DNA of 64,000 bases from a phage, in the sequence record OZ346222.1. One strand, 5' to 3'. Numbering within the stretch: the stretch's first letter is position 1; each line of letters opens with the position of its first letter. The notes beneath the pieces are model-generated. The model made no database searches and was not told where the DNA came from. It worked only from the letters and a program-made list of their open reading frames with translations. Shown piece after piece: positions 1 through 64,000 of the stretch. The translations under genes and the position numbers were made by a program.

Positions 1-1
1 G

Positions 2-166
2 CCAGTTAGTGCAGAAGGTGGTCCAAACTGGATATACAGCGCATGGAGAAAGGTTGACATTCTCCCAAACCCAGGTAAAGATATGGTAGTTTGGCAGCTT
101 ATCAACAACATCGGGATTCCAATCTTTGATGAAGCTGTTAAAATCTATTTTGAACTTGACGATTAA
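2..166 (+). CDS. 3' end of an upstream gene (partial, hypothetical)
   Basis: Open frame from window edge to TAA at about 164-166, directly before the RBS of the next gene. Confidence 0.35.
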   Translation, partial: PVSAEGGPNWIYSAWRKVDILPNPGKDMVVWQLINNIGIPIFDEAVKIYFELDD

Positions 167-183
167 TATCAGGAGACCTTAAG

Positions 184-429
184 ATGACTGAAGCAGTTGC
201 TCGCGCAGGACAGAAAGTACGTTGTGTTGAAGTAGGTTTTGGTGGCAAAGGGTGTCAAAACTTGACTCAAGGCAAGGAATATGCTGTTATCTCTGGTGGT
301 GGCGACGAAAGTATTGTGTTCGAGGGTCACATCCTGGATGCTGAAAACTTTGAAATCTTTGACGACGATGGGGATCCGATCACCTGCCTGCTGGACGGGA
401 ATTGGGGAACTTTCGAAGTGATTGGCTAA
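184..429 (+). CDS. hypothetical protein (81 aa)
   Basis: Track ORF; AGGAGA RBS upstream of ATG. Confidence 0.6.
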   Translation: MTEAVARAGQKVRCVEVGFGGKGCQNLTQGKEYAVISGGGDESIVFEGHILDAENFEIFDDDGDPITCLLDGNWGTFEVIG

Positions 430-512
430 CAAATACCTATTGTAATTTACAGAAGGGGATGCTAAAATAGTGTCTCCTTCTATGTTGTTCAAATAAAATC
501 GGAGATTCCATA

Positions 513-881
513 ATGGAACAAATGAACGATCAAGAGTCGGTTGCGATGAACGAGCAAGAACAACCTCAAGAATTTTTCTTAGGGTTAAGTAAAGATCAAG
601 TGTCTCTTTTGCTAGTGCTTTCTTCTTTCATGGGAAGACTTCAGGAGCTCACACAACAACCGGAGGCTGAACAATTATTTCAGGCTCTGCGTGAAGAAGA
701 AAAATATCGTCGTTTGGACTATGCCTTAGGTTGGGTAGCTCAACAACGAGATATGCTGATGGCCCTCTCTGGGACCACAAGTTTTGCAATGGGCCTGTTG
801 GCTCAAGTTCAGGACAAATTAATTCAAGCAGGGTTTGCACACACGGCAAACACTAACGAAGAACAAGGAGACAAAGAATGA
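513..881 (+). CDS. hypothetical acidic protein (122 aa)
   Basis: Track ORF; GGAG RBS; stop overlaps next start (ATGA). Confidence 0.6.
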   Translation: MEQMNDQESVAMNEQEQPQEFFLGLSKDQVSLLLVLSSFMGRLQELTQQPEAEQLFQALREEEKYRRLDYALGWVAQQRDMLMALSGTTSFAMGLLAQVQDKLIQAGFAHTANTNEEQGDKE

Positions 882-2092
882 GCGTTATTCAACAATTCGC
901 TAACCCGATGAATCCGCGTGAAACTGTTTTACTGGCTCACGGCATGATTAAACGCGTCAGCATCAAGCCTATCAAAGGTGCTGATCCTACAACAGGTATT
1001 AAAACCACTGTGTGGCAAGGTAAGAAAATTGAATCCAGCCACACCATCTCTTTACTGATTTCTGAACTGGATTCCTCTGATAACCTACTTCAAGGTGGTG
1101 AAGAAGTTTGGATCAGTATGGGCGATAAGCTGCTTAAACCGGGTCATCAAGACTCTGTCTCTGTTAAAATTGATGACAAGTGGGAAACCGTAACGCCAGG
1201 ATGGATCGTAAATATTCCTTTGAAGGCAAACGAGCATAACGGTAAGACCTATTACAAAGGCTCACTGGCTAAGATGGTTAAGCTGGGTGTAGGAGAGGCT
1301 CCAGCAGCGACTCAGCAGCAAAAACAGCAACAAGGTGTACAATCACAAGGCCAGAAGCAGAATGCCAATCAGGACGTTTTACGCATCTATGGCGATGTGA
1401 CTCAGATTGTTGGCAACGTGGTTACTGTCAATGACCACAAGATTGGCGAAGGTGCTATGGTTGTCACCGATGAGCAGCTTAAAGATCTGGTGGTAGGTGG
1501 TCGTGTTGCAGCCATTGTTGACAAAGACACCGGAAACATTATCAGTGGTTTCAAAGCCTACCCCCCTAAGGCAGAGAACGGCACTCAAGGCTCCGGTGGC
1601 AAGCGTAAATCCTCTTACGACCCTATCGGTGTGGAAACGGGGCATAGCATCAATGCGTTGCAGATCATCCTGGATCGCGGGTTTAAGGTAGACGACCCAC
1701 TGGGCGTGGCTAAAACACTGCACGTAGTCACCATTGAGCTTAAGAAAGAGTATGCTCAGGCCACCAACCGAACTGAAGATGAAGTAGGTGCCAGTGTCGG
1801 TAATGCGGTGTTGAACGCTTGTCGCCGTATTGACAAGAAAACGAAAGTTGATGATTTTGCAGCGGCAATTACTGCAGAAGCAAAAGATGTCTTGACTAAT
1901 CTGGCTGAGCCGTTGTACGATTGGATCAAGAACGGTGCTGGGTCAACTGACCATCAAGAACCTCAGGCTACCAAACAGGAAGCAGCTCCACAGCAAAACA
2001 CTGTAGACGCTCCTCCTGTAAATGATGAGGAAGATGACCCAATGGATCAGAATCCAGCACAGTACTCCTTTGATGATGACATCCCTTTTTAA
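878..2092 (+). CDS. SSB-like protein with bacterial SSB-type C-terminal tip (DDDIPF)
   Basis: 404-aa track ORF, translationally coupled to upstream gene; Q-rich linker and acidic tail ending DDDIPF, the hallmark C-terminus of E. coli SSB; OB fold not verifiable by eye. Confidence 0.55.
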   Translation: MSVIQQFANPMNPRETVLLAHGMIKRVSIKPIKGADPTTGIKTTVWQGKKIESSHTISLLISELDSSDNLLQGGEEVWISMGDKLLKPGHQDSVSVKIDDKWETVTPGWIVNIPLKANEHNGKTYYKGSLAKMVKLGVGEAPAATQQQKQQQGVQSQGQKQNANQDVLRIYGDVTQIVGNVVTVNDHKIGEGAMVVTDEQLKDLVVGGRVAAIVDKDTGNIISGFKAYPPKAENGTQGSGGKRKSSYDPIGVETGHSINALQIILDRGFKVDDPLGVAKTLHVVTIELKKEYAQATNRTEDEVGASVGNAVLNACRRIDKKTKVDDFAAAITAEAKDVLTNLAEPLYDWIKNGAGSTDHQEPQATKQEAAPQQNTVDAPPVNDEEDDPMDQNPAQYSFDDDIPF

Positions 2093-2107
2093 CAATTAGT
2101 TAACATA

Positions 2108-2137
2108 GCCCTGCCCGAAAGGGTGGGGCATTTTTAT
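2108..2137 (+). terminator. intrinsic terminator
   Basis: GC stem (CCCTGCCC / GGGTGGGG) followed by TTTTT. Confidence 0.6.
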
Positions 2138-2154
2138 ATAAGGAGATCTGAAAA

Positions 2155-2571
2155 ATGACATTAGAAGATATCATTGTTAAACCTGAGAACTATGACCAAT
2201 ACAACCTGTCAACTCAATCTGTAGACCTTGGATGCGCCACGGTCAGTGCGTGGCCGGTTAACGGAAAAGAGCTAGATAAATGCTTAGAAGCTCACATGTC
2301 TATTAACAAGTTTCTGGATGAAAATACTCACTGGCTTGAGGGTGCAGGAGTATATGCTTCATGGTTGGAGAGTATGGGATTCGACTACCAATCTGAAGAA
2401 GGGTGGTGGAGCTATTTAGCTATCTGTCCAGAGACGCTACAATGCTTCATGAAATACTCTGAAGATTTAGAGTACCGGGCGGTGGTTGATAGTGCTATTG
2501 CCCGTTATAGCCGTAAACCTTTTTCCCACGACATTAAAACTGTGGAAGAGTTTGTTGAAGTTTTCTGTTGA
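2155..2571 (+). CDS. hypothetical protein (138 aa)
   Basis: Track ORF; AAGGAGA RBS. Confidence 0.6.
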   Translation: MTLEDIIVKPENYDQYNLSTQSVDLGCATVSAWPVNGKELDKCLEAHMSINKFLDENTHWLEGAGVYASWLESMGFDYQSEEGWWSYLAICPETLQCFMKYSEDLEYRAVVDSAIARYSRKPFSHDIKTVEEFVEVFC

Positions 2572-2596
2572 CACAGGTTGAAAGGTGTGCAATTAT
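2568..2596 (+). promoter_or_regulatory. sigma70-like promoter
   Basis: TTGACA, 17-nt spacer, AATTAT; overlaps stop of upstream gene. Confidence 0.4.
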
Positions 2597-2667
2597 AACT
2601 TCATATGACTGGAGGACGTGATGAACGAAGAAAACTGGGATGTATAACTAACAGGAGGCCACTGCCC

Positions 2668-2865
2668 ATGATTTATCGAATCCGTGTAAGAGAAGATGCA
2701 CCAGGCTGTTACTTTGACTGGCGTGGGTGGTGGTTTCTCCACCCAATGGATGGACTCACAGATAGAATGCTGGATGCTGCCCTTTATACAGATACCGACA
2801 TAGAGTATAATCTCTATCTGAAGGACGGTATAGATAACGGCCTGTTTGAAGCAATTCCTGTGTAA
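2668..2865 (+). CDS. hypothetical protein (65 aa)
   Basis: Track ORF 2605..2865 trimmed to the ATG that follows an AGGAGG RBS. Confidence 0.5.
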   Translation: MIYRIRVREDAPGCYFDWRGWWFLHPMDGLTDRMLDAALYTDTDIEYNLYLKDGIDNGLFEAIPV

Positions 2866-2933
2866 GAGACTGTGATAGCTATGTTTTATGATCTTCCTGT
2901 AGCGCCACCACCTGTTGAACCCGGAGAACTAAG

Positions 2934-3359
2934 ATGATCTATGAAATGCCAAAACTGATTCGTGACGATGCCCAAAACGCTCACACCATTATTATGGGCA
3001 AACGCATGGATATTATTTGTCATAAAGATTTCTGGGAAGGAAGTTACTTCACAGAGTATTTTGGTAAACTGGATAATGGTCTGCTGATCCAGTTCTACAC
3101 CGATGCGGAAAACAACATTCCCTGGGAGTTCGAAACTGAAGATATTCATAAACTTTTCACCTTCCTCGATATTAAGGTTAAGGCCAAGTTTGAAGAGGGT
3201 GAGTGCGACGATTGTGGATTTTATGAGGTAACAGATTTCTATCTTCCAAGTGGTAAGAACCTTTACTATGAAAGCCACTTCGGTAACTCAAATATGCCAC
3301 AGTGCTGGACTGAGTTTTTTGAAATTGTGGAAGAGGAGCTGGCATATCGTGATTATTGA
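2934..3359 (+). CDS. hypothetical protein (141 aa)
   Basis: Track ORF; GGAGA RBS. Confidence 0.55.
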   Translation: MIYEMPKLIRDDAQNAHTIIMGKRMDIICHKDFWEGSYFTEYFGKLDNGLLIQFYTDAENNIPWEFETEDIHKLFTFLDIKVKAKFEEGECDDCGFYEVTDFYLPSGKNLYYESHFGNSNMPQCWTEFFEIVEEELAYRDY

Positions 3360-3807
3360 TACTGTAGAGGGAGATTTAATCTCCCTTTTTAAGAGCGGTG
3401 CTGGTCACCTGATCCACGGTTGTAACTGCTTCCACACAATGGGTAAGGGTGTAGCAAAACAGATTGCCCGTGAGTTCCCTCAAGCATTGGAAGCTGATAA
3501 AATGACTATGCACGGTTGCCTAAGTAAACTGGGCGCGTTCTCCCGCTGGGAGCACTTATCTCCGAGAGGTATTGTCTACGGAATAAATCTGTATACTCAG
3601 TTCTACCCAGGGCCTAATGCTGAATATTTCTCAATACTGAAAGGCTTTGAGCGAGTCAATGAAGTATTTGAGGGGTCGATTTTACCATTCTACATCCCTA
3701 AGATCGGGTGCGGCATAGGTGGTTTGAAGTGGGAACATGTAGAGGACATTATTAACCTTGCCACTTTTGATATAGATATTATCGTGGTGGAGTACAAAGA
3801 GTGTTGA
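3250..3807 (+). CDS. macro-domain-like protein (putative ADP-ribose binding/processing)
   Basis: Track ORF; glycine-rich segments HGCNCFHTMGKGVAKQIA and KIGCGIGG resemble macro domain loops; start uncertain because the 5' end overlaps the upstream ORF. Confidence 0.5.
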   Translation: MVRTFTMKATSVTQICHSAGLSFLKLWKRSWHIVIIDTVEGDLISLFKSGAGHLIHGCNCFHTMGKGVAKQIAREFPQALEADKMTMHGCLSKLGAFSRWEHLSPRGIVYGINLYTQFYPGPNAEYFSILKGFERVNEVFEGSILPFYIPKIGCGIGGLKWEHVEDIINLATFDIDIIVVEYKEC

Positions 3808-3832
3808 CAGCTATATTTTAAGATGGTATAGT
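3804..3832 (+). promoter_or_regulatory. sigma70-like promoter
   Basis: TTGACA, 17-nt spacer, TATAGT. Confidence 0.5.
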
Positions 3833-3861
3833 CGCCACAACGATTAAGACAGAGGAGCACT

Positions 3862-4056
3862 ATGGAGACTAAAATCTTAATTCTAGCTGTGATAGATACA
3901 ACAGAAGGAGCCATGTTTGAATCTGCAGGAGGGTATTTCTACCTGCCCTATGGAAAAAGAACTTCCGAGCCGAGTAAAGATTCAATCCTTAAAGTGTTCC
4001 CGTGTGCTTTCTGGCTGGAGATCTTGGTAGAAGATTGCAGAGGACTAGGGAGATAA
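3862..4056 (+). CDS. hypothetical protein (64 aa)
   Basis: Track ORF; GAGGAG RBS. Confidence 0.5.
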   Translation: METKILILAVIDTTEGAMFESAGGYFYLPYGKRTSEPSKDSILKVFPCAFWLEILVEDCRGLGR

Positions 4057-4058
4057 TT

Positions 4059-4253
4059 ATGAGAAACAAGAAAGAGCTTTACTCTGGTGAGTGGATAAAC
4101 GATCAACAGGTAGGAGAGGTAACCTGCTTCCGGTGCTTTACTAGGTACAATCTTAAAACTGCACCAAAAAGTGTTCCAAAGACTGACGGTTATTACATAA
4201 AAGAACCTCATTGCCCAAAATGCAAATGCCGATTATACTGGAGTAACCTGTAA
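4059..4253 (+). CDS. small zinc-ribbon protein (64 aa)
   Basis: Track ORF 4002..4253 trimmed to internal ATG; CxxC...CPKCKC pairs. Confidence 0.5.
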   Translation: MRNKKELYSGEWINDQQVGEVTCFRCFTRYNLKTAPKSVPKTDGYYIKEPHCPKCKCRLYWSNL

Positions 4254-4257
4254 AAGA

Positions 4258-4285
4258 TTGACATCTGAAAACTGCGGTGTATAAT
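4258..4285 (+). promoter_or_regulatory. sigma70-like promoter
   Basis: TTGACA, 16-nt spacer, TATAAT. Confidence 0.6.
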
Positions 4286-4316
4286 ATAAACATAAACTAG
4301 CAGAGAGTGATATATT

Positions 4317-4508
4317 ATGGTAATTTTTAATCGAGACGGTATCATAGTTAGACAGCACCCATTCCTTGAATACTATCAAATTGAGCAATGGTGCTACGGG
4401 GATTGCAGTCACTCCTATGGGCAAAGTTGGGGATATCGCACAGTTTTTGAATCAACAGATCTTGATAAGGTAAGACAGAAAGTTTTAGAACTTATTAACA
4501 ACAAGTGA
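4317..4508 (+). CDS. hypothetical protein (63 aa)
   Basis: Track ORF downstream of consensus promoter. Confidence 0.55.
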   Translation: MVIFNRDGIIVRQHPFLEYYQIEQWCYGDCSHSYGQSWGYRTVFESTDLDKVRQKVLELINNK

Positions 4509-4515
4509 GTATGAT

Positions 4516-4851
4516 ATGGTAACATTAGAAAGACGTAAAGCTATCGCCGCCACACTGGCAGACATCTTTTGGGAGTGCAATTTAAAAGATACCCGATATT
4601 GTGGCGCATCTGTAGATGCATTATTCCCACGGCCCACTATTGTTGCAATGGGAAACCTGTCAAACGTGGTGTATGGAGCATGGGACAAAGAAGGTGGATT
4701 TTATATCTGGCAACCTGACTACGGGACCTGGAAAGAGGTAAGGGGTGCGGATGACTTTGGGCCTGCAGTTGCCAAAACGATGGATGGCTGGAAAATCTAT
4801 GTCGGTAACGACATGAAGCTGAAAGGCGAGATTGTTTACTGGTTACCTTAA
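4516..4851 (+). CDS. hypothetical protein (111 aa)
   Basis: Track ORF in co-oriented array. Confidence 0.55.
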   Translation: MVTLERRKAIAATLADIFWECNLKDTRYCGASVDALFPRPTIVAMGNLSNVVYGAWDKEGGFYIWQPDYGTWKEVRGADDFGPAVAKTMDGWKIYVGNDMKLKGEIVYWLP

Positions 4852-4872
4852 TAAAACGCAGGAGATAAAGTT

Positions 4873-5118
4873 ATGAACAAAGGGTGGACATTTGTAGACG
4901 GCGTTAAAAACATGCCTCTAGGAAAGTATATTGTAGCCATGGCAGATGAGAATGGCAAGGTGGATTTCGGAGTTTGCGAGGTTGTTCTTGCAGGATCTGG
5001 TGACTATGCTCACAAAACTGGGATAATTAACGGTCATTTCTACTTTGATTACAACCCTGTTGTGGCGTATATGGCTATGCCAGAGTTCGAGCTCCCAAAG
5101 GAGGGTGCGGATGTTTAA
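4873..5118 (+). CDS. hypothetical protein (81 aa)
   Basis: Track ORF; GGAGA RBS. Confidence 0.55.
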   Translation: MNKGWTFVDGVKNMPLGKYIVAMADENGKVDFGVCEVVLAGSGDYAHKTGIINGHFYFDYNPVVAYMAMPEFELPKEGADV

Positions 5119-5308
5119 GCTTAAATCTGCATGGAACATCGCTGTGGGGGACGAGATCCGCATCCCAGGTGGAAAGACCATTATGAAGATATCTCGTATC
5201 GAGTACGAAGGTGATCGTGTATTTCATATCTTTGCAGAAGATGGTCGAGAAATTTATATACAGGCAGGCTCTCACATCTATATTCGTAAGAAAGGGGACG
5301 ACAAATGA
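5111..5308 (+). CDS. hypothetical protein (65 aa)
   Basis: Track ORF 5045..5308 trimmed to ATG after AAGGAGGG RBS. Confidence 0.45.
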   Translation: MFKLKSAWNIAVGDEIRIPGGKTIMKISRIEYEGDRVFHIFAEDGREIYIQAGSHIYIRKKGDDK

Positions 5309-5634
5309 CAGAGATCATCATTTCAACTGCAGGGTATGTGTTCCTGACAATCATTGCACTGACCATTCTGGTGGTGGTATATGGAATTGTTATTCTCCCT
5401 ATTCTTGAGACAATTAGTTTGTGTCGGTGTTGGAGAAAGGCTTACGGTCCACAGCCGTGGAAGGACTGGCCCCACCTGGTGCACATAGCGTTCTCTTATG
5501 CTTATGATCACGCCAGCAGTGCATGCATAACCGGGTATCACGCCCACAACTGGAGCTGGGAAGGGTTGAGGAAATGGAATGTTACAAAGACCATACCTCT
5601 GCGCATGTACAAACCTAAAAACAAAGACAGCTGA
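5305..5634 (+). CDS. membrane protein (109 aa)
   Basis: Track ORF; ATGA coupling; hydrophobic N-terminal helix. Confidence 0.55.
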   Translation: MTEIIISTAGYVFLTIIALTILVVVYGIVILPILETISLCRCWRKAYGPQPWKDWPHLVHIAFSYAYDHASSACITGYHAHNWSWEGLRKWNVTKTIPLRMYKPKNKDS

Positions 5635-5947
5635 TACTTGAAAATCCCTGGCATATCAAGTGTAAGGAGGATTTCTAAAATGGATTTCCTCCTTTTGATA
5701 TTTCACCGGGCCAGATATTTTAAAATTCTTAGAAAATCAGAAAATGGATCGAAAACTAAAATGGATTTTTCAAGACAGGCACGATAAGATGTGCTGCTCA
5801 TTCTATCGTTCGCACCGTACTTTAAGTCACTATTCCAGATTTTTCCGCACATACTCTCACCCTTCTACCAGAACTTTCCCAGCTTACCTCTGACCTTTTA
5901 TAACAATAAGTCCATTATTATCAGAAAGTTTCGGCACATCTCTTTCG

Positions 5948-6140
5948 GTACTCGATCTGTTTTTCATTTCAAAGACCTGATTTTCTGAAAATTTTTCTCG
6001 ATAAATTTCTTAGTACTCGATCTGTTTTTCATTTCAAAGACCTGATTTTCTGAAAATTTTTCTCGATAAATTTCTTAGTACTCGATCTGTTTTTCGTTTT
6101 CTGAATCGGATTTTCTGGAAATCGTTCCAGCTCTCGACCT
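5948..6140. repeat. tandem direct repeat, about 64-bp unit, two full copies plus a diverged third
   Basis: Unit GTACTCGATCTGTTTTTCATTTCAAAGACCTGATTTTCTGAAAATTTTTCTCGATAAATTTCTTA repeated exactly twice, third copy diverges. Confidence 0.8.
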
Positions 6141-6305
6141 GAAATTTTTGGGGACGAAATCGATTTTTCGTTTTCAGAAATGGATTTTTAAAATTTCTAT
6201 ATGGGAATATTTTATGGGATACTGTTTTATAGGAAATTGTTACGGAGGGTAATTAGCATGCTAATTAAATTTATTAAATGCGAGGAGTTCTCATTTAGAA
6301 TTTTG

Positions 6306-6495
6306 AATGATAATCATTCTCGTTTGCAGAATAACGGGCAGGCCCGGTGATTGTCTCCCGGCCCCTACTGCCCCGGCTTGTTATTATAGTATCACACAGG
6401 ACAAAGAAAGCAAGGATTTTTTGCATAAATTTTTAAATGATAATGATAACCGTTCTCATTTTATGCAGCGCCCATCCCCGGTGGTTGTCTCCCCC
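6306..6495. repeat. two about 60-bp direct repeats ending in GC-rich core CCGGTG(A/G)TTGTCTCCC
   Basis: AATGATAAT...TTGCAG...CCGGTGATTGTCTCCCGG at about 6306-6365 and a variant at about 6436-6495; third inverted copy of the core at about 16115-16139. Confidence 0.7.
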
Positions 6496-6716
6496 GTCAC
6501 CGGTGCCTGCCGTCCTTTCGATAGGTATATCGTGCCACCTGGCGGGGCCGCTGTCAACACTTTTCAAAAAATTTTTCTAACCTGATGCGCTAACCGCTGC
6601 AACCTGGCGGGGTCAGCCTGGCAGGACCTAACTGACCGGGTAGGAGAGAATGAAGGCTTGTAAACCTGGTGGGCCTATGCTACAGGATAGGTAACAATTG
6701 AAGAGGAGGTACAAAA

Positions 6717-6884
6717 ATGAAAGGTAATATGATCCCCCTAGAAAATGTAGCTATTAATGACGCTGAGGCTATCGCCCTGGTTGAAAAGGCTATGGCGGGA
6801 GCGTTGGAACATAAAGAAGAGTACGAAAAATGGTGGTTAACCTGGCGGGGGCGGCAGGTGGATTCTATCATAAAAATAATTTAA
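6717..6884 (+). CDS. hypothetical small protein (55 aa)
   Basis: Below track cutoff; GAAGAGGAGG RBS then ATG; open frame to TAA. Confidence 0.4.
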   Translation: MKGNMIPLENVAINDAEAIALVEKAMAGALEHKEEYEKWWLTWRGRQVDSIIKII

Positions 6885-6892
6885 AATAGTCG

Positions 6893-6922
6893 TTGACAAC
6901 AAGGTTAATCATGGTATTATTA
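6893..6922 (+). promoter_or_regulatory. sigma70-like promoter
   Basis: TTGACA, 17/18-nt spacer, TATTAT-like. Confidence 0.5.
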
Positions 6923-6970
6923 CCCTACAAGGTGAACAACACCGCACTAACCAGTAAAGAGGATAAATTT

Positions 6971-7168
6971 ATGAACGCATACGGGATCAAAGTACGTCGC
7001 AACACTCGCCAGGTGGTCACCAATCAAGTGATTTGCCGGGTGGATGTAACCATCAACAACGGGCAAGGCCTTTATAAATTTCGTCGCGGTCATAGCTATA
7101 CCCTGCAACAGCTTAATCGTTGCGCCCTGACAAAAGGTCAGATCAACCATTGGTTTAATAAAAAATAA
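6971..7168 (+). CDS. hypothetical protein (65 aa)
   Basis: Track ORF 6893..7168 trimmed to ATG after AAGAGGA RBS (upstream part is the promoter). Confidence 0.5.
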   Translation: MNAYGIKVRRNTRQVVTNQVICRVDVTINNGQGLYKFRRGHSYTLQQLNRCALTKGQINHWFNKK

Positions 7169-7171
7169 GTA

Positions 7172-7200
7172 TTGACATACAGTCCGACACCAAATACACT
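7172..7200 (+). promoter_or_regulatory. sigma70-like promoter
   Basis: TTGACA, 17-nt spacer, TACACT. Confidence 0.55.
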
Positions 7201-7232
7201 AAAAGCACAAAAGACACTAAGAGGATAAAATC

Positions 7233-7631
7233 ATGAAAACCACTACCTTTAATTTTGATAATGCAGACTTTTCTTTTTCTGATGTCAAGAACTGCCGCCG
7301 TGATCGTGGATTTTACAAGGCTTATAATCTGGTGGGCCTGGACGATGACAATAATTTGCACGAAGTAGCTGAGATCCGGTATTATGCCGCCGCCAGCGGT
7401 AACACTAACTACTGCGTTTTTTGGATACACGACAACAAGAACAATAAGTACGGTTATACTGGTGGCAAGGCGAGCGGTCACGGTTACGATAAAGCTAATG
7501 CAGCACTTGAGAGCGCATTAAATGCTATGGGGATCACTGCCAACGGCTGGATCTATGAAGAAGAGTTTTTGTCGGCACTTGCTGACCACCTGGGCTATAA
7601 AAAGCACATTGTAACATGCGCCCACGAATAA
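7233..7631 (+). CDS. hypothetical protein (132 aa)
   Basis: Track ORF; AAGAGGA RBS. Confidence 0.6.
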   Translation: MKTTTFNFDNADFSFSDVKNCRRDRGFYKAYNLVGLDDDNNLHEVAEIRYYAAASGNTNYCVFWIHDNKNNKYGYTGGKASGHGYDKANAALESALNAMGITANGWIYEEEFLSALADHLGYKKHIVTCAHE

Positions 7632-7637
7632 AAATTG

Positions 7638-7665
7638 TTGACACGCTGCAAAATTCAAGTAAACT
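7638..7665 (+). promoter_or_regulatory. sigma70-like promoter with 5' UTR hairpin
   Basis: TTGACA, 16-nt spacer, TAAACT; followed by hairpin GGCGGGAATGTTTCCCGCC and AAAGGA RBS. Confidence 0.45.
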
Positions 7666-7713
7666 AGTCACAAAAGGCGGGAATGTTTCCCGCCAACACA
7701 AAGGAAAAAGATC

Positions 7714-8118
7714 ATGAATAAGAACGTACGCCGCATCATGAACGAACTGGCAAACGATGAAAAAATTATTGACATGCATTTGATCAACATTTGCCGCCGT
7801 TGTGTAACATACAACAACCGCGCCGCAAAAGCGCGTGAGATGAACGCAAAAGGCACCTTAAAGCCATTCCAGGTGGTGGTAAAGGCCATTAAAGATGTAA
7901 CTAATACGGCAAACCAGGTACAGGGGAACACCAACGAGAGTACCAATATTGATCCGGCTTACATCATGAAACGGATCCGGACCTGCAAGAACAAAGAGCA
8001 AGTGTATAATGTCATAGACTGGTTGGATTCTATGGGCGATGTGGTGTACAATAGATTCTCGGCAGCTATTGAGATCCAGCTTGACAGGTTAGACGGTAAA
8101 GTACTTAAAACTTACTAA
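7714..8118 (+). CDS. hypothetical protein (134 aa)
   Basis: Track ORF. Confidence 0.6.
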   Translation: MNKNVRRIMNELANDEKIIDMHLINICRRCVTYNNRAAKAREMNAKGTLKPFQVVVKAIKDVTNTANQVQGNTNESTNIDPAYIMKRIRTCKNKEQVYNVIDWLDSMGDVVYNRFSAAIEIQLDRLDGKVLKTY

Positions 8119-8124
8119 ATTTAT

Positions 8125-8164
8125 TTTTAGATGGCCTTGACTCCAGGGCCATCAATAAAGTAAA
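8125..8164 (+). repeat. conserved intergenic element, copy 1
   Basis: TTTTTAGATGGCCTTGACTCCAGGGCCATCAATAAAGTAAA; palindromic arms GATGGCC/GGCCATC around an embedded TTGACT. Confidence 0.8.
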
Positions 8165-8208
8165 TTAATCTCAGCTAAGCGAAAAAGGGGGCTTTAAGAT
8201 GAGCACTA

Positions 8209-8318
8209 CACGCCAATACACAAAGGTAACTATTATCGCCTGCGTTGTCGGTTACATCCTGGCGCAAATGTTAATGAGTAGCGCTAACAGTTTTGCAAAA
8301 TTTTTCTTAAATTTTTAA
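8209..8318 (+). CDS. hypothetical hydrophobic micro-protein (36 aa)
   Basis: Below track cutoff; purine-rich RBS then ATG; hydrophobic core. Confidence 0.3.
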
Positions 8319-8346
8319 TTGACAAGCTAACTTAGATTGATATACT
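8319..8346 (+). promoter_or_regulatory. sigma70-like promoter
   Basis: TTGACA, 16-nt spacer, TATACT. Confidence 0.5.
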
Positions 8347-8397
8347 TAAACACGTAAACGGGAAAACTTCCCAGAACACACAAAAGGAGAAAACACC

Positions 8398-8739
8398 ATG
8401 ACTACTATGGCCGCCGCAGAAAAAGCTATTCAGATCGCCGCACTGAAAAAACAGATCGCAGACCTTGAGAACAAGATCGATAACTTTGAAATCGACGAGG
8501 ACAAGTACGACGAAAACTATGATGAATGGTTAGACGAGATCTACGGCGAAATTATGATCGGAAACATTTCTTTTCTTCCGTCGCGTATCCTCAAGGAGCT
8601 AGATCCTATCGCTTACCGCTGCGGATTTAGCGACTACATCGACAGCCTGGATATTGAGGACGATGAAGAATACCAGGAATTACAGACAGAGTTAGAAGAA
8701 GCAAAAGAAGAGCTTGCAGAACTGGAAGAAAACGAGTAA
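8398..8739 (+). CDS. hypothetical acidic coiled-coil protein (113 aa)
   Basis: Track ORF; AAAGGAGAA RBS. Confidence 0.6.
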   Translation: MTTMAAAEKAIQIAALKKQIADLENKIDNFEIDEDKYDENYDEWLDEIYGEIMIGNISFLPSRILKELDPIAYRCGFSDYIDSLDIEDDEEYQELQTELEEAKEELAELEENE

Positions 8740-8745
8740 GATTAT

Positions 8746-8785
8746 TTTTAGATGGCCTTGACTCCAGGGCCATCAATAAAGTAAA
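8746..8785 (+). repeat. conserved intergenic element, copy 2
   Basis: Identical 40-mer to copy 1. Confidence 0.8.
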
Positions 8786-8828
8786 CTTTATACTGTTAAC
8801 ACTGAACTAATGCATAGGAGTTAAAACC

Positions 8829-9074
8829 ATGGCAGCACTAATCACCAAATATTATGCCCCTACCAACACCAAAAGCGCCCGTATCATGGTAAAAGGCTTC
8901 GGACGTAAAAAGGTGTACACCTGGGATTATGCCTTAGACACGGAAGACAACTACACCAACGCGATGACCGATTTTATTAATGATCTGAACACGCGGATCT
9001 TGACAAATTATAAAATTACCGATATTGCCTATATAGGGGAAGGCGGGATCTGTTTTGTCGGTATCGTCAAATAA
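8829..9074 (+). CDS. hypothetical protein (81 aa)
   Basis: Track ORF; TAGGAG RBS. Confidence 0.6.
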   Translation: MAALITKYYAPTNTKSARIMVKGFGRKKVYTWDYALDTEDNYTNAMTDFINDLNTRILTNYKITDIAYIGEGGICFVGIVK

Positions 9075-9080
9075 GCTGTT

Positions 9081-9120
9081 TTTTCGGTGGTCCTGGTAGC
9101 AGGGCCATCTATAAAGATAG
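9081..9120 (+). repeat. conserved intergenic element, diverged copy
   Basis: TTTTCGGTGGTCCTGGTAGCAGGGCCATCTATAAAGATAG, same position class after a stop codon. Confidence 0.5.
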
Positions 9121-9149
9121 TTTATCAATACAATGAAAGGAGAAAGTAC

Positions 9150-9503
9150 ATGATCAGCGGGGCAAGTTTTATTATTGGCGCTATTGCTACGGCTTTAATT
9201 GTAAACAAGATCCAATCTAAAAACGAAAAAGATAGCAACGCCCTTACAGAATACCCGTTTTGGGTATTCAACGACAATGAAGACTATATTATCAAGTACA
9301 AGAATGAGAAGGGCGACCAGGTAACACCGCGACCGATCCCGGCTTACAAGATGCAAGAAACACTATACCGCCTAAAGGCTGGAGGCGCAAAAATCGTAGA
9401 CTTTTGGGGATACGATCACACAGATCAGGAAGTTATAAAGCGCCGTATCCGGGCTATTCAGGCCAATATTGAAGTTAGCAAGGGGGGAATATATGAAGAT
9501 TAA
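9150..9503 (+). CDS. membrane protein (117 aa)
   Basis: Track ORF 9087..9503 trimmed to ATG after AAAGGAGAAAG RBS; N-terminal TM helix. Confidence 0.55.
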   Translation: MISGASFIIGAIATALIVNKIQSKNEKDSNALTEYPFWVFNDNEDYIIKYKNEKGDQVTPRPIPAYKMQETLYRLKAGGAKIVDFWGYDHTDQEVIKRRIRAIQANIEVSKGGIYED

Positions 9504-9690
9504 TTTTGAGAAGATTGTAAAGCGATCTCATGCTTCCGAAGAGCTGCCGGAACGCCGCCAGCGCAACAATAAACTGAATAAGCCAAAAAGATTTGGGAAG
9601 ATCTGGCGGAATCATTATGATCGCAAATTACCGGGCCTGCTTTTGGAACGTGAACGACAGGCGGAACGATACCGCCACAAAGGCAAATAA
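9493..9690 (+). CDS. hypothetical basic protein (65 aa)
   Basis: Track ORF 9469..9690 trimmed to ATG after AAGGGGGGA RBS. Confidence 0.45.
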   Translation: MKINFEKIVKRSHASEELPERRQRNNKLNKPKRFGKIWRNHYDRKLPGLLLERERQAERYRHKGK

Positions 9691-9698
9691 CAACCAAC

Positions 9699-9726
9699 GC
9701 CCCGCCATTGTGCGGGGCTTTTTATT
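9699..9726 (+). terminator. intrinsic terminator
   Basis: GCCCCGC cattgt GCGGGGC followed by TTTTTATTT. Confidence 0.7.
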
Positions 9727-9871
9727 TCTATCCTACGAATAGCGCCCCTGGTTGGCCCTGTAAGCGCCAAAAAGGCCCCACCTATGCAATCGCCCACCTT
9801 TAACCTGAAAACATCGCTTAGGGCCGTTTTATGGCGTTAAAAATATCATTGACAGTGATTTTATTTAAAGC

Positions 9872-9899
9872 TTGACATCTTAAACAGGTTAGCTATACT
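9872..9899 (+). promoter_or_regulatory. sigma70-like promoter
   Basis: TTGACA, 16-nt spacer, TATACT. Confidence 0.55.
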
Positions 9900-9933
9900 A
9901 ACCACATCAAAGAGAGAGAAAGGAGTAAACGCC

Positions 9934-10194
9934 ATGCGTAAATTAAAAAATTTTGATAAAGTTGATGTTGTCCTGAATAATTTTTACTACTGCAACAACA
10001 AGGCCATTTGGTGGCGTGATAGTTCCACCGATAAAGTCAAGGCGCGCTTTCTCCAGGGGCACTGGCAAGGCCGCCCAGTGATTAAAATCATGGGGCAATT
10101 GGTAGCGTTTAAAAATTGCCGCCGTGTTGATGACGTTGAAGAGATCTTGAATATTTTACGCCACAATAATTTAAAAAATAGTGTTGACAAGTAA
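9934..10194 (+). CDS. hypothetical protein (86 aa)
   Basis: Track ORF; GAAAGGAG RBS. Confidence 0.6.
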   Translation: MRKLKNFDKVDVVLNNFYYCNNKAIWWRDSSTDKVKARFLQGHWQGRPVIKIMGQLVAFKNCRRVDDVEEILNILRHNNLKNSVDK

Positions 10195-10211
10195 ATCTCA
10201 ATAAGTATACT
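10184..10211 (+). promoter_or_regulatory. sigma70-like promoter with 5' UTR hairpin
   Basis: TTGACA, 16-nt spacer, TATACT; hairpin GGCGGGAAGTTTTCCCGCC follows. Confidence 0.5.
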
Positions 10212-10268
10212 TAAGCACACAGGCGGGAAGTTTTCCCGCCACTAACAAAGAAAATAGGAGAAAATATC

Positions 10269-10892
10269 ATGACCACCGTTAACATTACCACAGGTTGCAA
10301 TTTATCTTTCGACGTGCTGACCGACGAACAAAAAGAAAAAGCTGTTGAAATGGTCCGCGAAAGAGAAGAACACAGCGGGGATAACTTTTTTGCAGAAAGT
10401 GTAATTGAATACTATAAAGAATATGTTTTTCCAGAGTACGGGCTTGAAGATACCAAGGTACAGTGGTCCGGCTTTTGGTGTCAAGGCGACGGCGCATCAA
10501 TTAGCGCTGAAAATGTAAACTTAGAAAAATTCTTGCGTAAGGTTAAAGCGCTTACAAAATTTCGCTCAATTAGACACTTGTTCGGCACAATGCACGATGG
10601 CGAACTATCAGCCAGCGTTGAACGTATCCCGTTTAGCCATTATCATCACGAAAACACAATAGGCGGGTGCATCGATACCAACTGGCTAGACCTGACCACC
10701 AAGCAAGAGGATAAAATTGAAGAGCTGGAAGAGCTGATCACCGAGACGGTACGGGAGCTATCCCGCAAGGTTTACGTAGACCTGGAGCAGGCCTATCTTG
10801 AACAATTCACTACCGAAAACCTGATCGGCCTTATCGAGGCCAATGATTGGCGGTTTGATGTGGATGAGTATGGCGAGATGACTTTTTCATAA
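10269..10892 (+). CDS. hypothetical protein (207 aa)
   Basis: Track ORF; TAGGAGAA RBS. Confidence 0.65.
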   Translation: MTTVNITTGCNLSFDVLTDEQKEKAVEMVREREEHSGDNFFAESVIEYYKEYVFPEYGLEDTKVQWSGFWCQGDGASISAENVNLEKFLRKVKALTKFRSIRHLFGTMHDGELSASVERIPFSHYHHENTIGGCIDTNWLDLTTKQEDKIEELEELITETVRELSRKVYVDLEQAYLEQFTTENLIGLIEANDWRFDVDEYGEMTFS

Positions 10893-10900
10893 ATAAAGTG

Positions 10901-10929
10901 TTGCAATAACCTAAAAACCTGCTATATTA
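10901..10929 (+). promoter_or_regulatory. sigma70-like promoter with 5' UTR hairpin
   Basis: TTGCAA, 17-nt spacer, TATATT; hairpin GGGGCAAGACGTTTGCCCC follows. Confidence 0.45.
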
Positions 10930-10981
10930 AAACTCAAGGGGCAAGACGTTTGCCCCCACACAAAACAAAGAGGAAAACATC

Positions 10982-11362
10982 ATGAAAAACACTACTAAAG
11001 CTATTGACACCGTTATGTTTAACCTGGTTACCTTTCGCGAGGATATGAAAGATCTTCCACGTGAAACAGTGTGCGATCACATTGAAAACTATCGCAAACT
11101 AATCAAAGAGTTGCCTTTAAAACGTGACCAGTATGCGGCTAACGCCATGCTTAATGCCATGATCAAAAAGATGATTCAGTGTGATTTAACTCTGGCCTAT
11201 GACTATGCGGGTGGTCGTTTTGCAGTATACAATCAGCCCGTGCCCGGTATGGGCACCACCGAAGAATTGCACGCGCTCAATCTAAAACAAGACGTATGGG
11301 ATAACATGCCCCGCGTGGTGGTGTGGGCAGAAAGCGGAAAGATTTACGGCGATAATTTTTAA
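10982..11362 (+). CDS. hypothetical protein (126 aa)
   Basis: Track ORF; AAGAGGAAA RBS. Confidence 0.6.
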   Translation: MKNTTKAIDTVMFNLVTFREDMKDLPRETVCDHIENYRKLIKELPLKRDQYAANAMLNAMIKKMIQCDLTLAYDYAGGRFAVYNQPVPGMGTTEELHALNLKQDVWDNMPRVVVWAESGKIYGDNF

Positions 11363-11373
11363 TCAGGTAACAG

Positions 11374-11397
11374 GCGGCATATTTGCCGCCTTATTGT
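11374..11397 (+). terminator. probable intrinsic terminator
   Basis: GGCGGCA tatt TGCCGCC followed by TTATTGTT. Confidence 0.45.
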
Positions 11398-11426
11398 TAA
11401 ACAGAGTTGCAAAAGAGGTACATAGA

Positions 11427-11798
11427 ATGGAATTTATTATTTTGGCTGTAGTAGTTGCCTTGTTCAACGCCTGGATCGCTGGCAAGATGGGTAGATCCGC
11501 CTTTTTATGGTTTATTATATCTATTTTCCTGGGGGTGGTTGCAACTATTGTACTTGTTATCCTTGCAATTGTTGACAAGGGGAATAATAGAAAGGGTAAA
11601 GTATTTTCAGACCTGTACGACGCTCAAACGTTTGTCAACGCCTATTATAGTGATCTTCCAGTCTCCCTACGCTGCAGCCTGGCACAACAAGTTTTCGATG
11701 AGGCTAAAACCAGAGATCAAGCCCATGAGATATGTTTAACTGAGGCGGATCGCCTATTTGAGAGGAATAGAAAATATGTGGGCCAACCGTTTAAATAA
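11427..11798 (+). CDS. membrane protein (123 aa, two predicted TM helices)
   Basis: Track ORF 11394..11798 trimmed to ATG after AAAGAGG RBS. Confidence 0.55.
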   Translation: MEFIILAVVVALFNAWIAGKMGRSAFLWFIISIFLGVVATIVLVILAIVDKGNNRKGKVFSDLYDAQTFVNAYYSDLPVSLRCSLAQQVFDEAKTRDQAHEICLTEADRLFERNRKYVGQPFK

Positions 11799-12021
11799 TG
11801 CCACGTTAATTAATCCCTTTAGTGAAGATTTGAAGCCAGCCGCCTGGCGTGATGGATTCAATAACGAACGCTTTATTTTCAAGCCTGATCTTGAGGAATT
11901 TTATAACAATGGATCGAACAACAGCGGAGATAATTTTTCTTGGGATGTGCGTGGTGATGGTACTCCTGGGGGCCATTGTAAACCACGTCACTACTACCAG
12001 GAGGAAAGAGGGAGACGATGA
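11776..12021 (+). CDS. hypothetical protein (81 aa)
   Basis: Track ORF 11758..12021 trimmed to ATG after GAGAGGA RBS. Confidence 0.45.
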   Translation: MWANRLNNATLINPFSEDLKPAAWRDGFNNERFIFKPDLEEFYNNGSNNSGDNFSWDVRGDGTPGGHCKPRHYYQEERGRR

Positions 12022-12137
12022 CAACCAAGGATAAGCCCCGTACCGATAAGGCGCGCCGGGTTATGGTATGGCTTGAGATCATCGCCCTTGAAATATTGCT
12101 AGGCGTAGGGATGTACTTTATCGCTGTAAGTAACTAA
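12018..12137 (+). CDS. hypothetical membrane micro-protein (39 aa)
   Basis: Below track cutoff; ATGA overlap with upstream stop; hydrophobic C-terminus. Confidence 0.3.
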   Translation: MTTKDKPRTDKARRVMVWLEIIALEILLGVGMYFIAVSN

Positions 12138-12141
12138 GAGC

Positions 12142-12170
12142 GGCCCCCGATCATGGGGGCCTATCTTTTA
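12142..12170 (+). terminator. intrinsic terminator
   Basis: GGCCCCC gatcat GGGGGCC followed by TATCTTTT. Confidence 0.7.
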
Positions 12171-12191
12171 AAAAATTTTTCTTCCGGGGTG

Positions 12192-12219
12192 TTGCAATCC
12201 GGTCCGGAATGTGGATAAT
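12192..12219 (+). promoter_or_regulatory. sigma70-like promoter with 5' UTR hairpin
   Basis: TTGCAA, 16-nt spacer, GATAAT; the -10 region contains TGTGGATAA (DnaA-box-like); hairpin GGGGAGCTAATCCCC follows. Confidence 0.5.
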
Positions 12220-12275
12220 AACAATCAACGGGGAGCTAATCCCCACCACCACAAAAACCAGAAAGGAGAAACAAA

Positions 12276-12476
12276 ATGAGCAACAATATCCGCGTTATTA
12301 ACTTCAAAAAAGAAGAAAAAATTGCCGTGCTGATTGACGGTCAAGAAATCTTCAAGGGCGACTATGAAGATCATCAAACGGCGATTAGTATCACTCGCGT
12401 GATTGGTTATCATAATTTCTACCCCCAAGGCGCTGAGGCAGCAGTTAAACGAATCAAAGAGATTGTAGGCCTGTAA
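12276..12476 (+). CDS. hypothetical protein (66 aa)
   Basis: Track ORF; AAAGGAGAA RBS. Confidence 0.55.
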   Translation: MSNNIRVINFKKEEKIAVLIDGQEIFKGDYEDHQTAISITRVIGYHNFYPQGAEAAVKRIKEIVGL

Positions 12477-12483
12477 AATTTAT

Positions 12484-12524
12484 TTTTAGATGGCCTTGAC
12501 TTCAGGGCCATCGATAAAGTAAAT
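12484..12524 (+). repeat. conserved intergenic element, copy 3
   Basis: TTTTTAGATGGCCTTGACTTCAGGGCCATCGATAAAGTAAA, two mismatches to copies 1 and 2. Confidence 0.8.
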
Positions 12525-12560
12525 TTAAACCCTGTTAAAATACCACGCAGTTAACAAGGA

Positions 12561-12869
12561 GTGATAGACATGTTTATCCAGGCTAATAATCTTTATTTCT
12601 TTGATGGTCAGATCGTAGATGGTGTGGAAGTGGAGATCACCGGGTGCCCTGGCGGTCAGGCTATGACTTTTCGGAATAATGCCTTTGATGATTCTCATAT
12701 CGTTATGAGAATGGAAGTTACGAAGCTGGACGACAAGAAAACACTTATTGACTATTCTGTGAAAGATCATCCAGACTACCGCATGATCCATGGTGATTTG
12801 TGCATTGTTGACCGTGACAAGGTGGGCGGCATTGTGATCGCTATTGTGAACGATGTTTTCTCAAACTAA
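12561..12869 (+). CDS. hypothetical protein (102 aa)
   Basis: Track ORF; AAGGAG RBS. Confidence 0.6.
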   Translation: MIDMFIQANNLYFFDGQIVDGVEVEITGCPGGQAMTFRNNAFDDSHIVMRMEVTKLDDKKTLIDYSVKDHPDYRMIHGDLCIVDRDKVGGIVIAIVNDVFSN

Positions 12870-12886
12870 TTTCAGCAGGCGATTTT

Positions 12887-13237
12887 ATGAAAGTCAAACT
12901 ATATTACCTTAATGAGCTTAACCCCCTTGCCCAGGTCCGCGCCCTAGCTAATACCTTGATTTGTGAGAAATCTGTATATTGTGTTGAGCTTAACGCCATG
13001 CGTGAACGTCTCAAAGGTGGTTACTTTGACATCCATGCTGCAATCAACGGCCTGAATATGGAATTTATACGCTTACGTAACAGCCGCCGGAATCTGGCAA
13101 GAATGGAACAAGATCCGGCCCACCTTCGTAAGCTGGTTATTGAAAATCATCTGATGTTTAATGCCGAGGGTGATTATTACCATTTTCACCGCAAACGCTG
13201 GTACCGTGGCGGCAATACAGGCAAGAATGCAAAATAA
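12887..13237 (+). CDS. hypothetical protein (116 aa)
   Basis: Track ORF. Confidence 0.55.
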   Translation: MKVKLYYLNELNPLAQVRALANTLICEKSVYCVELNAMRERLKGGYFDIHAAINGLNMEFIRLRNSRRNLARMEQDPAHLRKLVIENHLMFNAEGDYYHFHRKRWYRGGNTGKNAK

Positions 13238-13272
13238 GGCCCCTAGCAGGGCCTGCAGCAATATAATCACAT

Positions 13273-13306
13273 AAAGGCCATGCGGTTGCATGGCCTTTAT
13301 TATTTT
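13273..13306 (+). terminator. intrinsic terminator
   Basis: AAAGGCCATGC ggtt GCATGGCCTTT followed by ATTATTTT. Confidence 0.7.
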
Positions 13307-13354
13307 GGCGTTACAACGGCATACGGGGCGCTTAAAAAATTTTTAAAGAAGTAC

Positions 13355-13382
13355 TTGCATCATTCCCGACAATATGGATAAT
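13355..13382 (+). promoter_or_regulatory. sigma70-like promoter with 5' UTR hairpin
   Basis: TTGCAT, 16-nt spacer, GATAAT; hairpin GGGGGAGGCCCCC follows. Confidence 0.5.
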
Positions 13383-13439
13383 AAGAGTTGTCGAGGGGGA
13401 GGCCCCCAATCGTTGACCAGATAGATAGGAGTTAAAATC

Positions 13440-13724
13440 ATGGCTATTGTTACCGCTGGCGATGTAGTAGAAATGGAAGCAAAATACTTAAAAGCGGGTA
13501 TGCACATCCTACGGAATGATCAAGAGCTATTATTAACGATGGTTGACTATAATCACGGCCAGGATTATCCAAGCATCGACTACTTTTTTGAGTATGTTGA
13601 TGAAGAGTTGAAAGAGGATGAGGCCTATTGCGGTGAGTTCTGCAACTTCTTTTGTCCTGATGAGGTTGTAAAGGTTATTTATCAACCTGGCGTAGCTTTC
13701 CCGCTGCACGCTATCAATAAATAA
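13440..13724 (+). CDS. hypothetical protein (94 aa)
   Basis: Track ORF; TAGGAG RBS. Confidence 0.6.
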   Translation: MAIVTAGDVVEMEAKYLKAGMHILRNDQELLLTMVDYNHGQDYPSIDYFFEYVDEELKEDEAYCGEFCNFFCPDEVVKVIYQPGVAFPLHAINK

Positions 13725-13779
13725 ACCTGGCGGGGCCGAAAAGGCCCCCAATTATGAAAATAAAGAGAGGCAAATCATC

Positions 13780-14013
13780 ATGATGGAACAAATTAAACGC
13801 GCCGAGGCTATTAATGGCAACGTGATCTATTTTGTCAGCAAAAACGAAAAAGGCGTACCATATGCGGCAGTAATAGTACAACCTGACGGCGATTATTGGT
13901 TTACTGTGTACGGCGCTTATTCTTTTGGGCGTCCAGTGCATGATAAAATTTTGAAAGTAGCGAACCCTACCGGGAAGAATATCACAGCAGAAAAATTTTT
14001 TGAAAATAGTTGA
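13780..14013 (+). CDS. hypothetical protein (77 aa)
   Basis: Track ORF; AAGAGAGG RBS; preceded by hairpin GGGGCCGAAAAGGCCCC. Confidence 0.55.
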   Translation: MMEQIKRAEAINGNVIYFVSKNEKGVPYAAVIVQPDGDYWFTVYGAYSFGRPVHDKILKVANPTGKNITAEKFFENS

Positions 14014-14038
14014 CATGACCATATAAGACTGTAATATA
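14010..14038 (+). promoter_or_regulatory. sigma70-like promoter with 5' UTR hairpin
   Basis: TTGACA, 17-nt spacer, TAATAT; hairpin GGGGGCAACGAACCCC follows. Confidence 0.5.
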
Positions 14039-14088
14039 TAAATCAAAGGGGGCAACGAACCCCACCAACTACAAAGAGGATAAAAATC

Positions 14089-14268
14089 ATGGCTATTATT
14101 GCAAAGACTGAGATCATAGGCTTAGATTCTATTCTCCTCGCATATGAGGAAGCTATAGAAATGTATGTGGTTTCCTATGGTGAGTATATCCGTGAATATA
14201 AATCTATTGATCTGGCTTTTGAATGTTATATCCGCCAGGTTAATAAAGCGTACGATGATTATCGTTAA
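14089..14268 (+). CDS. hypothetical protein (59 aa)
   Basis: Below track cutoff; AAAGAGGATAAAAATC then ATG; open to TAA. Confidence 0.45.
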   Translation: MAIIAKTEIIGLDSILLAYEEAIEMYVVSYGEYIREYKSIDLAFECYIRQVNKAYDDYR

Positions 14269-14274
14269 AATAGT

Positions 14275-14303
14275 TTGACAACAGCCATCTTACAAAGCAT
14301 AAT
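14275..14303 (+). promoter_or_regulatory. sigma70-like promoter with 5' UTR hairpin
   Basis: TTGACA, 17-nt spacer, CATAAT; hairpin GGCGGTGGAATGGTCCGCCACC follows. Confidence 0.5.
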
Positions 14304-14355
14304 ACATAAGGCGGTGGAATGGTCCGCCACCTGGAACAAAGAAGAGGTAAACACC

Positions 14356-14601
14356 ATGAAAAGCAATAAAGGTTATAACGGTTACAAAAACAAAACTCAT
14401 TGGAATGTAAGCCTTTGGATTAATAACGATGAGTCATTGTACCGGTTGGCCCAAGGCTTTATTAACGCCAATGCTAATCGTAATGATGCGGCGCGGGATA
14501 TGATGCTTTTTCTGGAGCTAACCGGACAAGATAAGACCCTGGACGGCTTCAAGTACAGCACTACGGCGATCCGTGCCGCGATGGTTGGAATGAAACACTA
14601 A
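14356..14601 (+). CDS. hypothetical protein (81 aa)
   Basis: Track ORF 14275..14601 trimmed to ATG after AAGAAGAGG RBS. Confidence 0.55.
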   Translation: MKSNKGYNGYKNKTHWNVSLWINNDESLYRLAQGFINANANRNDAARDMMLFLELTGQDKTLDGFKYSTTAIRAAMVGMKH

Positions 14602-14792
14602 AAGCACATAGCTGCCTTACCCTGGGGCTGTGGTAGCGGCCCCATGAATAAGGTTACTAACAGAAGAGAATAAACACCATGAAACAGAAATTAATCGATG
14701 CAGTGATCTTGGTTATTGCCCTGGGTATTGGCCTGATTGCAACCATGTCTAATATGATCTTGTCTTCCAACGGTATCGGGTGAGGTTGGCAA

Positions 14793-15008
14793 ATGATCAC
14801 TAACAAAACAGGCAAAACGGAATTTTTACGCAACTTACAGATCGGCAAGCCTGAGATCTGGTACTGCACTAAAACACCGCGTGACGAAATGAAAGACTTC
14901 ACCGCCACGCTGCAACGGGTAAAGATATCTATCACGCAGAAAAAGGCCTTACTAGTGGTGGAAGGGGAGATCCCCCAAACCGTTGTTATAGTTGATCGTA
15001 CAGCATAG
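14793..15008 (+). CDS. hypothetical protein (71 aa)
   Basis: Track ORF. Confidence 0.5.
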   Translation: MITNKTGKTEFLRNLQIGKPEIWYCTKTPRDEMKDFTATLQRVKISITQKKALLVVEGEIPQTVVIVDRTA

Positions 15009-15099
15009 TTTAATTTATACAGATACCTGAAAATTAACCAACAAAGCATAAACAGGCGGTTACCGCCGCCTTAAACGTAGCAGAAAGAGGATAGGCACA

Positions 15100-15384
15100 A
15101 TGAAAAAGATGATCGCAGTGGTTACCCTGGTTGTTGGACTTAATGCGCCTGTAATGGCTAAAGAGCTGGCAAAAGAGGTTAATCTAACGGATATTCATGC
15201 CGTCAATCAAATCGGGGTTACTTATCGCTTATGCCTTGCCGCTAAAACTTTTAAGGACGGCACAACAGAGTACTACGGATTCGAGGGTATCCGGTGCGGT
15301 GAGCTTGCTCGCGACCTTAAGGAAGATCCAGACCTGGAGGATCTGCCCATAACCGTGAACGGGAAAACTTACGTGAACCGTTAA
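15100..15384 (+). CDS. secreted protein with N-terminal signal peptide (94 aa)
   Basis: Track ORF; AAAGAGGATAGG RBS; MKKMIAVVTLVVGLNAPVMA signal-like N-terminus. Confidence 0.6.
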   Translation: MKKMIAVVTLVVGLNAPVMAKELAKEVNLTDIHAVNQIGVTYRLCLAAKTFKDGTTEYYGFEGIRCGELARDLKEDPDLEDLPITVNGKTYVNR

Positions 15385-15529
15385 CCATGAGAAAGATAAT
15401 TATTACCATGGGGATCGTGGCGGCAATGTTGGCGATCTTTCCCTTTATGGTTAGGTATGTGCTGATTAATGTTGTCCTGGTAGTCAGCGATCTGGTGTTA
15501 TATATTAACTCATTGTTTTAGGCGCGATA

Positions 15530-15721
15530 ATGACAGCGGAAGAAGTTAAAAAAGTACTGGCGGTACTGCGTTATCATAATCATTGCAAGGTGAAGAATGA
15601 TCCTGATTATCTTGATTCATCCCTTGAAGAGGATACACTACAAGCCATAAGCAACATGCAAGAATTGCTTAAGCGTATGACAGAGAAAAACCGACCGGAC
15701 TACATAGGGGGTAAAATATGA
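15530..15721 (+). CDS. hypothetical protein (63 aa)
   Basis: Track ORF. Confidence 0.5.
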   Translation: MTAEEVKKVLAVLRYHNHCKVKNDPDYLDSSLEEDTLQAISNMQELLKRMTEKNRPDYIGGKI

Positions 15722-16029
15722 TCGCTATTACGCCAACCGTTTTAGATTGGTATCGGCAACGCATAGCGCCTCCGCTGGCTATCTTCAAAGATGCGGAAGC
15801 AAAACAACGCCGGATCTCAATACATGAGATCATCAACCTTAACGCTGGAGGCACACCATACCGCCCAGGACCTGGCCGTGAGATGGACAATACATTGGCG
15901 ATCCTGAAGATACGCCGTAAACGGTCCTCCCTTACGCTGGATTCATTACACACAATGCAGTCTCCGTTCCAGGTGACTGGGAAACGGATCGCCAGGTCCT
16001 GGACAAAGGCCAATGACCGGACCGTATAA
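15718..16029 (+). CDS. hypothetical protein (103 aa)
   Basis: Track ORF; ATGA coupling to upstream gene. Confidence 0.5.
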   Translation: MIAITPTVLDWYRQRIAPPLAIFKDAEAKQRRISIHEIINLNAGGTPYRPGPGREMDNTLAILKIRRKRSSLTLDSLHTMQSPFQVTGKRIARSWTKANDRTV

Positions 16030-16165
16030 ATAAAAAGTGTTTTGGTACTGATTTTGGGGTTGACTTGTTCGGCCCCTTTTGCTATTCTTATTAAACGGGC
16101 GGCACTTGGGAACAGGGGGAGACAATCACCAGGCCTGCCTGTCATATAAGAACTATAAAAACCGT

Positions 16166-16195
16166 TGACATCTGCCAGGGGGTGGGGTAACATTT
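16166..16195 (+). promoter_or_regulatory. sigma70-like promoter with 5' UTR hairpin
   Basis: TTGACA, 17-nt spacer, TAACAT; hairpin GGGGCAAAGGTGCCCC follows. Confidence 0.5.
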
Positions 16196-16247
16196 ATCTT
16201 GAAGGGGCAAAGGTGCCCACACAACAACCAGAAGAGAGGAAAACACT

Positions 16248-16520
16248 ATGTCAAGCTGGATTAATCAAGAAGTCGAATCACGTTTTAATGCTATTTGGGA
16301 TCTCATCGAAAAAGAAGACGGCACATCAAGCCCCTACCTCAACAATTTGGAATTCCATTTTGTGGAAGCGATGAACGCAGAACATGATCACGAAGGTGGT
16401 GCGGACGAGTTCGCTAAAGGGTATGGCTTCAACAATGCCAACGAAATGATCGAGGCGGTTGTACTCCAGGCTGAGGAAGATTATCAATTAAAAACGCTTG
16501 AATTCTGCCGCCGCAAGTAA
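16248..16520 (+). CDS. hypothetical acidic protein (90 aa)
   Basis: Track ORF; AGAGAGGAAAA RBS. Confidence 0.55.
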   Translation: MSSWINQEVESRFNAIWDLIEKEDGTSSPYLNNLEFHFVEAMNAEHDHEGGADEFAKGYGFNNANEMIEAVVLQAEEDYQLKTLEFCRRK

Positions 16521-16580
16521 TAAGATAATGACACGGGCCGGGAGGCCCACTAATCAGAACCACACAAAGAGGTAAACATC

Positions 16581-16844
16581 ATGAAACGTCTTGATCAGCT
16601 TAAACTAGTTCAGTACATGGCCTACAAAGTTCTTGAAGTCCAAAAAGGTAGCAAAAAAGAGGTTTGCGAGAAAGCGTACAAGATCTTTACCCGTAAAAAA
16701 GATGATTGGATGTTACGCCAGACCAAAAAAGCCGATATCTTGGGGTACCTGGAAGAAGAGATCCGACTTGAAGAGCAAGAAGAGATCCGCCGCAGTGAGG
16801 CAGATTATCAGGCAGCCTGGGAAAACTGGATGAGCAACAAATAA
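16581..16844 (+). CDS. hypothetical protein (87 aa)
   Basis: Track ORF; AAAGAGG RBS; 5' UTR hairpin GGGCCGGGAGGCCC. Confidence 0.55.
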   Translation: MKRLDQLKLVQYMAYKVLEVQKGSKKEVCEKAYKIFTRKKDDWMLRQTKKADILGYLEEEIRLEEQEEIRRSEADYQAAWENWMSNK

Positions 16845-16910
16845 TACAACAAGTTGCACGATCAGGGGGCAATAAAGCCCCTTGATCACATAAAAATTAT
16901 GCTATCCTTG

Positions 16911-16940
16911 GTTGACAAGGATCGGCAGTTTTGCTATATT
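16911..16940 (+). promoter_or_regulatory. sigma70-like promoter
   Basis: TTGACA, 17-nt spacer, TATATT. Confidence 0.55.
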
Positions 16941-16988
16941 CTTTTTGAAGGGAAGTTGTAAGAAAATTAACTAAGAGGTAAAAACACC

Positions 16989-17408
16989 ATGAACATTAAA
17001 TCTAATAATCCGGCATATAGCTTTGATAACGCTTTTTGTCACGGTCCGGCGGCGAAAGGATTCGAAATCGATGGTAAACTAATTATTGTCAATGTTGACG
17101 GGGAAGAGGTTGCAGTATATCCGGTGGCAGACGTAAAAAGCCGTTTACAATGCCGCATGGATGTTACCGCCTATCAGCTTGATCCGGTCCGCATAGTTGC
17201 CCTGGTCCTGGAAGAAGAAATTAAAGCCATGCACCATAGCAACAGATTTATTGGTGACGCGCAGGATAATATGAAAGTATGCCGCCATAAAGTTAATGAA
17301 GTGCTTAAAGAGTACGGCTATAAAGATCTTATGATCAAACGTGAGGAAAAATTCCGCTACCGTAACGACCTGGCAAATCGGATTTTTGAAATATACGAAT
17401 CATTATAA
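16989..17408 (+). CDS. hypothetical protein (139 aa)
   Basis: Track ORF; TAAGAGG RBS. Confidence 0.6.
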   Translation: MNIKSNNPAYSFDNAFCHGPAAKGFEIDGKLIIVNVDGEEVAVYPVADVKSRLQCRMDVTAYQLDPVRIVALVLEEEIKAMHHSNRFIGDAQDNMKVCRHKVNEVLKEYGYKDLMIKREEKFRYRNDLANRIFEIYESL

Positions 17409-17426
17409 TTTTTTAACTGAATTATC

Positions 17427-17452
17427 AAGGGGCTTAGGCCCCTTTCTTTTTG
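17427..17452 (+). terminator. intrinsic terminator closing the rightward early array
   Basis: AAGGGGC tta GGCCCCTT followed by TCTTTTT. Confidence 0.7.
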
Positions 17453-17889
17453 TCTGCTCTTCCCCCTACCATAAACGGCCCTACCTGGCAAGTGGAATAA
17501 TTGACGAGCCATCAATCCCACACACTGTACAAATATACATGTAAAATAACTATTGCATAACCTTTCATTGTGTGGTAGCGGTGCTATTTTTTACCTGTTT
17601 TCCTTCCAAAATTGCACGTAATGCAGCTATTGCACAAAATTTAACCTGATGCACATCTCCAATATCCTGTCAACAACTAAAAATCTTTATAAGTCATACA
17701 CTTACACAGCATCGAAAGCGTGTTCTACGCGAAAAATCGAGTATAACTATAGCCGCCAGATCTCAGAATTCACGTACGCACGCCATTCTATAGCCTGCAA
17801 AGTATTTATTCCAACCACAGAATAACGGAATAGTCAATACCTGAATAAAATAATTATTCGTTTAAACTGCATAACATAAATCAGCTCAG

Positions 17890-19410
17890 GTGTCAACATT
17901 TTTCGTAAACAGTCTGAAATTGTCACTGTGAGTTATCATAAACAGAGAAATCTTTAGTCGTATAATGTTTACTGTACGTTACTATACTGACTGGAATCAT
18001 TAGATGACTAATAGAAAGATAAGAAATAATTAACAATACAATTATTTTACCTGTAACAATAAGACAACTATGCAAACGAATGGCATGGCGCGACGGAGTC
18101 GCGACATAATATAAAAGCAGTAACCATCACCCCCGTGATGGTTTGTCTGCAATCTATTAATCAGATCATAGTTGCCTTGTATTCAGTTAATCATGACATA
18201 ATAAGCAAGGCAACTATAGATCTGCTAATAGTTGCCCTGCTTTTATATTATGTCATATATTATTAACTTGTTAATTGTTAACTTGCTAATTGTTTTCATG
18301 CAAACGAATGTCATGGCTTATCCTATCTGTGTAAACAGTTAAGGTGTAAACTATCCAGGCGTAAACAGTCTATGCGGGAACAATCTATACGTGAACAGTG
18401 AAACATGAAATAATAACAGTCGTTATTGTGTCGAAAGTGTATAAGGTGTCAGACAAGTTTTTCTCCTCTTTGTCAAGTGCTGCATGAAAAATTTACAAGC
18501 TTGTATGGTAGCATTTTTGCGGCCCTGTTTACATTCAGCGATGTATGTATAATCCTTGTTGTGTGGGCGTTTAGACGTCTAGACGGTCAGAAGTCTGCAG
18601 GTTAATACCTAATCTATCGGCTGCTAACTATATCCCACACAAATAGTAAGAAATATAATTGTTATGTGCGTAAACAGTAACTCATGTTATCAATCCCTGT
18701 ATGTATCGCCAGTGGTGCGCATAATGGGTATTATGTTAAATTGCCCGTAATGATAACTATTCTCACAATGATAGGTATTCTCATTCACTCCCACAAGATA
18801 GGTTGCAAATGTTGTGCCACTGTGTGAACGGCCTAACCTATTAATTTGCCTCACTGCCTCGATATTTGAGAATTGTTATAAGAATGAGAAGTATTCCCAT
18901 TTCGTCCGCCTGGCAGCACTCCAGTCGCTACCGCTCATGACAGGGCAGAACTAGACCCTCTTCAGATATTTCTGGCTGACTCTTCAGGTCTGTGTGGGAA
19001 AAGCCAACCTCTCCGGCGGCGGGGAGGGGGTCAATTAAAAAAAATTACGTGGTGCATGAAGCGCTCTTCAGGTAAGGCATGTGTTATGGGATGAAACCCT
19101 CTTCAGGCAATGATATTTGTGGGTGTGATATTTGCTGGAAAGCCAGATATGACGGGACTCCTGGCGGGGCAGGGGTAGTACAGACAGGGAAAATATGGGG
19201 GATGTAGTTGGGGAAATTGATCAGACAGGTAGAGTATGGAATATGTTACAAGTATGTTAAATAGGGAGGATGAATATCTGCAGGATTTGTGTGTAAAATC
19301 AAAGACTTAAGTGGTGTTGTGGTATTTTCTATAAATAATTCAAGTTTAATAGGTAATATTTGTCTCTATCCACTTTGTGTGGTAAACAGATTCAGATGAA
19401 ATTGGTTTAC
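17890..19410. repeat. iteron field: at least 8 copies of GTAAACAG(T) in both orientations
   Basis: Copies at about 17899, 17969(-), 18332, 18361, 18527(-), 18669, 19381 plus variants GTAAACTA, GTGAACAG; no ORF of 60 aa or more in 17545-19823. Confidence 0.6.
18150..18320. repeat. nested inverted and direct repeats
   Basis: ATAGTTGCCTTG / CAAGGCAACTAT perfect 12-bp inverted repeat, ATGACATAATA / TATTATGTCAT inverted repeat, TAATTGTT direct repeats, flanked by direct repeats ATGCAAACGAATG(G/T)CATGGC at about 18070 and 18298. Confidence 0.7.
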
Positions 19411-19873
19411 AAGTGTATACATAATATACAAATTAAAGATACAAGAAACCCCCCTCCCCCTTCGGCTACCATTCACCTTTTCCTCTGACTGGTACTTAAA
19501 CACTTATTCAGACTCTTCAGGTTATCACCCATATATCATATGGCAGTGACTGGTGTCCTCCGGCCCCTCTTTCGTCACCCGTCCGCTTCGCCATGCTAAT
19601 GCCATAGCCAATGGTTCGGTTGTTCACTCTGTTCACTCAGGTGTATCTCCATACCCCTTCAAACCGAAGAGAACAGAAAACCCGAATTACTCGGTAAAAG
19701 AAAAGAGAAGAACTTAATTTTATCAGGATAGGCAAGAATGTCAAGGCATGACTGCTCACTAAACAAGCAAACAGTCATGTGTGGAAGGTAAGTGATTGTG
19801 GTGGTGGGAAATTTAGTTGAAAGATGTGTTATAGGTGCGCTTCCAGCACTTTGGCCGGGCAGCTAATTGTGTG

Positions 19874-20089
19874 TCAGTCCAGCGGTTCATCCTCTACTTC
19901 ACTGAAATCAATGTTCATGGTCTCCTCCCAACCATCGATCTCAGCACAAGAGTGGAGTTCTTTAGGGTTTACTCCCAAAGCCTCAGCAACAGAGTCTATA
20001 TTTAACACCTCTGGCAGGTATGATTCATCGAATTCAAGGTAAATCAGGCCACGAGTGTTGTCAGCTCCACCAAATATCTCTATCTTCAT
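19874..20089 (-). CDS. hypothetical acidic protein (71 aa)
   Basis: Track ORF; last gene of leftward array. Confidence 0.5.
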   Translation of the reverse strand: MKIEIFGGADNTRGLIYLEFDESYLPEVLNIDSVAEALGVNPKELHSCAEIDGWEETMNIDFSEVEDEPLD

Positions 20090-20210
20090 GAAATCTCCTC
20101 TGGAAATGAGAGTGTGAACAGGGTTTTATACGTTCTAATGCACAGGAATTATACACGTTTGCCTCTTCAGGCCATGCTTTAGCATGAGGAACCTGTGTGG
20201 GCTCGGTGCT

Positions 20211-20423
20211 TCATAGTCTACCACCTCTGAACTCTTCGTGCTCAGGCATAATAGAGAACCAGATATCTACGATGTCCTCCCACGTCAGGTCATCAGCCTC
20301 AGGATCTGTCTGGGACGAAGATGAAGAGTCCTCAGAATCTAAGTTTTCCTCTTTAACTGGCTCATCCAAGGGACATATGGTCACTCCTTCGGATGTCTCT
20401 TCAGATGCATGTGTGTTGATCAT
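20211..20423 (-). CDS. hypothetical acidic protein (70 aa)
   Basis: Track ORF. Confidence 0.5.
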   Translation of the reverse strand: MINTHASEETSEGVTICPLDEPVKEENLDSEDSSSSSQTDPEADDLTWEDIVDIWFSIMPEHEEFRGGRL

Positions 20424-20521
20424 GTTCCCCCCGTGAGTATTCCGGCAACAGCCGCTATGGAAGTAATGATCATCAGGATCACCACTAAAACTTCAGACAA
20501 TGTTCTCATTGTGTATTCCAT
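20420..20521 (-). CDS. hypothetical membrane micro-protein (33 aa)
   Basis: Below track cutoff; GGAGAA RBS; stop overlaps ATG of downstream gene (ATGA). Confidence 0.4.
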   Translation of the reverse strand: MEYTMRTLSEVLVVILMIITSIAAVAGILTGGT

Positions 20522-20783
20522 ATTCTCCAAACTGTGTGTGGATACTATCACGGGAGCGGTAATGTGTCAACAGCAACGCCGCGAGGGTTTGGTTAAAATC
20601 CGAGCGTATGGTGATTTGGGTCAAAACGGACGTGCGTTCTCGCTACGCTCGAAAGAGAGACTTGTTTGTAGAAAGCTCTTAAACGCTCTGTAACGAGATT
20701 ATCTGTCCAAGGTATGCAATCGTGCACCAGATAAAGAAAAGGACGCCACAGAGCGTCCTAGGTGTCTTAAATTTGATATTTTG

Positions 20784-21095
20784 CTATACCCATGAGGGCT
20801 TATCAAGGTTGGAGTAGCTGAAAGGTGTCAAAAGGTGACTGTCAAAATCCCTCAAACTATCCAAATCTTTTTCCTCGTCCTGACACCATCTGTGCCTACA
20901 TTTATTGTTGTAGTGCATAGAATGCATAGCGTTCTGCAACTTAACAGGTACAAGTGATTCAGGAGTAGATAGTATTGTTGGGTATGCCAGAATCACCTCA
21001 AACAGTGGAAACACATCGAAACTAAAGTCTATCTCTGCAGAGGTTGATGGCATATAGGAGTATTTAGCCGCCTTTGTAGACATAATCCACCTCAC
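20784..21095 (-). CDS. hypothetical protein (103 aa)
   Basis: Track ORF in leftward array. Confidence 0.5.
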   Translation of the reverse strand: MRWIMSTKAAKYSYMPSTSAEIDFSFDVFPLFEVILAYPTILSTPESLVPVKLQNAMHSMHYNNKCRHRWCQDEEKDLDSLRDFDSHLLTPFSYSNLDKPSWV

Positions 21096-21209
21096 ACAGG
21101 TTTGATAATACCTTTACCGAATAATTCTTCGTATCTAATCTTATCCGGATCCCACTCTTGGATAATTTCGAAGACAATATCCAACCCAGGGATAATCACT
21201 TCTCCAGTG

Positions 21210-21419
21210 TCAAGTTTGGCAAGAACAAAACCAGAAGGCTGAATGGTTTCCCAGTTGTGCTTCATTGGAATAGAAGACCTCGAAAATATCGCCGACCTTT
21301 ATCTGTTGATCAAGATGTTCAAGATTCTCTTTCATATAGACGCAGCGGATTTTTCGTGCAGGCCAGAGACCACCTGCATCACGTTCATTTAGCTCTTTTA
21401 CAGTAATCGGTATACCCAT
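21210..21419 (-). CDS. hypothetical protein (69 aa)
   Basis: Track ORF in leftward array. Confidence 0.5.
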   Translation of the reverse strand: MGIPITVKELNERDAGGLWPARKIRCVYMKENLEHLDQQIKVGDIFEVFYSNEAQLGNHSAFWFCSCQT

Positions 21420-21436
21420 CTCAAATCTCCTTCATA

Positions 21437-21468
21437 GATAGTAAAAAGAGGGGCCCAAGCCCCCCTCT
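21437..21468 (-). terminator. intrinsic terminator (hairpin symmetric, may act on both strands)
   Basis: AGAGGGGGGCTTGGGCCCCTCTT flanked by T-runs on the minus strand. Confidence 0.5.
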
Positions 21469-21474
21469 TTGTCA

Positions 21475-21780
21475 TTATTCTACAGAGCGTTTGAACAGAA
21501 TGTCTGCCTCAGACATGTGCTCAACCTCTTCTTCGATTTTAGCGCGACGTTTTTCAGCCTCATAGCGAATATCGAACTCGGTAGCCACCAGAGATTTGAT
21601 GAATTTAGGAGAATACAGGTGATCCTGCTTCTCAACGAGAATGATATCCTTAATGGCATCTTTCAGATCTTTAATCTGAAGTTGGAGTTCTACCAGTTCT
21701 TCGATTGTTTTGCGAAGGCGATCACGCTCTGCAGTGTCAGAAGGAAGAGAGGTGAACAGTTCAACTTTAGATTTAGCCAT
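21475..21780 (-). CDS. hypothetical coiled-coil protein (101 aa)
   Basis: Track ORF. Confidence 0.55.
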   Translation of the reverse strand: MAKSKVELFTSLPSDTAERDRLRKTIEELVELQLQIKDLKDAIKDIILVEKQDHLYSPKFIKSLVATEFDIRYEAEKRRAKIEEEVEHMSEADILFKRSVE

Positions 21781-21808
21781 AGTAAGAGTCTCCTTATGTT
21801 GTTTTAAA

Positions 21809-22126
21809 TTAACGTTCTACAAAAATACCGTTCAGTTCAATAACCAGGAATTTCTGGTCTTCACTATCGTCTCGTGCCAGCACCTCACAGACGTATCGGT
21901 CATCCCCATCATCATCGCAGTCAAATACAAGACTGAGGACTTTATCATGGTAAACCTTCGCCACTACCGCCTCGTAAGTATTGCCGATTGTGAATCCAAG
22001 ATAATCTCCGATGCATTTGACAACAACATGGTCTCCAGCATTTAAGTCAATCTTCGTCATTACTGCGCTCCTTGGGTAATAATACTGTATGTAAAACTTT
22101 AACCAGAGATGTGAATAACGCCCCAA
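21809..22126 (-). CDS. hypothetical protein (105 aa)
   Basis: Track ORF. Confidence 0.55.
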   Translation of the reverse strand: MGRYSHLWLKFYIQYYYPRSAVMTKIDLNAGDHVVVKCIGDYLGFTIGNTYEAVVAKVYHDKVLSLVFDCDDDGDDRYVCEVLARDDSEDQKFLVIELNGIFVER

Positions 22127-22215
22127 AACACACCGATAGCGCTAAAACAGACAAGGCCATCATTAAAGCTTCAGTAAAATCAGTCATTCCTCACCTCTTG
22201 TTAGTCACTGTACTA

Positions 22216-22479
22216 TCATTTATCCTTGTCGTCAAGAACTTTTTTAAATCTTTCAGGGATATCTCCCGTTCTTAGATAGTTCATGACCTCGCAAGGTTCC
22301 CACTTGAATTTCTTACAGAGCAGGGCGGCTGAGATTGTTTCATTGCGAAAAGAAAGGATATTAATATCCCACTCTGAGAACCCCAACTTCCGAAGGGTAG
22401 CTACAGAAATCCTCACCGCAACCCAGCAGCAAAAACATGCAACAAACGCCACTGCTACAACCCACATCAGGATGTTCAT
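22216..22479 (-). CDS. membrane protein (87 aa)
   Basis: Track ORF; N-terminal TM helix. Confidence 0.5.
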   Translation of the reverse strand: MNILMWVVAVAFVACFCCWVAVRISVATLRKLGFSEWDINILSFRNETISAALLCKKFKWEPCEVMNYLRTGDIPERFKKVLDDKDK

Positions 22480-22568
22480 ATAAGCACCTTACTGAAATAC
22501 AAGACACAGTGTTAAGGTTACTGACCAGCAAATAATTAACAGTGCCGTTGCAACCTTTGCAAGATTTA

Positions 22569-22856
22569 TCATAGTGCCTCTAAGATTTCATATCCTTCGG
22601 GTCGGAATACAAGCCACTCCGTGGCTCCGTTTGGTCGATACGCTTTATACAGAACAACCTGGTCTCGGCACATGCACATGGCTACATAGTTTTCATCCAC
22701 ACCTGCAGCCTGCATTGCATCTTCTTCTCCGGCAACTGCTTTGCTTACAACTTCCTTGGTAGGCAGGTGTGCGATCAGCTCGTCACCATCATTAATTCCA
22801 AAATGGCTGAGTTCGCCGTTGGTATCTTTAATCTTAATCTTAACCAGATCTTTCAT
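22569..22856 (-). CDS. small acidic protein, paralog family B (95 aa)
   Basis: Track ORF; MK start and C-terminal YE(I/V)(V/L) motif shared with neighbours. Confidence 0.55.
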   Translation of the reverse strand: MKDLVKIKIKDTNGELSHFGINDGDELIAHLPTKEVVSKAVAGEEDAMQAAGVDENYVAMCMCRDQVVLYKAYRPNGATEWLVFRPEGYEILEAL

Positions 22857-23185
22857 TAGTCTTCCCCCAGGTTCAAAGGTCCTAAGATTTCATATGCCAG
22901 ATTAGAAGTTACAAGAGGGTCTTCTGCGTCTTTAGTATTATACCACCCGTGAATAACCAGAGTCCCACTTTGTTTCATGTCCAACTGGAACTCTTCTGCC
23001 GTTTCCTCATCCAGCTCCAAGATTTCCATAAGGTATTTGATGTTAGGGAGGTATGCAGCTGTTACAGTCCCCTCTACCAGACCTTCAGGCCAACCTACAT
23101 CTGGATGACAAGTAGGAACCAGGTTGGTCAGCTTAATGGTGTACGCTTTTTCTGCACGAGCCTTCAGTAACGGGTCAATCTTCAT
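22856..23185 (-). CDS. small acidic protein, paralog family B (109 aa)
   Basis: Track ORF; start/stop overlap with neighbours. Confidence 0.55.
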   Translation of the reverse strand: MKIDPLLKARAEKAYTIKLTNLVPTCHPDVGWPEGLVEGTVTAAYLPNIKYLMEILELDEETAEEFQLDMKQSGTLVIHGWYNTKDAEDPLVTSNLAYEILGPLNLGED

Positions 23186-23535
23186 TATTCGTCCTCCTCT
23201 TCGGTACCTGCTTCCAGTAATAAGTTAAGAATATCTTCTGCACAAGGTTCATAGAACTCTTGGCCTTCATTATCGATGATTTTGTAGTCATCTCCACGAA
23301 TAATCAGGGGATCACTATCAAAATTATCGAGACCTTTAACAACGACAACACGATCGATTGCCATCATTGTAAGAACTTTATCGACATCTTCCTCTGCTAC
23401 ACCATACTGCAGCAGAATGTCTTTGGTAGGAGGAACAGCATCCACCACAACGCCGTTACCAAAACCTTCTGGAAGTTTAGCTAAAATATCTTCCGGAACC
23501 ACATTCACATCAAAACCGGTAATTTCTACTTTCAT
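23185..23535 (-). CDS. small acidic protein, paralog family B (116 aa)
   Basis: Track ORF; MKVEITG start, acidic tail. Confidence 0.55.
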   Translation of the reverse strand: MKVEITGFDVNVVPEDILAKLPEGFGNGVVVDAVPPTKDILLQYGVAEEDVDKVLTMMAIDRVVVVKGLDNFDSDPLIIRGDDYKIIDNEGQEFYEPCAEDILNLLLEAGTEEEDE

Positions 23536-23796
23536 TTACAGCACCTCTTCGTCAACTACTTCATAAAAATGGCCTGGGATTGCAATAGCGTTCTCACCTT
23601 CACCTACAAACACAGTTCCGTCAAGAATCAACATCATAAGAATTTCTGTAATATCCTCTTCCGGAACGTTGCCAAAACCTTTAATCAGCTCGTAGGTTGG
23701 AATATTTACCTCTAAGATGTCACCATCTTTAGAACGGAAATCAACACCGTCCTGAATCTCTGCCGTTTCAAGGTTTTTCAATTTAATCTTCATCAA
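23536..23796 (-). CDS. small acidic protein, paralog family B (86 aa)
   Basis: Track ORF; ends FYEVVDEEVL. Confidence 0.55.
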   Translation of the reverse strand: MMKIKLKNLETAEIQDGVDFRSKDGDILEVNIPTYELIKGFGNVPEEDITEILMMLILDGTVFVGEGENAIAIPGHFYEVVDEEVL

Positions 23797-23872
23797 TCGG
23801 TCCCCTGTCTTGTTAAGATGAAGGTATTATTTCACACAGGGTTGGCGTTGTCAACACCTGTGTGCAAGAAAA

Positions 23873-24268
23873 TTACTGAAACAGTGCGGATAAATTACCT
23901 TCTGGTGGGAACTTATCTGCCAAAAACGGTGTTAGCACAGTAGCCTTCTGAAGATCTGGGGTCCACTCGTTGTTCAGAACATCCCAGTAGTACGCAATGT
24001 TGCTGTGTGGGTGCCGCATTACGAACTTTTTCCCTTCGTAGTCATCTGAAACCTCTACAGAAGAAATAACAACAGAATCTTCAAGGGTTTCTTCATAGAA
24101 AGATCCACCTTCAAATTTCCAACGAGATGCAAGAGCCCCTGCCTTGAACGCTGCAGATAACGGACTGTCGGCAAGAACATACATTTCTTGCACTCTGTCG
24201 CTGCGATCTTTGCTTCTTACGTTGTATACAGTATCTGAGCTATACTCAACACGGTATAGTCTTACCAT
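23873..24268 (-). CDS. hypothetical protein, paralog family C (131 aa)
   Basis: Track ORF; shares HP...YW...W(T)P motif with 26074..26472. Confidence 0.55.
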   Translation of the reverse strand: MVRLYRVEYSSDTVYNVRSKDRSDRVQEMYVLADSPLSAAFKAGALASRWKFEGGSFYEETLEDSVVISSVEVSDDYEGKKFVMRHPHSNIAYYWDVLNNEWTPDLQKATVLTPFLADKFPPEGNLSALFQ

Positions 24269-24627
24269 TACCGCACCTCCTCAATAACTTCCACATCTGA
24301 ACCCACCACAAATGCAAAAGGACAGGTTTCATGAAAGACATCCGGATCTCCGCCAAGCTTGCTAACAATTTCTCCACCACTAATAAACACAAGCTCACCG
24401 ATATTCATCAGATTGCTGAAATAGTATCCATAATGATTAAAGAATGCAGCAGGGTCAGGTAGACTAGTAGCCTCAAGTTCTACATCGGTTGAGATTACTT
24501 TCTTATCATAACCTCTCGCCTTCTGAGATGCAAGATCCGCAGAATCTTCAGGCGACCTGAGATGCACAGGAATTGTTTCACCAATAAAGCGTACTTTCAT
24601 ATTATCACCCAACAACCATAGCTTCAA
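24268..24627 (-). CDS. small acidic protein, paralog family A-like (119 aa)
   Basis: Track ORF; internal MKVRFIGE may be the true start; ends VEVIEEVR. Confidence 0.5.
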   Translation of the reverse strand: MKLWLLGDNMKVRFIGETIPVHLRSPEDSADLASQKARGYDKKVISTDVELEATSLPDPAAFFNHYGYYFSNLMNIGELVFISGGEIVSKLGGDPDVFHETCPFAFVVGSDVEVIEEVR

Positions 24628-24868
24628 AAGGGGTCATGAACGAATAAACGGCATCATCATCTGCTTCAGGGAATGCTCCCAAAGACTTCATGTCTGAGCC
24701 CTTGACAAATACAAGGTTTTGATCAAAAGCTTCTTGGGGATCAATCCGATACATATTTCGTAGAATATCGCTTACCTCCTCATCAAGAGGTGAGTATGCT
24801 GTGCACGTTTTTCCGATCAAGCTTTGAGAATCAGGGTATCCACCTGAAGTTTTAAAATAAACAATCAT
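24605..24868 (-). CDS. hypothetical protein (87 aa)
   Basis: Track ORF. Confidence 0.5.
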   Translation of the reverse strand: MIVYFKTSGGYPDSQSLIGKTCTAYSPLDEEVSDILRNMYRIDPQEAFDQNLVFVKGSDMKSLGAFPEADDDAVYSFMTPFEAMVVG

Positions 24869-24958
24869 ATAGTATCACCTCTGGTAAGAGATGGGATTCC
24901 TTTCCCACAAATAATTACAAACCTTCCTTATCGAGGAAGTATGCTAATCCAAGCAGGA

Positions 24959-25228
24959 TTATTCCTCTACAATCTCATACACATCAGGAGTTACAATCAA
25001 CTCTTCTCCGTTACCCGGTGCAATAAACACCACCAAACCTTCAGGTGTGTGCTTTTTAGCCATCTCGATAACATCTTCCCGCAGGGCTGGCTCCATCAGA
25101 TCAAAACCTTCACCCAGGGCATCACGAACCACCTTCATATAGTCCACTGGTTGTGCTTCAACAATCATGCCTTCAACCAGACCACAATTTTTGTCTGCCA
25201 GCTCAGTTTTGAATAATTTAATTTTCAT
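24959..25228 (-). CDS. small acidic protein, paralog family B (89 aa)
   Basis: Track ORF; MKIKLFK start, ends VYEIVEE. Confidence 0.55.
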   Translation of the reverse strand: MKIKLFKTELADKNCGLVEGMIVEAQPVDYMKVVRDALGEGFDLMEPALREDVIEMAKKHTPEGLVVFIAPGNGEELIVTPDVYEIVEE

Positions 25229-25261
25229 TTAGAGGTCTCCTCAATTATTTGATATTAATAG

Positions 25262-25363
25262 CCGTAACCTAACACATTAACTACAACTGCGATTGCAAAC
25301 ATAATTTCAAAGCATGCAATCTCTACATTTGGGACTAATTTCTTGATCACACCCATTGTAGCA
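25262..25363 (-). CDS. hypothetical hydrophobic micro-protein (33 aa)
   Basis: Below track cutoff; GAGGTG RBS 6 nt before ATG. Confidence 0.3.
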
Positions 25364-25365
25364 CC

Positions 25366-25683
25366 TCATTCTCTAAAGTCAATCTTTACTTTGCCTTTCC
25401 CCTTACCTTTCTTTCCACCGCATTTAGCCAGTTGACGTGCTGCAACATCTACCATACGGTCAGTTGCCTCGTAAGCATCACTGCCTTTAGCTTTGGCAAT
25501 AACTTCTTTTCCAGAATTGTCAAAAATGAACGCCATAACTTCCTGGTGATCATTTTCAACTTTTACACTCACACGTGCATAGTTGGCAGAGGGATGCAAA
25601 CGCTCCAGCTTAGACATTTTGTGGGAAATGAAAGACACCATACCTTCAGTGATTTCTACGTTGCCAGTGATTTCAATTTGCAT
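25366..25683 (-). CDS. hpf: ribosome hibernation promoting factor / RaiA-like protein
   Basis: Track ORF; MQIEITGNVEITEGM...KLERL...SVKVEN...AKAKGSDAYEATDRMVDVAARQLAK follows the bacterial HPF/YfiA pattern. Confidence 0.8.
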   Translation of the reverse strand: MQIEITGNVEITEGMVSFISHKMSKLERLHPSANYARVSVKVENDHQEVMAFIFDNSGKEVIAKAKGSDAYEATDRMVDVAARQLAKCGGKKGKGKGKVKIDFRE

Positions 25684-25765
25684 AACGTGTTCCTTTTAAA
25701 GAAGAGGGAACCAAACCCTCTTTGAAAACAATGATACTAAATCTGAAGCGTTGTGTCAACAGTTT

Positions 25766-26056
25766 TTACAGATTGTTGTCGATAGTTTTTAAAATATCCA
25801 CAGCAAGATCTGCCATTTTTCGAACATACTCTGCAAACTCAACAGGATCCTTGATCAAAGAATTCACAGGGTCGTACCCTAGAGCGTTCAAAATGGCTGC
25901 AGCATCTACAACCTTCTCATCATTTGCGAAGATCTCTCCATCAAACTTGTAGGTCCATTTTGAGTCAATCTTGGCAGGGAATGATTGGTCAACGCTTGTT
26001 ACACCATCCTTTTTAAACGCTCCGGTGTTATCAGTGTCTAGAACTAAATCCATCAT
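25766..26056 (-). CDS. hypothetical protein (96 aa)
   Basis: Track ORF. Confidence 0.5.
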   Translation of the reverse strand: MMDLVLDTDNTGAFKKDGVTSVDQSFPAKIDSKWTYKFDGEIFANDEKVVDAAAILNALGYDPVNSLIKDPVEFAEYVRKMADLAVDILKTIDNNL

Positions 26057-26073
26057 GTTAGTACCTCACCGTT

Positions 26074-26472
26074 TCAGTTTAGCTTTTCTTCAACAACCCC
26101 ATAGCTCGGGACAGAGTCAAGAGCTTTCTGGTTTAAAAGTGGTGTAGCAGAATCTGCAAACGGTGTCCAAGTTTTTGTTCTGGCGTTCCAGTAATGCTTC
26201 ACTCTGGAATCTGGATGCACTATAACAAAAACTTTTTCACTTGTCAACACATTAATTTCTTCCACACCCCTGCTGATAATTTCTCCGTCATATCCCCCGG
26301 TCTGGTATCCTTCGTACCAGGTTCTTGCATAGGCATAGCCAGCCTGCCAGCATGCAGCCTCCTCCGAGGTGGAGACTACGTAGAAGTCTTTCTCAAATTC
26401 TGGGATACGCCCTTGCTTTACGCTCCAAGCTCCGCGAATTTTCATTGTAACTTTGAATAGTTTATTTTTCAC
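26074..26472 (-). CDS. hypothetical protein, paralog family C (132 aa)
   Basis: Track ORF; paralog of 23873..24268. Confidence 0.55.
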   Translation of the reverse strand: MKNKLFKVTMKIRGAWSVKQGRIPEFEKDFYVVSTSEEAACWQAGYAYARTWYEGYQTGGYDGEIISRGVEEINVLTSEKVFVIVHPDSRVKHYWNARTKTWTPFADSATPLLNQKALDSVPSYGVVEEKLN

Positions 26473-26484
26473 AACGGTTACCCA

Positions 26485-26739
26485 TCACAGTTCTACAATA
26501 TCTGCATCTGACCCTGCCCCAAAGGCATAATAGGACTCTTCCCCGAAATAATATTCCGGTGCACCAGCAGCGATCAGGTCTGATCCCAAAATGAATACCA
26601 CGTTGTGGCCTACATAGCTGTGATTTTGCCGCACAGGATCATCCCACGGCAACCCTTCGAAGTATACCGCAGGGACGACCTTTCCTTTCAGGAAGGATTG
26701 CCCCAAGTAGACGTTAGAATCAAGAATTTTAACCTTCAT
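26485..26739 (-). CDS. small protein, paralog family A (84 aa)
   Basis: Track ORF; MKVKILD...GK(V)...LIAAGA motif. Confidence 0.55.
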   Translation of the reverse strand: MKVKILDSNVYLGQSFLKGKVVPAVYFEGLPWDDPVRQNHSYVGHNVVFILGSDLIAAGAPEYYFGEESYYAFGAGSDADIVEL

Positions 26740-26956
26740 GATCGTCCTCCACTATCTCTACATCCTCACCTAGGGCAAAGTTGTAGGTCCACTGACTGTC
26801 AAAGCATTCCTGAGATGCACCAGCGGCAATAAGATCTGCCCCTTTTATTTTTAAAAGGTCAGGGTAATCTTCGTTAGGGACAGCAGTAAACACTTTCCCT
26901 ACTAAAGGCTCCTGACCAATATAGAAGCTTGAATCTAAAACTTTAACTTTCATCAA
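26729..26956 (-). CDS. small acidic protein, paralog family A (75 aa)
   Basis: Track ORF; MKVKVLD...DLIAAGA; ends VEIVEDDHEG. Confidence 0.55.
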   Translation of the reverse strand: MMKVKVLDSSFYIGQEPLVGKVFTAVPNEDYPDLLKIKGADLIAAGASQECFDSQWTYNFALGEDVEIVEDDHEG

Positions 26957-27240
26957 CGGTCTCCATCAGGTGGTTGTGGGACGTAAACACTGTTACGAAT
27001 ATCGTCCGCAGTATAGTAATAAGTGTCTCCAACCCTATCTCTGGCTGCAATGTACTCTGCTATACCAATAAGTGCCATTGATTTGGTGGCGTATCTTCCC
27101 CACTCGTTAGCTCCCCAGTAGAATTTAGACCAGTAGGGAATAATACCGAACAAATATACCTTTTGACGAACTTCCCAGTAAGTGCCTTTTCCGACAAGTT
27201 TAAACTCTACTTCACTACTGTTAATCTTTTTCATTATCAA
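26953..27240 (-). CDS. hypothetical protein (95 aa)
   Basis: Track ORF; ATGA coupling. Confidence 0.5.
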   Translation of the reverse strand: MIMKKINSSEVEFKLVGKGTYWEVRQKVYLFGIIPYWSKFYWGANEWGRYATKSMALIGIAEYIAARDRVGDTYYYTADDIRNSVYVPQPPDGDR

Positions 27241-27533
27241 TCTCCCTCTACCGTGGTCGGATTGTCAGTAAGAAATTGAGCATTGGCTGGAGGCACGCCT
27301 GACATTTTCCACACAACCATAAGTTTGTAACCAGGAACTCTATTAAGTGCAGATCGAGTAGAGTTTGTGCACGTATACTTTCGCTTTCCAAACCCGTTCT
27401 CCATCATAATCCAGTACCCAGTATCTTTGTCACCAGGTATCGGTAGACCACCTTCATCAACCCACTGAATGGACCACGGCACGATGGCTACAGCTTTATA
27501 TTTAAACTTTTTAAACCACTCAAAAAGTTTCAT
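27237..27533 (-). CDS. hypothetical protein (98 aa)
   Basis: Track ORF. Confidence 0.5.
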   Translation of the reverse strand: MKLFEWFKKFKYKAVAIVPWSIQWVDEGGLPIPGDKDTGYWIMMENGFGKRKYTCTNSTRSALNRVPGYKLMVVWKMSGVPPANAQFLTDNPTTVEGD

Positions 27534-27628
27534 AATTCAGCCTCGCATAGACATAATCACTATAAACAGGCAAACAATGAATCCGAATGCCACGCCACCC
27601 ATAAACGTTAATATTGATGCAATCATAG

Positions 27629-27826
27629 TCAATCAGCCTCGCTTGGCAACTCTTCTACCTTAACATGCCGAAAAGTGTTACCGTAATGGTTGATCCATGA
27701 CATCAGCTCGCTTTCTTGCTCTTCCTCTGGGATGAACTCTCGAATGCTGACAAGTTTTAAGAAAACCCAATCACAATCTGCACCCATTCTACCAGACAGG
27801 CAATAGTGCTTCATAAAACCCCCCAC
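27629..27826 (-). CDS. hypothetical protein (65 aa)
   Basis: Track ORF. Confidence 0.5.
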   Translation of the reverse strand: MGGFMKHYCLSGRMGADCDWVFLKLVSIREFIPEEEQESELMSWINHYGNTFRHVKVEELPSEAD

Positions 27827-27831
27827 CTGGT

Positions 27832-28026
27832 TTAGAATATTGCTTCTTCCATTGCACCTGAGAGCAACAAAGAGGTGATCTGGCTAACATTCATCTCAGA
27901 CTCTACTTCCTCCCCTTTGAAAGGTTCGCGGCAGAATAGGACTGTTTCAGGACTTTTACTTCGAACAATATAATACAAATCATTCAATGTGTTGTAGTAA
28001 TAAGTGTTAAAACGTAAGTTTTTCAT
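27832..28026 (-). CDS. hypothetical protein (64 aa)
   Basis: Track ORF. Confidence 0.5.
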   Translation of the reverse strand: MKNLRFNTYYYNTLNDLYYIVRSKSPETVLFCREPFKGEEVESEMNVSQITSLLLSGAMEEAIF

Positions 28027-28310
28027 TTTCTAGTCCCCTTCTTAGATTTTTGTGTAGAAACGCTTTCTGCAATACGAGACAAACGTTCTTCTGAAGCCTT
28101 GCCTATTCCAGGTTTTTTGAGTGGGTTATCTTTATGACCACAATCCAATTGGATATTGGATACCTCTCCAACCTTGTAAGTCAATTCTAGCAAAAGGTTG
28201 TCGTCCTTGTCAAATGTTCTTACGATAAATTTTTTATCGTTCTCCTGAACTTCGTATCGGGTACCCGCAGTATACAGCATGGTGCCATCCGCATAGGATA
28301 TCCAGATCAT
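28023..28310 (-). CDS. hypothetical protein (95 aa)
   Basis: Track ORF; ATGA coupling. Confidence 0.5.
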   Translation of the reverse strand: MIWISYADGTMLYTAGTRYEVQENDKKFIVRTFDKDDNLLLELTYKVGEVSNIQLDCGHKDNPLKKPGIGKASEERLSRIAESVSTQKSKKGTRK

Positions 28311-28654
28311 TGAACCTCCTTCTGCTGCAACAGCATTAACTCTTTGTTGGAGATTTTTACTGCTGTTTTTATTGTTCCATCTTCACGAAACCACGACCAG
28401 AACTCTACAGTGTCACCACTATCAAGTAAAGCATGCCCATGGTAAAAATCTTTGTCCTTAGACAGTTTCTCATCTATATCTGCATCAACACATTCGTGAT
28501 CCATAGCATTTTGCCTGAACGCATCGGTTATGCCAATGCACGCCTTGCTCTCAAGACTGGTATATCCGATATCTTTTAATTCAGTTTCCCAAGTCCAGTA
28601 CCCTATAAAAGCTAAAACAGCTACCCACAGTAATAACGTTTTAATCTTTGGCAT
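28307..28654 (-). CDS. signal-anchored/secreted protein (115 aa)
   Basis: Track ORF; hydrophobic N-terminus LLLWVAVLAFIGYW. Confidence 0.5.
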   Translation of the reverse strand: MPKIKTLLLWVAVLAFIGYWTWETELKDIGYTSLESKACIGITDAFRQNAMDHECVDADIDEKLSKDKDFYHGHALLDSGDTVEFWSWFREDGTIKTAVKISNKELMLLQQKEVQ

Positions 28655-28716
28655 TCTCTCTACCTCTTTCTTAGTTTATTTCACTATGGCACATCCTTTG
28701 TGCCATATCTCAACTA

Positions 28717-28959
28717 CTACTTAAATAGTAGTTCAAAATAGTGCAAAATTAACAGAAGTTGAACTACACCTAGTGCAACGGCGAGTATGTTAATCTTAGA
28801 ATCGAAAAACTTCTTAACTTTTACTCTAAAAGGTTCCTTAATGTCCTTTACGATCCTATCTATAGATGACCTCATATCTCTGATTACCATCCTGAACATT
28901 AAAGACGGATGCTCCCCCCATCTCTGTAACGGAATCAAAAACATACTCTCTTCGGTCAT
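28717..28959 (-). CDS. hypothetical membrane protein (start uncertain)
   Basis: Track ORF overlapping the upstream gene by about 100 nt; true start probably an internal Met; hydrophobic C-terminus. Confidence 0.35.
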   Translation of the reverse strand: MTEESMFLIPLQRWGEHPSLMFRMVIRDMRSSIDRIVKDIKEPFRVKVKKFFDSKINILAVALGVVQLLLILHYFELLFK

Positions 28960-29188
28960 AAGGGCCGCCAGCTCTGCGTATTAACCTCTCCACAGAGACT
29001 TCGAACGTCACACCTGTAACGTAATCATCTATAACAAGTCGTGACGGGTCTTTACCTTTACTATCAAGAGGTATCAAAGTTATCTTTCCAGATTTTGTTA
29101 AAATTTCCCCTTTTTCAAGCAAGGTGTACCAATGCTCTCTGCCAAGACTGTTGAGGCACGTTTTTACATATTTAACAAACATCGTCAC
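28856..29188 (-). CDS. hypothetical protein (110 aa)
   Basis: Track ORF. Confidence 0.5.
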   Translation of the reverse strand: MTMFVKYVKTCLNSLGREHWYTLLEKGEILTKSGKITLIPLDSKGKDPSRLVIDDYVTGVTFEVSVERLIRRAGGPYDRREYVFDSVTEMGGASVFNVQDGNQRYEVIYR

Positions 29189-29388
29189 CCCTCATCGCAC
29201 GTCTGATATAACCACTCTATAAAATCTTGATACCATTCGCCCTCTGAGCGCTCCGTAGGCCAATAATCTTCACCCTCTCGTGCATTAAAATCTGAGTATT
29301 CAACTTTCCACTCCTTTACCAGCTCGTGGAGAAGGTTTTCAGCCTGCTCTAAAGATTTATTTTTTACCATTGCTGTCTCCTTTTTCAA
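29185..29388 (-). CDS. hypothetical protein (67 aa; second ATG with AAGGAGA RBS may be the true start)
   Basis: Track ORF. Confidence 0.5.
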   Translation of the reverse strand: MKKETAMVKNKSLEQAENLLHELVKEWKVEYSDFNAREGEDYWPTERSEGEWYQDFIEWLYQTCDEG

Positions 29389-29589
29389 GATAGTTATACA
29401 TCAGAACTGCACCACCTAAGATGGCTACCAGTAACAATACCCCAGATAGCATCTCAATAAACATGGCTTGAAACACTGGAAGGCCTCCCTAAATTAACGC
29501 ACCATTTTAAATACATGCTCTTTTCCCATAAAGGTGCCTGGCTAAGATCTGCGTAGAACGCAATCTCTTTAAGAACAGTATAAACAGTT

Positions 29590-29826
29590 TTAGGTGCGGT
29601 CTCCATCCCTACCCTCCTTTTTCTCCTTCCTGATATTCTTGTAGTAATCAACTAGGCACATTATTACGATGAAGATAACAACAGGCCAAAAAGGTGCAGC
29701 AGTGATGATGGTGATAAAATCATCAAACTTCACCCTTCGTCTGGACACGATGCATACACCTGTCAAGAATACCGCTGTTATAACGGACATTACCAGGTAA
29801 CCTATTAGCACAACATTTATACTCAT
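29590..29826 (-). CDS. membrane protein (78 aa, two TM helices)
   Basis: Track ORF. Confidence 0.55.
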   Translation of the reverse strand: MSINVVLIGYLVMSVITAVFLTGVCIVSRRRVKFDDFITIITAAPFWPVVIFIVIMCLVDYYKNIRKEKKEGRDGDRT

Positions 29827-29856
29827 TGGTCCTCCCTTTGTAGGTTAAATTGTATA

Positions 29857-30390
29857 CTACAAATGGTCGCTGAGGGTGTCAAGAAAATTATCCCGTTCTT
29901 TCTCAGAGTTTTCATGTGTGTAGCTGAAAAACATATCGAGAATAACCTTATTGATATATTCCAGCTCCTCTGTGTTCAGATGCTTAGCAGGATCTACAAT
30001 GACATCCCAAATATCATACAGACCACACTCATGATACCCATAACGCCACTCAATTGTCAAGCTGAGCGGCAAATCTTTACCTTCACAAACAACCTTCCAT
30101 CTACATATGTTGGTATCTGGTCGTACCTGTGCACGGTACACCTGCACAAAATCCAATTTGAATTTGAGGTACTCGTCATACAATTTAAGCACAAAGCTCT
30201 CGATTTGTGGAGACACTTTTGCAGCAAACTGTGCGTATTTGTACTTGCACTGGATGATCTTTCTGCGTTTTGCAGTTAAATTTTTTGCCGCCAGTTGTTC
30301 TTCAGTGTATCTCCACCTACGATCAACAAACGCAACAGGGTCTTTGTCCCCATAGAGGTCTTCCCAGTTAATCAGAAGCATACCTGTCAC
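29857..30390 (-). CDS. hypothetical protein (177 aa)
   Basis: Track ORF. Confidence 0.55.
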   Translation of the reverse strand: MTGMLLINWEDLYGDKDPVAFVDRRWRYTEEQLAAKNLTAKRRKIIQCKYKYAQFAAKVSPQIESFVLKLYDEYLKFKLDFVQVYRAQVRPDTNICRWKVVCEGKDLPLSLTIEWRYGYHECGLYDIWDVIVDPAKHLNTEELEYINKVILDMFFSYTHENSEKERDNFLDTLSDHL

Positions 30391-30620
30391 TCCTCCACAA
30401 CTTCAAGGCCTTTACCGCCTCGCTCTGGCAGATTACTTAAAGATAGGTAATACATATAATCAGGAGAGATCCTGCCAGACTCTGCACCTGCAGCTAGTAA
30501 ATCCTTCCCTTTAACCAGGACAACATTCTCGTTTGCAGATAGCCGTTTTGCTTCCACAATTTTACCAACACAGTCAACCAAGGAAGGGTACCCTAAATCT
30601 GTAAGAAATTTAACTTTCAT
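30387..30620 (-). CDS. small protein, paralog family A (77 aa)
   Basis: Track ORF; MKVKFLTD...GK(I)VEA...DLLAAGA; ends LEVVEE. Confidence 0.55.
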   Translation of the reverse strand: MKVKFLTDLGYPSLVDCVGKIVEAKRLSANENVVLVKGKDLLAAGAESGRISPDYMYYLSLSNLPERGGKGLEVVEE

Positions 30621-30657
30621 GCTACCTCCTACCTACCGTCCCTGGTAAGATAAATTA

Positions 30658-31056
30658 TTACTGAACAGAGCGCGGTGCTGGGAAGGATAACTCTTCTAAA
30701 GAGAAGATTTCATTTCCTACCACCCAAGTTGCTGGGTCATCTGGATCAACAGGTTGGATAATCATTACCTCATCCGCCTCGCACACACGTTTCCCACCCA
30801 TAGTAGCGTCAGCCACTAACATACGCGGCTCTTCAGAAATGCACAGGTAGCCACCTCGGCCCACTGTTCCTTCCACGGGATCCTGCCCTTTGACCACAAT
30901 GAATACCTTCTCTCCTGTGGAGATATTACTTTTCACACTAACAGTTTGACCAACTTTAGATGTACCGATCTTGGTGGCTTCAAACATTAAATCCCGAATT
31001 ACTGTTGCATAGTTGCCGGACACTTTCTTACCTTCTTTAGTAATCTCAATCTTCAT
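30658..31056 (-). CDS. hypothetical protein (132 aa)
   Basis: Track ORF. Confidence 0.55.
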   Translation of the reverse strand: MKIEITKEGKKVSGNYATVIRDLMFEATKIGTSKVGQTVSVKSNISTGEKVFIVVKGQDPVEGTVGRGGYLCISEEPRMLVADATMGGKRVCEADEVMIIQPVDPDDPATWVVGNEIFSLEELSFPAPRSVQ

Positions 31057-31328
31057 AATCTAGGCTCCTTAAATGAATCTATGTAATCAATTAAATCCCA
31101 AGCATCGCGATGGGCTGTCAGAGGGTATACTTCTCCGAGAGGGATCATAGCAATAAGTCTATCAAAAACCCAGTCTGGACGCAACATTTTATGGTGATAT
31201 TCCCACTCACCTTCCACAGATTTTTTCTGAGTGATCAGGATCTCTGTGTAGTGTTTCGCCTGTCTTGAGTAGATTGAAAATGACTTGTACATAAATGACC
31301 CCCTCTTGTTGAAAACAACAATACACAA
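31053..31328 (-). CDS. hypothetical protein (91 aa)
   Basis: Track ORF. Confidence 0.5.
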   Translation of the reverse strand: MCIVVFNKRGSFMYKSFSIYSRQAKHYTEILITQKKSVEGEWEYHHKMLRPDWVFDRLIAMIPLGEVYPLTAHRDAWDLIDYIDSFKEPRL

Positions 31329-31643
31329 CTACCAGGTTACTGTCAAGTAGGCAACCGTATTATTTTTCTCTGGGGAGATGCCAACAACATCTACCTGCAG
31401 ACCTCCTGCCCTTAAATCTCCAACAATGTGCGGGAAGTAATCTGAGAGATGCGAGGGTAGATTTATCGAAAATCCGCACCCCAGAAAGCCTGCTAACGCT
31501 TTATTTTGTATCTCCCCTACAATCGCATCATAAATGGAGTTAAGCTCGTCAGGGAGTGTTACAGGGCGTTTTAGCGCTAGCTGGTGTAATTTGTCCTTAG
31601 CACTCATTTTCATTTCAGGTCTACCTCTGGGGGTGCCAACCAC
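31329..31643 (-). CDS. hypothetical protein (104 aa)
   Basis: Track ORF. Confidence 0.5.
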   Translation of the reverse strand: MVGTPRGRPEMKMSAKDKLHQLALKRPVTLPDELNSIYDAIVGEIQNKALAGFLGCGFSINLPSHLSDYFPHIVGDLRAGGLQVDVVGISPEKNNTVAYLTVTW

Positions 31644-32143
31644 ATAAACGGCGGCAAGTCTAAACGGTTTTTCTTATCCCACACAAAATATGCATATGCT
31701 TGCCCGTCAGTTCTGCCGTTTGATTGAAATGATGGACGCTTAGATATTGTGATCACAGTAGTAGGTGCATTATCAAGCCACCATTCAAATCTGGCTTTGC
31801 TTTCCAGAAAATTAAGACGCAAAAGCATAATAACTACGTCAGCATCTTTCAACGCCTTGTCTACAAACTCACGAGCCAGGCTGTATGGTGGGTTGGTGAT
31901 AATACAGTCAACATGGTTGTATTCTGTATTCAGATAGTCAACACCTTCTTGTATTTCTCCCCATGCAGATCCTAACGGCATACGGGAGTAGAACACACCT
32001 GAGGCACTATTCCTGCAAGGCTCTAAGTAGGTCCAGTCTTCTGGGAACGGAATAAGGTCATACAGCCCTTCTGCACACCACTCCGGTGTCACATACTCAT
32101 CGTAGGCGTTACGTTGTTCATCAGGTTTTCTAGCACAAGTCAT
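31610..32143 (-). CDS. phage-type DNA N6-adenine methyltransferase (Dam-like)
   Basis: Track ORF; YVTPEWCAEG N-terminal segment and catalytic NPPY motif. Confidence 0.75.
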   Translation of the reverse strand: MTCARKPDEQRNAYDEYVTPEWCAEGLYDLIPFPEDWTYLEPCRNSASGVFYSRMPLGSAWGEIQEGVDYLNTEYNHVDCIITNPPYSLAREFVDKALKDADVVIMLLRLNFLESKARFEWWLDNAPTTVITISKRPSFQSNGRTDGQAYAYFVWDKKNRLDLPPFMWLAPPEVDLK

Positions 32144-32194
32144 GCAAATCTCCAGATCATAAAAGCCCTCCGAAGAGGGCTTTAGAATTAATGT

Positions 32195-33244
32195 TTAAGC
32201 TTCTTCGACAATTCCTGCACCCAGGATTTTTTCATTGAGCTCTTTTGCTGTTTTAATAATATTGTCCACCAGACGCTTGCGAGTCTTATCTTTCACCTTA
32301 ACCTCTTCACCGCCGTTCAGAGTAGTCTTCAATTGAGACAGAATATCCTGAAGTTCAACGACAGAGAATCTCTGCAGATCTTCTGAAGTAATCTCACTCA
32401 GGGCAATTCTGACGGTCTCGCCACTTTCCATCTGCAGATTCAGGAACACAGTGTGAACATCACCTTTCGAACCACCCGCTTTTGCAGATTCAACAGCATG
32501 AACTAACTCATCTAAAGATGTGCACTGGTGAATCTCCGGAAGACCTGCTTCACCTAACACGCCTTCTTCATCACCTTTTGCCAGAAGCTTTTTCGGTTTT
32601 TGTCCGTTCTGGATGCGTTGTATGTTGCCTTCATCCAGAATAATAGCTCCAGTGCGTGCTGCCAGCTCTTCTCCGTCCAACCACACTTCGCCACCAGCTG
32701 TGATGGATGCGATCTCATCTTCTGTCAGCACCCCACCGTAGTATTTTTCGATCAGGCGTTCAAAACGTTTTTTCCAGTAGCTGACCTGAGTATTCATGTT
32801 CACACCGTTACCATAAGTGCCACCTTGATAGTAGTGGAACATAAACTCTGTGTCCGGAGCCACAGTACGTTCTTTACAACCAAGCCATAAGATTGTTCCA
32901 GCAGAGCAGCACATCCCTTCAGCATGTGCAACAACGCTTGCCTGAGACTCTCGGAATGCCTGCAGATAAGCCATTGCAATGTGCACGCAACCCCCAGGGC
33001 TATTGATGATCACCCGAATGCTTTCTTCCGGCTGAGCCATACGGATCGTCTGCAGACGAGACATATGATCTTGTAAGTCTTCCAAATCGTCGATATAAAG
33101 AACGTGGTCAACAACAGGTGTTGGGTAGCTGTATGTTTCCATGATACCGCCCGGCATACCAAACATTTTATTACTCATAGGTTCGAAACCGTTCTGTTTT
33201 TCTTTCATGCCGTGCACCATGGTTCTGCGAGGTGTTAAATTCAT
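32195..33244 (-). CDS. ClpP-family serine peptidase with C-terminal extension
   Basis: Track ORF; VIINSPGGCVHIAMAYL and GMCCSAGTIL match the ClpP active-site region. Confidence 0.7.
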   Translation of the reverse strand: MNLTPRRTMVHGMKEKQNGFEPMSNKMFGMPGGIMETYSYPTPVVDHVLYIDDLEDLQDHMSRLQTIRMAQPEESIRVIINSPGGCVHIAMAYLQAFRESQASVVAHAEGMCCSAGTILWLGCKERTVAPDTEFMFHYYQGGTYGNGVNMNTQVSYWKKRFERLIEKYYGGVLTEDEIASITAGGEVWLDGEELAARTGAIILDEGNIQRIQNGQKPKKLLAKGDEEGVLGEAGLPEIHQCTSLDELVHAVESAKAGGSKGDVHTVFLNLQMESGETVRIALSEITSEDLQRFSVVELQDILSQLKTTLNGGEEVKVKDKTRKRLVDNIIKTAKELNEKILGAGIVEEA

Positions 33245-33304
33245 GAGAAATCCTTAATATTGGAAGTTGAAAGCTATTTATTTAAACCTGATTCACATTT
33301 ACCT

Positions 33305-33616
33305 TTATTTAGCAATCACTATGGAATACTTACGATTGTCAGAAGCATCACAACTCAATGATTGCCAGTCTACCACATACCACGTATCATTGTCAACAAT
33401 TACTTTATCGCCTGTTCTGTAGCAAGTGCTGCTTTCAATAATTCGAGACTCGATAAAGAATCTGTGTCGGCGCTCACGTAGCAACGCTAAGTTAATTATA
33501 TTACCACCGCTGTCCTTGGTCCACACATTCTTGGATCCCTTATTTGCCAAAATTGTCTCGCCGTTATAGACAAACAGGCAGTATATTTTATTCAGTTTCT
33601 CTTGTATTGTAGCCAT
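33305..33616 (-). CDS. hypothetical protein (103 aa)
   Basis: Track ORF. Confidence 0.5.
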   Translation of the reverse strand: MATIQEKLNKIYCLFVYNGETILANKGSKNVWTKDSGGNIINLALLRERRHRFFIESRIIESSTCYRTGDKVIVDNDTWYVVDWQSLSCDASDNRKYSIVIAK

Positions 33617-33717
33617 ACTGTCCTTCTCTCTGTTTTGTCCGATAATAATATCTAAAGCTTACCTATTTGTCAACAACTGTTTTAGATATTTAAGGGTGGA
33701 ATAACCACCCTTCTGTA

Positions 33718-34506
33718 TTACTCGGAAACAGGGGTCCAAATATGATTTGCACGATCCTCAATAAGATTGAGTGCGATCTGACGACCCAACCCAGAACGAA
33801 CGACATCGTCTGGACTATCAAAGCTGATCATTCCAACCTCAGGATCTGGATGACGAGTAAAGAAATCCGTCACCCATGCAAGGCCAGATTTACCAGGGAT
33901 GTCACGTTGGCTATTATCACCCATAATTACAAGGGTGGCTTGATCAGAGATCCTTGTGATAATTGACAACATTTCTTCAGGGTTAGTTTGCTGTGCCTCG
34001 TCAATCAGGACAAAGCATCGCTCATCGAAACTACGACCACGAATGCTTTCAACTTCACAAATCTCGATACGGCTGTTCTGACCGTCTCCCAGCATTGCGG
34101 CAAAAGCACCTTTGCCAACACGACGACAAATCGTGTCCATCATGCTTCGAAGATAGGGCCACAGTTTCTGCATTGCATTTCCAGGTTTAAATCCTGAAGT
34201 CTTTCCTGTCTGAACGTAAGGACGTGCAACAATAATCTTATCAATCTCGTTCTTACGCAGAAGATCACCTGCATATGCAGATGCCATGAATGTCTTACCG
34301 GATCCAAACACACCGTTTACAATAATAATCTTACGTGACCCTAGATAATCAAGATACTTTTGCTGCTTCTTATTCATTGGTCGGAGAGCTGGAGCGGTGT
34401 GCTCTCTTTCGTCAGCAAATTTCTCAGCAGCCTTACGCAGGCGATCAGATTTGCGAGCCTCTCTAGCTTCATCACGCATGCGTTTTGTTTCTTTAGCTCG
34501 ACCCAT
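33718..34506 (-). CDS. phoH: PhoH-like ATPase
   Basis: Track ORF; Walker A GVFGSGKTF and PhoH-like downstream motifs. Confidence 0.85.
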   Translation of the reverse strand: MGRAKETKRMRDEAREARKSDRLRKAAEKFADEREHTAPALRPMNKKQQKYLDYLGSRKIIIVNGVFGSGKTFMASAYAGDLLRKNEIDKIIVARPYVQTGKTSGFKPGNAMQKLWPYLRSMMDTICRRVGKGAFAAMLGDGQNSRIEICEVESIRGRSFDERCFVLIDEAQQTNPEEMLSIITRISDQATLVIMGDNSQRDIPGKSGLAWVTDFFTRHPDPEVGMISFDSPDDVVRSGLGRQIALNLIEDRANHIWTPVSE

Positions 34507-34544
34507 GTTGGGACTCCTTTCAGATTGAGATGTGCCAAGTACTT

Positions 34545-34895
34545 TTACTGCAACAGTTTTTCAATAGCCGCTTCCATGCTGCTTGCAACAGCCTGAACTC
34601 GGATATTCATCTCTTCTTGGTGGATCAGCTCCTTAAGCTCTTTAATGGTAAATTCTTTAGAGAAACCTTCCACCATAATCTTGTGCAAGGCTTCTTGCGT
34701 GTCTACTTGCAAGAACTTTTCCAGTTTGTTGGCAGAGGCTTCTAAATCAGCCCGAATACGAGGGTCATCTGTGCGATTCAGCATTAGGCGTAAGCCATCA
34801 AGATTAGTAGAAATAGCATCTGCATGTTGAGTAACTAACCGTGGCAAAATGAGATCTACAAACTTATTAGCCAAATCGATACGTTCTTGTGTCAC
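34545..34895 (-). CDS. hypothetical protein (116 aa, GTG start)
   Basis: Track ORF. Confidence 0.5.
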   Translation of the reverse strand: MTQERIDLANKFVDLILPRLVTQHADAISTNLDGLRLMLNRTDDPRIRADLEASANKLEKFLQVDTQEALHKIMVEGFSKEFTIKELKELIHQEEMNIRVQAVASSMEAAIEKLLQ

Positions 34896-35005
34896 TGTTG
34901 CACCCCCTCTTCATCTTCATGATGTTTCTTTTCACGCTTGTGTTTTTTCTTAAGCTCAAGCGCAATCTCTTTCTTGTACGCCTTCTTCAAGGCTTTTTTA
35001 GCCAT
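34892..35005 (-). CDS. hypothetical lysine-rich micro-protein (37 aa)
   Basis: Below track cutoff; GGAGGTG RBS; stop overlaps downstream GTG start. Confidence 0.45.
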   Translation of the reverse strand: MAKKALKKAYKKEIALELKKKHKREKKHHEDEEGVQQ

Positions 35006-35067
35006 TTGGCACCTCCTCTGCTTTCATTACGGCAATTATAACCAACTCAACAAAGCTTTGTCAACAA

Positions 35068-35541
35068 CTAGTCTACCTGAACCCAACCGCCTGATACTTT
35101 TTTAAACATTCTTTGGTTATCACTGCCTCGGAACGGTTTCTTGGTTGGTAAATCTTTTACATACTTACCGTCAATGATGATATCAGCCAGTTTAAGAACA
35201 TCACTAGAGATATGGTCAAATGTGAACCCAGTATATACAAGAATAGTTTTCTTGTCACCAAATTTTTCCTTAATTTTCTCCATCAGGCTAATAATATCTG
35301 GCTCATTATAGTATGCTAAGGGTTCTCCACCCAGTAGAGAGATACCGCACACAGACGGGTTATCTAAATCTGACAAGATTTTTTGCAAGTCTTCTTCAGT
35401 GAACTTCCTCCCCTTATCTTTTGACCAAAATGCCTGATTAAAGCAACCAGGGCAATCGTGTGGGCACCCAGATACCCACAAGGCAGTTCTAATACCTGGT
35501 CCTTCGGTGTAAGATATTTCTGTGTATCCAGCAATGTTCAT
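35068..35541 (-). CDS. nrdG: anaerobic ribonucleotide reductase activating protein
   Basis: Track ORF; radical SAM CPHDCPGC motif; directly downstream of nrdD. Confidence 0.9.
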   Translation of the reverse strand: MNIAGYTEISYTEGPGIRTALWVSGCPHDCPGCFNQAFWSKDKGRKFTEEDLQKILSDLDNPSVCGISLLGGEPLAYYNEPDIISLMEKIKEKFGDKKTILVYTGFTFDHISSDVLKLADIIIDGKYVKDLPTKKPFRGSDNQRMFKKVSGGWVQVD

Positions 35542-35654
35542 AGATACTCCGCATCACATTTAGGGCAATGCCAAATAAAATCGTCTAGTGCCTTGCACCA
35601 ACGAAGATTACAACTACAGCCGCACTTGCAAATTTTATAAATACCTGATGACAT
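35538..35654 (-). CDS. Cys-rich zinc-ribbon micro-protein (38 aa)
   Basis: Below track cutoff; GGAGGTG RBS; seven Cys including CKCGCSC and HCPKC; stop overlaps nrdG ATG. Confidence 0.45.
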   Translation of the reverse strand: MSSGIYKICKCGCSCNLRWCKALDDFIWHCPKCDAEYL

Positions 35655-35717
35655 ACTGCACCTCCTAGCTCACTGTGTGTCAATAATATGCCACATCCTT
35701 GTGGCTTTTGTCAAGAA

Positions 35718-37841
35718 TCAGCAACCACAACTTCCGTAGTGCTTAACTCGCTCGATAACTTCCGCTTGCTTACCTTTATTGTAAGGACGGGAGTTAGGAC
35801 TGGAAAGGTATCCAGACACACGTCGAATTACACTGATCGTTCCCTCTTCATGGTTTCCACACTCTGGGCATACAAAGCCTTTAGCTGTTGCACTGAACTC
35901 ACCAGAGAAACCACACTTGAGACATTTATCCACAGGTTGGTTAATACCAAAATACATAATGTGTTTATACCCGAAGTCAACAAGAGCCTCTAAAGCATCC
36001 AGGTTGTTTTTCAGGTTAGGTGTTTCTACGTATCCGATGTTGCCACCAGAGGAGATCATAGCAAAACCTTCCTCATACTCCCACTTATCAAAAGGAGAGC
36101 TATTTATCCATACTGGCTGATGGAAACTGTTGGTGAGATATTCATGCTCGTGCTTCAACACTTCCGGATATTCACGATCCAGACAGGTTGCAGCTTTATA
36201 GCATAGACTCTCAGAAGGAGTGCCGTACAAGCTAAATGCTAGTCTACTTTCCTTCTTGTATCGCTCACAAGCATCTCTCATGTGCTGAAGGATTCCAAGA
36301 GCTAAAGCCTTGTCACCCTCTCTGCCCAAAATCTGACAGGTTTCATACACACCGATATACCCAATACTGATGGAAGCGTACCCGTCATAGAAGAGTTTAT
36401 CAATACTCTCTTCAGGATCCAGGCGAGCAAGAGCGCCTTCACACCACATGATGGGGTTCTGCCCTGCCTTTGTTCCTTTTAGACGATTAACCCTTACAAG
36501 GTGAGCCTCGTATGCAAGATCCAAGTATTCGTCAAGAACTGCAAAGAAATCAACACCTTCCGTCTTAGCTTTTGCCGCAATCATTGGCAGGTTAAGGCTA
36601 ACAACGCCTAAGTTAAATCTGCCAAGGTATTTCTCCTCGCCTGTTTCCAAGTCATTGTATTTGCTAAGAAAACTCCTGCAACCCATGCTAGTTACTTTGC
36701 CATCTGTCGAGCCTGTCACTTTTCTATTTAGTGGTACAGATACGAAGTCAGGATAGATACGTTCTGCACAGCATTCCAGAGCTAATCGTTTCAAATCATA
36801 GTTAGGATCCCCAGGGTTCATGTTGACACCCTCTTCCAGGAAGAACAGCACTTTAGGGAACACAGGTGTGATACGTTCTTCACCAAGACCCATTTTGTGG
36901 ACTTTCAGGTAGTTTTTGGTAATCATTCTACCAAAGACCGAGGTATCCAGTCCTAAACTCAATGTGATGAATGGAGTTTGCCCGTTGACAGAAGTTAACG
37001 TGTTGATTTGATAGAGCAAAGTCTGCATGCTGTCAAATACGTCTTTATCTGTCATTTGCATTGCAACAGTTTCAGCATCCGGCAACCAATGTTCCTGGCA
37101 AAATTTAAGGTTCTTCTCATAGGTTGCTTCAGCATACTGTGCCAGATAATGATCAATATGGCTCATAGTCTGACCACCATATTGAGCACTAGCTACCGCA
37201 CTAGAGATTTGGCTAAGGATTGTTGTTGCAACCCCTATTGACTTCGGCTTACTGACATGGGCGTTACCAATGTTGAATCCGTTTTCCAACATATCTGGAT
37301 AATTTACCAAACAACAGTTTGTTAACGGACTGATCAAGTAGTCAAGATCATGCACATGGATGAATCCTTTATTGTGCTCTTCGGAGACACGGTCTGGCAG
37401 GATCTGTGTTGATGCAAGGTGTTTGCTAAGAATACCTGCAAGCAGGTCGCGATGAGTGTGTACATGATTAGTAGGCTTATTTGCGTTTTCTTTTGTAAAT
37501 TCATCACAAGTTCGATCCAAGAAGCCACTAATATCTGCAAGCAGTTTTCCACCTGCCTCTCTGTTATTATCTCTTGTCTGTCTATACTGGATGTATTCTC
37601 TGGCTGCACATTTTAAACCCATATCCATAAGAGCATCTTCAACAAGGATATGGATATTTTTTACAGAGATCGTGCACTGGTCGGTTGGTAGATTGTTAGC
37701 AACAACTTCATTAACCGCGCAGGCGATCCGGTAAGCTTCTTCTTCAGTATGTCCAGACTCAAGTAAGGCGGACTCTGCCGCCTTGATCACCTTAATTCCG
37801 TTATAGAACTCTTCTCTACCGTCCCGTTTTACAACTTTCAC
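35718..37841 (-). CDS. nrdD: anaerobic ribonucleoside-triphosphate reductase (class III)
   Basis: 707-aa track ORF; C-terminal glycyl-radical-like RRVSGYL and zinc ribbon CLKCGF...CPECG. Confidence 0.9.
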   Translation of the reverse strand: MKVVKRDGREEFYNGIKVIKAAESALLESGHTEEEAYRIACAVNEVVANNLPTDQCTISVKNIHILVEDALMDMGLKCAAREYIQYRQTRDNNREAGGKLLADISGFLDRTCDEFTKENANKPTNHVHTHRDLLAGILSKHLASTQILPDRVSEEHNKGFIHVHDLDYLISPLTNCCLVNYPDMLENGFNIGNAHVSKPKSIGVATTILSQISSAVASAQYGGQTMSHIDHYLAQYAEATYEKNLKFCQEHWLPDAETVAMQMTDKDVFDSMQTLLYQINTLTSVNGQTPFITLSLGLDTSVFGRMITKNYLKVHKMGLGEERITPVFPKVLFFLEEGVNMNPGDPNYDLKRLALECCAERIYPDFVSVPLNRKVTGSTDGKVTSMGCRSFLSKYNDLETGEEKYLGRFNLGVVSLNLPMIAAKAKTEGVDFFAVLDEYLDLAYEAHLVRVNRLKGTKAGQNPIMWCEGALARLDPEESIDKLFYDGYASISIGYIGVYETCQILGREGDKALALGILQHMRDACERYKKESRLAFSLYGTPSESLCYKAATCLDREYPEVLKHEHEYLTNSFHQPVWINSSPFDKWEYEEGFAMISSGGNIGYVETPNLKNNLDALEALVDFGYKHIMYFGINQPVDKCLKCGFSGEFSATAKGFVCPECGNHEEGTISVIRRVSGYLSSPNSRPYNKGKQAEVIERVKHYGSCGC

Positions 37842-38116
37842 TTTTTCTCTCCAAAACCATTCTTAACAAAAGAGATGAAATCGTCGGCACCGCCTATATG
37901 GACACTGTCAAGATCGCTTTCTAAGAAGATCTGTGGCAACGTTCTGGGGACAATTGGACTGCACTTCTCAATAAGCTCTTCTTTTGTGTAGCCCTCGCCA
38001 AGTGTCTTATATACAAAAGGCAGACCTTTGCTGATTGCAAATTCTTTTGCTCTGACACAATGTGGGCAGTTATCCTTACCGTAAATGATGATGAAAAAAG
38101 ATTTTTCGCAGCTCAT
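37838..38116 (-). CDS. glutaredoxin/NrdH-like redoxin
   Basis: Track ORF; CPHC active site; between nrdD and nrdB. Confidence 0.8.
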   Translation of the reverse strand: MSCEKSFFIIIYGKDNCPHCVRAKEFAISKGLPFVYKTLGEGYTKEELIEKCSPIVPRTLPQIFLESDLDSVHIGGADDFISFVKNGFGEKK

Positions 38117-38119
38117 ATA

Positions 38120-39268
38120 TTAAAACTCCCAAATTTCTTCTTCAGCGTCGTTAACAGTTGTGTTGACGCGGTAGTCAGTGTTCGACATTTCTTGGTTCGC
38201 CGTCTGTTGTAATGAAGGTTTCATCCACACCTGCATAAACGGTAGCGGGTCCTTTGTTGGCGGCACAAAGTCTTTGTCGATGTCGTAGTAATCATAAATC
38301 GGTGAGCAGTTATAGTCAACCCACTCTTTAAGCAACGGTGAGTTAAGACCTATAATCGCTCTTCCTTCGCTGAAAATATAGTCACTCCAACCGTACTCTT
38401 TGGTTCGTACTTCATCAAGAATCTCTTTTAACTCCCCCTTTATCTCAAGGAAGCTTTTCTCCCATGCGGGATCATTAAGCAAGATATCAATGATGGCAAA
38501 ATCACCTTTCGAATGTAGCATTTCGTCAAGCATGATTTTTTGAACAAGCTGCGCCACCTGAACAAAGATACCCTGTTCAGCTACTGCGAAAGTGCATGCA
38601 AAACTTGCAATAAACTCAATACTTTCCAGAGCTAAAAGCGCAAAAAGCGCTCTAAGAATGCATTTCCGCACAATATCTTCTTCAACACTAGAAGGATCCA
38701 GGCGGTATTTTGCACCAATAACCTCAAGCTCTTGCATGTATTTGACAATAACGCCGGATCTGCTCAGAACGTTTTGGTTTTCCTGAATCTCTTCTATAAT
38801 CTCACGGGCATTGGGGAGGCATTGTCTAACAATCTCTGAGTAAGTTAGTGCGTGAAGAACTTCAATCTCTGACTGTTTCATCAATAGAGTGAAAAGCTCA
38901 CTATTAGTGATGAATGGTGAAAAGAGGCAGATGATCGATCTTGCCGCAACGCTATCAGCCTCCCATTGCCACATCAAGGTCTGCACCATCACGTCATAAG
39001 TTGACTTTGAGCATGTTACAAAATCTGAAATAGATTGCGACAAATCCACTTCATCCTCTGCCCAATCTTGCTCTTTTTGTTTTTTGTATAGTTCAAACAG
39101 TTGTGGATATTTTTTGTTGATAGAGTCGTACATACCCATTTGCTGTCCCAGAAACAGCGGATAGTCACCAGTTTTATGAGCGGTGTTCTCAGCATTAAAT
39201 ACAGCCATTATTCTACCTCTAAAATGGGGCCGAAGCCCCTTTAAAATTATAGTGCACAGCTTTCGCAA
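38120..39268 (-). CDS. nrdB: ribonucleotide reductase small subunit (class I)
   Basis: 382-aa track ORF immediately downstream of nrdA; ferritin-like composition. Confidence 0.85.
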   Translation of the reverse strand: MRKLCTIILKGLRPHFRGRIMAVFNAENTAHKTGDYPLFLGQQMGMYDSINKKYPQLFELYKKQKEQDWAEDEVDLSQSISDFVTCSKSTYDVMVQTLMWQWEADSVAARSIICLFSPFITNSELFTLLMKQSEIEVLHALTYSEIVRQCLPNAREIIEEIQENQNVLSRSGVIVKYMQELEVIGAKYRLDPSSVEEDIVRKCILRALFALLALESIEFIASFACTFAVAEQGIFVQVAQLVQKIMLDEMLHSKGDFAIIDILLNDPAWEKSFLEIKGELKEILDEVRTKEYGWSDYIFSEGRAIIGLNSPLLKEWVDYNCSPIYDYYDIDKDFVPPTKDPLPFMQVWMKPSLQQTANQEMSNTDYRVNTTVNDAEEEIWEF

Positions 39269-41562
39269 TACGGATCTTCAACTGAACTATCTGCAATCAA
39301 AGGATAGTTCTTTCTGGTTTCATCTTCAGCCTGTTTCTTGGCATGAAGTTCCTCTGCCAAGGAGTCACCAGCACCAACCCTAGAGTTTAAATAATACCAT
39401 GTCTTCATCCCGAATTTAGTGGCACGGATAAGGTACCCTAACTGCTCCTTCATTGAAATTTTACCATCTTTCAACTTGGTGTAGTCTATGTATAAATCCG
39501 CGCTGATTGCCTGACCTGTGAATTTTTGAATCACGGCATACATATCGATCATGTCGTTAGTATCAACGTCCCAAGCCGAGGTGTAATACTCTTTCAACTC
39601 ATCATAGTCAGGAACGATAAACAGCACCTGCCCTTGTGGCGACTTTTTAAAGATAATGTGCTCACGGACAGGATAAACCCCGTTAGTGGTGTTTGTTGCC
39701 AGCGAAGAGCTTTCATTAGGCATATATGCTTCAAGAACGCTATTACGTAGCCCACCATTCTCAATGATTTCTTTACGTAACCCTTCCCAATCCTGTTTAA
39801 GAGAAGGATCTTTCACCACGCTATCGACCTCTTTGTTATAGGTGTCGATTGGTAACCAACCTTCTGGATATTTTGTTTTATGCATCCACTCGCAGACACC
39901 ACGCTCTTTTGCCAACCGTAAACTTGCCTTATGCAAGCTGTAGCTGTGAAGTTCTGCAAGATCGTGAACGAGCTGTTTACTTTCAGGAGACCCGTAAGTA
40001 ACCTTGTGGCTGGCAATAAAATGTGCAACATTGGTAAGGCCAACCCCGATGGATCTGCGTTTTTTAACTGTGCTTTCCATATTTTCATACGGATATGTCA
40101 TGATTTCCATAACATTGTCAATCATAAGCACCGTATAGTATGCAACATCCTCATACTCCTCTGGAGTAACCCTCCCAGCTACAAGAGATGACAGGAAGCA
40201 CAATGCAACCTCTCCATCATCAGCATCGTACTTGAAGATATTACGCATATCTGAATAGCCTTTTGTCGGGAGGGCTATTTCTGCACACAGGTTGCTTGAA
40301 TAGATCACATCTTTAAAAGGTGTATGTCTATTCATCTCATCTGTCCAGTATACGTACAGCCTTCCCACCTCAGTGCGCTGCGTGATCAGTTCAACAGCAA
40401 GATCTCTAGCTCGGATCCATGTTTTAGGAATACTGTCATCTTTAGCAATACGATCAACCTCTGCATCAAACTCCTCCATAGACATGGTGAAGATACCCTC
40501 ATGCAGTTGAGGCGCGTGCTTATAAGAAACAAGCATCCAATCTAAATTCTTAGCCACACGGTTGATAAACGACCTATTAATACCGATGGAGTAGTCCATG
40601 GTGTTGATTCTTTTTGAAGCAACAGTCATAGGGTTTCTCAAACGGATTAGCTCATCAATCTGCGGGTCCAGTGCAAGGAATGATACTGTTGCAGAACCAC
40701 CACGTGATTGTTGTCTGTTCTCCTTAACCCCAGCATCAATACCTCGATAATATGGAATCTTACCCATATGTTTAATAGTGTTACCACGAACACCATCGCC
40801 TGCAGATCTTGAGGATAAGTAGTAGCCGATACCTGCTTGGTTAACCGTCATTGTGTACGCAACTTCACGTGCCACACCAATAGATTTTGCTGTATCGTCA
40901 GCTTTTATTACACAACAAGATGCATACCCTGTCTTACCTGTGCGCAGCCCGTTTAAGTACGGTGTTGGGGCATTGATCTTTAAGTCGGACAGATAAGTGT
41001 ATAATTTTACAACATCGTTGATACGACGTTCTTTCGGCATATTCTTCATGACAGCCATTGCTATCCCCATAAACATCATCTGGGGAGATTCAAACAAGGT
41101 GTCTTTAAGAGTATCCTTGATCCCGTATTTGTCGCGAAACTGTTTAAGGACTGCATAGCCATAACCGAGATCTTTACTGTGGTCAATAACAGCGTCTAAA
41201 GTGTTTAGCTCGGTAAAGCTATAACCCATATCCTCCCAATAACCTTTCTCAACCATGTCATTGTAAAATGATGGTAAGGAAGGGATCTTTGTAAACCCTC
41301 CAAAAGCCTCTTTATAGATCTGACCAATAAGAACACGACCAGCCATACGGGAATGTGCTTCGTCTTTACGGCTAACACAAGAGTCTATAATAGCTTGGTT
41401 AACTTCTTTGGTTGTACATCCATCATACAACCGCTTGTAGGCATCCAGTGCAATATGTGACCAATTGCCGTTACCATCGTCACCGAAAATAGCTGCCTTA
41501 TTTAAACGTTCTGGATCGAATGCCACTTCACATCCGTTGCTTTTAATTACCTTGGTGATCAA
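39247..41562 (-). CDS. nrdA: ribonucleotide reductase large subunit (class I)
   Basis: 771-aa track ORF; N-terminal ATP-cone-like VIKSNGCEVAFDPERL; C-terminal Cys pair. Confidence 0.9.
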   Translation of the reverse strand: MITKVIKSNGCEVAFDPERLNKAAIFGDDGNGNWSHIALDAYKRLYDGCTTKEVNQAIIDSCVSRKDEAHSRMAGRVLIGQIYKEAFGGFTKIPSLPSFYNDMVEKGYWEDMGYSFTELNTLDAVIDHSKDLGYGYAVLKQFRDKYGIKDTLKDTLFESPQMMFMGIAMAVMKNMPKERRINDVVKLYTYLSDLKINAPTPYLNGLRTGKTGYASCCVIKADDTAKSIGVAREVAYTMTVNQAGIGYYLSSRSAGDGVRGNTIKHMGKIPYYRGIDAGVKENRQQSRGGSATVSFLALDPQIDELIRLRNPMTVASKRINTMDYSIGINRSFINRVAKNLDWMLVSYKHAPQLHEGIFTMSMEEFDAEVDRIAKDDSIPKTWIRARDLAVELITQRTEVGRLYVYWTDEMNRHTPFKDVIYSSNLCAEIALPTKGYSDMRNIFKYDADDGEVALCFLSSLVAGRVTPEEYEDVAYYTVLMIDNVMEIMTYPYENMESTVKKRRSIGVGLTNVAHFIASHKVTYGSPESKQLVHDLAELHSYSLHKASLRLAKERGVCEWMHKTKYPEGWLPIDTYNKEVDSVVKDPSLKQDWEGLRKEIIENGGLRNSVLEAYMPNESSSLATNTTNGVYPVREHIIFKKSPQGQVLFIVPDYDELKEYYTSAWDVDTNDMIDMYAVIQKFTGQAISADLYIDYTKLKDGKISMKEQLGYLIRATKFGMKTWYYLNSRVGAGDSLAEELHAKKQAEDETRKNYPLIADSSVEDPYCESCAL

Positions 41563-41867
41563 TTTGCTTCCTCCACTTCACTAACGTATTTATCAAGGCA
41601 GGTATCAGTATCTTGCTGGATAAAAGTATCCTCTTCTACAGAGATATTTATAATTTTACCTGTATACTCGTCATAATAGACATCATCATACATTTTAATA
41701 TCGTTTGTCAGGCCATTGAACCAAAGCCAACCAACATACTCTGCCCGACTTGCAAAACCAAGATCCTTCCACTTGGAGTTATGACTCATCTTCACCACCT
41801 TAGCTTTCAATACCGAATAATTTTTCCAGGCGATGCAGATCTTCAAAATTGAAAGGTTCATCAACAA
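41559..41867 (-). CDS. hypothetical protein (102 aa)
   Basis: Track ORF. Confidence 0.5.
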   Translation of the reverse strand: MLMNLSILKICIAWKNYSVLKAKVVKMSHNSKWKDLGFASRAEYVGWLWFNGLTNDIKMYDDVYYDEYTGKIINISVEEDTFIQQDTDTCLDKYVSEVEEAN

Positions 41868-42300
41868 TATGAATATCTTCAGCCTTTTCAGATTGTTTTG
41901 TATACTTTCTTACATTAACACGATCCTCTACGGGGATATCATACGGGAGATCTTGAACAAGCATTGCCTCACCAGGTGCTTTATCTACATCTAAAATATC
42001 TACACCGTTATACATTTGTGGGTATCTAAAGTCTGCACGCATGACACCAGCAAATACATCTGCCTTTCGATAATGTGTTGGCTTATTTTTGCATCGAACG
42101 TTTTTTCCACGAAGAACATCAATACTTTTTAAATCAAACCCTACGGCAAAGAGTGCAGCTCGGAGACCGTTTCGTGTGCGAACGTTAAACCCGGGGACGG
42201 TAGATAGAAAATCTAAAGTAACTGAAATAAATGTCTTTTTAGGAATCATAACATTACTCATATCTGTCTCCATTTCTGGCTCACCAACAAAGTGAGCCAT
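41800..42300 (-). CDS. hypothetical protein (up to 166 aa; start likely internal)
   Basis: Track ORF; overlaps upstream gene. Confidence 0.5.
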   Translation of the reverse strand: MAHFVGEPEMETDMSNVMIPKKTFISVTLDFLSTVPGFNVRTRNGLRAALFAVGFDLKSIDVLRGKNVRCKNKPTHYRKADVFAGVMRADFRYPQMYNGVDILDVDKAPGEAMLVQDLPYDIPVEDRVNVRKYTKQSEKAEDIHIVDEPFNFEDLHRLEKLFGIES

Positions 42301-42359
42301 TATTATAGATTATCTAATACTATTAGTCAACACAAAAGTTACCTATCGCTGTGATAGGA

Positions 42360-43343
42360 TTAACCTTTCACGAAGTGGTTATTAAGCAGTTGTCTGTGCT
42401 GAACCCACCCACAAAAGTTGGCAGACCAGAATTTACCATCACGGTCTTGATGGGTTACACCTTCCTGCCAAGTACTGATGTCTTGTGTGATTTCACATGA
42501 AGACAGGTAGTAGTTTAAACGTTCCATTGCGTTATCGTGATCCATAGGTGTTGCCTGGTGCTCGTAAGGGCTTGCATGAATACGATCCCCACCAATCAAT
42601 TTTTTAGCCACACTATCTGCCTTTTCAAACGTGCTGTCAATATTTCGATAAGATACTTGTGCACAGCAACTAGCACTGATAGACAGAGCTTCTTTAGTAT
42701 CGAGAATGCAGAGCTTTCCTTCTGTGTCACGTACAGCGTAGTTAAACTCTCCGTCCAAATAAACGTGCTCTACATATGGGGTGTGCCATTGACCCGGTTT
42801 AAGGATTTCAGGAGTGCTATTCTCAAGAGCCTCCCACATACAATTAGCTAACATCTGAATCGTAGGATCCGCATCGTGCCAGCAACGGAGGTGGAAAAAA
42901 TTATTCCACTCGGTGCTTGTTACAACTGTTTTCATGCGCTGGAACGGCTCCACTAAGCGGTTACATACTTGCTTATGGTAACCAGCAAGGGCGAACTTCT
43001 CTGCATGCCAAGCGGCGTTTTTTGCAGCTTCTTTCCAAAACTCTTCAGGAGTTAGCTCCATGTCAGTGTACTCTACACGGATCTTTTGATCGTGTTCCCC
43101 ACCATCTTCCATTCCTCGCTTATTTACACCGAAGCGAACTGGCATTGCCGGATTCTCCACAATCTGTTGCAGCATCTTGCCGACAGGTACTGCACGGGAA
43201 GACATGGCGTTTCGGCTGAACACTCGGTGCGTCATAAGCTCTGAGTGAATAATTCGAGGATACTCTAGTTCAAAAGTGGTGATACGCTTACCTTTCTCGG
43301 AAATGCTGTCAGCAATAATCTTTGCAGTGCACAGTTTTAGCAT
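42360..43343 (-). CDS. thyX: flavin-dependent thymidylate synthase
   Basis: Track ORF; ThyX-like MTHRVFSRNAMSSRA motif region. Confidence 0.8.
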   Translation of the reverse strand: MLKLCTAKIIADSISEKGKRITTFELEYPRIIHSELMTHRVFSRNAMSSRAVPVGKMLQQIVENPAMPVRFGVNKRGMEDGGEHDQKIRVEYTDMELTPEEFWKEAAKNAAWHAEKFALAGYHKQVCNRLVEPFQRMKTVVTSTEWNNFFHLRCWHDADPTIQMLANCMWEALENSTPEILKPGQWHTPYVEHVYLDGEFNYAVRDTEGKLCILDTKEALSISASCCAQVSYRNIDSTFEKADSVAKKLIGGDRIHASPYEHQATPMDHDNAMERLNYYLSSCEITQDISTWQEGVTHQDRDGKFWSANFCGWVQHRQLLNNHFVKG

Positions 43344-43543
43344 TATTTAGCTCTCCTTGTTTTAATTTTGGAAATTTCGTCTGGGTTTATGTTGGCCTTA
43401 AATGCAAGGTATCTGTTGAACATGTCAGAGCACATATCTTGGGTGATCCTAGAGGCATACACTAGCTTACCTCCTAGATCATACACCTCTAGCCAGTCAC
43501 CGTATCTGACTACAGGATCGCCACCTTTAGAACATCTGCCCAT
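43343..43543 (-). CDS. hypothetical protein (66 aa)
   Basis: Track ORF. Confidence 0.5.
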   Translation of the reverse strand: MGRCSKGGDPVVRYGDWLEVYDLGGKLVYASRITQDMCSDMFNRYLAFKANINPDEISKIKTRRAK

Positions 43544-43544
43544 T

Positions 43545-44138
43545 TCAAATACCTTCTAAAAATTTTCCTATTTTATACCAGCTATTAGCGGTATAGTCAA
43601 CACTGACCTTTAACTCCTCGAATTGCTCATAAGGCGTATCTTTTAGGATTTTAATAACTTCAGGTCGTGAAGCGAATTGGTTCAGGTATTCATGCCTGTC
43701 GTCAATTATAACATCTACAGCCACATTCCCTTTGAAATGTGTGGCGTAGAAGCCGTGGCCCTGGGTGTGATCGTCCAGATCCATAAAATCACTGGTCCAA
43801 CGCTTTAAGAACCTTGATTTAGATGCAAGGTGACCTTTCTTGCATACCGAGATAAATGCAAGCTTGTGACCACGAGCCACCAAATCTTTCATAACCTCAA
43901 TAGCCCCCTCTTCAGGCTTAAGGAAGTCGTAGAGGAACGGATCACTCCAGAAATCAAAAGGTCCTATGATGTTTTCTTTGGGACGATCAGGCCAATACTT
44001 TGACAGATCGTAATACATTAGCCCATTAGAAGGTTTAGCTACTGTCTTACTGGCTGGACCATACAAACGCTCCAACCACTCCCACCATGCTGTTCCTGAA
44101 TCTACCAGTGTCAAATCTACATCAATTCCGATTAACAT
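43545..44138 (-). CDS. HAD-family nucleotidase/phosphatase (putative 5'-deoxyribonucleotidase)
   Basis: Track ORF; N-terminal IGIDVDLTL (DxD) motif and C-terminal IIDD. Confidence 0.65.
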   Translation of the reverse strand: MLIGIDVDLTLVDSGTAWWEWLERLYGPASKTVAKPSNGLMYYDLSKYWPDRPKENIIGPFDFWSDPFLYDFLKPEEGAIEVMKDLVARGHKLAFISVCKKGHLASKSRFLKRWTSDFMDLDDHTQGHGFYATHFKGNVAVDVIIDDRHEYLNQFASRPEVIKILKDTPYEQFEELKVSVDYTANSWYKIGKFLEGI

Positions 44139-44749
44139 TCTTCTTGGGCCTCTTTAGCATCAATATACTTGAACACAATCTCCGATGCACACTCCCAAGG
44201 TGCACCTTCAGGGTTTACAACATCAAACTCAACCCCTTTTATTCCGTTCTTTTCCAGACTTAGATAGGTTCTGGAATCATTTCCCCAGTCATATCCTACA
44301 CGGTGAATACGGAACAACAACAGATCTCCACCTGTGCTGTATGCGTACTCGCTAAGGCATGCCAGCTCCTCTTTGAATCCACCATCGGAGTAAACAACAG
44401 CCCCTTTACCTTCAGGGAAATCTTTCTTCAAAGATGCGACTGCGGCTTTACCGAAAGCATCTTCACCAAAGATAGGTTTAATCAGATTTTCACTACAATG
44501 GATCATCCATTCTCGCGGAGAAACATGCTTGCCGTCTATCATTAAGAAAGGGCAAGGCTCTTCTTTGTAGTGGCGGTCATAAAGTGCATTCCAGAGTTGA
44601 GGAGTTACACCAGCTGCCTTAATTGCCACACTGAAGAGCATCTCCTTAACCTCACGGTGGTGTGAGTTAGGAATAGCTTCCAACAAGAGATCTGCAATGT
44701 GATCCTTACCACTGCTAGGTGGGGCGTTAAGAACAATAATATCCATCAA
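44132..44749 (-). CDS. deoxynucleoside monophosphate kinase
   Basis: Track ORF; P-loop NAPPSSGKD resembles T4 gp1 dNMP kinase. Confidence 0.65.
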   Translation of the reverse strand: MMDIIVLNAPPSSGKDHIADLLLEAIPNSHHREVKEMLFSVAIKAAGVTPQLWNALYDRHYKEEPCPFLMIDGKHVSPREWMIHCSENLIKPIFGEDAFGKAAVASLKKDFPEGKGAVVYSDGGFKEELACLSEYAYSTGGDLLLFRIHRVGYDWGNDSRTYLSLEKNGIKGVEFDVVNPEGAPWECASEIVFKYIDAKEAQEEC

Positions 44750-44949
44750 AAACCTCCGTGGTATTCTTCAACTGCATCAATAATACTTTTACACTTATCT
44801 ACCAGCTCGTTAGCCACTACAGCATCGTCTTCCCAAACAGCTTCCTCAATCTGATCAAGCAATGATCGCATCTTACCCATCATTTCTGGGATAAAGTTTT
44901 CTGAAAAGCTGTCTGGAATTGTTAACTTTAGTGTCATTGTGGTCTCCAA
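44746..44949 (-). CDS. hypothetical protein (67 aa)
   Basis: Track ORF. Confidence 0.5.
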   Translation of the reverse strand: METTMTLKLTIPDSFSENFIPEMMGKMRSLLDQIEEAVWEDDAVVANELVDKCKSIIDAVEEYHGGF

Positions 44950-44964
44950 TCATACTATGCGTTA

Positions 44965-45423
44965 TTAGAAGTTTGTTTTTACACGTCCCTTCTCATCAAC
45001 CTCGTTGTTAGCTAAAAGCGTTACAAAGTCTGTGAAACGAACATGAAGAACCCTTTTCTTATCAAGGTATCCTAAAGCCACCCCTGAGAAATTTAGCATC
45101 AAAGGGGCTAAAGAAGCTCTGGCACTGAAATGCTGTTGTTCTACCCTTCCAACACCCTTAGTGTAGGATGGGTTAAGATTGTAAGTTCTGAATCCCAGTT
45201 TTGTTGGAGCTTTAGAATTAAAAACGACTTTATAGCGTTTCTTACTCAACTTATGCTCCAGGATAAGCATTCCCTTATCACCTTTGATAAGTTGAAAATC
45301 TGTAAAGTGCTCTTTTAAGACGAAAGGTAGTGCCAGTCCCATCGCCTGTCCTCTTTGTACCGCTGTCTCACCAAAAGCTTTTGCATCAGTAAGTTCTTTG
45401 GTCAAGTCTATGCTTTTGATCAT
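44965..45423 (-). CDS. hypothetical protein (152 aa)
   Basis: Track ORF. Confidence 0.55.
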   Translation of the reverse strand: MIKSIDLTKELTDAKAFGETAVQRGQAMGLALPFVLKEHFTDFQLIKGDKGMLILEHKLSKKRYKVVFNSKAPTKLGFRTYNLNPSYTKGVGRVEQQHFSARASLAPLMLNFSGVALGYLDKKRVLHVRFTDFVTLLANNEVDEKGRVKTNF

Positions 45424-46234
45424 ACCTGGTCTCCAAAATGTATTGTAGTTCTTTCTTACCTATACTCTTCATTCCAGCAGTCTTACCTGCTTCTTCTTGA
45501 AAAGAAGAATAGCATTCAGCAAACACTCTGTCAACACCGTTAACTAAAGATTTTATGAAATATGTTGATTCTTCAGATTTTGGGTCATCATCCCCCAATA
45601 CTTTTCCAGCATTATACCCAACACGTCTTACACAGAAGTCGTAGTCATCTGGTGTGCTAAAAGAAAATAACTTATTCTCTCCAATCTCTACAGGATCCCT
45701 ATTGCACGCCTTTTTCTCCCAAATTTGGAAAACACATGGCACGTCATAAGGTTTGCCATTAAGTAAAAACGAATTCTTAGGGCACCTTTCGCTGTAGACA
45801 AGGTGCATCGACATGTCCAGTTTGTTTGCAAAAAATATTTTTTCAAATGTCCGTGGCAAGATGAAGGCTATAGCCCCTCCAAGCTCTAGCAATGATGCAC
45901 AATGGTTAAAGAATTTGCAAGCTAAGGATGAATTCTTGCCAAATGGTGGGTTACCTATGAAGACATCTGCCTTGGGATGCACCTCCAAGAAGTTTGCCTG
46001 AATGCACGGTGTTGGTCCTTCAAATTCAGGATCTGGTACTAAATCGTACGACAGTATCTCTGAAAATAGTTTTGAAAAAGAACCCCTTCCAGCAGAAGGC
46101 TCAACGTATGCACAATTCCCATACTTATCTTTTACTTTACCAACAAGATATTCTGCATACTCAGGGTTTGTGTAGTATTTGTCGTTGGACTCTTTCTTGC
46201 TCAAAGTGCCTCCAAAAGGAAAAGGGAGGCGCAA
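45386..46234 (-). CDS. DNA N6-adenine methyltransferase (second, distinct family)
   Basis: Track ORF; SAM motif VEPSAGRGSF then catalytic NPPF. Confidence 0.75.
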   Translation of the reverse strand: MRLPFPFGGTLSKKESNDKYYTNPEYAEYLVGKVKDKYGNCAYVEPSAGRGSFSKLFSEILSYDLVPDPEFEGPTPCIQANFLEVHPKADVFIGNPPFGKNSSLACKFFNHCASLLELGGAIAFILPRTFEKIFFANKLDMSMHLVYSERCPKNSFLLNGKPYDVPCVFQIWEKKACNRDPVEIGENKLFSFSTPDDYDFCVRRVGYNAGKVLGDDDPKSEESTYFIKSLVNGVDRVFAECYSSFQEEAGKTAGMKSIGKKELQYILETRYDQKHRLDQRTY

Positions 46235-46249
46235 GCCTCCCTATAATTG

Positions 46250-47233
46250 TTAGATTATCTGAATCAGGGTATTTTTCATTTCTTCTCTGGTGCGGATGTT
46301 GTTACGGTCACGAACAACAGATCCACAACCTTCGCAGCGGTATGTTTTAAATGCACTCAGTTGAGTATACGCCAAAGCTTCTTCCTCGTGAAGGTGTTCT
46401 CCACCACAGCGTGGGCAACGAACTTTTGGCTCCTCATCCTGGTAGTACAATGACATGTTGGGGTGCTGCTTAGCAAACGGGCGAGCCAGCAAATACAGGC
46501 CTTCCAGAGATAGGATATCGCCAACATTGTACTCCCGCATCTGTTTAAACGCCTCAAGATCACCGTGAACACACTTGATCCACATTTCAAATGTGTGGTC
46601 AATCAGTTTCTGTCGGGCAAGTTGGAAGTATTTGCATGCATACTCCAAAGTGTTTGCATTCAAACGGAATGCCTTCTTGATCATTTTAAGGGTGTCAACC
46701 TCTTTGTAGGGGCTTGTTGGAGGCAATCCGTGAAATGCAAATCGTTGGTTGGCCCACCCACAGTCAAAACCTGAATTGTGGGCTACTGCGACATCACATT
46801 TATCCAGATAATACCACAAATCCTGAATCAATTCGAGATCATTGTGAATATCCTCATCCCACATTTTGTAATCAGGAAGAGCGCAGTCAACCACACTAGG
46901 ACTGTCTAACCACTTACCTGCGAAAGTTAGCATGTAGGGCATAATTTCAATACCGCAGGTTTGAATGTTGGTCTTATAGTGCCCAAAGAACCAGCCGTTT
47001 GTTGGAGATGTCTCTGTATCATACACCCAAACTTTAGCACCTTTGTGCTCTTCAAGGAAGCGCTCCGTTGCTTCTCCTACAATCTCTGACATATTCTCTT
47101 GTGCACGTTTAAGCTGTAGTCGGATCCAGCTCTCACGTGACTCACGGCCTAAAAATTCACGAGCAATTTGTCTATTAGTGTATCCCTGTTGCTTTAGTGT
47201 TAAAATTTGCTCAAGAGTTAACTTTGTCATCAT
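46250..47233 (-). CDS. DnaQ-like 3'-5' exonuclease (DEDD family)
   Basis: Track ORF; Exo motifs VYDTETS, HNSGFD, YNVGD; C-terminal Cys cluster. Confidence 0.7.
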   Translation of the reverse strand: MMTKLTLEQILTLKQQGYTNRQIAREFLGRESRESWIRLQLKRAQENMSEIVGEATERFLEEHKGAKVWVYDTETSPTNGWFFGHYKTNIQTCGIEIMPYMLTFAGKWLDSPSVVDCALPDYKMWDEDIHNDLELIQDLWYYLDKCDVAVAHNSGFDCGWANQRFAFHGLPPTSPYKEVDTLKMIKKAFRLNANTLEYACKYFQLARQKLIDHTFEMWIKCVHGDLEAFKQMREYNVGDILSLEGLYLLARPFAKQHPNMSLYYQDEEPKVRCPRCGGEHLHEEEALAYTQLSAFKTYRCEGCGSVVRDRNNIRTREEMKNTLIQII

Positions 47234-47245
47234 CGTTAAGATTCC

Positions 47246-47467
47246 TTAGTAAAACTGAAGAATGTCTTTTAAAGCGAAGTCACGATATTCGCCCTTGTCT
47301 ACATCGAAGGCACGCATCAACCACTGCTCTTCTTTATGATACTCTGTAGAGCCAAACCATAAATTAGGCTCAGTAACGCAGCGATCTGCAACAACACCTT
47401 TCCAGTTACGGTATTTCATCCTGATCAGAACTGAATCGCAAGGATTGAATACCTTTTTCATCCCCAT
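47246..47467 (-). CDS. hypothetical protein (73 aa)
   Basis: Track ORF. Confidence 0.45.
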   Translation of the reverse strand: MGMKKVFNPCDSVLIRMKYRNWKGVVADRCVTEPNLWFGSTEYHKEEQWLMRAFDVDKGEYRDFALKDILQFY

Positions 47468-48011
47468 AGAAATCTCTCTCCTCAGTTTTCTTTATAAACT
47501 CCTGCATGTAGAACTCAATAGCCTCATGCTTGGTGCACTCCGGATTAATGACAAGATTGAGATCTGATTCTGCTCGTGCAATGATCGTAGCTTTAGAGCA
47601 TCTCCTCAAGAACTTTGTCATATCATCTCTGTAGTTTTTGTGGAGCGGGAAGTCGCTGTAGTCTTTCTCCAAATAGTCAGCCATCCGGCGCAACGCCTCT
47701 GATAAACTGCAATCTGTATACTCGTTACAGTATTTCATCCAGTATTTAAGCACATACCCCTCAAAGGTATTAGTGCATTGGGACAAAACACCCCTGCAAC
47801 GACCAGTCAGATGGTCATGATCCAAACAAGGCTTACGAAGTGGCTCGCACAAGATAGGATCAAGACCATCCTGCTCCTCTGACAATTCTTTTCGAAAGTT
47901 GGCTATGTCCTTAGAATCTTTTAACCACCCGTTATGAACGGGGGCTTTGACAGCTTTCTTTCTTATTTTACGCTTTGCGATAATCCCTCCAGATGCGCCC
48001 TGCCTATCCAA
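47406..48011 (-). CDS. endonuclease VII-like (HNH) nuclease
   Basis: Track ORF; CLDHDHLTGRCRGVL...CTN matches Endo VII core. Confidence 0.6.
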   Translation of the reverse strand: MDRQGASGGIIAKRKIRKKAVKAPVHNGWLKDSKDIANFRKELSEEQDGLDPILCEPLRKPCLDHDHLTGRCRGVLSQCTNTFEGYVLKYWMKYCNEYTDCSLSEALRRMADYLEKDYSDFPLHKNYRDDMTKFLRRCSKATIIARAESDLNLVINPECTKHEAIEFYMQEFIKKTEERDFYGDEKGIQSLRFSSDQDEIP

Positions 48012-48592
48012 TAAGCATCTGCGAGATCGGCCTTACCTTGTACCAAATTGATCCCATCTAGGAACCCAGGTTCAGATACTTCGCAGGCCTTAACCATCAA
48101 CTTTTTATCCATCGTAACAGGTTTCTTCACAGTATGCTCTTTACCTGTCTTTTTGTCAAGCTTTTTCTTCTCCTCGAAAGCAAGTTCCTCAGGAAGATGA
48201 CCACGAGCAAACTTTTTGGCAGTTGTTGGTGTCACTGTGTGGACCTTAAACAGGCCGTCATTTTCACAATCCGCTAAGGCATCCCAAAGCATAACTTCAA
48301 GACCGTAAAACAACCCAGCCAGTTCACGTGTGGCATCCCCGCGTGATCCAAAGGAAAGCCCTTCCATAACTACAGTGTCAACGCCGTGCGTGTGGATATA
48401 ATATCTGACCTGTTTGCAGATCCAGTCAATACGCTCAGCAGCTGTTGCAAAAGAAACCGTCCCTGGTTTCTTCTCTTTTGCAGATGAGCTTTGAGTTCGT
48501 AACACAACCTTATGAACAGGCTTTCCATCGTCCCATACAACGCAAGCTGTGTGTGTCAACGACTGGTCTATGGATAATAGACGCTCTCTCAT
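47963..48592 (-). CDS. RuvC-like Holliday junction resolvase
   Basis: Track ORF; LSIDQS (Asp), MEGLSFG (Glu), KADLADAYWIGRAH (Asp pair) in RuvC order. Confidence 0.6.
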   Translation of the reverse strand: MRERLLSIDQSLTHTACVVWDDGKPVHKVVLRTQSSSAKEKKPGTVSFATAAERIDWICKQVRYYIHTHGVDTVVMEGLSFGSRGDATRELAGLFYGLEVMLWDALADCENDGLFKVHTVTPTTAKKFARGHLPEELAFEEKKKLDKKTGKEHTVKKPVTMDKKLMVKACEVSEPGFLDGINLVQGKADLADAYWIGRAHLEGLSQSVK

Positions 48593-48924
48593 GCTTCCTC
48601 ATCCTCCTCTCCTTCATCAGGAGCATAAGCCTTATCTTTGAACAATACGAGAGAGCAAAGCTTAACATCTGTTTCCACACTGGTGAACATGCATAACCGC
48701 TCGCCCTCAATCAGCTCACAATCCTCTTTTAAAACAGCAGACCATACACGGTCATCTGCGTAATCATCCGTGTACAGGATGTATGAAATGGTGTCATCTT
48801 CATACAACCGCCACATACCTGTGGCAACAACGAATGTATTTTTTGTTTTAAGTGTCCCTGTTGTGTGATCATCCTCAAAAACAGCTTCCATAATTGCGTT
48901 ATCTACAGAATTTTTAGTCATCAA
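48589..48924 (-). CDS. hypothetical protein (111 aa)
   Basis: Track ORF. Confidence 0.5.
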   Translation of the reverse strand: MMTKNSVDNAIMEAVFEDDHTTGTLKTKNTFVVATGMWRLYEDDTISYILYTDDYADDRVWSAVLKEDCELIEGERLCMFTSVETDVKLCSLVLFKDKAYAPDEGEEDEEA

Positions 48925-50060
48925 ATTGCTCCAACATTTCTAAGAACGTTAACAAGTTTTGTTTGATCATTGAATGTTCGCTTCATATACAAACAGTCAA
49001 AAATTATACTCATCCATTGACCTACGGAGATTCTACGATCAATACCATTGAAGTCAGTATACTTAACAACACCTTTCGGGAACCACTTCTTGTACTGATC
49101 AATAATAGCCACCCACATCTCCTTTGGAGTGCTGCACTGAGACAGTAGGTAGAATGCTGAGGCATCTCCGAACTTACCCTTACCGATAAGTCCTTGATAC
49201 GGCTTGATGTTGTCAGCAGAGTCACCACACAGCATTTGGTATCCGAAGAACAGCATTCCGTAACCACCAACCTCTCCATTAGGCTTCATGAAGATGTTCC
49301 CCATACCGTTATCGATCAGCATAGGGGTTTCCCTTACAAAATCTCCCTTATCGTTTCGCATGGGATCGAACACAAGCCCCGGTAGTGTTCTTTGGTCCTT
49401 ATCAATAGAGATAATAAACTTGTTGAACTTACCTGTTTTTTGGTAGTGGTTCCAACCTTCAAATTGCTGGATAGCTAACCAGTCATCAGCCTCGATACCG
49501 TTGATCACTTGAGCATTATACTGCTTTTGGAGATACTGTCTTGCATCTCCAAGCAGCAGTGGTCGAAGAGTATTGTTACGGTTGGCTTTGTATCTTTCCG
49601 GCATTGGAAGATCTAGTCTGAAGTTACCTGTGCCTCCCAACACCCCGACACATCGCTCTTCCGGAATACCAAGATAGTTAAGAACTGCATTTGCCTTACA
49701 TTTTATTGTGTGCAAGCAGTTCTCTACAGGGTCAGGTGTTTGGATATCCAAGACATCAAAATCTTCACGTGTCCACGGAATAAACTCCTTACCAGACTTT
49801 TTACATGCGGCTTCACGGTTGGTATTCTCAGCTTTTAGCCAACCACCAACGGTGTTCTTCTGCCGCCCCCAGAACTCTGTTCGTGTTTTAAACATCTTCT
49901 TACGTCCGGAGGCTTTGTGTGTTACCTCAATTGTCCTTTTTTCACAACTTGCTGCAGCTTGATATGCAACCTGATCGAAGTCATAATAAACTATAGCGTC
50001 AGGTTCAAGAAGATCAGCCAGACAATCTATGGACTCAATAAGTGGATATTCTCTACTCAA
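48921..50060 (-). CDS. 5'-3' exonuclease / flap endonuclease (RNase H-like)
   Basis: Track ORF; GIEADDWLA, ISIDKDQ and helix-hairpin-helix CGDSADNIKPYQGLIGKG motifs. Confidence 0.75.
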   Translation of the reverse strand: MSREYPLIESIDCLADLLEPDAIVYYDFDQVAYQAAASCEKRTIEVTHKASGRKKMFKTRTEFWGRQKNTVGGWLKAENTNREAACKKSGKEFIPWTREDFDVLDIQTPDPVENCLHTIKCKANAVLNYLGIPEERCVGVLGGTGNFRLDLPMPERYKANRNNTLRPLLLGDARQYLQKQYNAQVINGIEADDWLAIQQFEGWNHYQKTGKFNKFIISIDKDQRTLPGLVFDPMRNDKGDFVRETPMLIDNGMGNIFMKPNGEVGGYGMLFFGYQMLCGDSADNIKPYQGLIGKGKFGDASAFYLLSQCSTPKEMWVAIIDQYKKWFPKGVVKYTDFNGIDRRISVGQWMSIIFDCLYMKRTFNDQTKLVNVLRNVGAI

Positions 50061-50361
50061 AGACCCTCCTGTTAGTTATTCTGCAAGATGGTTGGATGCT
50101 GTAATGGAATGCATCATCACTCTCTGCAATAAGTGACTCAACATCCCAATACTTTTCAAAAAGGAACGGATTAGACCCCCAGTGGTGGGTTATTTTCATC
50201 AAGGAGTCTGGTATCATATAACCACAGATCTTAATTACATCGCCAGGTTGAATTGTGTTTTCATGAAGGTTGCTTGCCTTCTTCAGAATCATACCTTTAT
50301 GATTCTCGTTTGCATACAACTGGACAATATCTTTATCTTCAACAATAAAAATTTTAAGCAT
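50053..50361 (-). CDS. hypothetical protein (102 aa)
   Basis: Track ORF. Confidence 0.5.
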   Translation of the reverse strand: MLKIFIVEDKDIVQLYANENHKGMILKKASNLHENTIQPGDVIKICGYMIPDSLMKITHHWGSNPFLFEKYWDVESLIAESDDAFHYSIQPSCRITNRRVFE

Positions 50362-50420
50362 ACCTAGTTCTCCTAGTTTATAGATATCTGACCGATAATA
50401 TCAGATTAATAACACTTTTG

Positions 50421-50714
50421 TCAAGACTTTTTAGTCTTTCTTGGAGAGCTTTTTGTTGATCTTTTCCTTTTGTGGTAGATTCCAAGTGCAGCGTTTTCTT
50501 GGGCGCACGTTTTAACAGTTCTCAGACAAGAGCTTTCAGCTTTAGGCAGGTTTAACTCCCACCAACCAAGCCAGTAAAGTTCTGATTCAGACAACTGCTC
50601 AGATTCAGCCTTCCGATACAAGGCTTGCATACCCCTGATGATATCGTCCAGAGGTGTATCGAATACAAAAGCTGTCTTATCGAATTTCTCTTTTACAGAT
50701 CTCTTAGCCATCAA
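50421..50714 (-). CDS. hypothetical protein (97 aa)
   Basis: Track ORF. Confidence 0.5.
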   Translation of the reverse strand: MMAKRSVKEKFDKTAFVFDTPLDDIIRGMQALYRKAESEQLSESELYWLGWWELNLPKAESSCLRTVKTCAQENAALGIYHKRKRSTKSSPRKTKKS

Positions 50715-51168
50715 GGTAACCCTCTATCCACGAAAAGTCAGTCTTCCATTCTGGAACTTTACTAAGCTCGCGCCACTCTGCAAAGCAGTCTCGGTAATAC
50801 GCCTCTGCCATACCTCTGGTGATCTTATTCACCTTAGCCAACTGATTAACTGCCTGAGCATACTTTCCACGGATATTTGCTAATCCAGGATGTACCGATG
50901 TGTGACAATCTGGGCACAACGCTATCAGTCCGACAAGCCGGATCACTCCCTCTTCGAAAGTGTAAAGTTCATGACACTCCACTGGATGTTTGCTGCCTTT
51001 ACCGCCGCACACCTCGCAAGTGTAGTTTGCCTCTCTGTAGCACTTCTTACGGATCTTATCCCACTCACTCTTCTTCACAGCGTTTCGGAGGTTATTATAC
51101 CAAGCTGTTTCTGGGATCAGTTGCACAATAAGCCTGCGTTCAGACCTCATTAAACGTCCGTCTTCCAC
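50704..51168 (-). CDS. HNH-like zinc-binding nuclease (putative)
   Basis: Track ORF; CEVCGG...H...CH and CPDCH motifs. Confidence 0.45.
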   Translation of the reverse strand: MEDGRLMRSERRLIVQLIPETAWYNNLRNAVKKSEWDKIRKKCYREANYTCEVCGGKGSKHPVECHELYTFEEGVIRLVGLIALCPDCHTSVHPGLANIRGKYAQAVNQLAKVNKITRGMAEAYYRDCFAEWRELSKVPEWKTDFSWIEGYLDG

Positions 51169-51177
51169 GTATCCCCC

Positions 51178-51399
51178 TTATTCAAAGAAATGGGTGCGAG
51201 GGCAGGAACCTGCCTCGCCTTGTTTCACAAGCTCGTAGAGCTCACCTTGGCTTGTCTCATAAAGGCAAATACGTTTACCATTGTCCCGATACACATCGAC
51301 AAGATACGCTGTTTCACCTGCAAACACGACACCACAGGCCAGACATGCTGCCATGAACAAAATTGCCAACAGAAAATCTTTCATGGTTAAACACTCCAT
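51178..51399 (-). CDS. small secreted protein with signal peptide (73 aa)
   Basis: Track ORF; N-terminal LAILFMAACLACGVVFA. Confidence 0.5.
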   Translation of the reverse strand: MECLTMKDFLLAILFMAACLACGVVFAGETAYLVDVYRDNGKRICLYETSQGELYELVKQGEAGSCPRTHFFE

Positions 51400-51447
51400 A
51401 ACATTTTATGAGGTAACAATACCACGTCCGTGTGGTTATGTCAATGA

Positions 51448-51963
51448 TCAATCCAGGACAATGCCGCCTGCCTTTTTAAACACCTCGATCAACTTCTCGA
51501 TCTTCTGTTCATGCTGACCATATCCAGCGCCGGGTAACGAAGCCCAGCGGGAACGGCATTTGCGGATAGCTTCGTGGATACGCCCTTCGTCAATGTCGGC
51601 GAGAGCCTTGCACTCACGGATCAGTTGCAACGCAATCTTGTCCTGACTGGCAGGGCCAAAATCTGGTAATCCTAGCTGTTTCATGTAGTGTTTAGCAAAC
51701 TTCTCCAAAACCTGGTAACGACCAGCAGCGGAGGAGGTAAGTTTAGCATTTAGCTTAACGTAAACACCTGGATGCTTGCTGTAATCGCTGAACAGCTTGC
51801 CGCCGACTATGACATCGTACCCCCGATCCTTGGTAGGTTGTCTACCATTATCTGTTCCTTCCGAATATGCGATCATATCCAAGAAAGCTTTTCGTTGAAC
51901 ATTTTTATCAAGTTTCATTTTCATACTCTCCAGTTTGCTCATAACTAACCCGATCAACAACAC
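51448..51963 (-). CDS. endolysin, lambda R-type lytic transglycosylase
   Basis: Track ORF; AFLDMIAYSEGTDNGRQPTKDRGYDVIVGG...WASLPGAGYGQ near-colinear with lambda R; true start probably the internal MKMKLDK. Confidence 0.9.
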   Translation of the reverse strand: MLLIGLVMSKLESMKMKLDKNVQRKAFLDMIAYSEGTDNGRQPTKDRGYDVIVGGKLFSDYSKHPGVYVKLNAKLTSSAAGRYQVLEKFAKHYMKQLGLPDFGPASQDKIALQLIRECKALADIDEGRIHEAIRKCRSRWASLPGAGYGQHEQKIEKLIEVFKKAGGIVLD

Positions 51964-52041
51964 TGCATAGTGTGGTTATGTAGGTGCCAATTGAAAAACC
52001 ATCATTCAATTGGCTACCGTTACCTACTAAACCATCCTACA

Positions 52042-53325
52042 TCATTCCAGAACCTCCCAAGTATCTGGGTTAACATTTCGGACGCAGATACCGACAGGGA
52101 ATTGGTAGTTGTTGTCTTCTGTCCTTGCTTGATATTTGAAGGTGACAAACTTGCCGATCATTTCCTGCATCCTGTCATAGCTACGCTCCTCGTGCGTGCC
52201 TTTCATCTTCATTTTAACAACAACACCTTCCTTGTCAACACAGATAAGAACACCTTCATCATTCTTATCTTTCTCAACGTCAATAACTTTCACCTCTGCG
52301 TCGTTGAACTTTTTCCATTTCAATGCTTCAGATGTTCGCTGACCATACTCATATTTACCACAGAAGTTACGCATAATGGTACCTTCATATCCTTCAGACA
52401 TAAATATACCAACAGACTCTTCGCACCGATCAACCGTATATGCAAGCTCTGCATCAACAACCTTAATATGATCAAGCATCAAAGAAGTAATAGCACCGTT
52501 TGCCTCCATAAGATCCTTACAGCGACCAGACTCTGTTTCAGGATCCCACCACACCTTATCGCTAGGAATATCGAAAATATGATACTCTAAGTCGTAGCTG
52601 CAGTACCCTTCGTAACGCAAATCATCACGAACAGGCTCAACATCAACAGGAATGTCCACCTTGTTGAAGTTTTTGTATGTTGCTAAACCTGCTTTAATCG
52701 CAGCCTGACGGCGTTTTTTATCTGCCTTGTAGTCTTTATCGATCTCGGCCTGAATTTCTTCCTGTGTGCGCCACCGTTTAGCAAGAGACACTATTTTCTG
52801 CAGAGGTAGACCATGAATATAGAGCTCTCCGTCGAGCTGTTTAATCCCGGTGGTTAGGTGGAAAGAGCGAAGTTGCTCCAGAAGCTTTCCTTGAATAGGG
52901 TAGGACTTATTACCACGGGAAATAAATTTAGGCTCACCATTCTGGAAAACAACAAGTAGACGAAGGCCATCTAACTTACGCAAGATCCAGCAAGGTAATT
53001 TAAGTGCCTTGCCACGCTTCAGGTAGTCATGCACCAACATGGGTAAAAGATCAACACCTTGCTCACAATCTTCCATACTCTCCACGTACCCGAGTCGGAC
53101 CTGTTTTTCCCACTTACTGATCGCTTCCAGCTCGGCCTGTTGCTCAGCTGTAGTTTCATTGGCGCGACCCACGTTCTTAGGTGTGCAGATCGTCTCTTTG
53201 TATTGCAGTTTACCATCAAGCTTGCCAAACTCTACGATAACCTTATCACCATCCGTGAATACTTTCCACTGTTGGTAGCTGCCATCTTTGTTCAGTGCGT
53301 ACAGTGTTGTTTTGATTTGATGCAT
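52042..53325 (-). CDS. DNA ligase (probably ATP-dependent)
   Basis: 427-aa track ORF; adenylation motif KLDGLR (KxDGxR). Confidence 0.7.
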   Translation of the reverse strand: MHQIKTTLYALNKDGSYQQWKVFTDGDKVIVEFGKLDGKLQYKETICTPKNVGRANETTAEQQAELEAISKWEKQVRLGYVESMEDCEQGVDLLPMLVHDYLKRGKALKLPCWILRKLDGLRLLVVFQNGEPKFISRGNKSYPIQGKLLEQLRSFHLTTGIKQLDGELYIHGLPLQKIVSLAKRWRTQEEIQAEIDKDYKADKKRRQAAIKAGLATYKNFNKVDIPVDVEPVRDDLRYEGYCSYDLEYHIFDIPSDKVWWDPETESGRCKDLMEANGAITSLMLDHIKVVDAELAYTVDRCEESVGIFMSEGYEGTIMRNFCGKYEYGQRTSEALKWKKFNDAEVKVIDVEKDKNDEGVLICVDKEGVVVKMKMKGTHEERSYDRMQEMIGKFVTFKYQARTEDNNYQFPVGICVRNVNPDTWEVLE

Positions 53326-53594
53326 TACTCGGCCTCTTCCTTAAAAATTTTAAACATCTCTTCTTTACTCATTACCAACCAGTCCCCCATAAAATCAACA
53401 AGCCAATCACCCTGGTACAAGACTAGGTTACCAAACGGCTCTACAAGCTCACACATGCGACGAAGATCTCTGGTCCGAACAGGTGACGATGTAAACACAC
53501 CTGTATCAATCCACCGTTGCAGATCAGATACTGATGAAGAGCTTCCGTCAAACTGGTGTGCTTCTACAGGTTTAGCAAGATTAAATAACGGCAT
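53325..53594 (-). CDS. hypothetical protein (89 aa)
   Basis: Track ORF. Confidence 0.5.
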   Translation of the reverse strand: MPLFNLAKPVEAHQFDGSSSSVSDLQRWIDTGVFTSSPVRTRDLRRMCELVEPFGNLVLYQGDWLVDFMGDWLVMSKEEMFKIFKEEAE

Positions 53595-53919
53595 TGCAGT
53601 CCTCCTTATCTAATAGATCTTTTATTGGGTAAACAAGCAGGTGTGGATCGTAATAATTTATAGTTTTATTCTGCCACACTATGAACTTAATTACAACTAA
53701 ATTTACCACATCTTTATCTCCATGTAGTCCAACACACAGATTTGTCCATATTTTGTGGTTGAATACTTTGCTGTCGATGTAGATCTTAGTGTCAAACTTA
53801 TCCTCTATCCTGCCTATAAGTTTAACCAACTCTTTCATCTGATCCCCAAACACAGCATCGTTTTCAAGATCTCTAGAGTGCTTGTACATAACTATCTGCC
53901 TCACTTGCATACTTTCCAC
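53581..53919 (-). CDS. hypothetical protein (112 aa)
   Basis: Track ORF. Confidence 0.5.
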   Translation of the reverse strand: MESMQVRQIVMYKHSRDLENDAVFGDQMKELVKLIGRIEDKFDTKIYIDSKVFNHKIWTNLCVGLHGDKDVVNLVVIKFIVWQNKTINYYDPHLLVYPIKDLLDKEDCNAVI

Positions 53920-53952
53920 AACAAGTAAAGCCGGGTAATCCCGGCCATGTTG

Positions 53953-54666
53953 TTAAATATACTCTGCTACATCCTTGAAGCTCGAAGGCTTCATGATCTT
54001 ACCTTTACTGTCAAGGAATATGATAACTTTATTACCGTTGTAGAATTCTTCCTTAGCAACAAAACCTTCATATCGACCATCAAAGCGTCGCTCAAGATCT
54101 TTAATCTCCAACTCTATGAGTTGTTCAGCAGGCATATCTGCACTGGCACCGTGTGAATACCGTAGATGGTTGACCCGTGCAAACTTGCTGTCATTCGATT
54201 TGAGAACCTTACGCATCATCCCGCACACATCGCCGCGAAGCTGGAACAGCAAAGCTGTTGACAACTCCGCTAAACGGTAAGCTGACGCTCTTTGCTTGGA
54301 TGTGTTTTTCGCAGCGATCAGTGTGTCATAGAACTCACCGATCTTGAACTTAAGACCTCGTGGATTATCAAACAGGTTTGACCACTTTTCGTGATTGTCA
54401 TTAACAAGATAAGCTGCATAACTTGTGACAACGTGAAGATCGCAGGCCTCCTTTAGCAGGTGATCTCCACCATCACCTTTCTCCAGCTCTTCCAAAACTT
54501 CATTGAACTCTTCCTCAATGAAGCTAAGCTGTAATTCGAATGGTGTGTATGATTTTTTCACTTTAGCTGCCACACGGTTCCAGTTTTCCACCCAGTTGGC
54601 AGACCAAAGGTAGTTTTCAGGTTGGGATAGTTTTTCCAGGTTGTCAATTAATTTAGTATTCAGCAT
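53953..54666 (-). CDS. hypothetical protein (237 aa), possible MazG-like nucleotide pyrophosphohydrolase
   Basis: Track ORF; EEEFNEVLEELE...D acidic helix reminiscent of MazG; weak. Confidence 0.3.
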   Translation of the reverse strand: MLNTKLIDNLEKLSQPENYLWSANWVENWNRVAAKVKKSYTPFELQLSFIEEEFNEVLEELEKGDGGDHLLKEACDLHVVTSYAAYLVNDNHEKWSNLFDNPRGLKFKIGEFYDTLIAAKNTSKQRASAYRLAELSTALLFQLRGDVCGMMRKVLKSNDSKFARVNHLRYSHGASADMPAEQLIELEIKDLERRFDGRYEGFVAKEEFYNGNKVIIFLDSKGKIMKPSSFKDVAEYI

Positions 54667-54679
54667 TAAAGGTCTCCTT

Positions 54680-55441
54680 TTAAAGTTCCATAAAGTTTTC
54701 TACAGTCTCAATGAATGTTTTATCAGAGAAGGCATCAACCGCACCGTTAAACCAAACTGGGATGCCACGATCCTCATACTGGTAAATATCACTACGTGAA
54801 ATGCCATTCTCCTCTAGATGCTGTGAGTCGTATTTATTAACGATCAGTAGTTTGGTTCCCTTATTGCAGGCAGGGAATAGCTCCCAGTTAAAATTGATAA
54901 CTGTGTTGGAGCACCCTACAAGGATAACCATATCATTGCTCGTAAGAGAAGTCAACAGGTCATACATGTCTGTATACTTCGGAGCTACTTCTCCGAAGAA
55001 CACCACATTAGGCTTAACCCAGGTATACTTTCCTGCGTCTACCTCAGAGTATCCAATGTCCTTAATGACGTCACTTCCTTCATCGTCCTCATAGACTATT
55101 TCTGGCAAATACCCGTGGACATGTAAAATATCTTCATGTTTTACACCAGCACGCTCCAGCAAATCATCTACATTGGTGGTAAGGTTGATCACACGACCAG
55201 ACCAGCGGGAATACCACTCAGCGATCCGAAGATGTGCAAGGTTAGGCTCAACACTGCCTAAAGCTACACGACGTGCATTGTAAAAGTCATGCACCTTATA
55301 GTAGTTCTTGGCAAAGGTGTGGATGTTGCACACCTCATCGATGCTGAAATTCTCCCACATTGCAGTGCTACCAGATCGGAAAGTGGGAATACCAGATTCA
55401 GCGCTCAAACCAGCACCGGAGATAATAATCAGTCGTCGCAT
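54680..55441 (-). CDS. Sir2-family NAD-dependent deacylase-like protein
   Basis: Track ORF; GAGLSAESGIPTFR NAD-binding signature, HG and FFGE motifs. Confidence 0.8.
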   Translation of the reverse strand: MRRLIIISGAGLSAESGIPTFRSGSTAMWENFSIDEVCNIHTFAKNYYKVHDFYNARRVALGSVEPNLAHLRIAEWYSRWSGRVINLTTNVDDLLERAGVKHEDILHVHGYLPEIVYEDDEGSDVIKDIGYSEVDAGKYTWVKPNVVFFGEVAPKYTDMYDLLTSLTSNDMVILVGCSNTVINFNWELFPACNKGTKLLIVNKYDSQHLEENGISRSDIYQYEDRGIPVWFNGAVDAFSDKTFIETVENFMEL

Positions 55442-55449
55442 AAGTGTCC

Positions 55450-55800
55450 TCAGTAGATGTTTTGTTTAATCTCTATTCCAAACTTTTTAAACGAGTCAGC
55501 TGCAAGCATGAATTTACGAGCCGCTGATGGGTTAGAAGTATGCACGAAAATCTTCACGTTGTCAACTACAGGAGGCTTACCAAATACAAATTTTTCCTCC
55601 AACATAGATAGGCAATCGTACCCTTCGAATACCTCTCCAAGGTCGTTGTCCATATGCCACTCAGAAACGCGTCTGTAGAGCTTTCTATTATCGTTAATAA
55701 AATCTATAAACTCGGAGGAATTCTTTAGCCAAACAGCGTCTTGGAGCCCGTACTTTGACGGATCTCTCAAGTCATCTAGCCACACAATCAACTTCTTCAT
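55450..55800 (-). CDS. hypothetical protein (116 aa)
   Basis: Track ORF; ATGA coupling to rnlA. Confidence 0.5.
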   Translation of the reverse strand: MKKLIVWLDDLRDPSKYGLQDAVWLKNSSEFIDFINDNRKLYRRVSEWHMDNDLGEVFEGYDCLSMLEEKFVFGKPPVVDNVKIFVHTSNPSAARKFMLAADSFKKFGIEIKQNIY

Positions 55801-56732
55801 TGCATATAGTTCTCGTTGTGGAAATAGTAATCGAGTATCTCACGGCGTTCCTGCTCCAGGAGGCAGTTCCATACATCCTCTGTGTAGTTGTTACGAATGA
55901 AGTTTACCATGCCGTAAAACTCTTCGTCAACACGTTTAAAGATATCATCATCCCAAATCTTCCAAGCTTTACCCCTCATTACGGCCTTCCGTGCCAGATA
56001 GTATGGAGACTTAATCTTCAGCTGCAGATCATAAGGGTAGTAAGGCTTACGAATCATATACCCTTCACCTCTTGTTTCTGCAGCTAATTCTTTTGCATAA
56101 CTGAACGGAATTTCACGCACAGTGTGAGGACGTTTTGCACCAAGGTATTTGGCAATCCCATCTAAAGCTGCTTCTGGTAGCATTATTCCAGAATCATTAT
56201 ATCTGCAACCTATCAAATATGCGCCACGATCTTCCTGAACAATATGCGGATCTGAGGGGTGACAAATTTCAAACATGAATGTCATATTTTCATTGCCCAT
56301 AACCTTCTTGATAAGATCTAAATTACCACATTGCTCCTGGATGGTTTCCTTTGCAAGGTTACAATATGGAGAATCAAGAGACCCGGTTGTTGAGAACAAT
56401 AGTTCACCTTTATGAGATGACACCACACCAAGGAATCCGTTCTTTTTCTCTACCGCCGTCACAAGCTTATTGTCAGGCAGGTTGGTGGAGTTTTCTCCCA
56501 AGTTAAACACTTTTGTAAAGGGCCATGCCACAACATTTCCTTCATTACCGACAACAATGCCTCGGCACTCCAGTAATCGAGGAGACAAATGCCATAAGTT
56601 GTTGTAGAATACTTTTCTGGCATATTTATAGATCTTTAACCCAAGGTCTGGGTGATATCTGCTGGTTACAAGACCTTTGTCAACTAGGTCGTCTGCATTA
56701 AAATACTTCATCATACGTTCCTCATTTGTCAT
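55797..56732 (-). CDS. rnlA: RNA ligase 1 (T4 RnlA-like)
   Basis: Track ORF; LLECRGIVV, VFNLGEN and lysine motif VEKKNGFLGVVS align with T4 RnlA LLECRGIMF, FFNLNEN, LTKEDGSLVSTY. Confidence 0.75.
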   Translation of the reverse strand: MTNEERMMKYFNADDLVDKGLVTSRYHPDLGLKIYKYARKVFYNNLWHLSPRLLECRGIVVGNEGNVVAWPFTKVFNLGENSTNLPDNKLVTAVEKKNGFLGVVSSHKGELLFSTTGSLDSPYCNLAKETIQEQCGNLDLIKKVMGNENMTFMFEICHPSDPHIVQEDRGAYLIGCRYNDSGIMLPEAALDGIAKYLGAKRPHTVREIPFSYAKELAAETRGEGYMIRKPYYPYDLQLKIKSPYYLARKAVMRGKAWKIWDDDIFKRVDEEFYGMVNFIRNNYTEDVWNCLLEQERREILDYYFHNENYMQ

Positions 56733-56775
56733 TTTGTCAGTCTATCCTGCCACACAAATAACCTAGTGTCAACAC

Positions 56776-56804
56776 TTGAAATTAACAAAACAGTTAGGTA
56801 TACT
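56776..56804 (+). promoter_or_regulatory. sigma70-like promoter in divergent intergenic region
   Basis: TTGAAA, 17-nt spacer, TATACT. Confidence 0.5.
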
Positions 56805-56832
56805 ATCGTTGAAATTAAAACGGAGGATTACT

Positions 56833-57243
56833 ATGTCTAAAATGCTATATATCGTGCGTGGTCTACCAGGGTCTGGCAAATCAACACTGGCAAGTGCGCT
56901 ATCTTTAGAAGGTCTGTATCCACATTTTGAGAACGACATGTTCTGGTACGACGATGATGGAAATTACAACTGGGATGCAAGTAAAGTAACACTTGCAGCA
57001 AAATGGTGCAAAGATAACGTAGAAGATATGATGCGTATGGGATACGACCGTATCGTGGTAAGTAATACATTTACAAAAGAAAAATATGTGCAAGAATATA
57101 TTGACATGGCGATCAGTCATGGGTATAGTTATACCGTAATCGTGGTTGAAAACCGCCATGGTAGTAAAAGCATTCATGATGTTCCAGACAGGGTTGTGGA
57201 TCGTATGGAACGCCAGCTTAAAAACTGCATTAAACTTAAATGA
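56833..57243 (+). CDS. polynucleotide 5'-kinase domain protein (T4 Pnk kinase-like)
   Basis: Track ORF 56776..57243 trimmed to ATG after ACGGAGGA RBS; P-loop GLPGSGKST as in T4 Pnkp. Confidence 0.65.
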   Translation: MSKMLYIVRGLPGSGKSTLASALSLEGLYPHFENDMFWYDDDGNYNWDASKVTLAAKWCKDNVEDMMRMGYDRIVVSNTFTKEKYVQEYIDMAISHGYSYTVIVVENRHGSKSIHDVPDRVVDRMERQLKNCIKLK

Positions 57244-57250
57244 GGAATGT

Positions 57251-57805
57251 ATGAAATACTTTGTAACAAGCGACACACACTTTCTCCACCAGCGGGTCAT
57301 GGAGTTTGACTCATGTCAAAAACACAGATCTCAGTATGATCACAATCTTGACAGTATGAATGCGGGGATCATCACCAAGTGGAACTCTGTTGTGTCACCT
57401 GCAGACACTGTGTTTCACTTAGGAGATATTGCGTGCACTAATGATAAGAATATTAACAAATTGCTCCCAGATGTTCTAAATATGTTGAACGGACATATTA
57501 TTCTTGTTCGTGGTAACCATGACACAAGGACGACTGTCAGAATTATGAAAGAGTTCGGTCATGAGGTTGTAGATTATTACGAGCTTCGCCACAACAAGAA
57601 TTTGATCTGTATGAGCCATTACCAGTTTGCAAAGTGGAACAGAAAGCCTCACGGATCGGTCCAACTGTTCGGTCATGCTCACGGAACCACACAGCAGTTG
57701 TTTGGCAGGCAGTTTGATGTCGGTTGGGATGTGTGGGGGAGACTCTTACCATTAGAAGAGGCATACCGTATTGCAATGAGTCTTGCTATTGACAGCGTGG
57801 AGTAA
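57251..57805 (+). CDS. calcineurin-like metallophosphoesterase
   Basis: Track ORF 57146..57805 trimmed to ATG after GAGGAA RBS; motifs DTHF, GDIA, GNHD, GHAHG. Confidence 0.7.
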   Translation: MKYFVTSDTHFLHQRVMEFDSCQKHRSQYDHNLDSMNAGIITKWNSVVSPADTVFHLGDIACTNDKNINKLLPDVLNMLNGHIILVRGNHDTRTTVRIMKEFGHEVVDYYELRHNKNLICMSHYQFAKWNRKPHGSVQLFGHAHGTTQQLFGRQFDVGWDVWGRLLPLEEAYRIAMSLAIDSVE

Positions 57806-57852
57806 TCCCTGCTATTTTAAAGAAAATTGCCACACAAGGAGAATCAGGAGAT

Positions 57853-58203
57853 ATGAAAGATGGGGATAAGCTGCTATATCTTAAAGTCCCCCTTGAAATA
57901 CTGTCTATGTCAAAAGTTTTGAATGACACAACTGGTGAGGTTGTTGTTCTTGACTTATATGACAAGATCGTATACTGCTACCTGCACAACTGGTATAAGC
58001 TTGGAGGAAATTCACGCTTCACGCCCAGCACAAGGAAAATTGCAGCAGATATTGGGATAAAGAAAACAAAAGCAGCAGCGTGCGTTAAAACTTTAGAATG
58101 TGCAGGAGTGGTTGAAATATCCACGCAAGGGAGAGGTAAAAGATGCACATTTTCCAAAGTTTTGCCACCAGAAGAAGTTATTCGAATGTCAACAACTGGT
58201 TAG
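57853..58203 (+). CDS. hypothetical protein (116 aa)
   Basis: Track ORF; AAGGAGAA RBS. Confidence 0.55.
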   Translation: MKDGDKLLYLKVPLEILSMSKVLNDTTGEVVVLDLYDKIVYCYLHNWYKLGGNSRFTPSTRKIAADIGIKKTKAAACVKTLECAGVVEISTQGRGKRCTFSKVLPPEEVIRMSTTG

Positions 58204-58278
58204 ACCAGTAAAAACTTAAATATCTGTACTATAAGGATTCGTATGTTTTATGTTCACTCTGGAACAGAGGTTAGTAAC

Positions 58279-58361
58279 TGTCCGTGATACGGACACTACT
58301 GTCCGTCACGCGGACACATCTGTCCGTAATACGGACACTAACTGTCCGTGATACGGACACA
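58279..58361. repeat. tandem array of four palindromic sites (C)TGTCCGT-N4/5-ACGGACA(C)
   Basis: Copies at about 58279, 58299, 58320, 58343; period 20-23 bp. Confidence 0.85.
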
Positions 58362-58499
58362 TAAAGAATATAACTAAAATAACTAAATAATAAAAAAAAT
58401 AAAAGATCTAGTACTTATGGTACTAAGTACATATACTTAACTTATGTAGAATATACTAGATCCTAAGTACCATGTTTTAAATTTATTACTTACTATAGG

Positions 58500-58860
58500 T
58501 AGTGTCGGCCCTTCATTGGCACTCGCCTACGAGGGGGCGAGATGCCGGGCCTCCTTGGTGCACACAATAACAGAAGTGCATACATGAAGGTCTGTTAACA
58601 TGTGTGGGAGCGAAGCGATAGCGCAGGCCAAAGGCCGAGCACTGATGTGGACCACCGACGAAAGCTTGCCAGCGCCGTAAGGAGTCGGTTGAGAGTCTCC
58701 CGCGCGAGCTTGGATGAAGTTTATGTGTGGAAACGGACAAGAAGGCCCCTAAATCGCTCCACAGCTATATAAACTATACCAGGTAAGGCAATCGCACCAG
58801 TTTGATAGAAAAGCTCGTTACAAAGCGATACAGTGAGTTTTTCTATAACTTGAAGAGGAG
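58500..58860 (+). other. GC-rich structured non-coding segment (candidate ncRNA; strand unknown)
   Basis: No rightward ORF; many short inverted repeats (GGCCC...GGGCC, CTCGCC...GGCGAG, TGCAC...GTGCA); GC content visibly above flanks. Confidence 0.3.
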
Positions 58861-58866
58861 GCAGCT

Positions 58867-59445
58867 ATGAGTCCACGCAAAGATGACCGTGAAAAGATTG
58901 CAAAACGTTATCAGAATGAAGAACAGATGGAGAAAACTTTCAAGTGGAAGCCAGGTTTCCAGCGTAATCATTCTAACGCTCGTGATCGTAAGCATCCGGA
59001 TAAGTGGTTAACACCGCCAAATGATGGCATGCAGGTTGGGGATGAGAAGGAGCTGTCACCTGGAAAAGATGGCAACTACATTCGCACTAAGGAAGCAGGT
59101 CCAAAGGATGACAGCTATCTTGTAGATAAGGTTCTTGACGGTGTTGATGTAGGTGTTGACACTGTACGAAACCTTTTTCTTGGTTGGTATCGCACAGGGT
59201 TTTTCGACATCAAGGCTATTCGTCGTGTTTGTGATATTAAAAAGTCTGCCTACGATGATGATTCCCTACATCGCACTCTGAGACAATACTCAGAGAGGTA
59301 CGGTCATCCAGTTATCACTCTTGACGATATTAACGAAGTTATGTATCATGTAGAGGTTGTTGCAGGTAGGTTCGGTGATGCATATCTCGGTATTCTTTCT
59401 GCAAAGGATGAGGTAATGTTAAATAAGATTTACTATGAACGCTGA
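58867..59445 (+). CDS. hypothetical protein (192 aa)
   Basis: Track ORF; GAGGAGG RBS. Confidence 0.6.
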   Translation: MSPRKDDREKIAKRYQNEEQMEKTFKWKPGFQRNHSNARDRKHPDKWLTPPNDGMQVGDEKELSPGKDGNYIRTKEAGPKDDSYLVDKVLDGVDVGVDTVRNLFLGWYRTGFFDIKAIRRVCDIKKSAYDDDSLHRTLRQYSERYGHPVITLDDINEVMYHVEVVAGRFGDAYLGILSAKDEVMLNKIYYER

Positions 59446-59455
59446 GGGGCGATTA

Positions 59456-59644
59456 ATGAACAATCCGGTAGCAAAGAACTGTAATAAATTCAACAAGTCT
59501 GCGATTCACACTGACAGGAAAAAGAGTTGGTTTCCTGACATTGACGAGGAGCTTGAGAGTTACTTTGAAGATTTAGTCACCAATGCAGATGAGGTTGCGA
59601 TTAAAGAATACGCAGACAGGAGGGATAAGGCCGGAATCTGTTGA
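59456..59644 (+). CDS. hypothetical protein (62 aa)
   Basis: Track ORF 59435..59644 trimmed to ATG after GAGGGG RBS. Confidence 0.45.
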   Translation: MNNPVAKNCNKFNKSAIHTDRKKSWFPDIDEELESYFEDLVTNADEVAIKEYADRRDKAGIC

Positions 59645-59669
59645 CAAAAATAATGTTACCTGATAAGAT
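59641..59669 (+). promoter_or_regulatory. sigma70-like promoter
   Basis: TTGACA, 17-nt spacer, TAAGAT. Confidence 0.45.
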
Positions 59670-59720
59670 CTGCAATATGATGTGATACAATTTTAACTTA
59701 CGAGGTCTACAGGTAATGCT

Positions 59721-59963
59721 ATGTTTAAGGTTAAGCTCGTTTTTCGTTCCATGAATGAGGATTATTTAGAAGATGAAGGTGAATTTCGTGCACTGGATGA
59801 TGCAATAGATTTTGCCAACGACTTAGCTTGTATGAATACGGGTTATGGGCTATGCTGTTGGGATGGTGGTGTTCAGATCGGTGATAGCAAGATCTTCTAC
59901 TTCTACCCTGAGCCTGATAACAAACAAATTAAGTATGTTTTATTTATTTGTGCTTTACAATGA
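59721..59963 (+). CDS. hypothetical protein (80 aa)
   Basis: Track ORF. Confidence 0.5.
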   Translation: MFKVKLVFRSMNEDYLEDEGEFRALDDAIDFANDLACMNTGYGLCCWDGGVQIGDSKIFYFYPEPDNKQIKYVLFICALQ

Positions 59964-60251
59964 GGTTGTTTTCGTGTATCATGATGAATATCCAATTTAA
60001 AGATGAATTTGATGGCTTTATCTCCGGATGCTTTGAAACAGGGTTCGGAGAAGGCTGAGTTCCCCTTAGAGGGCTTGATAGTGCACCACACTTAAAATGG
60101 TAGGGGCAGCCAGCACATGACGATGTGACCCCAGCCAACCTGTAATAAGGTCGAGCCAAAGTGCGGTAATGGGCTCTGGTAACCCACTTGTTGGGTCTTG
60201 CTGGTCCAGGACGCTGGACAAGTCGCAGGGAATACCACCCTGCGGCGAACT

Positions 60252-60281
60252 TGACAATCAGTATTTGCTATGATAAAATCC
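60252..60281 (+). promoter_or_regulatory. sigma70-like promoter
   Basis: TTGACA, 17-nt spacer, TAAAAT. Confidence 0.5.
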
Positions 60282-60307
60282 ACCTATCACGTGATAATGG
60301 AGGAAAC

Positions 60308-60646
60308 ATGGCGGATACAACTAAAAAGCGTCGCCGTAGAGGCAGACCTCTGAAAGAGGAGTCCAACGCCATTCAGCTAGAGAAGAACATCCTTGATATG
60401 AAGGAATCTTTTATAGCGATGGTTCCAGAAGCTCACAAAGTTTTAAGAGAGCTGATGTTGGACCCGAAAACCAAACAAAATATTCGTCAAAGCATTGCAG
60501 AGTATGTTCTTGATAAGGCAGACCGAATGCAGGAAGAATATGATGAGATGTTTGGTGAAGAGGAAGAGGTGGTAGTGGAAGAGGCTGAAAAACCAGCACC
60601 TTTTATGCCATTTACTACAGAAATACAGCCTGTTAGCAATAGCTAA
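60308..60646 (+). CDS. hypothetical basic/acidic protein (112 aa)
   Basis: Track ORF 60188..60646 trimmed to ATG after TGGAGGAAAC RBS, downstream of promoter. Confidence 0.55.
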   Translation: MADTTKKRRRRGRPLKEESNAIQLEKNILDMKESFIAMVPEAHKVLRELMLDPKTKQNIRQSIAEYVLDKADRMQEEYDEMFGEEEEVVVEEAEKPAPFMPFTTEIQPVSNS

Positions 60647-60742
60647 AATATTTTCTTGACAAACTTTGCTTAACAGTGTAATATTGTAAACATGGTCTCC
60701 CACCTTTTCTGGCGGCTAAGGTGTAAAAGAAAGCCACCCAGT

Positions 60743-60817
60743 GCCCTGTTAGCTTAGTGGATAAAGCAGCGGCCTTCTAAGCCGTTGACACTGGTTCGAG
60801 TCCAGTACGGGGTGCCA
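60743..60817 (+). tRNA. tRNA-Arg (anticodon TCT)
   Basis: Manual fold: 7-bp acceptor with G-U pairs, anticodon loop CTTCTAA, T-loop TTCGAGT, 3' CCA encoded. Confidence 0.7.
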
Positions 60818-60821
60818 AATT

Positions 60822-60908
60822 GGGGAGTTATCCCGTAGAGGTAGCGGTGTAGACTGTAAATCTATTGTCATTGCGACTCGGGTGGTTCGACTCCACCACT
60901 CCCCACCA
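60822..60908 (+). tRNA. tRNA-Tyr (anticodon GTA), long variable arm
   Basis: Acceptor GGGGAGT/ACTCCCC, anticodon loop CTGTAAA, long extra arm, T-loop TTCGACT, CCA encoded. Confidence 0.75.
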
Positions 60909-61022
60909 AATTTATATTTTTAGATGCATAAATAATACAGATAATGGCATTGATATTTATCGTCGTTTATACTAGTCACTAACTGCTCGAAAATCAGTGT
61001 CATTATCAGTATAATTTATAAA

Positions 61023-61113
61023 GGAGGGTAGGGAGCAATGGTGCTCAAGCGGTATTGAAAACCGTCCCGTTGAGGATGACTCGATGATGGTTCGATTCCA
61101 TTACTCTCCGCCA
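61023..61113 (+). tRNA. tRNA-Ser (anticodon TGA), long variable arm
   Basis: Acceptor GGAGGGT/ACTCTCC, anticodon loop ATTGAAA, about 20-nt extra arm, T-loop TTCGATT, CCA encoded. Confidence 0.7.
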
Positions 61114-61211
61114 CATTGTTGACCTTGTAATTAAGCGAAAGCCGGAAGCAGAACCGGATTATCAAATGTTACAGTCGTCATCGCCGACTAGCAACATGGT
61201 CAACATACTGA

Positions 61212-61308
61212 GCTAGGTAAGCCCTTTGGCAAGGGCGAGGATTTTTAATCCTGAAAATAGACGAGGTAGTCGTTGAATACATAGGTGGTTCGATTCCATC
61301 ACCTAGCA
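61212..61308 (+). tRNA. atypical tRNA-like gene (possible anticodon TTT) with about 30-nt extra arm
   Basis: Acceptor GCTAGGT/ACCTAGC, D-arm GCCC/GGGC, 4-bp anticodon stem with loop TTTTTAA, T-arm GGTGG TTCGATT CCATC; no CCA; extra region too long for a canonical tRNA. Confidence 0.35.
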
Positions 61309-61315
61309 CCTTTTT

Positions 61316-61391
61316 GCTGATGTAGCACAATCGGTAGTGCAATTGATTTGTAATCAATAGGTTGTAGGTTCAAGTCCTGCCATCAGCACCA
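61316..61391 (+). tRNA. tRNA-Thr (anticodon TGT)
   Basis: Acceptor GCTGATG/CATCAGC, anticodon stem ATTGA/TCAAT with loop TTTGTAA, T-loop TTCAAGT, CCA encoded. Confidence 0.75.
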
Positions 61392-61392
61392 A

Positions 61393-61467
61393 GGCCCTGT
61401 AGCTGGAAGGTTCAAGCAAGCGACTCATAATCGCCAGACGGTGGTTCAATTCCACCCAGGGCCACCA
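61393..61467 (+). tRNA. tRNA-Met or Ile2 (anticodon CAT), elongator type
   Basis: Acceptor GGCCCTG/CAGGGCC (G1-C72 paired), anticodon loop CTCATAA, T-loop TTCAATT, CCA encoded. Confidence 0.7.
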
Positions 61468-61478
61468 AATAGTAAATA

Positions 61479-61555
61479 CTCCGCGTAGCTCAGCTTGGTA
61501 GAGCGCCTGATTTGGGATCAGGAGGTCGAGTGTTCGAATCACTCCGTGGAGACCA
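61479..61555 (+). tRNA. tRNA-Pro (anticodon TGG)
   Basis: Acceptor CTCCGCG/CGTGGAG, anticodon stem CCTGA/TCAGG with loop TTTGGGA, T-loop TTCGAAT, CCA encoded. Confidence 0.75.
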
Positions 61556-61601
61556 CTTTCAGTTATACTTTAAACATATATAAACAAAAGGAACCTTTAA
61601 A

Positions 61602-61871
61602 ATGTATACACTTAAAATTGTAGAGCGTGTAAATCCAACTCATACCGTAGATTTTCGTGACGATTTCAATCCTCTGGCTGTAAATCTTCGAGAGTCATAT
61701 CATGAACTCAGCTGCGATGCAGTGGTGGTCTTTTTTGAAGACAACTCTGAAGGGGCGGTAGCTTGTGTTGTTGATAGTGAGCAGAAGTTTTATATTTACA
61801 GAGATGTAGATGCATACTTGATGAATGAAAATGCAGTTACTGTTAGAATCATCCACCGAGTGCCTCGATAA
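61602..61871 (+). CDS. hypothetical protein (89 aa)
   Basis: Track ORF; AAAGGAAC RBS. Confidence 0.55.
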   Translation: MYTLKIVERVNPTHTVDFRDDFNPLAVNLRESYHELSCDAVVVFFEDNSEGAVACVVDSEQKFYIYRDVDAYLMNENAVTVRIIHRVPR

Positions 61872-61924
61872 GTATTAGTCTCCTTTTAGTTAGTTTCGAT
61901 CTATTTAGGTTACTCAATTTTAAC

Positions 61925-61958
61925 CCGCCCCGTTAGCTGTATAGCTGCGGGGTTTTTT
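61925..61958 (+). terminator. intrinsic terminator
   Basis: CCCCG ... CGGGG stem with internal AGCTGTATAGCT hairpin, followed by TTTTTTCG. Confidence 0.65.
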
Positions 61959-61976
61959 CGTTTCTGGAGCCTTAAA

Positions 61977-62375
61977 ATGATTTCAGTTTTAACATGGCTG
62001 AGCAGGTATAAAGGGATCATAAAAGGTTTAGTTTTTGCAGCTGCGATAGGTACAGCTTATCTTGGGGCCGTGTATTGGTTTAACTCTAAGCTTAATGATG
62101 CCTACCAAGAAGGTGTGTCAGCAACAGAGTTAAAGTGGGAACGGATCCTTGATCAGCAACAAAAGCAGGCCGACAAAATTAAAATGGGCCACGCAGAGGA
62201 GGTTAAAAACCTTGAAAAATCCCTTTCTGATCTGCAGGATAAATTAAATATAGCTGAGAAGGCAGGTAAAGAAAAGCAGATTATCTACCTCCAGTCACCT
62301 GAAGGCAAGAAGTCAACACTTCCTGATCAGCTTATAGATATTTATAATGAGAGTATCAATCAGGAGGATCAATGA
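61977..62375 (+). CDS. i-spanin (Rz-like): N-terminal TM anchor plus periplasmic coiled coil
   Basis: Track ORF; TM helix LVFAAAIGTAYLGAVYWF then charged helical region; stop overlaps next start. Confidence 0.55.
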   Translation: MISVLTWLSRYKGIIKGLVFAAAIGTAYLGAVYWFNSKLNDAYQEGVSATELKWERILDQQQKQADKIKMGHAEEVKNLEKSLSDLQDKLNIAEKAGKEKQIIYLQSPEGKKSTLPDQLIDIYNESINQEDQ

Positions 62376-62659
62376 GAGTTGCTACACTGTTTATTGTGTG
62401 CTTGTTATTATGTGGGTGTGCAACCAGCGTTGAGAGAGAATACAAGATTGACCCTCCTGATGTAGGAAGGTTGATTGTTAAACCCCCGGAAGGTGCCATG
62501 AAACCACCTGCTAAAGCTATGCCTTTGAAGAAAGGTGCGCCAGATGCAGTGAATTCTGGCATTATGAGGGATAATAATCTGTCTTGTAGCAATGATAGAG
62601 CTAAATTGATCATTTTGCAAGACTATATTAGAACACTTTTTCCAAAGGAGAGAGGTTAA
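62372..62659 (+). CDS. o-spanin (Rz1-like) outer-membrane lipoprotein
   Basis: Track ORF; signal peptide with Cys cluster LLLCGCAT (non-canonical lipobox) and proline-rich mature region PPDVGRLIVKPPEGAMKPPAKAMP. Confidence 0.5.
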   Translation: MRVATLFIVCLLLCGCATSVEREYKIDPPDVGRLIVKPPEGAMKPPAKAMPLKKGAPDAVNSGIMRDNNLSCSNDRAKLIILQDYIRTLFPKERG

Positions 62660-63087
62660 TGTCTAAGATTTACGGACCGTGTTCTGAAAAGCAGAAGATG
62701 ATCCTAGAAAACGATGCAGATATTTTGGTAATCGGCGGTGCCGCAGGGTCTGGCAAGTCGTTCCTCTTGCAATTGATGCCACTTAAAATTATTGATGACC
62801 CCCACAGCTCTGTGGTTATGTTCCGAAGAACAACCCCACAGTTGGAAGGTGAGGGTGGATTATGGCCTAAAGCAGTAGCTATTTATAGTGATCTGCCTGA
62901 AAACATTAAGCCAAAGTTTAGAGAGAAGGATCATAAGTTCATTTTTCCACGGTTTGATCCGAACACTGGCAAGTGGGATAGAAGCAAAAAGGGAGCTGTT
63001 GTAAAATACTGCCACATGGAGTATGTACAAGATAAGCTTAACCATCAGGGGCTTGAGTACACCATGGTTTGCTTCGATGAGGGTTAA
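62659..63087 (+). CDS. terminase large subunit, 5' exon (ATPase domain through Walker B)
   Basis: Track ORF; Walker A ILVIGGAAGSGKSFL and Walker B TMVCFDE, frame closes immediately after Walker B where intron sequence begins. Confidence 0.65.
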   Translation: MSKIYGPCSEKQKMILENDADILVIGGAAGSGKSFLLQLMPLKIIDDPHSSVVMFRRTTPQLEGEGGLWPKAVAIYSDLPENIKPKFREKDHKFIFPRFDPNTGKWDRSKKGAVVKYCHMEYVQDKLNHQGLEYTMVCFDEG

Positions 63088-63985
63088 TTTGTAGCTCTCG
63101 TAAAACCTCCCTAATTGCGGGGAAATCTTTATTATTGACACCACCAACCTGTCATGGTAACATGACAGAGGCTTCGAAGAGAGATCGAAGGTATGGTAAC
63201 AGTGTGTTAATTTAGATAATCCGCAGCGAAGCATCCGAGAGGATGAACGTTCAACGACTAGTCGAAAGACGTAGAATCAAGCGATTCGAAACGGGAGGGT
63301 GAATGTGTAATACTAAGAAATGTATGGATTGCCAAAGAGTTCTACCTATTGATGATTTCTTTTTATCATCTAAGAGCAAGGATGGATACTCAGGTACATG
63401 CAAGGAATGCTATATGTACTACAGGAAGGGTGGATCTCGTAAAAACAAAAATATGGTTAAGAGAGATGATGCAGCATTGTTTATTCAAGACTTGCTGAAG
63501 AAAGGTGAACTTTTTGAATGCAAATCTTGTCATGAAAGTATGCTCGCTGATAGTTTTTACACAAAACGTGACTATGGTAAAGTATATCTGGTTACGAACA
63601 GGTGTAAGATGTGTGAAAAGTTTTATCAGATTGAGAAGAAATTTCACATAACAAAAGATGAATACTATCGTCTACTCTCAGATCAAGATCATAAGTGTGC
63701 CATTTGTAGAATATCCCTTGATGAGTATAGGACGCAAGGGTATAGAGATTTCTTTTGTGTTGATCATGACCATAAAACTGGTGCTGTAAGAGGGTTGCTT
63801 TGTGATAAATGCAACAGAGCTTTAGGTTTCTTCCAAGAGGATGAGGAAACTATTCTTAGAGCGGCAGAGTATTTACACATTCATAAGATATAGTCTGGTC
63901 TGCATGGAGACATGCAGCTGCCTGAAAATGGCGGGGCAAGACTAGCGACCTTGCCCGAACATAAACGACACAATTCGAATGGGAG
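63088..63985 (+). mobile_element. group I self-splicing intron with internal homing endonuclease ORF (boundaries approximate, 3' end not resolved)
   Basis: Core elements P AATTGCGGGGAAA (about 63113), Q AATCCGCAGC (about 63218), R GTTCAACGACTAGTC (about 63249), S-like AAGACTAGCGACC (about 63938). Confidence 0.6.
63303..63893 (+). CDS. HNH / endonuclease VII-type homing endonuclease (intron-encoded)
   Basis: Track ORF; GGAGGG RBS; CVDHDHKTGAVRGLLCDKCNRALGFF core motif plus N-terminal Cys-rich zinc-binding segments. Confidence 0.75.
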   Translation: MCNTKKCMDCQRVLPIDDFFLSSKSKDGYSGTCKECYMYYRKGGSRKNKNMVKRDDAALFIQDLLKKGELFECKSCHESMLADSFYTKRDYGKVYLVTNRCKMCEKFYQIEKKFHITKDEYYRLLSDQDHKCAICRISLDEYRTQGYRDFFCVDHDHKTGAVRGLLCDKCNRALGFFQEDEETILRAAEYLHIHKI

Positions 63986-64000
63986 CAGATAGACTACCTG

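Follow-up and report, generated by a model that had tools for sequence, protein, structure and literature searches.

Interruption of TerL in an rV5-like phage by a group I intron that encodes a probable Endo VII-type homing endonuclease

Introduction

Near the end of a 64,000-nucleotide stretch of phage DNA (record OZ346222.1; hereafter the window), the reading frame of the large terminase subunit (TerL) passes through its Walker A and Walker B motifs and then closes. The locus raises the question of what interrupts the gene and how a complete protein might be obtained from it. That the phage is a viable isolate and depends on TerL lends indirect support to splicing. The original prediction, made from the sequence letters, proposed a group I intron with a homing endonuclease in a peripheral loop, inserted right after Walker B. 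We put the probability at roughly 95% that this is correct in the following form: a mobile group I intron, with a gene for an Endo VII-type homing endonuclease in its P8 loop, interrupts TerL after Walker B.

The element is already known. Over positions 62600-64000 the window shows 100% identity with an rV5-like Vequintavirus, Escherichia phage MaxBurger (MZ501093; Maffei et al. 2021). The GenBank entry of that phage joins TerL from two pieces, with a 'putative homing endonuclease' between them. The TerL of rV5, the type phage (NC_011041, ORF64ABC), is encoded in three exons and has been described under the section heading 'Introns in terminase' (Kropinski et al. 2013, PMC3606486). The intron is thus ordinary and of little discovery value, because it has been both annotated and published for this phage group. 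The first group I intron reported in a large terminase gene came from a siphovirus of a Gram-positive host (PMC3606486), which is unrelated to MaxBurger and is likened to it here by description.

The terminase gene and its splice junctions

The first exon of TerL was recovered from the ORF list as a plus-strand frame (62659-63087) of 142 aa ahead of the stop. Its product matches Pfam Terminase_6N and carries GGAAGSGKS and MVCFDE, just as the original prediction had described (Table 1). The frame is closed by an in-frame UAA at 63085-63087, which is the first codon of the intron. An intein, which was considered as the interruption of TerL, was rejected at this point: the frame of exon 1 stops at this UAA, so there is no in-frame translated insertion.

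Intron-less relatives place the insertion at GAU GAG GGU/ACA CAA (the slash marks the junction), that is, after codon G142 (GGU) and one codon beyond the MVCFDE of Walker B. Alignment to the intron-less allele of phage MaxTheCat shows an 883-nt insertion with the borders GGT/TAATTT...AAACG/ACACAA. At the insertion region, the TerL fragment of MaxTheCat reads TTCGATGAGGGCACGCAGTTCGAATGG. When the spliced exons are compared with intron-less TerL, a check suggested along with the prediction, the terminase frame continues to give a protein of 515 aa, 514 of whose 515 residues are identical to those of MaxTheCat; the ligated exon junction is expected to read GAUGAGGGU/ACACAAUUC. The second exon had been predicted to resume beyond about 63985, but the intron-less alleles set its start at 63968, 17 nt away.

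The sole exon base strictly linked to the intron is the U at position -1 of the 5' splice site, which is found in all seven intron-bearing alleles (7/7), whereas all eight intron-less ones (8/8) have C. Positions +3 and +6 of exon 2 (A, A versus G, G) were also considered as strict markers and were rejected, as locus L027 has the intron together with ACG CAA and the same ACG CAA occurs in three intron-less phages.

Several GenBank records list two 'putative large terminase subunit' CDSs with the endonuclease between them. Such annotations would agree with a TerL that is split by a free-standing endonuclease gene and remains unspliced, its 142-aa and 373-aa polypeptides being made separately and assembling afterwards, an arrangement known from some phage genes into which homing endonucleases have inserted. 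At 63968, however, exon 2 has neither a start codon nor a ribosome-binding site. The insert, moreover, has exact borders, with a U-G wobble pair at one end and a terminal G at the other, it matches the group I covariance model with covarying helices, and rV5 has at the same site an ORF-less version of 319 nt, in which there is no endonuclease to account for a split. A permanently divided gene is therefore hardly credible, and an intron is the reading pursued here.

Fold and subgroup of the intron

A covariance-model search for group I introns, proposed as a check of the prediction, gave a match of the MaxBurger-type copy to RF00028 with 48.7 bits and E = 5.5e-11 (Rfam local search of a short stretch, using an E-value threshold). 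This score lies 1.3 bits below the gathering cut-off of 50 bits. A whole-window Rfam scan at the gathering threshold reported tRNAs only and missed the intron, because the 562-nt P8 loop, which holds the ORF, costs score. The ORF-less rV5 allele of the same intron attains 84.9 bits (E = 1e-20) and the same-site intron of locus L028 55.8 bits. For annotation it is thus of use to know that the Rfam default threshold overlooks the ORF-bearing copy, and that in many GenBank records of the group the terminase is still entered as two separate genes, or the endonuclease bears the name 'recombination endonuclease VII'.

The P, Q and R elements announced by the original prediction lie downstream of the terminase frame. 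The S element is present too, but it overlaps the last codons of the ORF and does not lie 3' of it as had been thought. The 10-bp P1 includes the wobble pair U63084-G63094 at the 5' splice site, and the last base of the intron is a G (G63967), a boundary set by the intron-less alleles. P2 is absent.

Table 1. Features of the interrupted TerL gene and its intron (positions in the window)
Feature	Position	Strand	Basis
TerL exon 1, 142 codons, last codon GGU (G142)	62659-63084	+	ORF list; Pfam Terminase_6N; comparison with intron-less MaxTheCat for the junction
Walker A, GGAAGSGKS, in exon 1	62734-62760	+	motif coordinates
Walker B, MVCFDE, in exon 1	63064-63081	+	motif coordinates
P1 hairpin: exon AUGAGGGU plus intron UA (63077-63086) with internal guide sequence 63092-63101	63077-63101	+	Rfam alignment; RNAalifold, pair counts (helix 1)
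Group I intron, 883 nt, starts with UAA in frame with exon 1, ends at omega-G 63967	63085-63967	+	intron-less alleles; RF00028
P3 5' strand CCUCCC, partner 63293-63298	63106-63111	+	helix 2; 2/6 pairs compensatory
P element AAUUGCGGGGAAA	63113-63125	+	sequence
P4 (63116-63121 with 63220-63225; P and Q), enclosing P5 and its three-helix extension 63125-63216	63113-63227	+	helices 3-8; Rfam alignment; single-sequence MFE fold
Q element AAUCCGCAGC	63218-63227	+	sequence
P6/P6a hairpin GCG...CAUCC GAGA GGAUG...CGU	63226-63250	+	helices 9-10, invariant: neither support nor contradiction
R element GUUCAACGACUA; P7 5' strand GACUA = 63256-63260	63249-63260	+	sequence; helix 11 paired in 6/6, invariant
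P7.1 GUC-GAAA-GAC (63261-63270) and P7.2 GAAUC-AAGC-GAUUC (63274-63287), between P7 and P3'	63261-63287	+	helices 12-14, 6/8 pairs compensatory
P3 3' strand GGGAGG	63293-63298	+	sequence; helix 2
P8 5' strand GAAUGUGUAA	63301-63310	+	reverse-complementary to 63873-63882 at every base
Homing endonuclease gene, 196 aa, in P8 loop	63303-63893	+	ORF; Pfam PF02945; PDB matches; invariant columns; GenBank 'putative homing endonuclease'
P8 3' strand UUACACAUUC, coding for residues near the endonuclease C-terminus	63873-63882	+	sequence; helix 15
S element AAGAUAUAGUC; P7 3' strand UAGUC = 63891-63895	63885-63895	+	sequence; Rfam alignment; helix 11
P9 (63900-63917), P9.1 (~63918-63934), P9.2 (~63934-63956); conserved P9.2 loop ACUAGCGAC	63900-63956	+	helices 16-18, 8/18 pairs compensatory
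TerL exon 2 start, ACA CAA UUC GAA UGG ... = TQFEWEQIDYL, continues beyond the window end	63968-64000	+	intron-less allele comparison

The fold itself is supported in several ways. Trimmed of its ORF, the intron folds as a single sequence with z = -7.8 relative to shuffles. RNAalifold on six same-site introns recovered P1, P3-P6, P7.1, P7.2, P8, P9, P9.1 and P9.2. With P7 entered by hand as a pseudoknot, pairing was found in 97.7% of cells across the six introns, compared with 33-41% when the partners were slid. Compensatory changes occur in 32 of 100 pairs versus 2-6 in the slid controls, a level reached by none of 500 shuffles (0/500), in a sample of six sequences, four of them close relatives, and for a structure derived from the same alignment. 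P4, P6 and P7 are invariant across the six introns, so that covariation is uninformative for these helices. The sequences of the P8 stem are wholly different yet paired in MaxBurger, rV5, L025, L028 and L031B. P10 is weak, with about three drawable pairs (A63968-U63092, C63969-G63091 and A63970-U63090), and was omitted from the tested structure.

The hallmark of subgroup IA is an additional pair of hairpins, P7.1 and P7.2, which separates P7 from the 3' strand of P3. Their occurrence here suggests that the intron belongs to this subgroup.

In a scan of 62300-64000 for sigma-70 promoters and terminators, 8 promoter-like sites were found where 4.5 +/- 2.3 were expected, which is not significant. 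One of them, TTGACA-17-TAACAT (63135-63163), is a good match and was considered as a promoter of the endonuclease gene. It sits in the P5 extension and was not adopted, because RNA structure accounts for the conservation there.

Alleles and mobility

About 118 related GenBank records fall into some 30 with intron and ORF, some 23 with an ORF-less intron and some 65 without intron, and this presence/absence polymorphism occurs among near-identical phages. All three natural alleles (intron with ORF, ORF-less intron, none) are available in the BASEL collection, in culturable phages of E. coli K-12 that are otherwise near-identical, a set that offers a convenient system to study Endo VII-type homing and the possible gating of endonuclease translation by a ribozyme. 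To judge by alignment length, phages JohannBauhin and LL12 apparently carry the ORF-less intron.

In the comparison with the related locus L006, exon 1 is 13.6% diverged and the intron only 2.7% (97% identical), the nearest exon mismatches being found 16 nt upstream and 30 nt downstream of the intron. A near-identical intron next to a diverged exon points to mobility of the intron.

The intron-encoded endonuclease

The ORF with an Endo VII/HNH signature that the original prediction had noticed is real. It encodes 196 aa, carries VDHDHKTGAVRGLLCDKCN and matches Pfam Endonuclease_7 (PF02945) with E = 2e-21 and 76.1 bits (cut-off 23.6). Its N-terminal part contains two CxxC...CxxC modules; the catalytic domain behind them is of the Endo VII type (DHHRN), and the closest solved structures among the PDB matches are Hpy99I (9.6e-6) and T4 Endo VII (5.7e-4). 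The Endo VII motif is defined by D, H, H, R and N together with CX2-4C and CX2C zinc ligands, the roles of these residues being taken from the literature (PMC6083498). Residues C132/C135, D154, H155, H157, R163, C167/C170 and N171 of the protein align with C23/C26, D40, H41, H43, R54, C58/C61 and N62 of T4 Endo VII.

Among known enzymes, F-CphI of cyanophage S-PM2 (DHHRN family, PMC6083498) shares the D, H, H, R, N of the Endo VII motif and the two CxxC pairs of zinc ligands. However, F-CphI is free-standing beside an intron and targets psbA, whereas the enzyme studied here is intron-internal, has TerL as its predicted target and possesses two extra N-terminal Cys4 modules. The assignment of an orthologue to the DHHRN family is not new: Fang et al. 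(2018, PMC6083498) list the Endo VII-motif protein from Escherichia phage JES2013 as intron-encoded and in the homing-endonuclease clade. The DNA of JES2013 is 98.6% identical to this region of the window.

The endonuclease gene adjoins TerL, and for terminase-associated HNH genes a role in packaging has been raised in the paper on phage CB7 (PMC7344957, citing Kala et al. 2014). The protein could thus be a packaging accessory factor, like the HNH proteins of HK97-like phages that stimulate terminase cleavage, and not a homing enzyme, and its place in the terminase gene would then have functional reasons. Yet the ORF is dispensable: among near-identical phages, about 23 have the intron alone and about 65 have neither intron nor ORF, and in L006 it is frameshifted to 89 aa. 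In addition, Endo VII-motif proteins of this family are assigned to a homing/restriction clade (PMC6083498), and where the intron has entered diverged TerL genes, orthologues of the enzyme have come with it. We consider a packaging function extremely improbable and retain the homing endonuclease.

One may still ask whether the enzyme is at work. ORF-less and frameshifted versions exist, and the relatives P0004 (132 aa) and P0006 (115 aa) are truncated, as would be expected if the group I intron were genuine but its endonuclease a decaying passenger late in the homing cycle, the distribution being the result of vertical descent and ordinary recombination. This is unlikely in view of the ORF in the window, which is intact and has all catalytic and zinc-binding residues. 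Codon changes relative to two relatives are mostly synonymous (synonymous:non-synonymous 7:1 and 14:4), and the divergence from L006 falls sharply, from 13.6% in the exon to 2.7% in the intron, no more than 16 nt from the junction, in keeping with a targeted transfer. A homing endonuclease that is presumably active accounts better for these data.

Overlap of endonuclease signals with ribozyme helices

The predicted expression signals of the endonuclease gene coincide with structural elements of the intron. The 3' strand of P3, GGGAGG, would also serve as the Shine-Dalgarno sequence (GGAGG), with 4 nt between it and the AUG, and L028 and L031 have the same arrangement. The start codon (63303-63305) falls within the 5' strand of P8, and the gene ends with a UAG (63891-63893) that is part of the 3' strand of P7. 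The stop of the L031 gene is likewise inside the P7 3' strand, and that of L028 is just before the conserved GAUAUAGUC. In the lineage inserted after DEG, the endonuclease gene makes up the entire P8 hairpin and its stop is at or just ahead of the P7 3' strand. This P3/P8/P7 layout is kept in endonuclease orthologues that are merely 55-71% identical. With the ribosome-binding site in P3, the AUG in P8 and the stop in P7, folding of the ribozyme and translation of the endonuclease should, to judge by the geometry of the sequence, be mutually exclusive on any one RNA, and the two processes would thereby be coupled.

Comparison with other introns

The first TerL intron of rV5 is inserted at the same site as that of MaxBurger, and their cores are 97-99% identical. 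It is ORF-less and 319 nt long, an 18-nt P8 hairpin (AAGCGA-UUGUUG-UCGCUU) replacing the entire ORF-bearing P8. A simple deletion of the ORF was rejected as its origin, since both arms of the P8 stem differ; the whole hairpin must therefore have been exchanged, in one direction or the other. A second TerL intron of rV5, with an HNH_3 ORF, follows 317 nt downstream and is lacking in MaxBurger.

Splicing of a TerL intron has been demonstrated by RT-PCR and Sanger sequencing in Pectobacterium phage CB7 (Certrevirus, Vequintavirinae; PMC7344957). This intron, too, belongs to group I (Rfam score 35.2 bits) and interrupts a homologous TerL (51-60% aa identity) in the region of Walker B. Its 3' domain is similar, comprising P9, P9.1, P9.2 with a UAGCGAC loop and a 3' end of the form ...GAACAxAAAxG; a domain resembling P9-P9.2 is also found in L018 and L019. 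However, the CB7 intron is inserted 6 nt upstream of the window site, between D and E of Walker B, its ORF is apparently upstream of the R element, possibly in the P6 loop as read from the sequence, and this HNH ORF is unrelated to the endonuclease described here (tblastn E = 3.5). CB7 was thus rejected as direct experimental proof for the window's intron: because both site and ORF differ, it supports splicing by analogy only.

The introns of T4 td, nrdB and sunY and of Staphylococcus phage Twort are phage introns of subgroup IA2 with homing-endonuclease ORFs. They share with the window's intron the P7.1/P7.2 extension, a stop codon in frame shortly after the intron begins, an endonuclease ORF looped out from a peripheral helix, and presence/absence polymorphism among relatives. 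They differ from the window's intron in interrupting genes of nucleotide metabolism instead of a terminase gene, and in encoding GIY-YIG and HNH enzymes instead of an Endo VII-type one. Unlike these introns, that of the window is without P2, and the likeness is drawn on the shared core.

Proposed mechanism of splicing and homing

P1 would form in the pre-mRNA of TerL by pairing of GAGGGU, at the end of the exon, with GCUCUC of the internal guide sequence, which puts the wobble pair U63084-G63094 at the splice site. Once the P3-P9 core has folded, a free guanosine bound by P7 would attack after U63084, and the released 3'-OH of the exon would in turn attack after the terminal G63967. Ligation of GAU GAG GGU to ACA CAA would then restore the 515-aa TerL. 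From unspliced RNA, translation would stop at the in-frame UAA with which the intron begins and yield no more than a 142-aa fragment. As to homing, the enzyme is predicted to cut intron-less TerL alleles near TTCGATGAGGGC/ACGCAGTTCGAATGG in mixed infections. The break would then be repaired from the intron-bearing allele, so that the cut allele gains the intron together with very short conversion tracts on its flanks.

Introns around the Walker B segment

In rV5-like and related phages, about 33 nt of the TerL Walker B segment contain related IA-type introns at a minimum of three staggered positions, namely after (Y/H)QG, between D and E, and after DEG. Two features may perhaps be undescribed so far, a suggestion that we make tentatively and at somewhat less than even odds: a hot spot for introns at Walker B, and the P3/P8/P7 layout as a possible built-in switch between folding and translation. 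If true, neither would affect the classification of the intron.

L031 and L028 also have in-frame inserts at Walker A. Pfam searches of these two inserts gave no match to an intein family, and an intein reading of them is based on terminal motifs only. At Walker B, one metagenomic phage carries two introns, with an exon of 11 codons between them.

Source phage and existing annotation

Over 62600-64000 the window is identical (100 %) to MZ501093, the record of Escherichia phage MaxBurger, a BASEL-collection myovirus that is rV5-like and belongs to the genus Vequintavirus; MaxBurger coordinates plus 61976 give window coordinates, with 0 mismatches in the first 2024 bases of MZ501093. About 30 other such phages are 98–99.9 % identical to the same stretch. 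The element interrupting the gene of the terminase large subunit (TerL) is a mobile group I intron of the kind typical of phages, carrying an endonuclease VII-type homing endonuclease, as the original prediction had it except for the 3' splice site, and it is already known, being annotated for MaxBurger and published for relatives. GenBank gives MaxBurger TerL as a two-piece join (683..3113) around a ‘putative homing endonuclease’ (1327..1917, i.e., window 63303..63893), while TerL of the type phage rV5 is annotated as a three-exon join. The rV5 genome paper (PMC3606486) treats the subject under the heading ‘Introns in terminase’, and its authors acknowledge David Shub's help in finding the intron.

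About 18 GenBank records of the MG0656xx series (e.g., MG065690, 136771-140008, locus L025), some of them UNVERIFIED, are named ‘Campylobacter phage’ with C. jejuni as host. In the TerL region they are >97 % identical to E. coli Vequintavirus, and probably either the hosts are mislabelled or the samples were contaminated.

Terminase exons and intron boundaries

Features of the terminase gene and its introns
Feature	Window position	Remarks
TerL exon 1 ORF	62659-63087	142 residues; Pfam Terminase_6N match
Walker A	62734-62760	GGAAGSGKS; in exon 1 ORF
Walker B	63064-63081	MVCFDE; in exon 1 ORF
P1	 	exon GAGGGU with guide GCUCUC; U63084-G63094 wobble pair at splice site
P element	63113-63125	AAUUGCGGGGAAA; read from sequence
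Q element	63218-63227	AAUCCGCAGC; read from sequence
R element	63249-63260	GUUCAACGACUA; read from sequence
P8 stem	63301-63310 with 63873-63882	GAAUGUGUAA with UUACACAUUC; 10 perfect pairs
Endonuclease ORF	63303-63893	196 aa; contains VDHDHKTGAVRGLLCDKCN; Pfam Endonuclease_7 E = 2e-21
S element	63885-63895	AAGAUAUAGUC; read from sequence
Site of related introns, splitting D and E of Walker B	 	Pectobacterium phage CB7; locus L018
Site of related introns, following (Y/H)QG, 9–11 codons upstream	 	locus L019; second intron of locus L031

The terminase ORF carries both Walker motifs and then closes, as predicted, but the 3' exon, expected to resume beyond about 63985, had been placed 17 nt too far downstream. 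This follows from the alignment of MaxBurger with MaxTheCat, an intron-less allele whose TerL runs uninterrupted over 515 codons: the insertion is exactly 883 nt (GAT GAG GGT / TAATTTGTAGCTCTC...GAACATAAACG / ACA CAA TTC GAA TGG). The register was chosen by the group I rules that the 5' exon ends in U and the intron itself in G, and a single register fits both, with the intron at 63085-63967 and exon 2 from 63968. The comparison of spliced exons with an intron-less homologue, proposed earlier as a check, restores a TerL of 515 aa that differs from that of MaxTheCat only by I332V. The first intron codon is a UAA in the frame of exon 1, so that unspliced RNA would yield only a 142-aa fragment. 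The nucleotide before the 5' splice site is U in 7/7 intron-bearing alleles and C in 8/8 intron-less ones, the GGC to GGU change at the end of exon 1 being synonymous.

Upstream, the genes for i-spanin (61977-62375) and o-spanin (62372-62659) overlap each other, and the start codon of TerL shares bases with the stop of o-spanin (GGTTAATG), an arrangement that suggests translational coupling into TerL. Just ahead of this block lies a cluster of seven tRNA genes (60743-61555): Arg-TCT, Tyr-GTA, Ser-TGA, Thr-TGT, Met-CAT, Pro-TGG and an odd 99-nt gene (61212-61310) that ARAGORN calls ‘tRNA-???’ with a 4-base anticodon and that scores only 35.5 bits in Rfam.

The group I fold

At the Rfam gathering threshold, a scan of the whole window reports tRNAs only and no intron. 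On a 1.4-kb stretch, RF00028 matches 63075-63917 end to end (48.7 bits, E = 5.5e-11), 1.3 bits under the family cut-off, a penalty caused by the very long insertion in the P8 loop. The ORF-less copy of the same intron in rV5 (319 nt, core 97–99 % identical) reaches 84.9 bits (E = 1e-20), and the intron at the same site (after codon G142 in the window) in L028, a more distant phage, 55.8 bits; the covariance-model search agrees with the group I assignment. The predicted P, Q, R and S-like elements are all present, but S overlaps the end of the ORF and does not follow it.

Six same-site introns (MaxBurger, rV5, L025, L028, the IMG/VR locus L006 and L031B, the intron of L031 at this site) were aligned with their P8 loops trimmed. 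With no group I knowledge, RNAalifold proposes P1, P3, P4, P5 with a three-helix extension, P6/P6a, P8, P9, P9.1 and P9.2, and also two hairpins between P7 and P3' (P7.1/P7.2); P7, a pseudoknot, was added before pairs were counted. Pairing holds in 97.7 % of the cells, against 33–41 % when partners are slid by 1–3 columns, and compensatory changes affect 32 of the 100 pairs against 2–6 when slid, values matched by 0/500 shuffles, for a sample of only six sequences (four of them close relatives) and a structure that was itself taken from this alignment. P4, P6 and P7 are invariant across the six. The MaxBurger intron alone, without its ORF, folds into the same helices (z = -7.8), and the anticipated P1–P9 fold is found, in an intron that has no P2. 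In the classification of group I introns, P7.1/P7.2 suggest subgroup IA, to which most phage introns of this group belong.

The rival reading, in which a free-standing endonuclease gene splits the terminase gene and no RNA is spliced, is contradicted: the insert matches RF00028, its helices covary, its ends fit the U and G rules exactly, and an allele lacking the ORF occupies this site too.

The P9.2 loop motif (A/U)UAGCGA(C/U) (63941-63949) is largely conserved in L018, L019, L028, L031 and CB7, with UAACGA in L028 and L018. It is common to TerL introns at three different sites despite differing P9.2 stem sequences, a conservation that may reflect a tertiary contact.

The endonuclease ORF within the ribozyme

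The ORF with the predicted endonuclease VII/HNH signature is confirmed by motif and Pfam match, and its ends lie in the ribozyme core. The AUG (63303) is inside the P8 5' strand, and the ribosome-binding site GGAGG, 4 nt upstream, is the P3 3' strand (63293-63298); the last codons pass through the P8 3' strand and J8/7, and the UAG stop (63891-63893) is within the P7 3' strand. The introns that L028 and L031 carry at this site repeat the layout; their endonucleases share only 55 % and 71 % identity with that of the window, and their P8 stems (AUUUAUG/CGUAAAU and AUAUUUGCGUA/UACGCAAAUAU) are quite unlike the one here, with the qualification that L031 fits with a UUG start and not the called upstream AUG, and that the L028 stop (UAA) is just before the P7 3' strand, not inside it. 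In rV5, the sequences on either side of P8 (GGGU and AUAAGAUAUAG) are identical to those of the window, and an 18-nt hairpin (AAGCGA-UUGUUG-UCGCUU) takes the place of the whole P8 with its ORF; ORF and P8 stem therefore act as one cassette. A simple deletion of the ORF was rejected as the source of the rV5 form, the whole P8 being replaced by a different hairpin.

Judging from this arrangement, folding of P3, P8 and P7 would hide the translation signals of the endonuclease, and ribosomes on its ORF would unfold the ribozyme core, so that a given RNA molecule should either be spliced or have its endonuclease ORF translated, not both. The conserved position of the translation signals within P3 and P8 may be a previously undescribed feature; neither it nor the clustering of insertion sites around Walker B alters the classification of the element.

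A sigma-70-like site (TTGACA-17-TAACAT, 63135-63163; TG extended -10, 10/12 matches) lies inside the P5 extension, upstream of the ORF. Such sites are not above shuffled expectation in this region, and the match may be a coincidence since its -10 part falls on a conserved GUAA hairpin loop.

The endonuclease protein

Among solved structures, the closest are those of Hpy99I, a restriction enzyme (E = 9.6e-6; the alignment spans residues 57-192), and of T4 endonuclease VII (E = 5.7e-4). C132/C135, D154, H155, H157, R163, C167/C170 and N171 align to the zinc ligands and catalytic residues of the T4 enzyme, and the catalytic and zinc residues are invariant in nine homologues. N-terminal to the catalytic domain are two more CxxC...CxxC modules (C7/C10 with C33/C36; C73/C76 with C100/C103), which, by comparison with the Hpy99I repeats (PMC2699513), are probably zinc-binding DNA-recognition modules. 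Fang et al. (2018, PMC6083498) defined the DHHRN homing endonuclease family around F-CphI and, for ‘Escherichia phage 2 JES-2013’, list the protein with the Endo VII motif as encoded in an intron; since JES2013 is 98.6 % identical to the window in the TerL region, the orthologue has already been classified. A decaying, inactive endonuclease is conceivable, but the ORF in the window is intact and seems to be maintained by purifying selection, codon changes relative to two relatives being mostly synonymous (7:1 and 14:4).

Signs of mobility

Among about 118 Vequintavirus-like GenBank records matching exon 1, the 5' half of the intron is present at at least 95 % identity in 53, with the endonuclease ORF in 30 of these; about 23 records have an ORF-less intron and about 65 no intron. 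That the ORF product is an accessory HNH protein of packaging is contradicted by its dispensability in close relatives. Between L006 (IMGVR_UViG_3300010279_000001) and MaxBurger, exon 1 is 13.6 % diverged (58/426 nt), versus 2.7 % for the intron and 3.4 % for exon 2, and the exon differences closest to the junctions lie 16 nt upstream and 30 nt downstream. So sharp a discontinuity is what would be expected after targeted transfer with short co-conversion tracts. The L006 endonuclease ORF (1835-2426) has a 1-nt insertion that reduces it to 89 aa. L028 and L031, with TerL about 65–73 % identical, have orthologous endonucleases in introns that lie precisely between the two codons separated by the MaxBurger intron. 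Presence or absence of the second rV5 TerL intron (HNH_3 ORF, 317 nt downstream) is independent of the first.

Neighbouring introns

Insertion sites of related introns cluster around Walker B, which may not have been described before; in L031 two introns are separated by just a 33-nt exon. The CB7 TerL intron is spliced in infected cells, according to RT-PCR and Sanger sequencing (PMC7344957), but it lies 6 nt from the site in the window and its ORF is unrelated, so that its support is by analogy only.

The second TerL intron of rV5 (L003 4122-5100) is also found in L011 (1520-2499) and is absent from MaxBurger; it measures about 980 nt, encodes an HNH_3 plus helix-turn-helix ORF and scores only 35.2 bits in Rfam. 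TerL of L031 (1385-3681, Logan SRR30536706) and L028 (1951-5127, Logan ERR5001971) contains several selfish elements, among them an in-frame insert in Walker A (GGAAG/CLSKDHEVLTP...TGN/SGKS; 233 aa in L031, 149 aa in L028) that has intein-like termini and no Pfam match, and another intron, found near codon 279 of L028, that carries an HNH_3 ORF. Vibrio phage vB_VibM_10AMN (OR472329) has two group I introns (2694-3033 and 4662-4874; 68.9 and 71.5 bits), both between ‘hypothetical protein’ CDSs, and the first includes a 34-nt stretch 97 % identical to the P7 3' strand and P9 hairpin of the window.
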